Positions 1 to 34,890 of a DNA stretch of 34,890 nt are shown here, one piece after another. Both the position numbers and the translations under genes were made by a program. The DNA is from a virus. The stretch is taken from the IMG/VR virus record IMGVR_UViG_3300043372_000028. The stretch is one strand, 5' to 3'. The notes under the pieces were generated by a model. It was not told the DNA's origin. It ran no database searches and saw only the letters and a program-made list of their open reading frames with translations. Position 1 is the first letter of the stretch; the number at the start of each line of letters is the position of its first letter.

Positions 1-127
1 AGGTCGATCTGGACACTCGCGGAGATTGAGTTAGTGATGACGGGTCCGACATTGAAACAGGTACGCGAGATCAAAGCAGCACTGCCAGGTACGACAATGG
101 TTCCCGTGACGCCGCAAGGTTCCAGCG
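1..127. repeat. Terminal direct repeat, copy 1 (identical to 34764..34890)
   Basis: Compared base by base: the first 127 nt equal the last 127 nt. This implies a circular or circularly permuted unit of 34763 bp. Confidence 0.95.
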
Positions 128-234
128 GGTTTGAGGAGATGGAGAACGACATCGACATCAGCAAACCATTCAAGGGCGGCAAGTTGTTTGACACAAAGGC
201 AGCAGAAAGGGCAAGAGATGAGCGCAGGACGTGA
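1..234 (+). CDS. 3' part of the junction-spanning ORF that starts at 34350
   Basis: Frame 1 is open from position 1 to TGA at 232..234 and is in phase with the ORF entering from 34350. Confidence 0.65.
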   Translation, partial: RSIWTLAEIELVMTGPTLKQVREIKAALPGTTMVPVTPQGSSGFEEMENDIDISKPFKGGKLFDTKAAERARDERRT

Positions 235-252
235 TTTGTGGGATGAGGTGGT

Positions 253-744
253 ATGCAGGGTGCTTTCGGTAACGAAAAACGCTTGGAGGGTCATCTAATG
301 CCTGGGAATCCGAAAGTGAGAGCCGATATTGCGCTGTTGGAGGACATCGACGATGAGTTAATCCTGTCAATGTTTGAGGAAGGGCGCAGCAAGGCAGACA
401 TATGCCGTGGCCTAGGCATCGGACGGCGTGCGCTCGACACTTGGATCGAAGATAACGACTATGAAGCTAAAATAACGCGCGCGCGGGTGGAAGCTGCCTC
501 GCATTTAGCCTGCGAGACACTCACCATCGCGGACAGCATGGACGTGGACAACGGCCAGCGCGACGTGCAGCGCATCCGGACGCGCCAATGGCTGGCCGAG
601 AGGTGGGATCGCAAGACCTACGGCACTGAGAAAGCCAGCCAGGTCAACATCAGCATCCAAGGTTTACGCATGGAGGCGCTGCGCCACGTCGAGGTAGTTG
701 AGCAGTTATCCACAGACCAGATGCCAAAGTTATCCACAGAATGA
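253..744 (+). CDS. terS: Terminase small subunit (HTH-containing)
   Basis: Sits just upstream of the large terminase. Has an N-terminal HTH-like segment (SKADICRGLGIGRRALDTWIE) and a RIRTRQWLAERWDRKTYG segment typical of small terminases. An alternative start at ATG 298 has a better GGAGGG RBS 7 nt upstream. Confidence 0.7.
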   Translation: MQGAFGNEKRLEGHLMPGNPKVRADIALLEDIDDELILSMFEEGRSKADICRGLGIGRRALDTWIEDNDYEAKITRARVEAASHLACETLTIADSMDVDNGQRDVQRIRTRQWLAERWDRKTYGTEKASQVNISIQGLRMEALRHVEVVEQLSTDQMPKLSTE

Positions 745-1126
745 GTGCATTTGCTCAAATATTAAGCGGAAACAGGCATAACTACCCTGTTTTGCTTCAC
801 ATATTGGACACTGTATTAAGTAGTTCTGTTGCATTAAGTGCAGACGCGCAGCGAAATACTCAATGGAATCATAGGCTTACGCGCACCATAGCGCAGCGTC
901 AGAGGGAACGCGCAGCGTGCTGAGTTATCCACAGGCTGCGGCCCGACCCCAGGTGGCCGCGCGTCGCCAGGTGGCCACGGTCTGGCCGACCGGCGCCCGA
1001 CCCCACCCGGGCGGCGCTGGCGGCGGGGCGGTTGTGGCAGTACCTAAACACCTACCGAATGAGCGATTCTCACCTACCGAATGTCCTAATCCCCTGACCC
1101 CCTACCCCCCTACCTGACAACGCACT
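745..1126. repeat. 382-bp non-coding spacer between terS and terL, packed with short direct repeats
   Basis: Five repeat families. AGTTATCCACAG at 704, 728 and 923. GCGCAGCG at 846, 891 and 910. CCAGGTGGCC at 949 and 967. GCCCGACCCCA at 941 and 995. CACCTACCGAATG at 1049 and 1071. There is a GC-rich core at about 935..1035, and only weak 60-66 aa ORFs. Confidence 0.7.
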
Positions 1127-2554
1127 ATGGCTACAAAAAAAAATTTGGAAGTTTCCGATAACCCGTTTATCGAGTTCGCTTTGCGCTACCGCAACGACCC
1201 TGTACTGTTTGTCAGGGAGGTGCTGAACACCGAGCCTGATGATTGGCAAGTGGAGTTTCTGAATCACATTGCCAAGGGAAACCGACGCATTAGCGTGAGA
1301 TCGGGCCACGGCGTGGGTAAGAGTACGGCCAGCGCCTGGGCAATGCTCTGGTATCTGTTCCTGCGCTTCCCTGTAAAGATTGTGGTTACAGCACCCACCA
1401 GCAGCCAGCTTTACGATGCCCTGTTCGCGGAACTGAAGCGGTGGGTTAAGCAGCTACCGCCTATGCTGGCCGACCAGTTGGACGTTAAGCAGGACAGGGT
1501 CGAGGTCAAGGAAGCGCCCAACGAGGCGTTCATTTCGGCCAGGACAAGCCGCGCAGAGCAACCCGAAGCGCTGCAAGGGGTTCACAGCGACAACGTCATG
1601 CTGGTGGCAGATGAGGCATCAGGTATCCCAGAGGCGGTGTTCGAGGCCGCTGCCGGTTCAATGTCGGGTCACAAGGCGGTGACGCTGCTGCTGGGCAATC
1701 CGGTGCGCTCCACGGGTTTCTTTTTCGACACCCACAACCGCCTCAAGGATGATTGGATCACCATGAAGGTGTCGTGCGCCGACTCGCCCCGAGTTTCCGA
1801 AGCGTACCTAGGGGAGATGGCGGCACGTTACGGCGAGGAGTCAAACGCCTACCGGATTCGCGTATTGGGCGAGTTCCCCAGGTCAGATGACGATACTGTC
1901 ATTCCAATGGAGTTGCTAGAGATGGCGCAGCAGAGAGACGTTGAGCCTAGCCAGTCAGCGCCAATGGTCTGGGGTTTAGACGTTGCCAGGTTTGGGTCGG
2001 ATAGGTCGGCACTCTGCAAGCGCAAGGGGAACGCGGTGACCGAGCCAATCAAGACCTGGAAGAACCTGGACCTGATGCAACTGACCGGTGCGGTGGTGTC
2101 CGAGTACGAGGCTCTGCCACCAAGCGAAAGGCCAATGGAAATTCTGGTGGACAGCATCGGCCTGGGCGCCGGCGTAGTTGACCGGCTGCGGGAACTGAAT
2201 CTGCCTTGTCGCGGAATCAACGTGTCCGAGAGTCCTGCGATGGGCGCGACCTACAGGAATCTGAAGGCTGAGTTGTGGCACAAGGCCAAAGCCTGGTTGG
2301 AGGGTCGGGACTGCAAGATGCCCAAGGATGAGGCTTTAGTGTCAGAGTTGGCCATCGTGCGTTATTCGTTTACATCCAGTGGCAAGATTCAGATCGAGGG
2401 CAAGGATGAGATCAGGAAGCGCGGTTTCCCGAGTCCTGACCGCGCTGATGCGTTCTGCCTAACATTTGCCTCAGACGCGGTGATAGGTGCATTTGGCGGT
2501 GCAAAGGTGTCCTGGAGCAAGCCGCTGCGCCGTAACCTTGCGCGAGTAGCATAA
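1127..2554 (+). CDS. terL: Terminase large subunit
   Basis: 475 aa. Walker A-like GHGVGKST, Walker B-like VMLVADEASGI, and a C-terminal nuclease-like region with conserved acidic residues. Position and size are typical. Confidence 0.9.
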   Translation: MATKKNLEVSDNPFIEFALRYRNDPVLFVREVLNTEPDDWQVEFLNHIAKGNRRISVRSGHGVGKSTASAWAMLWYLFLRFPVKIVVTAPTSSQLYDALFAELKRWVKQLPPMLADQLDVKQDRVEVKEAPNEAFISARTSRAEQPEALQGVHSDNVMLVADEASGIPEAVFEAAAGSMSGHKAVTLLLGNPVRSTGFFFDTHNRLKDDWITMKVSCADSPRVSEAYLGEMAARYGEESNAYRIRVLGEFPRSDDDTVIPMELLEMAQQRDVEPSQSAPMVWGLDVARFGSDRSALCKRKGNAVTEPIKTWKNLDLMQLTGAVVSEYEALPPSERPMEILVDSIGLGAGVVDRLRELNLPCRGINVSESPAMGATYRNLKAELWHKAKAWLEGRDCKMPKDEALVSELAIVRYSFTSSGKIQIEGKDEIRKRGFPSPDRADAFCLTFASDAVIGAFGGAKVSWSKPLRRNLARVA

Positions 2555-2581
2555 TTACGCATCCAACCAAAGGGGTAATCT

Positions 2582-2773
2582 ATGAAGATGGACAAGGCTG
2601 CGAGTAAGATTGCAAAGGTGATGGGCGAGTACAAGTCTGGCAAGCTGCACTCGGGCATGACCAAGCGCGTCGTGAAGAATCCCAAGCAGGCAATTGCCAT
2701 TGCACTGTCCGAGGCCAAGCTGCCAATGCGCGGTGAGCGCACAGCAACCAACAAAGCCAAGAGGGGGATGTAA
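2582..2773 (+). CDS. Small basic conserved phage protein, function unknown
   Basis: 63 aa, with RBS aggggt upstream. The KQAIAIALSEAK segment resembles a widespread small protein family. Confidence 0.6.
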   Translation: MKMDKAASKIAKVMGEYKSGKLHSGMTKRVVKNPKQAIAIALSEAKLPMRGERTATNKAKRGM

Positions 2774-3258
2774 TGGCTACACGCGACGTACCGGCCAAGT
2801 ACCAGGCGGCGATGGACCAGATGATGACATCCGAGAAGGAGGTCGAAAAGTGTCCTATGCCTACCCAGGATGTTGTGCTGAATCTGAAGAATCGGGCGAA
2901 GGCGATCACCACCGCAGCCTACGGCCCTGAGAATCCGAAGCTGCCAAACGAGGCTTTTTGGCGTAACAAGGCCGACACCTGGGACGTGAGCATCGAAGAT
3001 TCAAAGAAGAGCCTATGCGCTAACTGCGCAGCGTTTAATGTGCAGGACTCAATTAAGCAATGTATTGCGAAAGGAATTGGAAATGAAGCAGACCCTTGGG
3101 GAACTATACGCCTCGCTGACCTCGGCTATTGCGAGATTTTTGACTTCAAGTGCGCAGCTAGTCGAACGTGCGATGCGTGGGTTACGGGAGGCCCGAACGA
3201 CGGCAGTGGAGAAGATGAAGAGTATGTGGACACGGAACTAGAAGGGGAAGAGGAATGA
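2773..3258 (+). CDS. Cys-rich hypothetical protein with acidic C-terminus
   Basis: 161 aa with a TAATG junction to the previous ORF. Cysteine clusters CANCAAF and CEIFDFKCAASRTCDAW, and an acidic tail EDEEYVDTELEGEEE. Confidence 0.6.
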   Translation: MATRDVPAKYQAAMDQMMTSEKEVEKCPMPTQDVVLNLKNRAKAITTAAYGPENPKLPNEAFWRNKADTWDVSIEDSKKSLCANCAAFNVQDSIKQCIAKGIGNEADPWGTIRLADLGYCEIFDFKCAASRTCDAWVTGGPNDGSGEDEEYVDTELEGEEE

Positions 3259-3410
3259 AACCTGGACTTTATGCAAACATCAACGCCAAGCAGAAACGTA
3301 TCGCGGCTGGCTCCGGTGAGAAGATGAACAAGGTCGGAAGCAAGGCAGCGCCTAGCGCAGCCGATTTCCGCAAGGCGGCTAAGACGGCCAAGCCAGTTAA
3401 GAAGAAATGA
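3255..3410 (+). CDS. Small lysine-rich protein (51 aa), not in the ORF track
   Basis: ATGA overlaps at both ends (3255 and 3407). Translation: MKPGLYANINAKQKRIAAGSGEKMNKVGSKAAPSAADFRKAAKTAKPVKKK. It fills an otherwise non-coding gap. Confidence 0.5.
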   Translation: MKPGLYANINAKQKRIAAGSGEKMNKVGSKAAPSAADFRKAAKTAKPVKKK

Positions 3411-4102
3411 TCTCACCGATCTGCATCTCGACAGTGCATGGCAAAGGTCTACGGGTGATGCTTGCAAGCATTGCTGAGTACTGTCCAGAAGTTCCTGTCT
3501 ACTTGCGCGGTCCAGAGTCAGTGATTGGCGGCTTTGAAACTGACCTCAAAATATTTGGTGCAGCGCACAATTTTGGCGAAGATTACAACCATGTAATGGA
3601 CCGCGCCTTTGCTGATGGTTTTGACTCTGTGATCTGCGCCAATGACGATATTGTGCTGACGCCCACCAGCTACAAGGATTTGTTGGAGGATGTCAGCCAG
3701 TTAAAAGCTGACACTGGTGAGCCAGTGGGTTGGGTATCGGCGCGGTGCGATGCTGCGCGGCCAGGGCAGAACATTCGCAGCAACCCGTTTGACGAGAAGC
3801 TGCACTATTTCAAGTACCCCTATGAGCAATCCATTATGAGGATGGAGGTGGTCAGTCCCATATTTGGATGGATTGGCCGCGACGCCTGGGATTGTTTCAA
3901 GTTCCCACCATTGAACTGGTACTCGGATGATGTCCACTGCAAAGACTTGCGTGCTGCAGGCTTTAATCATTATGTGAGTACGTCATATGTGCATCACATT
4001 GGCAGCCAGACTATTGGATTGAACGGTGAGGCACTGACCAAGGCGGCTATACCGTGGCTATTAAAGAACAGGCCACACTATGCAGAGGAGTGGTTCAAGT
4101 GA
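3407..4102 (+). CDS. Putative GT-A fold (family 2-like) glycosyltransferase
   Basis: 231 aa. N-terminal beta-strand ICISTV, a DxD-like motif in ICANDDIVL, and a C-terminal SYVHHIGSQT segment typical of GT2 enzymes. Confidence 0.55.
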   Translation: MISPICISTVHGKGLRVMLASIAEYCPEVPVYLRGPESVIGGFETDLKIFGAAHNFGEDYNHVMDRAFADGFDSVICANDDIVLTPTSYKDLLEDVSQLKADTGEPVGWVSARCDAARPGQNIRSNPFDEKLHYFKYPYEQSIMRMEVVSPIFGWIGRDAWDCFKFPPLNWYSDDVHCKDLRAAGFNHYVSTSYVHHIGSQTIGLNGEALTKAAIPWLLKNRPHYAEEWFK

Positions 4103-4614
4103 GTCACCAGTCTCAGATCAACTTCATCAGCAGCGTGAAGGCCAAATTCCCTGAGTTTTTTGTTGGTGGGCGGGTTTTGGAAGTTGGCTCATTGAACATC
4201 AACGGCACTGTGCGCGATTTCTTTGTAAACCCTGACGAGTATGTGGGTTGCGACTTAGGCGAGGGAAAAGGCGTTGACATTGTCTGTGCAGGGCATGAGT
4301 TGCCATATGCTGATGGATATTTTGATGTGGCCATATCGTGCGAGTGCTTTGAGCATGACCGGCACTGGCGCAAAACATTCTCAAAGATGATCGACTTGGT
4401 TGAGGCCGGTGGTTTGGTTGTATTTTCCTGCGCGACCACGGGCAGGCAGGAACATGGGACAACAAGAACGTCACCGGCTGATGCGCCTTTCACCAATGAC
4501 TACTACATGAACCTGGAGGCAGGACACTTTGGTTTGTTGGTGAAAAGGTTTTCACGGTATGAATTTAGCGAAAATCAGTCTCCAAGAGACTTGTATTTTT
4601 GGGGCATCAAATGA
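4099..4614 (+). CDS. Class I SAM-dependent methyltransferase
   Basis: Motif I-like VLEVGSLNINGT, then VGCDL, FDVAISCECFEH and GGLVVFS. GTG 4099 forms a GTGA overlap with the upstream stop and has GAGGAG 8 nt upstream. The ORF track's ATG 4054 would overlap the previous gene by 49 nt. Confidence 0.75.
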   Translation: MSHQSQINFISSVKAKFPEFFVGGRVLEVGSLNINGTVRDFFVNPDEYVGCDLGEGKGVDIVCAGHELPYADGYFDVAISCECFEHDRHWRKTFSKMIDLVEAGGLVVFSCATTGRQEHGTTRTSPADAPFTNDYYMNLEAGHFGLLVKRFSRYEFSENQSPRDLYFWGIK

Positions 4615-4904
4615 AGACAGCAGCGTGGCAACGTAAAGAGGGAAAGAGTCCCAGCGGCGGGTTAAATGCCAAGGGACGCGCCAGCGCCAAAGCCGAGGGC
4701 ATGAATCTGAAAGCGCCGGTAAAGTCTGGCGACAACCCGCGCAGGGCGTCATTCCTTGCGAGAATGGGCAATATGCCAGGTGCTGAGATGAAAGACGGTG
4801 AGCCAACGCGCTTGCTGCTGAGTTTGAAAGCCTGGGGCGCGTCAAGCAAGGTTGATGCACGAGCCAAGGCCAAAGCAATATCTGCAAGGAACAAATCAAA
4901 ATGA
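4611..4904 (+). CDS. Small basic conserved phage protein, function unknown
   Basis: ATGA overlap at 4611. Sequence: MKTAAWQRKEGKSPSGGLNAKGRAS...NPRRASFLARM. Lys/Arg-rich. Confidence 0.6.
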   Translation: MKTAAWQRKEGKSPSGGLNAKGRASAKAEGMNLKAPVKSGDNPRRASFLARMGNMPGAEMKDGEPTRLLLSLKAWGASSKVDARAKAKAISARNKSK

Positions 4905-7024
4905 ACATGAACGATATGCCAGTGACCACCGACGTGGCAGCCCAGAAGCAGATGGATGACACTGAACTGGAGGCGATCATCGGGCAAGACCTGACCGACG
5001 CCGTCAGTTATATCGACTCCGACATCTCGCCCATTCGGGCGATGGGGACGGCCTACTACCGAGGTGACCCGTTTGGGAACGAGGAAGATGGGCGCTCCCA
5101 GGTAGTAGCGATGGAAGTGCGCGACACCGTCAGCGCCATGATGCCTAGCCTGATGCGGGTGTTTTTCAGTAGCGAGAACACCGTTGAGTACGTCCCCGAG
5201 ACACCGGCAGATGTTGAGTACGCCAAGCAAGCCACCGACTATGGCAACTTCATATTTAACAATGACAACAACGGGTTTATGACAACCTACGCTATCTTCA
5301 AAGATAGCCTGGTGCGCAAGTGCGGAGTGGCAAAATTCTGGTGGGAGGAGTCCGAGAAAGTTGAGATAACCGACTTCAGCGGCCTGGATGACCAGACCCT
5401 GCAAATACTGATGCAGGAGCAGGCCGAGGTCAAGATTATTGTTAGCTACCCCGATCCTGACGCGCCCCCAATGCAGCCGCAGATTGACCCAATGACGGGT
5501 CAGATGATGCCGCCCCCACCGCCGCCCATGCTGCACGACGTGCAACTCAAGCGCGTGACCAAGGACGGGCGCATCAAGATTATGGCAGTGCCGCCCGAGG
5601 AGTTGCTGATCGACCGCCGTGCGCGTTCATTTGACGATTGCAGCCTGATTGCGCACCGCAAGATGGCGACAGTCGCTGAACTGATTGCGATGGGATACGA
5701 CGAGGACGAGGTGCTGGACAACGTCACCGCCTCCGACCTTGACGACAACGAGGAGTATTTGGCACGCCAACCGCTGGCGACCGCGGTCGGCCAGACCGAT
5801 AGCGCCAACCCCATGCAGAGGCGCGTTCTGTACATCGAGGCGTATGAGCGCATTGACTACGACGGCGACGGCATCCCCGAGTTGCGGAAAATCTGCTGCA
5901 TGGGTTCTGGCTACAAGGTTGTGCGCAACTTGCCGGCGTCCCATATCCCATTTGTGGACTTTCCCTGCGACCCCGAGCCACACACCAGCCCCATCGAGGC
6001 GATGTCCATATTCGACATTACGCACGACATCCAGGAGATCAAGTCAGAAATCCTGCGCAACACGCTGGATTCCTTGGCTCAGTCCATCCACCCGCGCACT
6101 GCGGTGGTCGAGGGCCAAGTCAACATGGATGACGTGCTGAACAACGAGACCGGCGCGATCATTCGTATGCGTGCACCTGGCATGGTGCAACCGTTCTCCA
6201 GCCCGTTTGTCGGGCAGGCGGCTTTTCCCATGCTGGACTACATCGACCAGATCAAGGAAGACCGCACCGGCATGAGCAAGGCCGCGATGGGTCTGAACGC
6301 CGACGCCTTGCAGTCCAGCACCAAGGCGGCGGTGGCCGCAACCATCAGCGCGTCCCAAGGCCGCATTGAACTCACGGCGCGGATGATGGCCGAGGGCATG
6401 AAGAAACTGTTTAAGGGCATCCTGTTTCTGATGGTGACCCACCAGGACAAGCCGCGCACGATCCGGTTGCGCGACAAGTTTGTGGAGATTGACCCACGCG
6501 CCTGGAACGCCAACATGGACGTGAGCATCAACATCGGCCTGGGCAACGGCGACACCAACGAGCGCCTGCAGGCTCTGATGATGATTAGTGGAAAGCAGCA
6601 GGAGGCGATAACCCAACTCGGGCCGCAGAACCCGCTGGTAAGCCCGTCCATGTACGCCAGCACACTGCGCAAGATCGTGGAATTCAGCGGGTTCAAGGAT
6701 TCCAGCCAGTTCTTTAACGACATCCCTGCCGACTACCAGCCTCCAGCGCCTCCACCTCCAAAGCCGACACCGGAAGAAGTGCTGGCCGAAGTACAGGCCA
6801 AGTCCATCGAGGCCGACATCCAGAAGAAGGCCGCCGAGTTGGAACTCAAGCGCGAACAGATGATCCGCGATGATGATTTCCGACGCGACCAACTGGCGCA
6901 AGATGGACTACTGAAAAAATACGAAATTGAGTTAAAGTACAACGCACAGATTAGCAACGCTGAGATTCAAGCTGCAACCAGCATGAGTCGAGAGGCAACC
7001 ATCAACCAACCTGGAATGGCATGA
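4901..7024 (+). CDS. Portal protein
   Basis: 707 aa. It lies between the terminase region and the scaffold/capsid genes, and has a long C-terminal coiled-coil-like segment. Size and position are typical of podovirus portals. Confidence 0.85.
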   Translation: MNMNDMPVTTDVAAQKQMDDTELEAIIGQDLTDAVSYIDSDISPIRAMGTAYYRGDPFGNEEDGRSQVVAMEVRDTVSAMMPSLMRVFFSSENTVEYVPETPADVEYAKQATDYGNFIFNNDNNGFMTTYAIFKDSLVRKCGVAKFWWEESEKVEITDFSGLDDQTLQILMQEQAEVKIIVSYPDPDAPPMQPQIDPMTGQMMPPPPPPMLHDVQLKRVTKDGRIKIMAVPPEELLIDRRARSFDDCSLIAHRKMATVAELIAMGYDEDEVLDNVTASDLDDNEEYLARQPLATAVGQTDSANPMQRRVLYIEAYERIDYDGDGIPELRKICCMGSGYKVVRNLPASHIPFVDFPCDPEPHTSPIEAMSIFDITHDIQEIKSEILRNTLDSLAQSIHPRTAVVEGQVNMDDVLNNETGAIIRMRAPGMVQPFSSPFVGQAAFPMLDYIDQIKEDRTGMSKAAMGLNADALQSSTKAAVAATISASQGRIELTARMMAEGMKKLFKGILFLMVTHQDKPRTIRLRDKFVEIDPRAWNANMDVSINIGLGNGDTNERLQALMMISGKQQEAITQLGPQNPLVSPSMYASTLRKIVEFSGFKDSSQFFNDIPADYQPPAPPPPKPTPEEVLAEVQAKSIEADIQKKAAELELKREQMIRDDDFRRDQLAQDGLLKKYEIELKYNAQISNAEIQAATSMSREATINQPGMA

Positions 7025-7272
7025 CAGAACAAGTAATACGCGCTGGCCGCAAGGCACAGGAACTCTTAGAGGACGAGACGTTCAACAATGCACTAAGCAA
7101 GATTGAGAACGAGCAACTCTGGATTTTCAAAAGCAGCAAACCCGAAGAATCCGTAAAACGCGAGATGGCCTGGTCCATGTTGAGGGCAATAGATAACCTC
7201 AAAGGTGAACTGACCAAGACCATCGACAACGCAAAGGTGGCGCAACGCGCTGCGGAACGGGTTAATAAATGA
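7021..7272 (+). CDS. Hypothetical head-module protein
   Basis: 83 aa, with ATGA overlaps on both sides, between portal and scaffold. Confidence 0.55.
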   Translation: MTEQVIRAGRKAQELLEDETFNNALSKIENEQLWIFKSSKPEESVKREMAWSMLRAIDNLKGELTKTIDNAKVAQRAAERVNK

Positions 7273-8225
7273 CAGAATCCTTAAATATGGACGCAGCAGT
7301 CCAGGCACTCACGGCCATACTTCCCGAAGAGGGAGAAAAGTCAACCGACGAGGCGTTATCTCGGGAAACCGAGGCGGCGGTGGATGTTGAATTGTCCGGT
7401 GATGCAGACGCATCGGACGATGAAACGCCTACCGAACAGTCAGAGGAAGATGAGGAATCAGAGGAGAGCGAAGAGCCGCAGACTTTCACCGTCAAAGTAG
7501 ATGGCAAGGAAGTTACTGTAACGCTTGACGAACTCCAGCAAGGTTACTCACGCACTCAAGACTACACGCGGAAGACCCAGCAGATTGCCGAGGTGCGAAA
7601 GCAAGTCGAGCAAGAAAGCCAGGCCATCCGCGCCGAGCGTGCGCAGTACGCTCAATTGTTAGGAGCATTGGAGCAGCAAGTTCAGCAGGCAGCAGCGCCT
7701 CAGATCGATTGGGACCGTCTTTATCAAGAAGACCCCATCGAGTGGGTGAGGCAGAAAGAGTTAGTGCGTGAGAACCAGGCCAAGTACGCCGCTATTCAGA
7801 GCGAACAGCAGCGACTTGCAGAAATCTCCAACTATGAACAGGCGCAATCTATGCAGGCATTTCTTGCTCAAGAGCAAGACAAATTGATGGAAGTCTTACC
7901 TGAGTGGAAAGACCCCGCCAAGGCCAAGGCAGAGAAGGCGCTACTCATTGAATTCGGCCAGAAGGCAGGATTCCAACCTGATGAACTGAAGAACATTTTT
8001 GACCACCGCGTCGTGAGCGTGTTGCGTAAAGCGGCACTGTACGAACAGATGATGTCCAAGCGGGGCAACATCAAGCCGGTGACCAACAATGGCCCAAGAC
8101 CAGCCAAGCCAGGTGCAGCGGGTCGAGTCTCCACGACAAGCGAGTCAGTGCGTGCAAAACAACGTCTTGCAAAAAGTGGCCGCGTCCAAGATGCGGTCTC
8201 CGCAATTGAACTTTTATTAAAGTGA
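7269..8225 (+). CDS. Scaffolding protein
   Basis: 318 aa. Acidic N-terminal region (SEEDEESEESEE), a Q/E/A-rich helical middle, and a position immediately upstream of the major capsid gene. Confidence 0.7.
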   Translation: MTESLNMDAAVQALTAILPEEGEKSTDEALSRETEAAVDVELSGDADASDDETPTEQSEEDEESEESEEPQTFTVKVDGKEVTVTLDELQQGYSRTQDYTRKTQQIAEVRKQVEQESQAIRAERAQYAQLLGALEQQVQQAAAPQIDWDRLYQEDPIEWVRQKELVRENQAKYAAIQSEQQRLAEISNYEQAQSMQAFLAQEQDKLMEVLPEWKDPAKAKAEKALLIEFGQKAGFQPDELKNIFDHRVVSVLRKAALYEQMMSKRGNIKPVTNNGPRPAKPGAAGRVSTTSESVRAKQRLAKSGRVQDAVSAIELLLK

Positions 8226-8232
8226 GTAAATC

Positions 8233-9195
8233 ATGGCAATCGTAACTAATACTTTCACCACCTTTGACGCCAAAGGTATCCGTGAAGACCTGTCCAACAT
8301 CATCACCAATATCGCACCCGAAGAAACTCCTTACATGAGTAACATTGGACGCGAATCAATCAGCAATTCGCTGTTTGAATTCCAAAGCGATACCCTGGCG
8401 GCGGCAGCGGCCAACAAGCAGATTGAGGGTGACGATGTCGCCTCTTTTGACGCTGTTACCGCAACCGTTCGCCTGCAAAACTACGCTCAGATTTCGCGCA
8501 AGACCATCATCTTGTCCGCGACTGAAGAGGTGGTCAACAAGGCTGGCCGTCGCAGCGAACTGGCTTACCAGATCGCCAAGCGTAGCGCCGAACTAAAACG
8601 CGACCAAGAGTTCACCATGCTGAACGGCGCTGTAGCTGCTGCTGGTAGCACCAGCGTTGCACGCGGTACTGCATCTCTGGGCGCGTGGGTCAAGACCAAC
8701 GTAGACAAGCAGACTGATGGCACTAACCCGTCCTATACGACGCTGCCAAACAGCGCCCGTACTGACGGCACTGTGCGCACTTTCACTGAGACTATTCTCA
8801 AGAATGTGATTCAGCAAGTGTGGGCTGCTGGCGGCACTCCTAAGATTCTGATGACCGGCCCTGTTAACAAGCAGCGCGTCAGCGGATTCTCTGGTATCGC
8901 TTCCAGCCGTTTCAACATCAACGGCGGTGAGAAGCCTGCGACTTTGATTGGCGCGGTTGATGTTTATGTCAGCGACTTTGGCAACGTCAGCGTTATCGCA
9001 AACCGTTTCCAGCGTGAGCGTGATGCTTGGGTACTCGATCCTGAGTACGCCAAGATGGTTGTGCTGCGTCCTTACCAGCAAGTTGAACTCGCTAAAACCG
9101 GCGACGCTGAGAAGCGTATGTTGCTGGTGGAGTGGGGCCACAAGGTGCTGGCTGAGAACGCCCACGGCCTGGCTGCTGACCTGATTACTTCGTAA
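8233..9195 (+). CDS. Major capsid protein (HK97-fold family)
   Basis: 320 aa. The N-terminal pattern TFDAKGIREDLSNIITNIAPEETPYMSNIGRE...FEFQSDTLAAAAANKQIEGDD is characteristic of a widespread phage major capsid family. The gene is followed by a strong terminator. Confidence 0.9.
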   Translation: MAIVTNTFTTFDAKGIREDLSNIITNIAPEETPYMSNIGRESISNSLFEFQSDTLAAAAANKQIEGDDVASFDAVTATVRLQNYAQISRKTIILSATEEVVNKAGRRSELAYQIAKRSAELKRDQEFTMLNGAVAAAGSTSVARGTASLGAWVKTNVDKQTDGTNPSYTTLPNSARTDGTVRTFTETILKNVIQQVWAAGGTPKILMTGPVNKQRVSGFSGIASSRFNINGGEKPATLIGAVDVYVSDFGNVSVIANRFQRERDAWVLDPEYAKMVVLRPYQQVELAKTGDAEKRMLLVEWGHKVLAENAHGLAADLITS

Positions 9196-9203
9196 TCAAC
9201 TTG

Positions 9204-9234
9204 AAGGGATCAGGGCAACCTGGTCCCTTTTTTA
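9204..9234 (+). terminator. Rho-independent terminator after the capsid gene
   Basis: 11-bp stem aagggatcagg / cctggtccctt (one G-U pair), loop gcaa, then a 7-T run. Confidence 0.8.
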
Positions 9235-9238
9235 ACGC

Positions 9239-9553
9239 ATGAACAATCAAGTATTTGACGAGAACAAGGAAGCGGGTATCACCCGCTTTTGGCATTTCAA
9301 CGATGAAACCGGCCAGGCAACAATTCAGACTCAGCAGGATGTCACAGCAGTTGTTGAAGCAAATAAAGAGGATTTCAATAAGGTAGATGAGCGTGCAAAC
9401 TGGAGTGGCGAGTGGCATCACGTTGCCAGCATTCCGGAAGCTATCTACTACAAACTCAAAGCCGAGGGCAAGCTGGACGATGATGCGTATATGAAACGCT
9501 GGCTCAATGACCCCGACAACAGATTTTTCAGAACGAGACCTGGACAAGTATGA
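9239..9553 (+). CDS. Hypothetical protein
   Basis: 104 aa, with an ATGA overlap to the next gene. No motif recognised. Confidence 0.6.
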   Translation: MNNQVFDENKEAGITRFWHFNDETGQATIQTQQDVTAVVEANKEDFNKVDERANWSGEWHHVASIPEAIYYKLKAEGKLDDDAYMKRWLNDPDNRFFRTRPGQV

Positions 9554-10215
9554 ATAACTACATTGCAGTCTGCACTCCAGCGCGGGACATGGTCCACGCC
9601 AATTTCACCTACTGCTTGGTGAATATGGTCTGCTACCACACGCTGAACACGACAGATGCAGTGAGTTTGAAAATCATGCAGGGGACGCTGATACAAAACC
9701 AGCGTGCTGATCTGGCGCTGGATGCAATGGCCGAGGGCTGTAGCCATATCCTGTTCATCGACTCCGACATGACATTTCCCCAAGACATGATTGAGCGCCT
9801 GCTCAAGCACGACCTGGACGTTGTGGCAACCAACTGCGCACGCCGACGCATCCCTACCGGACCGACTGCGCAGAAGTACGATTCTGATGGCAAGCGCGAA
9901 CTGATCTACACGATGCCCGAGTCAACCGGCATCGAGGAAGTTGGCAGCATTGGCATGGGCGTGATGCTGATTAAGCGCAACGTCTTTGAGAAGCTGACAG
10001 AACCCTGGTTCGAGACTCCCTGGCGCACCGACGCCCGAGGCTACATCGGGGAGGACATCTTCTTCTGCCGTAAAGCGCAGGACTCAGGGTATAAAATCCA
10101 CATAGACCACGACGTGAGCAAAGAAATCGGCCATATCGGGACGTTTGAGTTCAAACACGATCACACCTGGATGATGCGCGACATCGAGAAGGGAAAGGCA
10201 GAGCATGGCACTTAG
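9550..10215 (+). CDS. Family 2-like glycosyltransferase
   Basis: 221 aa. DxD motif in ILFIDSDMTFPQDMIERLL, and later GEDIFFCRKAQDSGYKIHIDHD, typical of GT-A enzymes. Confidence 0.75.
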   Translation: MNNYIAVCTPARDMVHANFTYCLVNMVCYHTLNTTDAVSLKIMQGTLIQNQRADLALDAMAEGCSHILFIDSDMTFPQDMIERLLKHDLDVVATNCARRRIPTGPTAQKYDSDGKRELIYTMPESTGIEEVGSIGMGVMLIKRNVFEKLTEPWFETPWRTDARGYIGEDIFFCRKAQDSGYKIHIDHDVSKEIGHIGTFEFKHDHTWMMRDIEKGKAEHGT

Positions 10216-10828
10216 CACCTACGCTGAACTAAAAGCCTCGGTTGCCGACTGGCTCAACCGTAGCGATCTCACGTCTGCCATTACCGACTTTGTCTCTCTT
10301 GCTGAAGCGCAGATGGAGCGCGATCTGCGCACCAGGCAGATGATTGTCAGGGCCAATGCCACCATCAGCGACGAGTACAGCGCACTGCCAAGCGACTACC
10401 TAGAGGCCAAATCGTTCAAGCTGACGGGAACAAACCCCATATCGCCGCTGGTATTCCAAAGCATCAACGCACTAGATGACTTGCAAGTCAGTTATAGCGC
10501 CAGCGGCCAGCCTAAATACTTTTGCGTCATCGGTGGACAGATTCGCGTCCTGCCGGTTCCCGATACCTCCTATGTCTCTGAGTTGATCTACTACGCGAAA
10601 CTCAGCAAGCTATCTGACTCAAACACGACCAACTGGTTGCTGACTCTCTCGCCCGACGTTTACCTTTACGGTTCGCTGCTCCAGGCCGCGCCATACCTAC
10701 AGGATGATGCGAGAATCCAGGTATGGGCTGGCCTGTACCAGAAGGGCATAGAAGCACTCAACCTGGCTGATGAGCGCGGTTCCATGACGGGTGGCGCGTT
10801 GATGGCAAGAGCAAGGACATTCGGATGA
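10205..10828 (+). CDS. Putative head-tail adaptor / head completion protein
   Basis: 207 aa. The N-terminal pattern YAELKASVADWLNRSDLTSAITDFVSLAEAQMERDLR recurs in phage connector/adaptor-type proteins, and the position downstream of the capsid fits. Confidence 0.5.
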   Translation: MALSTYAELKASVADWLNRSDLTSAITDFVSLAEAQMERDLRTRQMIVRANATISDEYSALPSDYLEAKSFKLTGTNPISPLVFQSINALDDLQVSYSASGQPKYFCVIGGQIRVLPVPDTSYVSELIYYAKLSKLSDSNTTNWLLTLSPDVYLYGSLLQAAPYLQDDARIQVWAGLYQKGIEALNLADERGSMTGGALMARARTFG

Positions 10829-11016
10829 TAGTGACCACTACAAAAGGTGATATGGATGAATCGCTGCTTGAGAAGCGCGAGGGTTCAGACGAGAATGACA
10901 ACGAGACAATTTCGTTCACTGAGTATTGGCTAGACGGTGAACTGGTGCATAGGTCTGTTCACGTTATGCTCAAGCGCAACGTGTTCAGCGAGGGCATAAC
11001 TCAAATGATTGGATAA
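10825..11016 (+). CDS. Hypothetical protein
   Basis: 63 aa, acidic, with an ATGA overlap to the upstream gene. Confidence 0.5.
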   Translation: MIVTTTKGDMDESLLEKREGSDENDNETISFTEYWLDGELVHRSVHVMLKRNVFSEGITQMIG

Positions 11017-11019
11017 GAA

Positions 11020-11481
11020 ATGGCTAACACGCAAGCAATGTGTACATCGTTCAAGGTTGACTTGCTCAATGCCGTACACGCATTTAATGGGACCGGAGTG
11101 CCAGCGCACACTGTTTCCACCGCCGACACGTTCAAGGCGGCGCTGTACTTGGCAAGCGCCACCGTAAACGCCTCCACAACGGCCTACAGCAGCACTAATG
11201 AGGTAACTGGTACTGGCTATACAGCAGGCGGCGTGACTGTCACCTTTGGCACTGCACCGTCATCTACAAGCACCACGGCATTCATCACGCCCAGCGCGTC
11301 CATTAGTTTCAGCGCAGTCACGTTATCCACCGCGTTTGATGCGGTCCTGATCTACAACTCGACTCAGAGCAACAAGGCGGTGAGCGTCCACACATTTGGA
11401 TCGCAGACAGTCACCGCCGGTACGTTCACTCTGACCATGCCAACCAATGACTCCAGCACCGGCCTGATCCGGTTGGCGTAA
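11020..11481 (+). CDS. Ser/Thr/Ala-rich virion-associated hypothetical protein
   Basis: 153 aa, immediately upstream of the fibre genes. The EVTGTGYTAGGVTV segment is seen in conserved proteins next to tail fibres. Confidence 0.55.
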   Translation: MANTQAMCTSFKVDLLNAVHAFNGTGVPAHTVSTADTFKAALYLASATVNASTTAYSSTNEVTGTGYTAGGVTVTFGTAPSSTSTTAFITPSASISFSAVTLSTAFDAVLIYNSTQSNKAVSVHTFGSQTVTAGTFTLTMPTNDSSTGLIRLA

Positions 11482-11497
11482 CTGAAGGGGCAGCGCC

Positions 11498-12082
11498 GTG
11501 GCTGCATACGGGTCAGGACGATACGGCTACGGCCCTTGGAGCATTGGCGAAGCCAGTGCTGCATTAACGGGCAACGCCTCCACGCTTGCCATCGGTTCCC
11601 TGCTTGCCAGCACATCAATCCAGGAAGATGGGACGGTTGCTACCGGCAGTGTTGGGACTGTAGGCATAACGTACTCAGTTTCCATTACTGGAAATGCATC
11701 CACGGGTTCTATAGGAACCATCCTAGCTGCTCCGATTGCCACCGGCAATAGTGCAACTGGCTCCGTAGGAACGGTGAGTGCTGAAGTCATATCGTTCCAG
11801 GACATCACTGGAGTAGATGGAACTGGCTCAGTTGGCACTGTCGCAAGTGTCATATCAATTGAGATAATTGGGAACAGCGCAACTGGTGCGGTTGGGATAG
11901 TCATTGGGTTTGGGTGGGGCGCGATACCAGATACGTCCGAATCATGGAGCGCGATACCCGATACATCAGAGACGTGGACAGCTATTGCCAATACGTCTGA
12001 GACTTGGACGCCGGTATCTGACACCAGTGAAACATGGACAGATATATCCGATAATGCAACAACGTGGCAAGAGGCCGCATAG
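11498..12082 (+). CDS. Tail fibre-like repeat protein
   Basis: GTG start with GAAGGGG 8 nt upstream. Contains GN(A/S)(S/A)TG(S/A)(V/I)G(T/I)V repeats and five tandem 10-aa repeats of the (I/V)xDTSE(T/S)W type. Confidence 0.65.
   Translation: MAAYGSGRYGYGPWSIGEASAALTGNASTLAIGSLLASTSIQEDGTVATGSVGTVGITYSVSITGNASTGSIGTILAAPIATGNSATGSVGTVSAEVISFQDITGVDGTGSVGTVASVISIEIIGNSATGAVGIVIGFGWGAIPDTSESWSAIPDTSETWTAIANTSETWTPVSDTSETWTDISDNATTWQEAA
11924..12073 (+). repeat. 5 x 30-bp in-frame tandem repeat inside the fibre-like gene
   Basis: Units start at 11924, 11954, 11984, 12014 and 12044. They encode IPDTSESWSA / IPDTSETWTA / IANTSETWTP / VSDTSETWTD / ISDNATTWQE. Confidence 0.85.
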
Positions 12083-12091
12083 AGGTAAATT

Positions 12092-13495
12092 ATGGCAGAT
12101 ACGACAACGACTAACCTACTACTTACCAAGCCCGAGGTAGGAGCCAGCACTGACACTTGGGGAACCAAGATCAACACCGACCTGGACTCAGTGGACGCAA
12201 TATTCGCTGCGGCTGGAACCGGAACTAGCGTTGGTCTCAATGTTGGTGCGGGTAAGGTTTTGACTGTTGGAGGGATTGCCTCTTTTGCAGCAGGCTCTGC
12301 GGCGGCTCCAACGATTACGGCTACTGGTGACACCAATACAGGCATCTTCTTCCCAGCTGCTGACACTATTGCTTTTGCTGAAGGCGGTACAGAAGCTATG
12401 CGAATCACCTCCGCAGGTGGCGTGTCTTTTGGTGCGACTGGCACTGCTTACGGAACTACCGGACAGGTACTGACTAGCCAAGGTAATGCCACACCTATCT
12501 GGGCTGCGGCTAGCACTTCACTTTCGGGCGTTACAGATTCCGCAACACCTTTTGAAACGTCCCTAGGTTCAGGTGCAGGGAATGTGAACACGGGAGTACA
12601 AAACACCTTTATCGGATTTGATGCTGGAAAACTCAACACTACTGGAACAGACAACACGGCAGTTGGTTATCAGGCTTTTGACACCAACGTCAGTGGCCTA
12701 CAAAATACAGCCGTAGGGTCTTTAGCACTTAGTGCTAGCACTAACTCTAACAACACTGCTGTGGGATTTAACGCGCTCGCTGTAACCACCACTGGTGCCA
12801 ATAATGTTGCATTGGGGTCTGAGGCGTTGCTTGCATCAACAACTGCGACCGGTAACATTGCCATAGGAAGATTGGCGTTAGCTACCAATACCACAAATTC
12901 TGGCAACACGGCTGTTGGGACAACTGCTTTGACAGTTGCTACAGCGAATCACAATACAGCTTTTGGAACAGATGCTGGCAAGGCTGTAACTACAGGAACG
13001 CAAAACGTCCTTATTGGACGAAGTGCCGGTAATTCGGGAACAAACGACCTGACCACCGGCTCCAACAACATCATTATTGGTTACAACGCCGCAGCATCCT
13101 CCGCAACAGCTTCCAACGTAATTACCCTTGGGAACAGCAGTATTGCCACTCTGCGCTGCCAAGTCACCACCATTACCGCCCTGTCTGATGCGCGTGACAA
13201 GACCAATGTGGCTGACCTCAGTGCTGGCCTTGGCTTTGTCAATGCACTGCGCCCAGTTAAGTTTGATTGGAATATGCGTGATGGCGGCAAGGTTGGCATA
13301 CCCGATACAGGCTTTATTGCCCAAGACCTCCAATCGGTGCAAGCCACTACTGGAATTGAAATCCCCGACCTTGTTTTTGCTGAAAATCCAGACCGGCTAG
13401 AAGCTGGATACGGCAAGTTAATTCCCGTATTGGTCAAGGCCGTGCAAGAGTTGTCCGCTGAAGTTGAGCGCCTCAAATCTCAAATCAAAGGTTAA
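12092..13495 (+). CDS. Tail fibre with C-terminal intramolecular chaperone (peptidase S74-like) domain
   Basis: 467 aa. The N-terminus [26 protein letters not shown] is typical of fibres. The central region has NTAVG..AL..T.G.NN repeats. The C-terminus reads SDARDKTNV...FIAQDLQ...[15 protein letters not shown]...ERLKSQI, typical of auto-cleaving chaperone domains. Confidence 0.8.
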
Positions 13496-13496
13496 T

Positions 13497-13712
13497 ATGA
13501 AAAACCCAACCCCCGAACAAATCGCCAAACACTACTCAGCCGCAATGGACTCGGTGAACTTGCTCAACGCTGGTAAACCCGCAGACACCACGGATGCGGA
13601 ATGGGCTGATTGCGTCTATCGCAATGTCGAGCATTTGAAGATTATGGTCGCCAAAGACTTCTGGACAACAGAGGACATGGCCCCCTTTAATGCAGCAATT
13701 TCCTCAAACTGA
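13497..13712 (+). CDS. Hypothetical protein
   Basis: 71 aa from ATG 13497, just after the fibre stop. The ORF track's start at 13464 would overlap the fibre gene. Confidence 0.5.
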   Translation: MKNPTPEQIAKHYSAAMDSVNLLNAGKPADTTDAEWADCVYRNVEHLKIMVAKDFWTTEDMAPFNAAISSN

Positions 13713-13732
13713 CACTACCTTGGAGCGCATAA

Positions 13733-13966
13733 ATGGAATTCCAGCCAATGTTCAACTTTATCGGTGGCGCAATCCTGGTTGCCGTTGGCTGGTGGTGCAA
13801 AGAGATATGGGACTCAGTAAAGTCGCTGAAGGAAGACCTAAAAGCCATTGAGATTGATCTGCCAAAGCACTACGTCAGCAAGGCAGACATTGAGAGCCGC
13901 CTGGATAAGATCGACGCAACCTTAGAGCGAATCTTTGACAAGCTAGAAAACAAAGCAGACAAGTGA
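13733..13966 (+). CDS. Small membrane protein with N-terminal TM helix and coiled coil
   Basis: 77 aa, GGAG RBS. TM segment FIGGAILVAVGWWC followed by a charged heptad-like region. Confidence 0.6.
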   Translation: MEFQPMFNFIGGAILVAVGWWCKEIWDSVKSLKEDLKAIEIDLPKHYVSKADIESRLDKIDATLERIFDKLENKADK

Positions 13967-14130
13967 TTGACCAGGTTGTCTCAGCGGAAAGCCCGTGGCC
14001 TAACACTGAGACAAAGACCGTTTTGGTTTGTCGTATTCCTAAAACAGATGAGGACAAGAAGATGGGTGCAAACGAATTCACTGACAAAGACGGACGCATC
14101 TGCCGCTGGGTAGTTGTGAACAAGAAGTAA
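13963..14130 (+). CDS. Possible small protein (55 aa, GTG start), not in the ORF track
   Basis: GTGA overlap at 13963 and a TAATG junction at 14130. It fills a gap, but no motif was recognised. Confidence 0.35.
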   Translation: MIDQVVSAESPWPNTETKTVLVCRIPKTDEDKKMGANEFTDKDGRICRWVVVNKK

Positions 14131-14617
14131 TGGACCCGTTCACCGCATTCGCTATGGCACAAGCTGCCGTTGCTGGCATAAAAAAGCCATTGCTCTTGGT
14201 AAAGACATCCACGGCCTCTACAAAGAATTTAGCAGTTTTTATCAAGCAGCGGATACAGTTCACCTAGCAAGCAGCAAAGCCAGGATTGCTTCAATAGGAA
14301 AATCAAATGCACAGATCAGTTCCGAAGCACTCCAAATTGCACTGGCATCCAAGGCGTTGCGAGAGCATGAGAAGGAACTGAAGGACATCCTTTTCTATAG
14401 TGGCAACGCGCCGGTCTGGGAAGAGATGATGGCAGAGCGCACCAGATTGATAAAAGAGCGCAACACATTGGAAAGAGAAGAAGCGGAACGCAAGCAAAAA
14501 GACAAAGAGATGAAGGTTGCAATTATTATGAACACACTCTGGATTTCCGGTGCATCCGCGATTATTGTTCCACTAGTCAGCATCACGTTTCATGTTATTA
14601 CCAATAGGGGTTTCTAA
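14130..14617 (+). CDS. Membrane protein encoded in two frames: 19 codons in frame 0, then a -1 shift at 14180..14186, then 143 codons
   Basis: ATG 14130 is coupled by TAATG to the upstream ORF. The -1 frame is open from 14120 to 14617 but has no ATG/GTG/TTG before 14357. The joined product, MDPFTAFAMAQAAVAGIKK|AIALGKDIHGLYKEF..., reads as one protein with a C-terminal TM helix. Frame 0 alone ends at TAG 14265..14267 (45 aa). Confidence 0.55.
14180..14186 (+). promoter_or_regulatory. Candidate -1 ribosomal frameshift heptamer A_AAA_AAG (or a homopolymer indel site)
   Basis: In the ATG-14130 frame the codons are ggc atA AAA AAG cca, the X_XXY_YYZ pattern of the E. coli dnaX shift site. Confidence 0.45.
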
Positions 14618-15129
14618 TGATTCCAATCATCGGCGCACTACTCAGCACGTTAGCTGAAAGCGGTTTAGGACTGCTGTCCAGCGCTATCCAGGCCAAGGGC
14701 AAGGAGGTGGTCGAGAACACGCTTGGAATCAAGATTCCCGATAACCCAACTCCCGCTGACGTTGAGCGCCTGCGCGAGTTGCAGTACCAACATGAGGAGC
14801 GCCTGATTGAGTTGGGCATTGAGAAAGCCAAGCTAGAGATGGCCGAGTTGGAACTGCTGGCAAAGGCTGCACAGTCTGATGCGGAGAACGTCACAGACCG
14901 CTGGCAGGCAGACATGAACTCCGACTCTTGGCTCTCAAAGAACATTCGGCCAATGAGCCTGATTGCTATCTTTATGGGGTACTTCCTGTTTGCCATGATG
15001 AGCGCATACGGCCTCAACGCCAATGAGTCCTATGTGACCCTGCTGGGTAACTGGGGGATGCTGATTATGGGTGCGTACTTCGGTGGACGTACTGTCGAGA
15101 AACTTGCTGAGATGAGGAGCAGCAAGTGA
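14617..15129 (+). CDS. Putative holin (multi-TM, resembles the 3-TM holin family linked to gene-transfer-agent release)
   Basis: 170 aa. Hydrophobic N-terminus, charged coiled middle, then DSWLSKNIRPMSLIAIFMGYFLFAMM and LLGNWGMLIMGAYFGG TM helices. It lies two genes upstream of the endolysin. Confidence 0.55.
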   Translation: MIPIIGALLSTLAESGLGLLSSAIQAKGKEVVENTLGIKIPDNPTPADVERLRELQYQHEERLIELGIEKAKLEMAELELLAKAAQSDAENVTDRWQADMNSDSWLSKNIRPMSLIAIFMGYFLFAMMSAYGLNANESYVTLLGNWGMLIMGAYFGGRTVEKLAEMRSSK

Positions 15130-15356
15130 AAGCAAAACTGACGTTCCTCGTGACCTTGATGGTCAGCTTTACGCTGTGCGTTGTCATTATTGGAATGGTC
15201 GCGGTGCTGATGGCTGGCCTGTTTGACCCAATCGTGGACAACGGCGAAATCTTCAAGCTCATCAGCCCTGCTTTCCAGACCATCGTCGGTGGCTTCATTG
15301 GATTGCTGGCGGGTGTGAAACTGTCCCACGGAGAGAAAGAAGAGGAGCCAAAATGA
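15126..15356 (+). CDS. Small two-TM membrane protein (possible holin/antiholin partner)
   Basis: 76 aa, GTG start in a GTGA overlap. Two hydrophobic helices and a charged C-terminus, EKEEEPK. Confidence 0.5.
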   Translation: MKAKLTFLVTLMVSFTLCVVIIGMVAVLMAGLFDPIVDNGEIFKLISPAFQTIVGGFIGLLAGVKLSHGEKEEEPK

Positions 15357-15691
15357 GCCTAAGTCAAGAGCAAGCAGCTTTCCTGCTGGATATGTGCAAG
15401 CTGATTCAGTACGCAACTGACCAGGGTTTCATGGTCACTGGTGGCGAGTTAGCCCGTACACCGGAGCAGCAGGCCATCTACGTCAAAACAGGCCGGTCTA
15501 AGACCATGAATTCCATCCACCTCAAGCGGTGCGCGATGGACTTGAATTTTTTCAAGGATGGAAAAATTGTTTGGGATAAAACAATCCTTGCTCCTGTTGG
15601 CGCGTACTGGGAAAGCCTGTACCCTAAGAATCGGTGGGGCGGCAACTTCCGTTCATTGGTAGACTGTCCTCACTTTGAACGCAACGTATGA
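15353..15691 (+). CDS. Endolysin, peptidase M15 (VanY / L-alanyl-D-glutamate peptidase-like)
   Basis: 112 aa. Zinc-ligand pattern SIHLKRCAMDL (H-x6-D) plus DCPHFE, and RTPEQQ upstream. Typical of small M15 cell-wall peptidases. Confidence 0.8.
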   Translation: MSLSQEQAAFLLDMCKLIQYATDQGFMVTGGELARTPEQQAIYVKTGRSKTMNSIHLKRCAMDLNFFKDGKIVWDKTILAPVGAYWESLYPKNRWGGNFRSLVDCPHFERNV

Positions 15692-16341
15692 GCGACTACA
15701 GCGGCCAGATCACAACGCCAGCGCAGCCGAATATCGGAAACCCTGGTGATGCATATGACCGCCTGTTCTTCAGCCAGACACTCAGCAATATCGGGAACTA
15801 CGCCAGCCGCGTCACAAACGCCTTAGCAGCGTTATTTGGACCGCGTGGAGGCAAGTACATCAACGCCCCTTATGGCGCGTTCCAGGACGGCACAGACCAG
15901 GTCGCGGCTAACACCACAACCGCCTACGCCATCACGTTTAACACTACAGATTTCAACAACGGCGTCACTCTCTCAAACTCATCCAGGCTGAATGTATCGC
16001 AGTCGGGTATATACAACGTCCAGTTTTCTATCCAGTTTACGAACACGACAAACGCATCTCAAGACGTTGACGTTTGGTTCAGAAAGAATGGAACAAACAT
16101 TGACAAGTCGAACTCAAGGTTTGGGTTTGCACCCAGAAAAGGCGCTGGCGATCCGTTCCACATAATTGCCGCAATGAACTTCTTTGTCAACCTTAACGCA
16201 AACGATTATGTGGAAATCATGTGGCGGCCTACTGATGTCGGAGTGTCGATTGAGCAGTATCCGGCAGGCACTTCTCCAACCAGGCCAGCAGTACCGTCGG
16301 CCATCGTTACACTGTCGTTTGTCTCCAACCTATCGGTGTAA
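15688..16341 (+). CDS. Putative receptor-binding / fibre protein with a C-terminal jelly-roll (C1q/TNF-like) look
   Basis: 217 aa. The C-terminal half, GIYNVQFSIQF...DVDVWFRKNGTNI...DYVEIMW, resembles C1q-like beta-sandwich domains. By-eye judgement only. Confidence 0.4.
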   Translation: MSDYSGQITTPAQPNIGNPGDAYDRLFFSQTLSNIGNYASRVTNALAALFGPRGGKYINAPYGAFQDGTDQVAANTTTAYAITFNTTDFNNGVTLSNSSRLNVSQSGIYNVQFSIQFTNTTNASQDVDVWFRKNGTNIDKSNSRFGFAPRKGAGDPFHIIAAMNFFVNLNANDYVEIMWRPTDVGVSIEQYPAGTSPTRPAVPSAIVTLSFVSNLSV

Positions 16342-16343
16342 TC

Positions 16344-17822
16344 ATGGCACTCATCCCCTTAAAAATTCCACCAGGCGTCTACCGCAACGGCACTGAATAT
16401 CAGTCTGCTGGACGCTGGTACGACTCAAACCTGGTGCGCTGGTTTGAGAATACGCTGCGACCCATTGGCGGGTGGCGGGTCAAGTCCACGTCTGCCATGA
16501 CTGGTAAGTGCCGAGGGTTTATCACTTGGCGAGATAACAGCGCGGCACGTTTTGCTGCCGCCGGTACTCAATCCAAGTTGTACGCGATGAATGTCGGGGG
16601 TACGCTGAAGGACATCACGCCGACAGGGTTCACCGCGGGTTCCGCTGATGCTACTTCCACAACCGGATATGGTTACTCCACTTATGGAAATTTATCGTAT
16701 GGAACTGCTCGTACTGACACCGGATCAATACCGGCCACAACTTGGAGCCTGGACACCTGGGGAGAGTACCTGGTTGCGTGCAGCAGCACCGACGGCAAGC
16801 TATACGAGTGGCAGCTAGGTTTCACAACGCCTACGCTGGCGGCAGTTATCACGAACGCACCGACAGGCTGCGCGGCGTTGATGGTCACCAACGAGCGCAT
16901 TATGTTTGCCCTTGGCGCCTCGGGAAACCCGCGCTTGGTGAAGTGGTGCGATCAGGAAAACAATACAACCTGGACGGCGGCAGCCACCAACCAGGCGGGT
17001 GACTTTGAACTGACAACGCCAGGGTCGCTAAGGTGCGGCAAGCGCGTGCGTGGCGTAAACATCCTATTCACCGACACCGACGCGCACGTTGCCAGCTACA
17101 TCGGCCTACCTTACGTTTACAGCTTTGAGAAGGTGGGCAGCGGGTGCGGCGTCATCTCCTCGCAGGCGGTGGCGGCCATCGACACGTCCGCGATGTGGAT
17201 GTCTACCGCAGGTTTCTGGAGTTACGACGGGTTCGTTAAGCCCATGACGTGCGAAGTTGGAGACTACGTCTTCAACAACATGAATCTGAACCAGGCATCC
17301 AAAGTCTACGCCGTCCATAACTCTAGCTATGGAGAGGTGACCTGGTTCTACCCATCACTATCCTCAACCGAATGTGATAGTTATGTCACGTACAACTATC
17401 GGGAAGGTACATGGTATTTCGGACTGATGGCACGCACCGCGGGAACAGACCGAGGCGTTTTTCTCAATCCTATGATGGTTGGCACTGACGGGTACATCTA
17501 CGACCACGAGGTTGGATACACATACGACTCGGTGGCTCCCTACGCGCAGTCCGGTCCAATTGAACTCGGGAACGGCGACAACGTCATGTCCGTGAGATCG
17601 GTAATCCCTGACGAGCAGACTCTGGGCGAGGTCGCCATCTCTTTCACGGCCAGGTTGTACCCGACATCAGCAGAGACAAGCTACGGCCCATTCAGCGCCA
17701 AAGCGCCAACCGATACAAGATTCTCTGGCCGGTCAGTCAAGATGAAGGTTACCGGCAATGTCCTGGACGATTGGCGGGTTGGCGTAATGCGGTTGGAGGC
17801 TACGTCGGCAGGGAAGCGGTAA
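16344..17822 (+). CDS. Virion tail protein (putative tail tubular/nozzle-type)
   Basis: 492 aa. The N-terminus MALIPLKIPPGVYRNGTEYQSAGRWYDSNLVRW is a pattern I associate with podovirus tail proteins. Function is inferred from position and size. Confidence 0.5.
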   Translation: MALIPLKIPPGVYRNGTEYQSAGRWYDSNLVRWFENTLRPIGGWRVKSTSAMTGKCRGFITWRDNSAARFAAAGTQSKLYAMNVGGTLKDITPTGFTAGSADATSTTGYGYSTYGNLSYGTARTDTGSIPATTWSLDTWGEYLVACSSTDGKLYEWQLGFTTPTLAAVITNAPTGCAALMVTNERIMFALGASGNPRLVKWCDQENNTTWTAAATNQAGDFELTTPGSLRCGKRVRGVNILFTDTDAHVASYIGLPYVYSFEKVGSGCGVISSQAVAAIDTSAMWMSTAGFWSYDGFVKPMTCEVGDYVFNNMNLNQASKVYAVHNSSYGEVTWFYPSLSSTECDSYVTYNYREGTWYFGLMARTAGTDRGVFLNPMMVGTDGYIYDHEVGYTYDSVAPYAQSGPIELGNGDNVMSVRSVIPDEQTLGEVAISFTARLYPTSAETSYGPFSAKAPTDTRFSGRSVKMKVTGNVLDDWRVGVMRLEATSAGKR

Positions 17823-18181
17823 TGGAGGACTTCTGGCGGTTGGCACAACACATCGAAGCCGCCTTAGAATACTCGGAAGGCACTCATACTCTTGAAGATG
17901 TTGCGCAGGGTGTTGAGGAAGGAAGGTTCCAGCTTTGGCCTGGAGCCAAAAGCGCAGTCATAACTGAGATCATTGTCTATCCGCGACTCAAGAATCTGCA
18001 TTATTTTCTTGCTGGCGGCGACCTAGATGAACTCAAGCTGATGCGACCATACATCGAGGCTTGGGGTAAGCAGATTGGTTGCACGCGAGTTACCTTGGCT
18101 GGCCGTAAAGGTTGGGCAAGGACATTTTTGCAAGATGAAGGATATGTCCCTAAATGGCATATTTTGTCTAAGGAGTTGTGA
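17822..18181 (+). CDS. Hypothetical protein
   Basis: 119 aa from ATG 17822 (TAATG junction). The ORF track's start at 17771 overlaps the upstream gene. Confidence 0.55.
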   Translation: MEDFWRLAQHIEAALEYSEGTHTLEDVAQGVEEGRFQLWPGAKSAVITEIIVYPRLKNLHYFLAGGDLDELKLMRPYIEAWGKQIGCTRVTLAGRKGWARTFLQDEGYVPKWHILSKEL

Positions 18182-18182
18182 T

Positions 18183-19244
18183 ATGAGTCTAGGTGGTCAA
18201 AATGCATCTCCATCAGTGATTGTGTACGGTCCTGATGGGACGGCGTATGGTAGTCCTGCGGATGCTGCTGCCGCTGGCGTGAGAAACGCCACTATGTCGC
18301 AGCCTATTGGCGTTCCAGATAACCAATATGTACCTATGCAGGTTCCTACGCCTCAATACTACACTCCTCCAGCATATCAACCCTACACGCCAGTTGCTGC
18401 GCCACTACCTAATATCCCAACTCAACCATCTGGTGGGCGTAATCGTTATGCAGAGATCATGGCGAATTACCAGCAAGCGCAGCCTAGTATTCCTCCTAGC
18501 TACACCGGAGGGTTCACGCCGTATCAGCCTACAGTGCCGACTCCACCACCTGTAGTAGATCAACCACCACCAGGTGGACTTCTTACTGGCGGTGGCGGCG
18601 GTGGTGGGCGTGGCGTATCCTCTGATGGAGAACCAGGAGAAGGGTTTAACTCAACAAGCGAAGGCGCGTATAACGTATCTCAGTTTGGAAAAAATTTAAG
18701 CTATGTATCTCCTTTATATGGCGGTTTGATTGGTATGTACGGGAATTATTTAGCAAGCCAAGTAGACCCTAATTACAGCAATGAAGGAAAAAACTATCCT
18801 GCTCCCACTGGCGGGTTTGTCAGCACACCAGACACGCAAGCAGTTCAAAGCGCCATTAACAGCACTGACTTTTCTGGGATGGACAGAGGCAGCATTTCAT
18901 CACCACCAAGTACACCAGACACGCAAGCAGTTCGGGATGCCATTAACAGCACTGACTTTTCTGGAATGGATAGGGGCGGTGGTGGTGGTGACCGTAGTAA
19001 CAGCAACCCTGGAGACCCAGGACGTGGAGGTGGTGGAGCGCATTTAGCCAAAGGCGGTTATGTCTCCATGCAGCACTTAGGAGGCCCAGACCCAAAGGGT
19101 CCAGATGACGGTTACGCCGCGCTCAAGGATGGCGAGTTTGTCATCAACGACAAGGCGGTAAAAAAATACGGTATCGAGTTGATGAACGCTATTAACTCGG
19201 GCAAGATTTCAAAGGGTAAGCTGATTGGCTTGCTCGAAATGTAA
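18183..19244 (+). CDS. Pro/Gly-rich low-complexity protein, putative internal virion/ejection protein
   Basis: 353 aa from ATG 18183. P/Y/Q-rich N-terminal half, a G7 run, a 29-aa tandem duplication, and a more ordered C-terminus, GEFVINDKAVKKYGIELMNAINSGK. Confidence 0.55.
   Translation: MSLGGQNASPSVIVYGPDGTAYGSPADAAAAGVRNATMSQPIGVPDNQYVPMQVPTPQYYTPPAYQPYTPVAAPLPNIPTQPSGGRNRYAEIMANYQQAQPSIPPSYTGGFTPYQPTVPTPPPVVDQPPPGGLLTGGGGGGGRGVSSDGEPGEGFNSTSEGAYNVSQFGKNLSYVSPLYGGLIGMYGNYLASQVDPNYSNEGKNYPAPTGGFVSTPDTQAVQSAINSTDFSGMDRGSISSPPSTPDTQAVRDAINSTDFSGMDRGGGGGDRSNSNPGDPGRGGGGAHLAKGGYVSMQHLGGPDPKGPDDGYAALKDGEFVINDKAVKKYGIELMNAINSGKISKGKLIGLLEM
18825..18977 (+). repeat. In-frame tandem duplication, 87-bp period
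   Basis: acaccagacacgcaagcagtt...ttaacagcactgacttttctgg starts at 18825 and again at 18912. It encodes TPDTQAV(Q/R)(S/D)AINSTDFSGMDRG twice. Confidence 0.85.
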
Positions 19245-19254
19245 GGAGAACGAT

Positions 19255-20958
19255 ATGTCTAAAGGCGGCGGCAGCACAACTTCAACAACATCCATTGACC
19301 CTGATCTGAAGAAGGCTTATCTAGCCAACATCGGCCAGGCTCAGAGCGTGGCTGGTGCATTACCAGTACGGCAATTTGCTGGGTTTAATCCGCTATACAC
19401 GGCGGGTGAAGAGCAACTAATCAATACAGGCCTTGGTGGACCAGGTATCCAGTCAGTTGACCAGGCTGCATATCAAACTGCTCAAGCTGGAGGCTACCAA
19501 CCTCAGATGGTTGGAGGAATTAGCGGTGGACCGGCGGCAATGGCTGGTGCAACTGGTTACCAAGCATCTAATTTTGGTGGAGCGCAAACAGGACCAGCAT
19601 CAATGGCCGGTGCAATGGGTTATCAGGCAGCTAACTTTGGTGGAGCGCAAACTGGACCGGCAGCACTTGCACGTTCACAAGGTTATCAGGCAGCTAATTT
19701 TGCTGGAGCGCAAACAGGCCCAGCAGCATTAGCTGGCGCAATGGGTTATGGTGCAAGTGACGTTAATGCGGCGCAAGCAAACATGGGTGACATTGGGCGC
19801 TACATGAACCCTTACTCGCAAAACGTCACTCAAAATGCTTTGTCTGATTTAGAGAAACAACGTCAAAAATCCTTGCTTCAAATTTCACAGCAAGCCGGTG
19901 CTGCAAAAGCATTTGGTGGATCGCGCCAAGGAGTTGCAGAGGCACAAACCAACATTGGATATGGGACTGAGGCTGGCAATTTATCGTCAAAATTAAATGA
20001 GCAGGCTTACAACAATGCTATGGCTGCGCAGCAGCAAGACCTTGCACGCCAACAGCAAGCTGCAATGCAGAATGCTGCGCAACGTACATCTGCCTCACAG
20101 TTTGGCGCTGGTGCAGCAAACCAAGCTGCATTGGTAAATGCCGCTGCTAAAAATGCAATGGCTCAATTCAATACTGGCAATTTGCAGCAAGCCGGTTTGA
20201 GTAATGCAGCATCACAAAATGCTGCCTCACAGTTTGGCGCTGGTGCAGCGAACCAGGCTGCACTAACTAATGCCGCTGCTCAAAATGCAATGTCTCAATT
20301 CAATACTGGAAATCTACAACAGGCCGGTTTGAGTAATGCAGCATCACAAAATGCAGCTTCACAATTTGGTGCTGGTGCAGCAAACCAGGCTGCATTGACT
20401 AATGCCGCTGCTCAAAACACAATGGCTCAATTCAATACTGGAAATCTACAACAAGCCGGTTTGACTAACATGGCCGCACGAAATGCAGCATCACAGTTTG
20501 GAGCTGGTGCAGCAAATCAAGCTGCATTGACTAATGCTGGTGCTCAAAACTCAATGAATCAGTTCAATGCGGGACTCGCGCAGCAGTCTGCACTGGCTAA
20601 CCAAAACATTGGGCTTGCTGGCGCTCAGTTTAGGCTTGGCGCTGCAAACCAGTTGGGTAATCTTGGAACTCAGCAGCAGGGTCTGCGAATGAGTGGTGCG
20701 CAAGCAGCAATGCAAGCTGGAAGTGCGCGTCAGCAGTTGGAGCAGGCTCAGATGGATGCAATGCGCAACATCGGTATGGAGAAACTGGGGATTTCATCTG
20801 GCGCTCTTTCCGGTCAGCTACCCAACCTTGGTATGACTCAGACGCAACCGTACTACCGTAACCAGGTTGGTGGTGCTTTGGGTGGTGCTGCTGCTGGTTA
20901 CCAATTTGGTGGACCAATTGGCGCTGGTATCGGCGGTCTGCTTGGATACTTTGGATAA
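19255..20958 (+). CDS. Q/N/A/G-rich repeat protein, putative internal virion/ejection protein
   Basis: 567 aa from ATG 19255, with AAGGAGA RBS. It carries two different tandem repeat arrays and a glycine-rich hydrophobic C-terminus, GGALGGAAAGYQFGGPIGAGIGGLLGYFG. Confidence 0.55.
   Translation: MSKGGGSTTSTTSIDPDLKKAYLANIGQAQSVAGALPVRQFAGFNPLYTAGEEQLINTGLGGPGIQSVDQAAYQTAQAGGYQPQMVGGISGGPAAMAGATGYQASNFGGAQTGPASMAGAMGYQAANFGGAQTGPAALARSQGYQAANFAGAQTGPAALAGAMGYGASDVNAAQANMGDIGRYMNPYSQNVTQNALSDLEKQRQKSLLQISQQAGAAKAFGGSRQGVAEAQTNIGYGTEAGNLSSKLNEQAYNNAMAAQQQDLARQQQAAMQNAAQRTSASQFGAGAANQAALVNAAAKNAMAQFNTGNLQQAGLSNAASQNAASQFGAGAANQAALTNAAAQNAMSQFNTGNLQQAGLSNAASQNAASQFGAGAANQAALTNAAAQNTMAQFNTGNLQQAGLTNMAARNAASQFGAGAANQAALTNAGAQNSMNQFNAGLAQQSALANQNIGLAGAQFRLGAANQLGNLGTQQQGLRMSGAQAAMQAGSARQQLEQAQMDAMRNIGMEKLGISSGALSGQLPNLGMTQTQPYYRNQVGGALGGAAAGYQFGGPIGAGIGGLLGYFG
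19555..19746 (+). repeat. About 3 x 63-bp in-frame tandem repeat
   Basis: Units start at 19555, 19618 and 19681, with a partial unit at 19744. They encode GYQA(S/A)NF(G/A)GAQTGPA(S/A)(M/L)A..(M/Q). Confidence 0.85.
20092..20600 (+). repeat. About 3.8 x 132-bp in-frame tandem repeat
   Basis: Units start at 20092, 20224, 20356 and 20488. They encode SQFGAGAANQAALTNAAAQNAMAQFNTGNLQQAGLSNAASQNAA with a few substitutions. Confidence 0.9.
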
Positions 20959-20968
20959 GGAGAACAAG

Positions 20969-22327
20969 ATGGCATACCCGTACGATTCATTTGAAGATAC
21001 TTACCCTGATCTATTTCAGAAAGCACGACAATCGCAGACATTTGAGCAGGCTTACCCTGACCTGTTTCAGCAGCAAGCTGCACCACGCCGCACACTCGGC
21101 CTGCTGGGTGATATGTTTGGCGGTGCATCCGCGCTGGACGAGTACATGACGCCAGAGCAAAAGGCGCAGCTACAGAACCAGGGCGTAATGGCAGCGGCCA
21201 TGCAACTGCTTGCATCGTCAGGCCCGAGCCGCACGCCTGTTGGACTCGGACAGGCGCTTGGGCAGGCTTATGGTGCTGGTCAGCAGGGCTACACGGCAGC
21301 GCAGCAGAATCTGCTACAGAGCATGACGATGAAGCAGAAGATGGACGAGGCTAAAGCCGCAAAGAGTATGCAGGCCAATGTGTCAGGTTTCCTGTCTCAG
21401 AAAGCACCGGAAGGTGTTGACGCCAATGCATTCAAGGCGCAGCAGTACATGAAGCTGGCAGACGTTTACGCTGCAACCAACCCTGACCAGGCCAACAAGT
21501 TCTTTGATATGGCGCAGAAGCTGATGCCTGCGAAAGAAGCTACGCCTGATGACATCAAGAAGCTACAGGCTTTGAATCTGCCCGTCACACTTGAAAACTT
21601 GCAATCATTGAAGCAAGAGGCATCACCTGTTGAGGTGAGACTTTTGAAAGAACTAAATTTGCCGTTAACTTTTGATAACGTCGTTAAATTGCGTCAAGCT
21701 GGTGCAGCGCAAACTAGCGTTAAAGTTGACACTGGTGACAAAACAAGAGCCGTTGAAATCAATAAGGACATTGTTGCTCAAATGGGGACAATGACAGATC
21801 AAGCTAGGTCTGCCAACGAGACCCTGATGAATGTGGATAGGATTCTTCCAGCACTCAGCGGGGCTATTACCGGACCATTGGCAGACTACCGTACTACTCT
21901 AACGCGAGTAGGCCAGCAGTTTGGCATTGTTGGCAAAGACGCCAACGAGGTTCTTGCTAAGACTCAGACTTTGGTGCAGGGACTTGCGCAGCAGGAACTT
22001 ACAGCAGCCGGTCAGATGAAGGGCCAGGGCGCTATCACTGCACCAGAGCGTGAATTGCTACGTCGTGCAGCGGTTGGAGATCAGAACTTAACTGCTGCTG
22101 AGTTGCAGACTGCATTGCAGACTGCTCAGAAGGTGGCGCAATATCGTATTGGTCAGCATCAGCAGTATCTAAATAAATTCTCTGCATTACCTGGTGCGGA
22201 GCAATATGTACCTTTCTACAGTGTTACGCCATACCAAGCAACTGGTGGCGGTAATCCAATGCAAAGTGCAATTGATGCTGAGTTACAGCGACGCGCTCAG
22301 ACACAACGTGGAGGTGGAATGCGATGA
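20969..22327 (+). CDS. Putative internal virion protein
   Basis: 452 aa from ATG 20969, with AAGGAGA RBS. The ORF track's start at 20867 overlaps the previous gene. The motif YPDLFQ occurs twice near the N-terminus. A/Q-rich. Confidence 0.5.
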   Translation: MAYPYDSFEDTYPDLFQKARQSQTFEQAYPDLFQQQAAPRRTLGLLGDMFGGASALDEYMTPEQKAQLQNQGVMAAAMQLLASSGPSRTPVGLGQALGQAYGAGQQGYTAAQQNLLQSMTMKQKMDEAKAAKSMQANVSGFLSQKAPEGVDANAFKAQQYMKLADVYAATNPDQANKFFDMAQKLMPAKEATPDDIKKLQALNLPVTLENLQSLKQEASPVEVRLLKELNLPLTFDNVVKLRQAGAAQTSVKVDTGDKTRAVEINKDIVAQMGTMTDQARSANETLMNVDRILPALSGAITGPLADYRTTLTRVGQQFGIVGKDANEVLAKTQTLVQGLAQQELTAAGQMKGQGAITAPERELLRRAAVGDQNLTAAELQTALQTAQKVAQYRIGQHQQYLNKFSALPGAEQYVPFYSVTPYQATGGGNPMQSAIDAELQRRAQTQRGGGMR

Positions 22328-24303
22328 GCGATGGACTAGGCCAATTCACTGACGAGCAGTTACGCAAGGCGCAGGCCGGTGACTTATCCGGTTTCACTAC
22401 AGAGCAACTTATGGCACTACGCGCTGCGCTGGCTACACCGGCAGCAGCACCAATGGCGCAGCAAACGCAAGCACCGGTTGAGCCGCAGCGGATGCGCTCT
22501 ATGGCGCAGGGTCTGCTGCTGGGTGGAGCTGACGAGGCAGAGGCGTATCTGAGATCAATGGCCGGTGAGAACTACGACGCTGCACTTGCAGACATTAGGA
22601 AAAAGACTGAGGCGTACCAGCAGGCAGAGCCAGGCGCTGCACTTGGATATGAAGTCGCAGGCGGGTTGCTGCCAACTGCTGCCACCATGCTGATGCCTGG
22701 TGCGCAGGCCGCTGCACCGGCAGCCATAGCGCGTACAGCGCCAATGATGGCGAGATTGGGCGGTATGGCCGCTAGGGGCGCAGGAATCGGTGGAGTGACA
22801 GCGTTTAACACCGGAGAGAGTGACGTGATAGACAGACTATCTCGCGTACCTATGGGTGCAGCGGTTGGCGCTGTAGCGGCTCCAGTTGTGTCTGGCGTTA
22901 TTGGTGGTGGTGGTTTTGTCGTTGATAAGCTGATGGACTCGGCGCGTCGCCTTACCGGTGACCGTGGCGCGAAGATCGTTGAGACTGAAATTCAGCGCAT
23001 TGTCAGAGAGTCAGGGATGACGCCAGAGCAAGTTGTGCAGGGCATTGTCAGCGGCAACATCATGGCCGAGAACGCAACCATGTCGATGGCAGTACGCGGT
23101 ATGTACGCAAAAGGTGGAGAGGCCGCCATAACCATCCAGAAGGGCATCCAGGATCGTCCTGATATGTTGCGTGGCCTGGCAGTGTCTGAGATGCAGCAGA
23201 GGCTTGCCGGTCAACCTGGCAACGTCATGGCGCAGTACAAACTGTCTGACGCTGCCGCAAAGCAGGTCGAAGAAGAGGCGTACAAAAATGCCTTTGGCAA
23301 GGGTGGCGTCATATCCCCATTGCTGCTGTCTGGGTTGACAGATTCGCTCAAGCGTTCACCACAGTCGGTGAAGAACATCAACGAGTTGTATGTTGCACAG
23401 ACCGGCAAGAAACCATTCTTCTCATTCAACGCATCTGGCGATGTTGAGTTCAGTCGCGCACCTACGCTTGAAGATGCCGAGATTATTCGCCGTGGCATTC
23501 AAGAATCAGTCAATGAGGCTTATACCGGTGGCCGTGGCGCTGTAGGTGAGGCGCTTAAGAATGTTGAAAGTTCACTACGCGCCAATATCGACAACTCCTC
23601 CAAGGCGCTTGCAGATGCACGCGCCCAGGCTGCTGCACGACGCTCTACCCGTGACGCATTCAACGAAGGGCGCAAGATATTTGGCAAGAGCGCGGATGAA
23701 ATTGAAATCTACTTTAATGACCTGATAAGCGACCCAGCATCAGTAAGCGCATTGCGTGCTGGTGTTATGGACGCGCTGCGAAATAAGATGAGCACCGGCC
23801 AGCGTTCATCCATGATGGCGACACTCGCAAACCCTGAGTCTAAAGAGGGGCGAATCCTACGCACCATTTACCCACAAGATGACTTACAGGGAATATTGTC
23901 TAGGCTTGAACTGGCGGCGCAATCTCAGCGCACTAAGAATGTGGTCCTAGGCGGTTCAAGCACCGCGCCTACTCAGGGCCAGGCTGCCAGAGTAGGGATG
24001 GACATCTCAGCAGAAGAGTTGATGAACATCACCAACCCCATGACGGCCATGCGGGTGCTGGGTAAGTTCATTAACAAAGAGGCTCCGAACCTCAATGAAG
24101 AGCAGCGCAATGCAGTCGCCAAGGTAATGGTGTCTAGCGATCCGCAACTGGTGCAGAAGGCCATAACTGACAATAGCGCAATGGCATTGCTTCAGCAAAA
24201 AATTAATACCGCCGTTAAGCTGATTGGTACACAAGCTGGGCGACGTGCTGCTTACATGGGTGGCCAAGGGATACCTAATAGTGGCGGACTACTTGGGGAT
24301 TGA
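22324..24303 (+). CDS. Putative internal virion protein (largest, 659 aa)
   Basis: ATGA overlap at 22324. Ala/Gly-rich hydrophobic stretches at roughly residues 100-190. It is the last gene of the late block. Confidence 0.5.
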   Translation: MSDGLGQFTDEQLRKAQAGDLSGFTTEQLMALRAALATPAAAPMAQQTQAPVEPQRMRSMAQGLLLGGADEAEAYLRSMAGENYDAALADIRKKTEAYQQAEPGAALGYEVAGGLLPTAATMLMPGAQAAAPAAIARTAPMMARLGGMAARGAGIGGVTAFNTGESDVIDRLSRVPMGAAVGAVAAPVVSGVIGGGGFVVDKLMDSARRLTGDRGAKIVETEIQRIVRESGMTPEQVVQGIVSGNIMAENATMSMAVRGMYAKGGEAAITIQKGIQDRPDMLRGLAVSEMQQRLAGQPGNVMAQYKLSDAAAKQVEEEAYKNAFGKGGVISPLLLSGLTDSLKRSPQSVKNINELYVAQTGKKPFFSFNASGDVEFSRAPTLEDAEIIRRGIQESVNEAYTGGRGAVGEALKNVESSLRANIDNSSKALADARAQAAARRSTRDAFNEGRKIFGKSADEIEIYFNDLISDPASVSALRAGVMDALRNKMSTGQRSSMMATLANPESKEGRILRTIYPQDDLQGILSRLELAAQSQRTKNVVLGGSSTAPTQGQAARVGMDISAEELMNITNPMTAMRVLGKFINKEAPNLNEEQRNAVAKVMVSSDPQLVQKAITDNSAMALLQQKINTAVKLIGTQAGRRAAYMGGQGIPNSGGLLGD

Positions 24304-24660
24304 GTAAAAAGCTGCCATCAGCGGATCAACCTTGATCTTCCTGCGCTTGCCACGCTCACGCGCCAGACGAAAATCTTTCTCCTCCTGGGACTCACGCTCA
24401 CGCACCCGCTGCACGCGCTCATATCCTGAGTAAGCTGGTGGACGTGGGGCGTCGGTCCCTATCCCCCAGGCATAGACACGGGCAATCGTCCCCTTGGTGC
24501 GGGACCAGCCTGCAACGTAGACCTGGCCGCGCTCATGCATCCTCTTCACGTTGTACATCACCGCACGCTCGGACAGGAACACGGCAACGGCCAACTCCAC
24601 GCAAGTCATGGGGCGCTTTCTGAGCGCCTGCTCAATCTGCTTTAGGCGGGTGGGCTTCAT
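24289..24660 (-). CDS. Winged-helix DNA-binding protein (possible transcriptional regulator)
   Basis: 123 aa. MTCVELAVAVFLSERAVMYNVKRMHERGQVYVAGW looks like an HTH plus wing, with a basic C-terminal tail. It is the only minus-strand gene here, and its 3' end overlaps the last late gene by 15 nt. Confidence 0.55.
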   Translation of the reverse strand: MKPTRLKQIEQALRKRPMTCVELAVAVFLSERAVMYNVKRMHERGQVYVAGWSRTKGTIARVYAWGIGTDAPRPPAYSGYERVQRVRERESQEEKDFRLARERGKRRKIKVDPLMAAFYSIPK

Positions 24661-24710
24661 GTCTATTACATCAATAAGTGTTAGATTCCACGCAACTTTG
24701 TGGAGTCACC

Positions 24711-25679
24711 ATGCAACCTAAAGTTTCCCGAGAAGAGTTTATCAAGGTTTGGAACCGCAGCGGTTCTGCCTCTGAAGTGGCAAAGCATCTGGATATTTCT
24801 GAGCGTTCTGTGCATAACCGTCGGCGCAGGATAGAGAAAGATTCAAACCAGCCCCTTGTCAGTGCCAGTGAACGAGCCAAGGCGTATGCGCATATGCAGC
24901 CCATACAGACCTCACTCAATCGTGTTGACTTAGGCATACTCGACCAGACCATAATCGTTTTCAGTGACGCGCACTTCTGGCCTGGCGAGTACACCACCGC
25001 CTACCGTGGCCTGCTTTGGGCAATCAAGGAAATCAAACCGCACGTTGTTATCAGCAATGGAGATGCATTCGACGGGGCTACTATCAGCAGGCACGACCCG
25101 CTGGGATGGTCCAAGACTCCAAGCGTTATCGAAGAACTGAAGGCGGTGCAGGCTCACCTTGGCGAGATCGAGGAGACGGCCAAGGCAGCTAGGCACAATG
25201 TAAAGCTGCTGTTTACATGGGGCAACCACGACACGCGCTTTGCAAACAAGCTGGCGTCCCAGGCTCCTCAGTACCGTGAGGTGCATGGGTTTAAGCTGCA
25301 GGACCATCTCCCAGCATGGGAGTTTGCCTGGTCTGTTTGGCCTACACCGGACTGCATCATCAAGCACCGCTATCGCTCCGGCGTCCACGCCGCGCACAAC
25401 AACACTGTCAACGCCGGTATATCTATTGTCACCGGCCATCTGCACTCGCTGAAGGTGACGCCATTTGCTGATTACAAGGGCAACAGGTATGGCGTTGATA
25501 CTGGAACGCTTGCCGAAACCTATGGCCCACAGTTTGATTATGGCGAAGGAAACCCGCTGAACCACCGGTCGGGATTTGCAGTCCTGACATTCAAAGGTGG
25601 TAGGATTTTGTGGCCTGAGTTGGTTCATAAGTGGGCAGACGATCAGGTAGAGTTTCGCGGTCAAATCATCAACGTTTAA
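24711..25679 (+). CDS. HTH domain fused to a calcineurin-like metallophosphoesterase
   Basis: ATG 24711 with GGAG 5 nt upstream. N-terminal ASEVAKHLDISERSVHNRRRRI (HTH). Metallophosphoesterase motifs in order: FSDAHF (DxH), NGDAFDG (GDxxD), GNHD, GHLH. Confidence 0.75.
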   Translation: MQPKVSREEFIKVWNRSGSASEVAKHLDISERSVHNRRRRIEKDSNQPLVSASERAKAYAHMQPIQTSLNRVDLGILDQTIIVFSDAHFWPGEYTTAYRGLLWAIKEIKPHVVISNGDAFDGATISRHDPLGWSKTPSVIEELKAVQAHLGEIEETAKAARHNVKLLFTWGNHDTRFANKLASQAPQYREVHGFKLQDHLPAWEFAWSVWPTPDCIIKHRYRSGVHAAHNNTVNAGISIVTGHLHSLKVTPFADYKGNRYGVDTGTLAETYGPQFDYGEGNPLNHRSGFAVLTFKGGRILWPELVHKWADDQVEFRGQIINV

Positions 25680-25689
25680 GGACTTCACC

Positions 25690-25962
25690 ATGTATTCATT
25701 CACATTTATCATCAACAATTCCACCGAAGTAGAAATCAACAGCGATCACGAATCATTGGTTGACTGCTTTCAAGATGGCGAAGAGTACGAGTACGACGAC
25801 GAGGCAGATTGCTACTGCTGGTACGACGCTGAGTACGACGCTTGGTACTGGCTCAACGAAGAGACCGGAGAGTGGCTCCTGGTCGAAGACGACGAGGCAG
25901 ATTGGGGCGACGACGAAGAAGAGTACGACGACGAAGAGGAAGAAGAAGCCGAGGCTGCTTAA
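25690..25962 (+). CDS. Hyper-acidic small protein
   Basis: 90 aa. By my count 37 residues are D/E and none are K/R. There are also 5 Trp and 8 Tyr. Confidence 0.65.
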   Translation: MYSFTFIINNSTEVEINSDHESLVDCFQDGEEYEYDDEADCYCWYDAEYDAWYWLNEETGEWLLVEDDEADWGDDEEEYDDEEEEEAEAA

Positions 25963-26150
25963 ACCGAAATCAGCGCCAAGGCATCGTTCACAGATGCCTG
26001 TATTTGAGACACGGCCTGCTCAAAAGGTAGGCCGTGTTTTCTATTTAAGCGCAGCACTTCATTAATCTCTTGCAGGGTCTGCCAGGCGTAGCCCGAGTAG
26101 ATCGCTTTGATCGCCTCCTGTTCGTCTTGGAATGTTGCTGTAATCTGCAT
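25959..26150 (-). CDS. Hypothetical protein
   Basis: 63 aa. A good RBS (aagaggtgaaga) lies directly upstream of ATG 26150. Confidence 0.55.
   Translation of the reverse strand: MQITATFQDEQEAIKAIYSGYAWQTLQEINEVLRLNRKHGLPFEQAVSQIQASVNDALALISV
26009..26040 (+). terminator. Candidate plus-strand rho-independent terminator
   Basis: Perfect 9-bp stem acacggcct / aggccgtgt with an 11-nt loop, followed by ttttctattt. It lies inside the convergent minus-strand ORF 25959..26150. Confidence 0.5.
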
Positions 26151-26292
26151 TCTTCACCTCTTTGAGTTTTACTCTCTCCATCGTCGAGAACCGGTGTCCG
26201 TTCGCGCACTCATACCGGCGATAAACTTCGTTGTCGTATTTGTGCCGCGTCTCGAGCACGCGGGTCCATGCTTTACAGGTTTCGCAAATCAT
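26062..26292 (-). CDS. Zinc-ribbon protein (resembles the NrdR N-terminal ribbon)
   Basis: MICETCKAWTRVLETRH...RRYECANGHRFSTMERV carries CxxC ... CxxxH. ATGA overlap with the upstream gene. The 3' 89 nt overlap the next ORF in another frame. Confidence 0.5.
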   Translation of the reverse strand: MICETCKAWTRVLETRHKYDNEVYRRYECANGHRFSTMERVKLKEVKNADYSNIPRRTGGDQSDLLGLRLADPARD

Positions 26293-26471
26293 TTGGGCTT
26301 ACCAGACGCAATTTCGTTCAAAGCTATGTCCACCTCGGCCTGCGCCGCCATCCCATCTTCATACCCACGGGCATAACTGTTCTGCTCCATAGCAATCAGT
26401 TGGTTAATTAGGCGCTGCTGTATCTCGCAGATGCGCGTCAGACTGTCCAATGCCAAATCACGTTTGCTCAT
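26289..26471 (-). CDS. Hypothetical protein
   Basis: 60 aa, with AAGGAGA RBS upstream of ATG 26471. Confidence 0.55.
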   Translation of the reverse strand: MSKRDLALDSLTRICEIQQRLINQLIAMEQNSYARGYEDGMAAQAEVDIALNEIASGKPK

Positions 26472-26557
26472 GTGTTCTTCTCCTTTAATTTGGCGCGATA
26501 GCGGCTCTCATAGTTAAAAAACCAAAAACTCATCCACGCCCCCAAAATGGTAATCAT
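26468..26557 (-). CDS. Micro-ORF, 29 aa, hydrophobic N-terminus and basic C-terminus (not in the ORF track)
   Basis: MITILGAWMSFWFFNYESRYRAKLKEKNT. ATGA overlaps with both the upstream stop (26554..26557) and the downstream start (26468..26471). Confidence 0.4.
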   Translation of the reverse strand: MITILGAWMSFWFFNYESRYRAKLKEKNT

Positions 26558-27159
26558 CCGTTCTTCTCCTTCAAGGCTTGCTCAATCAGCAAGTAATCTT
26601 CTCTAGCGCAAAGCAAAAACTCTTCGCATTCCCATTCTTTGTACGCTGTAAGCAGTGCTGCTTTCCTATCTTCATCGGTCAGCCCTACCCATTTGCGCTG
26701 CACTGGCAGGGGTGGGGTGGTGGCGGCAAGTTCTTGCTTGCACTGACCAGCGCAAAGCACGTTGTCAGGGCCACCGCAATGACGGCAATTTGTGAGCGCC
26801 ACAGGCTCCTGCGCTGGCTGTGCCAATGCTGCTTCTGCGTGTACAGCGCGTAAAGCGTCTTTGACGGCTTCAAACGGGATATGTGCGTCAATTTGGCAGT
26901 GCCGATATGTTTGCATCAGCTCATAAAAATCTTGCGACTCTAAAAACGAATCAAACTCCACTGGCTCCTGCGCTACACCGCAATCACACGCACCCGCGGG
27001 ATAGGCTGGCTCGTTATGCACCGCACAGTCAGACCAGTGCGAAAAAGTTTTATTTTCTGGCCAGACTAAGGCTGGCTTCAACTTGTCCGCAGCCATTGCT
27101 TGCTTTGAATTAAATCCGGTCATGTTAGTTTTTTCCATATTTAGTCTCATACCAATCAC
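26554..27159 (-). CDS. Cys-rich hypothetical protein
   Basis: Up to 201 aa. The start is uncertain: ATG 27159, 27138 or 27123, the last lying 1 nt after the upstream stop. Several Cys pairs (CDCG, CRHCGG, CAGQC). Confidence 0.55.
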   Translation of the reverse strand: MIGMRLNMEKTNMTGFNSKQAMAADKLKPALVWPENKTFSHWSDCAVHNEPAYPAGACDCGVAQEPVEFDSFLESQDFYELMQTYRHCQIDAHIPFEAVKDALRAVHAEAALAQPAQEPVALTNCRHCGGPDNVLCAGQCKQELAATTPPLPVQRKWVGLTDEDRKAALLTAYKEWECEEFLLCAREDYLLIEQALKEKNG

Positions 27160-27331
27160 GTTGTGCTGCTATCCATTTTTCTGAGGCTTTTTTCTTAGCA
27201 GCAATGGCTTTTTTTCTTTCCCTATCGGCTTTTTTAAAATCTTCATGAAATTTGTACCAATCTTCTTCAGCTTTTTTTATTTCGGCCTGGGCTAAAGAAC
27301 ATTGCAAAAGTAATGTTTCGTCTTCAATCAC
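27125..27331 (-). CDS. Lys/Glu-rich helical small protein
   Basis: 68 aa from GTG 27331, which forms a GTGA overlap with the upstream stop. The ORF track's ATG 27409 would overlap the upstream gene by 82 nt. Confidence 0.45.
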   Translation of the reverse strand: MIEDETLLLQCSLAQAEIKKAEEDWYKFHEDFKKADRERKKAIAAKKKASEKWIAAQRDWYETKYGKN

Positions 27332-27510
27332 TTCTTGCACTCCTGGGTTAAACGGGAAACTGCGCTGCCGCAAATAGGTTGGTAGGTGTAGTAGCCAAAG
27401 GCCATGCAAGCCGAGACTATGACGGCCACTACGCCGATAAAGAAGAACACTGTCGCTATCAGGCCCAGGGCGATGCTTGCCCAGGACTCAATTTCATCGT
27501 CTGTATCCAT
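27328..27510 (-). CDS. Small membrane protein
   Basis: 60 aa, AGGAG RBS. TM helix SIALGLIATVFFFIGVVAVIVSA. Confidence 0.55.
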   Translation of the reverse strand: MDTDDEIESWASIALGLIATVFFFIGVVAVIVSACMAFGYYTYQPICGSAVSRLTQECKK

Positions 27511-27570
27511 GATTCGTACTCCTGCGAGTCAAACAAAAACAGCATGGCGCAGAGCGCCAGCACGATCAGG

Positions 27571-27819
27571 CTAATTAGCCTTGGCATACGCCAACTCGGT
27601 CTGAGTGGCTTTCAACTCTTCGCGCAGAATCTCCATCTCCTGGTCCATGCGTTTCTGAGTGGTCTCAGTTCCACGCGCCCAGCCTGCGAGTGCTGCATCG
27701 GTGCAAGCAGTGTGCAGCATGGTCGCCAACTCCTCACGCGAGATCAGGCCGATATTCCCAACCGCAGGGAGGTGCGCAAACACGGTCTTTGCGATTTCAA
27801 CTTGTAGTGGATTCATCAT
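27571..27819 (-). CDS. Hypothetical protein
   Basis: 82 aa from ATG 27819 (ATGA overlap with the upstream stop). Coiled C-terminal half. Confidence 0.5.
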   Translation of the reverse strand: MMNPLQVEIAKTVFAHLPAVGNIGLISREELATMLHTACTDAALAGWARGTETTQKRMDQEMEILREELKATQTELAYAKAN

Positions 27820-28028
27820 TTGTTTCTCGCTTTCAGCATTGCGTCTGCCCACTCAAAGCAACTAACACAAAGCACATCAAGCGTTGCTCTTCCGCTGCCT
27901 ATAGCTACAAATAATTCGGGCATAGATAACTGCCCTTGTAATGACAATCCAGCGTAGTGGTCACGCAGGGTCATGTCCTTTGCATAGCCGCCTGTTTGCA
28001 CCATCCATGTGTCGTATGAGTCTTTCAT
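27816..28028 (-). CDS. Hypothetical protein
   Basis: 70 aa from ATG 28028 (ATGA overlap). The MTLRDHYAGLSLQG...WADAMLKAR pattern recurs in small phage early proteins. Confidence 0.5.
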   Translation of the reverse strand: MKDSYDTWMVQTGGYAKDMTLRDHYAGLSLQGQLSMPELFVAIGSGRATLDVLCVSCFEWADAMLKARNK

Positions 28029-28111
28029 GCAAACCACCATTCTTTCATTACCATCATCAGTGCGACGAGGATGGCGACAGAAAGCGCCGCCTCAAGGATT
28101 AGTTTTTTCAT
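28025..28111 (-). CDS. Micro-ORF, 28 aa, single TM helix (not in the ORF track)
   Basis: MKKLILEAALSVAILVALMMVMKEWWFA. ATGA overlaps at both ends (28108..28111 and 28025..28028). Confidence 0.45.
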   Translation of the reverse strand: MKKLILEAALSVAILVALMMVMKEWWFA

Positions 28112-28392
28112 GCTGCTGCTCCAAGTTGGTGGGTGTATTCAAGGTAGTGGTTCTGCGCCATCACCTGGTCGCGCTCATTGTTCTGCTCACGCTGGCGAGG
28201 GATAACCCGCTGGACGTAAGACCGGTGAACGGCCATTGGCTGATGGTAGAAGTCGCGGTCGGCTAACTCCGATTCGCGCAAAAACGCCTCTGGGTTCTCG
28301 CGTTGCAAGGAGGCGGCAACCTTATCTATCTGGCTGCAACCGAAGCAGGCGGCAGCTTTAAGCTGGCTGCGTTGGTAGTTGTTGAGTTTCAT
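28108..28392 (-). CDS. Hypothetical protein, first gene of the minus-strand operon
   Basis: 94 aa from ATG 28392, with GGAG 6 nt upstream. The ORF track's longer start at 28482 would run into the promoter region. Confidence 0.55.
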   Translation of the reverse strand: MKLNNYQRSQLKAAACFGCSQIDKVAASLQRENPEAFLRESELADRDFYHQPMAVHRSYVQRVIPRQREQNNERDQVMAQNHYLEYTHQLGAAA

Positions 28393-28420
28393 ATTTGCTC
28401 CGGTTGTTGATGACAAGCGC

Positions 28421-28450
28421 ATCATATCGCAGTTGATTACTGCATCACAA
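28421..28450 (-). promoter_or_regulatory. Candidate sigma70-type promoter for the minus-strand operon
   Basis: On the minus strand: TTGTGA (28450..28445), an 18-nt spacer, then TATGAT (28426..28421), about 30 nt upstream of ATG 28392. Confidence 0.4.
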
Positions 28451-28497
28451 ACAGCAGTTGCGAAATGCATTAGGGAAAACACCTAGTCTTTTTGGTG

Positions 28498-28503
28498 TAT
28501 AAT
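28498..28503 (+). promoter_or_regulatory. Candidate -10 box (TATAAT) for the plus-strand early operon
   Basis: A perfect TATAAT lies 29 nt upstream of ATG 28532. I found no convincing -35 element. Confidence 0.3.
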
Positions 28504-28531
28504 GCATCAACAAGGAGATGATAATCTAATC

Positions 28532-28762
28532 ATGGAATCCACTACACAACAAGCAATCCGAGCCATCCGCGAGAAAGCTGAACGGTCAGGTTTCACTCTG
28601 AGCGATGTCGCATACGCCGCAGGCATTGACAAGGCCCAGGTCTCGCGCTGGTCTACAGGCAAGGTCGTTCCACTGTACTCGGCAGTTGTCAATCTGCAAG
28701 AGGCTTGCGACGCTTTGGTGGAAGCTAGGCTGCTGATGCTACAGAAGGAGCGTGAGCAATGA
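28532..28762 (+). CDS. Cro/C1-type HTH DNA-binding protein
   Basis: 76 aa from ATG 28532. FTLSDVAYAAGIDKAQVSRWSTGK is a classic HTH. It is the first gene of the early operon. Confidence 0.65.
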   Translation: MESTTQQAIRAIREKAERSGFTLSDVAYAAGIDKAQVSRWSTGKVVPLYSAVVNLQEACDALVEARLLMLQKEREQ

Positions 28763-29238
28763 GATACGTCATCGGCATCGACCCAGGCATCAGCGGAGCC
28801 ATTGCCATATTTAAGGATGGCAAGCTGGAAAGTGTAGTGGATATGCCTACAGTGGAGATTGCATCAGGTAAGACCATCAAACGGCACATTTCAGCGGCTA
28901 CCTTACGCAACATTTTGGAACTGGATATGTATCAGATTTCTCATGTCGTGATTGAGAAGGTTGGCGCTATGCCTGGCCAAGGCGTGACCAGTATGTTTAA
29001 CTTTGGGCGCAGCGCAGGCATCATAGAGGGCGTTGTGGCCGCCTTGCGGATGCCACATACATATGTCACCCCTGCTACCTGGACGAAGGTTGTAGGCCGC
29101 GCAGCGGGTAAGGATGCCAGCCGGATGAGGGCGATGGAACTGTTCCCAACACGCGCCGATCTGTTCAAGCGTGCCAAGGACGATGGCCGCGCAGATGCTG
29201 CTCTGATTGCTTACTGGTACATAACGAAAAATGCTTGA
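28759..29238 (+). CDS. RuvC-like Holliday junction resolvase
   Basis: 159 aa. N-terminal IGIDPGISGAIA, then VVIEKV and a C-terminal DDGRADAALIAYW: catalytic acidic residues in the RuvC order. Confidence 0.8.
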   Translation: MRYVIGIDPGISGAIAIFKDGKLESVVDMPTVEIASGKTIKRHISAATLRNILELDMYQISHVVIEKVGAMPGQGVTSMFNFGRSAGIIEGVVAALRMPHTYVTPATWTKVVGRAAGKDASRMRAMELFPTRADLFKRAKDDGRADAALIAYWYITKNA

Positions 29239-29452
29239 CCAACTGCGCACTATGCGCGAACACATTATCTGGCTGGGGACTCAGCTAGAGCGTGAGCGCG
29301 AATCATCACGCGACAAGACTGTGCTGCTCAAGCGCCTGCTGGACCCAGATGACCTGGGTCACGCGGTAACTAACGAAGTACGCAAACAGGCATACGCAAT
29401 CATTTCAAACGACCACGAAAGAGAGAGAGAAAAATGGAACGTATCAAACTAA
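29231..29452 (+). CDS. Hypothetical protein
   Basis: 73 aa, charged and helical. It overlaps both neighbours by a few nt. Confidence 0.5.
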   Translation: MLDQLRTMREHIIWLGTQLERERESSRDKTVLLKRLLDPDDLGHAVTNEVRKQAYAIISNDHEREREKWNVSN

Positions 29453-30489
29453 GGCCGAGCGCAGCGGCACGCTGGATGGCCTGCCCTGCCAGTGTCCACC
29501 TGTCAGTCGGCATTCCCGACTCGCCTAGTGGCGAGGCAGCGCAAATTGGCACAGCTATCCACGCGCTGGCCGAACTCTGCTGGCAGACAGAGGATGACCC
29601 GAGGAACTACATCAACAAGATGGTCGAGCAGATCGTCATCACCGAGCAGAACGCCGAGTTTGCGCAGCTACACATTGACACCATCAAGCGTTTGGAGAAA
29701 GACTTAGGCCGAGTCCTGGTGGAGCAACACGGTACGGTGCTGAACACCATGCAGATACAGCTATCGGGTACTTGCGACGTTGTGGGCTACAGCGTCAAGG
29801 ATTCCATCATCGAGATTGTGGACCTTAAGACGGGCCGCAACTACGTTGACGCTGACTCTGCGCAATTGAAGATTTACGCGCTGGCGATGATGCGTGAGCT
29901 GGGAGACTTTGAAACGATTCGCTTAACGATTGTCCAGCCACAGACCGGCGCGAACCGGACTCACCAGATGACCCTGGCCGAACTAAACGAGTGGCGCAGC
30001 AAGGAACTGATGAAGGCAATTGAAGATATCAGCTACGGCAACGCCTACCCGACCCCGTCACTTGATGCCTGCAAGTACTGCCCTGCCAAGCTACACTGCC
30101 CAGCCCTACGCGAGAAGGCTAAGTCGGTGACATTGAAGCCAAACAAAGAACTGTCGGAAGATGAGATCAGCTACTGGTTGGAGCAGGCAGAACTGGTGGA
30201 GGCGTTCTACGAGGAACTACGCAAGTACGCGACTAAGCGCTTGGAAGATGGCGGTGCAGTGCCAGGTTGGAACCTGGTCCCGAAACGCGCCATCCGCAAG
30301 TGGGTCGAAGGCGCTGATCTGACAGTATTGCCATTGGACTATGAGCAACTCTATAAAGAAGAGAAGATCACGCCAGCGCAAGCTGAGAAATTACTGAGCA
30401 AAGATGACCGGCATCTGCTCAACCATTTGACAGAGAAAGTTTCAAGTGGACTGACTCTGGCAAAGATGTTGGAATCCTCCGACATTTAA
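29434..30489 (+). CDS. PD-(D/E)XK nuclease, DUF2800/Cas4-like
   Basis: 351 aa. N-terminal RPSAAARWMACPAS, a D...EIVDLKTGR core, and a C-terminal CKYCPAKLHCP cysteine cluster. Confidence 0.7.
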   Translation: MERIKLRPSAAARWMACPASVHLSVGIPDSPSGEAAQIGTAIHALAELCWQTEDDPRNYINKMVEQIVITEQNAEFAQLHIDTIKRLEKDLGRVLVEQHGTVLNTMQIQLSGTCDVVGYSVKDSIIEIVDLKTGRNYVDADSAQLKIYALAMMRELGDFETIRLTIVQPQTGANRTHQMTLAELNEWRSKELMKAIEDISYGNAYPTPSLDACKYCPAKLHCPALREKAKSVTLKPNKELSEDEISYWLEQAELVEAFYEELRKYATKRLEDGGAVPGWNLVPKRAIRKWVEGADLTVLPLDYEQLYKEEKITPAQAEKLLSKDDRHLLNHLTEKVSSGLTLAKMLESSDI

Positions 30490-30525
30490 TCTTGGGCGCA
30501 AGCCCGTTAACTTAGGAAACTGAAA

Positions 30526-31098
30526 ATGCTAAATCTTTCAAACAACAATGGACCTGTTAACCCTTACATCCGATTTGCTCCGCAGGCCAACGCCTGGACA
30601 AACCGCGATGGTGAGGAAATCCAACTCAAGAAGGTGGTGATGGACCTGGACAGCGTCCAGACCGGCTGGCTGATGATTGGCGTTGGTGTACGCGACTGGC
30701 AGCCGGATGAGACTCTGGGCGCTAAGAGCCAGTCGCCTGGTGAGGGCTACAAGCGCGGGTTTCTGATTACGTTCTATAGCAAAGAACTTGGAATGGTGGA
30801 TTGGTCGTCGAACGCCTATGGACCCTGCAAAGGATTTGAAAAAATCTACGCTGAATGCGCCGACAAGGACGATAAGGATGGACGTCTTCCGGTCATCGAG
30901 TACGTTAACTCTACAGCCGAGAAGGTTGGCAAGGGCAACACCCGAGTTCCGAACTTTAAATTGGTGAGCTGGGTTGCGCGTCCCGCTGGCATGAATGCGG
31001 AAGGTGAGGACTTTGTTGAGCTGGAGCCAGCACCATTGCCTGTACGCAAGGCCAAGCCAGCACCTGCGCCAGTGATGGATGACGAAGAGTTTTTCTAA
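30526..31098 (+). CDS. Putative ssDNA-binding protein with acidic C-terminal tail
   Basis: 190 aa. It ends in ...PAPAPVMDDEEFF, an acidic tip with terminal aromatic residues as in bacterial SSB and T7 gp2.5. It lies between the nuclease and the replication genes. By-eye inference. Confidence 0.4.
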   Translation: MLNLSNNNGPVNPYIRFAPQANAWTNRDGEEIQLKKVVMDLDSVQTGWLMIGVGVRDWQPDETLGAKSQSPGEGYKRGFLITFYSKELGMVDWSSNAYGPCKGFEKIYAECADKDDKDGRLPVIEYVNSTAEKVGKGNTRVPNFKLVSWVARPAGMNAEGEDFVELEPAPLPVRKAKPAPAPVMDDEEFF

Positions 31099-31112
31099 CC
31101 AGTAGTCTGGTG

Positions 31113-31142
31113 GCCGGTGGCTGATCCCCACCGGCTTTTTTT
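31113..31142 (+). terminator. Rho-independent terminator
   Basis: Perfect 8-bp GC-rich stem gccggtgg / ccaccggc with a 7-nt loop, then a 7-T run. Confidence 0.8.
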
Positions 31143-31154
31143 CCTCTAAAAATA

Positions 31155-31175
31155 ATGAAAGTGAGATATGAATGA
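31155..31175 (+). other. Six-codon upstream ORF (MKVRYE) whose TGA overlaps ATG 31172
   Basis: The sequence atg aaa gtg aga tat gaa tga, in the third frame. ATGs in all three frames lie within 31155..31174. Confidence 0.3.
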
Positions 31176-32043
31176 GCTGGCTTTATTCGCAGGCGCTGGT
31201 GGAGGAATACTCGGCGGGAAATTACTTGGATGGCGAACCGTCTGCGCCGTTGAATGGGAGGCATACCCAGCAAGCGTTTTGTGCGCCCGACAAAATGACG
31301 GGCTTCTCGAAACTTTCCCGATATGGGATAACGTACAAACCTTTGACGGAAAACCTTGGAGAGGAATTGTTGATGTTGTATCTGGCGGGTTTCCATGCCA
31401 AGACATCAGCGCAGCAGGAAAAGGCGCAGGAATTGATGGAGAACGAAGCGGAATGTGGGGAGAAATGGCACGCATCATTTGCGAAGTACAGCCCCGATTT
31501 GTCTTTGTGGAAAACTCCCCAATGCTCACTTCTCGGGGACTCGGAAGAGTTCTTGGAGACCTGGCCGCAATGGGGTTTTATGCGAGATGGGGAGTGCTGG
31601 GAGCAGCGGACATTGGAGCAAACCATCAGAGGGACAGAATATGGATTGTCGGACAACAAGTGGGCAACTCCTACAACAATGGACAAGCTGCCGCCAAAGT
31701 CAGAAAAAGCGTTATACAAGGAAGCGACTCAAGCAAGGCCAGGTCGCAGCAAACCTGCCAACTTGAGGGATCAAGTGAGCAATATGCAGAATTGGCCTAC
31801 ACCAAAAGTGCAGGACAGTCGCCATGCCAAGATGAGACACTTAAACGAATCGGACGACCATTGGAAAAGCAATTTAGGGGAAGTGGTATCGGCGCAAGTG
31901 AATGGTGGCAGTCTGAACCCAACGTGGGTAGAGTGGCTGATGGGGTGGCCGCTAGGGTGGACAGACTTAAAGCCATTGGAAATGGACAAGTCCCATTGTG
32001 CGCCGCAACAGCATGGCGAATTCTCTCAGCAGCAGGAGTCTAA
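31168..32043 (+). CDS. dcm: DNA (cytosine-5) methyltransferase
   Basis: 291 aa with motifs in canonical order: LFAGAGGG (I), GGFPCQDIS (IV, PCQ at 31393..31401), FVFVENSP (VI), HQRDRIWIV (VIII), AIGNGQVP (X, 31978..31995). Confidence 0.85.
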   Translation: MNELALFAGAGGGILGGKLLGWRTVCAVEWEAYPASVLCARQNDGLLETFPIWDNVQTFDGKPWRGIVDVVSGGFPCQDISAAGKGAGIDGERSGMWGEMARIICEVQPRFVFVENSPMLTSRGLGRVLGDLAAMGFYARWGVLGAADIGANHQRDRIWIVGQQVGNSYNNGQAAAKVRKSVIQGSDSSKARSQQTCQLEGSSEQYAELAYTKSAGQSPCQDETLKRIGRPLEKQFRGSGIGASEWWQSEPNVGRVADGVAARVDRLKAIGNGQVPLCAATAWRILSAAGV

Positions 32044-32056
32044 CGATGGACACTGA
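31172..32056 (+). CDS. Alternative-frame ORF (294 codons) overlapping the methyltransferase gene over its full length; protein-like, function unknown
   Basis: Stop-free from ATG 31172 to TGA 32054..32056. Contains WATPTTMD (31661..31684), WPTPKVQD (31793..31816) and LNPTWVEWLMGWPLGWTDL (31913..31969). Whether it is translated is unknown. Confidence 0.4.
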   Translation: MSWLYSQALVEEYSAGNYLDGEPSAPLNGRHTQQAFCAPDKMTGFSKLSRYGITYKPLTENLGEELLMLYLAGFHAKTSAQQEKAQELMENEAECGEKWHASFAKYSPDLSLWKTPQCSLLGDSEEFLETWPQWGFMRDGECWEQRTLEQTIRGTEYGLSDNKWATPTTMDKLPPKSEKALYKEATQARPGRSKPANLRDQVSNMQNWPTPKVQDSRHAKMRHLNESDDHWKSNLGEVVSAQVNGGSLNPTWVEWLMGWPLGWTDLKPLEMDKSHCAPQQHGEFSQQQESNDGH

Positions 32057-34118
32057 AACAATAGCCAAAGCCCTGGGCAACGCGAAGAAGGTGAACGGGA
32101 ACTGGCTGGCGAGTTGCCCTGTAGCTGGGCATGGCCGCGGCAATGGGGACAAGAACCCGTCCCTCTCCATCAAGGAAGACAATGGCAAGCTACTGTTTCA
32201 TTGCCACGGTGGGTGCGACCAGCACTCTGTATTTGACGCTGTCAGGGAACGCAACCTATTGCCAGCACTCCAGCGCCAGGAGTACAGTCTTGCGCTTATC
32301 AAAGGTGAATTGATGACTATGCCAACGCTGGAGCAGGAGTGGGAGTACAAGGACGAGGTAGGAGATACCCTATTTGTAAAGCGCCGGTTCAAAGTAAATT
32401 CTGAAAAAGGCAAGACGTACAGCTTGCATAAGGTAGATGCTGCAGGCAGACGCCAGGGCAGCATGACAGGGGCAAGGATAGTTCCCTACCGCCTACCGGA
32501 ACTGATCAACGCTCGAGAAGCTGGCCGCGCCATCTACCTGGTGGAGGGCGAGAAGGCAGCGGATGCACTGGTCAGCATAGGAGCCATTGCCACAACGTCT
32601 CACGCTGGTGCAAGCCATTGGCCGGCAGACATCACCCAGTATTTCACCGGCGCGGTGGTGATCGTAGTCCCAGACTGCGATCTGCCAGGTTGGAAGTACG
32701 CCAAGCGGGTAGTGGAGGCGCTCCTACCTGTCGCCAAAGCAATCCGAGTGCTGGACTTCAACCTACCGGAACTGGGTGACGATGCCTACGAGTGGGTAGC
32801 GGATGGCGGGGACAGGTCCAAACTGGCAGAACTAGCCAAGGCGTTGCCGGTGGTCACCAGCATAGACCAGGTACAGACGCCAGAGTGGATTGTTCCGCGG
32901 GAAACTATCGAAGTTACGCTAGAACCCGATAACTTAGATAGAACTGAGCCGCCCATCCTAGTACCACGGCAATTGCTCAACATCGAGGCCTGGGATGACA
33001 TTGAGGACGAGCCGGTGGAGTGGCTGATAGACAACGTGCTGCCGAAGAAGGCGTTTTGCGCTTTGTATGGGCCGCCAGGCAGCTACAAGTCCTTTGTCGC
33101 GCTGGACATTGCCGAGGCGGTGGCAACAGGCAGGCCGTGGATGGGGCGGGAGGTGCAAGCTGCAGGGGCAGTGCTGTACATCTGCGGGGAGGGATTTGGC
33201 GGCATCGGCGCCAGGATCAAAGCCTGCAAGCTGCACAACCGCACTCAGGCCGGCGCAGAAATCTACGTCATCAGGGCGGCAATCAACATGAGATCGAGCG
33301 CGGAGGACTTTGATCTGCTGGTGGCCTCGATCAAAGACCTTATGGAGAAGACAGGCGTCCAGTTCGAACTGGTGCAGATTGACACGTTAGCTAGGGCGTT
33401 TGGCGGTGGCAACGAGAACAACTCAGAGGACATGGGAGCATTTATCCACAACGCGGGACGCATTCAGCGGATGCTGGGATGCGCCATGATGGTTTTGCAT
33501 CACTCGGGTAAGGATGCCACTAAGGGATTACGGGGACACAGCAGCCTGCTGGGAGCCGTGGACACCCAGCTTGAATTGATGAAGATTGACGCTACGCCTA
33601 ACCCATCCAGCCCGATAGCTGGCAGTGGAATCCTCACGATCAGCAAGCAGAAGGATGGCCAGGACGGGCTAAAGATAGGCTTTGAGATGGTGAAGGTGGA
33701 GATTAAGGGCAGCGCATTGGGCATCAGCGACGCCCAGATCAGCCTGGCGGTCAGGGCCAGTGACGAGGCGCTGAAGCAGGAGATGCAGCAGCAAGCAGTA
33801 GAGCGCCAATCCAAGCCACGCAAGCTACAGGAGAACCAGCAAGCGGCGCTGGACTCCATCCACGATGCCATAAAGAAGAATGGGCATATGACAAATGTGG
33901 GTGAGGAGCGCCACAAGACGGTGACGGTAGCTGAGTGGAAAGAGGCATTCGCCAAGCTAAAGGGTGACAGCAAGTCCATCGACAGCGACTTTTACCGTGG
34001 AAAGAAGGCGATGTTTGCCAAGAAGCTGGTCGGGTATCACGAGACGGATGTAGCGAATTACTGCTGGGTAATCTACCGCGATAGTGACAAAGATGAGCCG
34101 TTTGTGGCATCAGATTGA
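32046..34118 (+). CDS. Bifunctional primase-helicase (zinc finger + TOPRIM + RecA/DnaB-like NTPase)
   Basis: 690 aa from ATG 32046, with AGGAG 8 nt upstream. Zinc finger CPVAGH...FHCHGGC. TOPRIM-like IYLVEGEKAADAL ... VVPDCDLPG. Walker A YGPPGSYKS. Walker B-like ELVQIDTLA. Confidence 0.85.
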   Translation: MDTETIAKALGNAKKVNGNWLASCPVAGHGRGNGDKNPSLSIKEDNGKLLFHCHGGCDQHSVFDAVRERNLLPALQRQEYSLALIKGELMTMPTLEQEWEYKDEVGDTLFVKRRFKVNSEKGKTYSLHKVDAAGRRQGSMTGARIVPYRLPELINAREAGRAIYLVEGEKAADALVSIGAIATTSHAGASHWPADITQYFTGAVVIVVPDCDLPGWKYAKRVVEALLPVAKAIRVLDFNLPELGDDAYEWVADGGDRSKLAELAKALPVVTSIDQVQTPEWIVPRETIEVTLEPDNLDRTEPPILVPRQLLNIEAWDDIEDEPVEWLIDNVLPKKAFCALYGPPGSYKSFVALDIAEAVATGRPWMGREVQAAGAVLYICGEGFGGIGARIKACKLHNRTQAGAEIYVIRAAINMRSSAEDFDLLVASIKDLMEKTGVQFELVQIDTLARAFGGGNENNSEDMGAFIHNAGRIQRMLGCAMMVLHHSGKDATKGLRGHSSLLGAVDTQLELMKIDATPNPSSPIAGSGILTISKQKDGQDGLKIGFEMVKVEIKGSALGISDAQISLAVRASDEALKQEMQQQAVERQSKPRKLQENQQAALDSIHDAIKKNGHMTNVGEERHKTVTVAEWKEAFAKLKGDSKSIDSDFYRGKKAMFAKKLVGYHETDVANYCWVIYRDSDKDEPFVASD

Positions 34119-34148
34119 TAGGCAACTTGCGAAGTTGACTATGGAAAT

Positions 34149-34164
34149 ATAGGCAGCTGCCTAT
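34149..34164. repeat. Perfect 16-bp palindrome ATAGGCAGCTGCCTAT
   Basis: Read directly. It is preceded by GAAAT, as is the second copy. Confidence 0.9.
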
Positions 34165-34202
34165 GTACTTATGTTTGGAATATATAGGCAACTCAGTGAA
34201 AT

Positions 34203-34218
34203 ATAGGCAGTTGCCTAT
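34203..34218. repeat. Near-palindrome ATAGGCAGTTGCCTAT (one central change relative to 34149..34164)
   Basis: Read directly. It starts 54 bp after the first palindrome and has the same GAAAT flank. Confidence 0.9.
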
Positions 34219-34262
34219 GCTGCAAGTTGCACAGGAATAGGTAAAAACCTAGTCAACTTACA

Positions 34263-34285
34263 ACTTCTTGCTTAATGCAAGAAGT
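34263..34285. repeat. Hairpin-forming inverted repeat: 9-bp stem, 5-nt loop
   Basis: acttcttgc ttaat gcaagaagt. It sits inside a longer imperfect inverted repeat bounded by TAGTCAAC (34250) and GTTGACTA (34297). Confidence 0.8.
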
Positions 34286-34349
34286 AAGTTAACTAGGTTG
34301 ACTACCTCGGAATTGGTGATGGTGAAGTTGACTAGGTAAAGGGTTGGAG

Positions 34350-34890
34350 ATGGCAACGAAGAAATTATTGGAGACTGACGTGTATCCGAGCGACCGTTTC
34401 AAAGTCTTTGAGCATTCGCTCATGGTTGAGATGGAGATCGCAAAGATGGAGCATGAGAAGACCTGGGGCATTGACCGAGTGATTGACCTGGTGGATGCCG
34501 AGTTCCGAAGAAAAGTCAACGCACAGCGTGAACGGATGTGGGAGGCGAGTCAGGCGAGGGACGAGGAACGGTTAGAGAAGGCCATCAGGGGAATGATTGC
34601 TGCATATAAGGCGCTCACCAGGTGGGCGACTGAGGCAGGCATTGAGCAGATGCCTAAAATCGACTGCATGGAACACCGAATGAGTGACGGGAGCCTGATG
34701 GTGATCGTCAGGGATAAGAGAACAGCGACCTGGTACGAGCAATTCCGCAAGGAGCCAGGCGCGAGGTCGATCTGGACACTCGCGGAGATTGAGTTAGTGA
34801 TGACGGGTCCGACATTGAAACAGGTACGCGAGATCAAAGCAGCACTGCCAGGTACGACAATGGTTCCCGTGACGCCGCAAGGTTCCAGCG
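34350..34890 (+). CDS. Hypothetical protein, 5' part of an ORF that runs off the window end and continues at 128..234 (215 aa once the circle is closed)
   Basis: ATG at 34350 preceded by GGAG-like ggttggaga. The frame is open to the window end, and position 34764 (= position 1) is in phase with the 34..234 ORF. No motif recognised. Confidence 0.65.
   Translation, partial: MATKKLLETDVYPSDRFKVFEHSLMVEMEIAKMEHEKTWGIDRVIDLVDAEFRRKVNAQRERMWEASQARDEERLEKAIRGMIAAYKALTRWATEAGIEQMPKIDCMEHRMSDGSLMVIVRDKRTATWYEQFRKEPGARSIWTLAEIELVMTGPTLKQVREIKAALPGTTMVPVTPQGSS
34764..34890. repeat. Terminal direct repeat, copy 2 (identical to 1..127)
   Basis: Same comparison as copy 1. An exact overlap of fixed length fits an assembler k-mer overlap on a circular contig. 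Confidence 0.95.

Follow-up and report, generated by a model that had tools for sequence, protein, structure and literature searches.

Organization of the locus

The window analysed here, meaning the whole stretch of 34,890 nucleotides of IMG/VR record IMGVR_UViG_3300043372_000028, is a podovirus-like segment which carries terminase, portal, scaffold, major head protein, tail fibre, lysis, exonuclease and primase-helicase genes. Its closest records are uncultured spring and freshwater phages. No tRNA genes were found in the window, and the host was sought by genome scans, which returned only short MAG-binned contigs of mixed phyla.

The gene of interest is situated between a 55-aa ORF and a holin-like gene (Table 1). 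An earlier note, made from the sequence of this stretch, described its ATG at 14130 as coupled to the preceding ORF by a TAATG, which is correct, and no excess of promoter-like or terminator-like sites was found between the two genes. The zero frame that opens at this ATG was said to stop after 45 codons, at the TAG at 14265-14267, and the -1 frame to be open from 14120 to 14617 with no ATG, GTG or TTG before the TTG at 14357; we read both frames in the same way. The zero frame runs through ATA AAA AAG, so that the heptamer A_AAA_AAG at 14180-14186, of the X_XXY_YYZ type, stands in the phase suited to tandem -1 slippage, again as had been claimed, and AAAAAAG occurs only this once in the 34.9-kb window. 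A shift by -1 at this site gives the 162-aa product that the note had derived, whose TAA (14615-14617) overlaps the ATG (14617) of the next gene, also as TAATG. This next gene had been taken for a holin, and it does match the PHROG holin family phrog_3427 (E-value 4.6e-14).

Table 1. Coordinates of the genes, coding segments and RNA features at the locus (positions of the window)
Feature	Position	Strand	Remarks
Upstream 55-aa ORF	13963..14130	+	Stop TAA overlaps the start of the frameshifted gene
Zero-frame segment, codons 1-19 (MDPFTAFAMAQAAVAGIKK)	14130..14186	+	N-terminal Ala/Gly-rich helix of the protein
Slippery heptamer A_AAA_AAG	14180..14186	+	Zero-frame phase, ATA AAA AAG
-1 frame segment, codons 20-162 and stop TAA 14615-14617 (AIALGKD...NRGF)	14186..14617	+	Includes the C-terminal TM helix
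Zero-frame tail, 26 codons, stop TAG 14265-14267	14187..14267	+	Would be read by non-shifting ribosomes; coding not conserved
Stem, 5' arm (GCUCUUGG)	14192..14199	+	Candidate frameshift stimulator, starts 5 nt past the heptamer
Upper, weaker hairpin and loop	14200..14241	+	14200-14206 with 14235-14241
Stem, 3' arm (UCAAG-C-AGC)	14242..14250	+	C14247 bulged; pairs with 14192-14199
Holin-like gene	14617..15129	+	phrog_3427; ATG overlaps the -1 frame stop (TAATG)
76-aa membrane protein	15126-15356	+	Lysis cassette
M15 peptidase endolysin	15353-15691	+	Pfam Peptidase_M15_4 (2.3e-7), PHROG endolysin families

The position of the gene directly upstream of the lysis genes is well maintained. The stop/start overlap with the next gene was found in 85 of 89 frameshift-clade genes, and in 66 of these 89 the next gene is a homologue of the window's holin, the remaining ones being followed by another holin-like protein or by an inserted TM/coiled-coil protein and then a holin. 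The endolysin of the relatives is of either the M15 or the GH108 type while the frameshifted gene stays. Roseobacter phage CRP-701 and Limnohabitans phage DC31 have distant homologues which are single ORFs in the same slot, preceded by the tail fibre and followed by holin and endolysin.

Conservation of the heptamer in related phages

A frame break of this kind could be attributed either to programmed frameshifting or to a one-base deletion error in the A run, and the earlier note had left both standing. The comparison of orthologues that it had proposed favours frameshifting, since two frames together with the heptamer were found in 114 distinct sequences from independent assemblies, a recurrence well above what chance would give, with no A7 allele in the clade. 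The 80 closest IMG/VR loci represent 69-70 distinct gene sequences (median pairwise identity 83%, minimum 76%), and 79 of the 80 have ATAAAAAAG and the frame break. In a wider set 92 of 107 distinct genes are frame-broken, all 92 with the heptamer, and pairwise nucleotide identity among the frameshift genes is as low as 72-76%. Gene regions were also collected with a degenerate DNA pattern which accepts A6 or A7, and the frameshift clade was defined by at least 75% amino acid identity to the window: all 114 distinct gene regions in this clade are A6, and A7 was seen solely in distant clades (34-59% identity), in which the gene is in frame. As the same assemblies report A7 in these distant clades, they evidently tell A6 and A7 apart. 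Contigs from ENA and Logan have A6G as well, like the JGI assemblies. In addition, N-termini of relatives from JGI, ENA and Logan (P0006-P0009, P0011 and P0012) correspond to the window's -1 frame upstream of the A run, which indicates that the same break is present in independent assemblies. The one lineage within the clade that is in frame (L001, P0001-P0005) reads ATC AAA AAG G, not A7. Judged from this comparison of assemblies, sequencing error is excluded as the cause of the frame break. A megablast search of the locus against GenBank phages gave no match; the GenBank phages show only distant matches at the protein level, all of them single ORFs with matching synteny.

The frameshift genes show no variation at the ten bases 14178-14187. 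The codons ATA, AAA and AAG of the heptamer show zero synonymous variation, a state found gene-wide in just 8.9% of degenerate codons with a conserved amino acid, and third positions adjacent to the heptamer have 1-1.9 bits of entropy. The in-frame sister clade encodes the same G-I-K-K-A by ATA AAA AAA, ATA AAG AAA or ATT AAG AAA, and more distant in-frame clades have ATC AAA GCN at the codons of the heptamer. We conclude, to judge from codon usage, that the heptamer itself is under selection.

One protein encoded in two frames

Diversity at the three codon positions and counts of synonymous and nonsynonymous differences were determined for the 92 distinct frameshifted genes. The diversity values for codon positions 1/2/3 are 0.05/0.04/0.54 between 14136 and 14177 in frame 0 and 0.06/0.01/0.36 between 14186 and 14264 in frame -1; beyond the overlap region, in the same frame -1, they are 0.12/0.03/0.39. 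The synonymous to nonsynonymous counts of the N-terminal segment are 28295:6136 in frame 0 against 316:33513 in frame -1, while those of the overlap region are 38582:6245 in frame -1 against 4649:39993 in frame 0. Both the periodicity and these ratios switch at the heptamer, which means that purifying selection changes frame there and that the two segments form one protein. This switch also excludes a pseudogene and shows that coding is not maintained in the zero-frame tail.

The length of the zero-frame tail is 26 codons in most of the subclades and only one codon (AAG CGG TAG or AAG CAG TAG) in a large subclade. The 45-aa product, which had been suggested as the second product of the gene, is encoded in the window but is not a conserved entity, since the zero frame of that subclade ends one codon past the slip site and the evolution of the tail is that of non-coding DNA. 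As the zero-frame tail is conserved neither in length nor in sequence, the 162-aa trans-frame protein is, on this reading of the alignments, the functional product.

This is in accordance with what was found in more distant phages. The fused 162-aa query has 585 homologues in all, several hundred of which are single ORFs of ~161-163 aa that align without gaps across the junction. The N-terminal segment matches the N-termini of these single-ORF homologues, for example that of P0025 (MIDPFTAFALAQGAVEGIKA), in which the junction is GIKAAVALGKD. In the main clade the -1 frame has no ATG, GTG or TTG for 171 nt past the slip site, the first start being that at 14357, and gene callers have assigned to some relatives products of 133-140 aa which start at TTG or other codons. 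The gene is mis-annotated in public databases, either as a truncated protein or with an N-terminus from the wrong frame (P0006-P0012, P0014-P0028), and a joined CDS should replace these entries.

RNA structure downstream of the heptamer

A candidate stem starts 5 nt past the heptamer, within the distance of ~5-9 nt at which 3' stimulators of such sites are placed. In 63 distinct sequences 96% of the cells of this stem (14192-14199 with 14242-14250) are paired, compared with 33-57% in controls slid by 1-3 columns, and the same stem was recovered by RNAalifold. At 14194:14248, 38 of these sequences have U-A and 25 have C-G, so that the pair is intact in every one, and at 14199:14242 there are 38 with G-U and 25 with G-C. 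Invariant synonymous sites within the stem are found, in the main clade, in the 6-fold degenerate Leu codon CTT (14195-14197) and the Gln codon CAA (14243-14245). Because recombination of phages could mimic covariation, linkage was determined for 151 polymorphic sites of 87 genes from the main clade. The resulting 11,325 site pairs have a median r2 of 0.03, and only three of them have r2 >= 0.99. Two of the three are adjacent bases in Ser codons that switch between TCN and AGY, so that 14194:14248 is the sole non-adjacent pair at this level, and it is likewise the only one that reaches r2 >= 0.99 among 1,200 pairs of sites 40-70 nt apart. This pair flips about 7-8 times on an NJ tree of the remainder of the gene. 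Double-sided covariation is restricted to one stem pair.

All eight pairs of the stem are able to form in 87 of 92 frameshift genes, compared with 4-5 of eight in the A7 sister clade; some distant in-frame relatives are also able to form 7-8 of the eight, which indicates that part of the pairing potential comes from the amino acid sequence. The stability of the hairpin relative to shuffled sequence is not significant in any member (minimum-free-energy z from -1.3 to +1.2), and pairs of the upper helix have A-C or C-A mismatches in 14-21 of the 63 sequences. In the loop, a patch at 14222-14236 (codons K-E-F-S-S) shows near-zero synonymous variation, and a search for its partner gave only a G-U-rich option of 7 bp with 14283-14289. 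A second frameshift subclade (L150, L161, L162, L172 and L175) keeps the heptamer with a different downstream sequence and has a C:C mismatch at the pair 14194:14248; for its 5' arm, which lies at the same place, the predicted partner is a distal CCAAGGC. A relaxation of the downstream synonymous sites in the repaired lineage L001 was rejected, as L001 falls within this second subclade and the subclade has that downstream sequence anyway. Taken as a whole, the stem with its weaker upper helix probably stimulates the slip.

No Shine-Dalgarno-like stimulator was found 5' of the heptamer, where that of a dnaX-type cassette would lie ~10 nt away: the duplex with the anti-SD has -3.7 kcal/mol against a background of -3.05 +/- 2.25, and the region tested is variable at synonymous sites. 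Neither was a match to an Rfam frameshift element found at E <= 10 in 14000-14700. The heptamer had been called dnaX-type; the likeness to dnaX holds for the heptamer and the 3' stem but does not extend to the 5' stimulator or to any match in Rfam.

The 162-aa protein

The fused product matches over its residues 1-144 the PHROG family phrog_32327 (E-value 2.3e-10), which is a family of unknown function. Its only strongly hydrophobic segment is C-terminal, approximately residues 128-159, in support of the C-terminal TM helix assigned to it earlier, and the AlphaFold model (pLDDT 82) has four helices, the last of which enters this segment. According to the model, the 162-aa product is a tail-anchored helical protein of the lysis cassette. 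No Pfam families were found in it, and a sequence search of the PDB gave no match. Foldseek gave nothing significant against the PDB (the best E-value was 0.5, to generic helical bundles including syntaxin-like ones) and only uncharacterised phage proteins against BFVD.

Two assignments that its place in the cassette might suggest were rejected. An i-spanin has an N-terminal TM domain and a u-spanin an N-terminal lipobox Cys together with a C-terminal TM domain; the 162-aa protein has no N-terminal TM domain and no cysteine, and is therefore neither of these canonical spanins. It is not a paralogue of the adjacent phrog_3427 holin either, as BLASTP between the two gave an E-value of 7.2 and no holin family of PHROG or Pfam was matched.

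Mechanism, origin and alternative explanations

The present analysis established the signal and its conservation, the switch of purifying selection from one frame to the other and the covariation of a base pair. With these at hand we consider it highly probable that a programmed -1 ribosomal frameshift takes place at A_AAA_AAG (14180-14186) and is obligatory for the full-length protein. Translation would begin at ATG 14130 and proceed for 19 codons; when AAA and AAG of the heptamer occupy the P and A sites, a fraction of the ribosomes would slip back by one base, presumably by -1 slippage of tRNA-Lys helped by the 3' stem, and continue in the -1 frame to the TAA at 14615-14617, giving the 162-aa protein. 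Ribosomes that do not slip would make a short peptide of 45 aa here and of ~21 aa in the sister subclade, with the non-conserved tail. A_AAA_AAG is the most shift-prone -1 heptamer in bacteria of the E. coli type (PMC5009743). We infer that the trans-frame product is made and that the slip is ribosomal rather than transcriptional.

The other explanations of the frame break differ in what they would require of the related sequences. If the true run were A7 and the A6 a sequencing or assembly error, the gene would be one clean, plain ORF, and homopolymers are indeed error-prone on some platforms; the chance of this is practically negligible, since A6 recurs in 114 distinct sequences that differ by many substitutions around the run and derive from three pipelines and dozens of samples, A7 is read from these same data in sister clades, the in-frame lineage inside the clade has ATC AAA AAG G instead of A7, and neither invariant synonymous sites nor a covarying stem are expected from an artefact. 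A break in a homopolymer is also the typical look of decaying genes and of contingency loci, so that the gene could be a pseudogene, or a phase-variable switch which is OFF in the majority allele. This is very improbable in view of the strong purifying selection on each segment in its own frame, down to 72-76% nucleotide identity, and of the ON (A7) allele being present in 0 of 114 distinct sequences; a run of six A is, moreover, short for a contingency tract. Two separate genes, one for a short N-terminal peptide and a downstream one with internal or non-canonical initiation, might be supposed from the 133-140-aa products called in some relatives from TTG or other codons. Such an arrangement is even harder to believe: the 171 nt without a -1 frame start in the main clade are strongly conserved as protein, the main clade has an invariant CTT for the Leu codon that is TTG in the second subclade, and homologues hold both parts in one ORF.

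Slippage of the RNA polymerase is an alternative of another kind, as it accepts the sequence and the protein as they are. An extra A added at the A6 run would make a fraction of the mRNAs A7 and would yield exactly the same 162-aa protein, and the phase of the run, which is fixed by the coding of I-K-K, does not discriminate between the two mechanisms. Polymerase slippage at GAAAAAA amounts to ~2% in potyviruses, but bacterial cases have runs of ~9 A or T (PMC5009743), while the run here is exactly A6 in 114 of 114 sequences and never longer. Furthermore, the conserved covarying structure lies downstream, at the spacing of ribosomal frameshift sites, and not in the upstream nascent RNA, and no phage RNA polymerase was seen among the window's large ORFs. 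We therefore regard transcriptional slippage as improbable, and ribosomal frameshifting as the better supported mechanism.

The A7 state in the in-frame sister clade suggests how the site arose, most likely, as far as the alignment tells, when an ancestral in-frame ATA AAA AAA GCN lost one A, which left ATA AAA AAG CN. It can be noted that this single loss creates the frame break and the shift-prone heptamer at once. Reversion to A7 would be a single easy mutation, yet it is absent in 114 sequences, which suggests that selection maintains the frameshift. The frameshift is not indispensable, as the L001 lineage (P0001-P0005), the only one to have done so, restored a single frame.

The likely purpose of the frameshift is a low or defined dose of a membrane protein of the lysis cassette. 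It may also meter synthesis of the translationally coupled holin, because only shifted ribosomes would terminate at the holin ATG (TAATG); the holin-like gene has its own SD-like sequence as well, so the coupling can only be presumed. A more far-reaching and rather doubtful idea is that of a valve for the timing of lysis, in which shift efficiency jointly sets the dose of the tail-anchored membrane protein and of the holin. Only shifting ribosomes would reach the TAATG and could re-initiate on the holin, efficiency could vary with the modification of host tRNA-Lys or the translational state, and the Ala/Gly-rich helical peptide of ~21-45 aa from unshifted ribosomes may act on the membrane or the holin, possibly in an antiholin-like manner. 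Such a valve, if true, would be the first case of phage lysis being controlled by frameshifting. Irrespective of the valve, the frameshift as we propose it would tie the lysis module to the efficiency of decoding, a link that is open to experiment. More than 100 freshwater phage sequences with natural controls, namely the A7 in-frame sister clade and the repaired lineage, make a clean system that is well suited for asking why selection retains a frameshift over repair of the frame.

Comparison with known frameshift systems

The nearest known counterpart of the site is E. coli dnaX (tau/gamma), which has the same in-phase A_AAA_AAG, followed at a distance of a few nucleotides (5 nt here) by a 3' stem-loop. 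Frameshifting in dnaX depends on re-pairing of tRNA-Lys (PMC5009743), as we propose for the phage gene. The differences are that dnaX has a 5' SD-like stimulator, whereas the phage site lacks both such a stimulator and an Rfam frameshift-element match, and that in dnaX the shifted product is truncated and both products are functional, while in the phage gene the shift would take place at codon 19 and yield the full protein, and there is no conservation of the unshifted tail. The orfA-orfB frameshift of IS3-family elements (e.g. IS911 and IS150) is similar in its A_AAA_AAG, its downstream structure and its presence in a mobile element, and there too the main functional protein is the trans-frame fusion, which is produced in a set amount. 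However, the zero-frame OrfA is conserved and functional, in contrast to the 21-45-aa peptide with its non-conserved tail, and the phrog_32327 family is unrelated.

To our knowledge, the frameshifts of tailed phages are almost all in structural genes, i.e. those of tail assembly chaperones and of capsid or tail decoration. The G/GT tail assembly chaperone of lambda likewise has a conserved -1 slip in a late operon of a tailed phage, which sets the ratio of the products. It is located between the major tail and tape-measure genes, with the slip near the 3' end of G and a large domain shared by the products, while the gene described here follows the tail fibre, directly precedes holin and endolysin and has its slip near the 5' end, at codon 19 of 162. 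Identity with a G/GT tail assembly chaperone was rejected on account of this gene position and of the place of the slip.

The phage site also shares features with corrective or compensatory frameshifting of fixed indels, a class defined in Atkins et al. 2016 (PMC5009743). In both a deletion, here of one nucleotide in an ancestral A7, is compensated in decoding, and the unshifted product appears dispensable; the phage site differs in that its synonymous sites are invariant and its stimulator covaries throughout a large clade, which points to selection for the frameshift itself and not to mere tolerance. Recoding of stop codons has been proposed to regulate late and lysis genes of phages (bioRxiv 10.1101/2021.08.26.457843). 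The resemblance is that a decoding-level device acts on genes of the lysis module, and the difference is that codons are reassigned there and that other phage lineages are concerned. A search of the literature, comprising full text, the PRFect paper and the 2016 recoding review, did not find a frameshift in a phage lysis-cassette gene. The site is thus a known type of -1 frameshift site in a context, a gene of a phage lysis cassette, that is not previously reported, in which the frameshift is situated near the 5' end of the gene and is, most probably, obligatory for a conserved protein.

Conserved sites around and downstream of the slip site

The zero-frame stop codon TAG at 14265-14267 was kept in all frameshifted genes, i.e. 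in every compared locus of the frameshift clade (relatives with both the A_AAA_AAG heptamer and the frame break). It persists even in the subclade whose zero frame already ends one codon past the slip site, and also where the overlapping -1 frame has changed from Leu to Ile (ATA G). The A of this region (14264-14267) occupies a 4-fold degenerate site and is invariant.

In the main clade, synonymous variation is near nil over five successive codons of the hairpin loop, AAA GAA TTC AGC AGT (14222-14236), among which lies the palindrome GAATTC. The sole conserved pairing option found for this patch joins GCAGUUU (14232-14238) with GGAUUGC (14283-14289), where the Ile codon ATT is likewise invariant, and this pairing could be a candidate pseudoknot. 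After the covarying stem pair 14194:14248 itself, the sites most tightly linked to it are 14251 (r2 0.79) and 14239 (r2 0.72). TTC at 14237-14239, which leaves the upper helix with an A-C mismatch, tends to accompany the stronger C-G form of the pair, and this combination hints that the stability of the stem is balanced.

Regained single frame, distribution and annotation of the family

One lineage inside the frameshift clade (L001, proteins P0001-P0005) has regained a single frame through the sequence GGC ATC AAA AAG GCC, because of which the heptamer is lost. The same lineage carries one additional base behind CCT TTT, near codon 6, and the ATG frame is therefore broken. The putative start of its ORF is a TTG located 4 nt downstream, giving the predicted N-terminus LILFVAFALAQ versus MIDPFTAFA; use of this TTG and a +1 slip at TTT C are the two candidate explanations.

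In-frame members of the family, with a single ORF, are also found on very large IMG/VR viral contigs of 100-260 kb (L083, L088, L090, L104, L128, L155); these contigs may represent either jumbo phages or fragments that bear prophages. The family is thus not confined to small podovirus-like genomes. In public databases the frameshifted gene is systematically mis-annotated by gene callers (protein clusters P0006-P0012, P0010, P0014-P0028), the faulty calls having either wrong-frame N-termini or a truncated length of 133-140 aa from internal TTG or other codons.

Elsewhere in the window, the terminase large subunit gene opens with ATG GCT ACA AAA AAA AAT and so has an in-frame A9 run in codons 4-6; its ORF is intact, but the run length falls within the range described for bacterial transcriptional slippage (PMC5009743). 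A 194-aa ORF made of short repeats is placed directly ahead of the tail fibre gene.

Locations of the features discussed
Feature	Location	Remarks
L001 repaired gene	L001:3001-3477	IMGVR_UViG_3300013014_000081
57-aa protein	L081:1992-2165	lipoprotein-like signal (MKKFILSLCLCIAPALC)
A9 run	window 1135-1143	
Terminase large subunit ORF	window 1127-2554	
194-aa repeat ORF	window 11498-12082	GNSATGSVGTV-like units, then W-x-x-I/V-x-D-T-S-E-T/S-W units (WSAIPDTSESWSAIPDTSETWTAIANTSETWTPVSDTSETWTDISDN)

Variation of the lysis module

Close relatives (L355, L356, L020, L025) show mosaicism in the lysis module when set against window 14617-15691. For the endolysin, an M15 peptidase alternates with GH108 + PG_binding_3; for the holin, the phrog_3427 type alternates with a different protein of 165 aa (MEWLKTIAP...). 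In some relatives a 115-aa TM/coiled-coil protein is inserted after the frameshifted gene, ahead of the holin. In the distant in-frame relative L081 the homologue is followed next by the 57-aa protein, to which it is joined by a 1-nt stop/start overlap, an arrangement reminiscent of an i-spanin/o-spanin pair.
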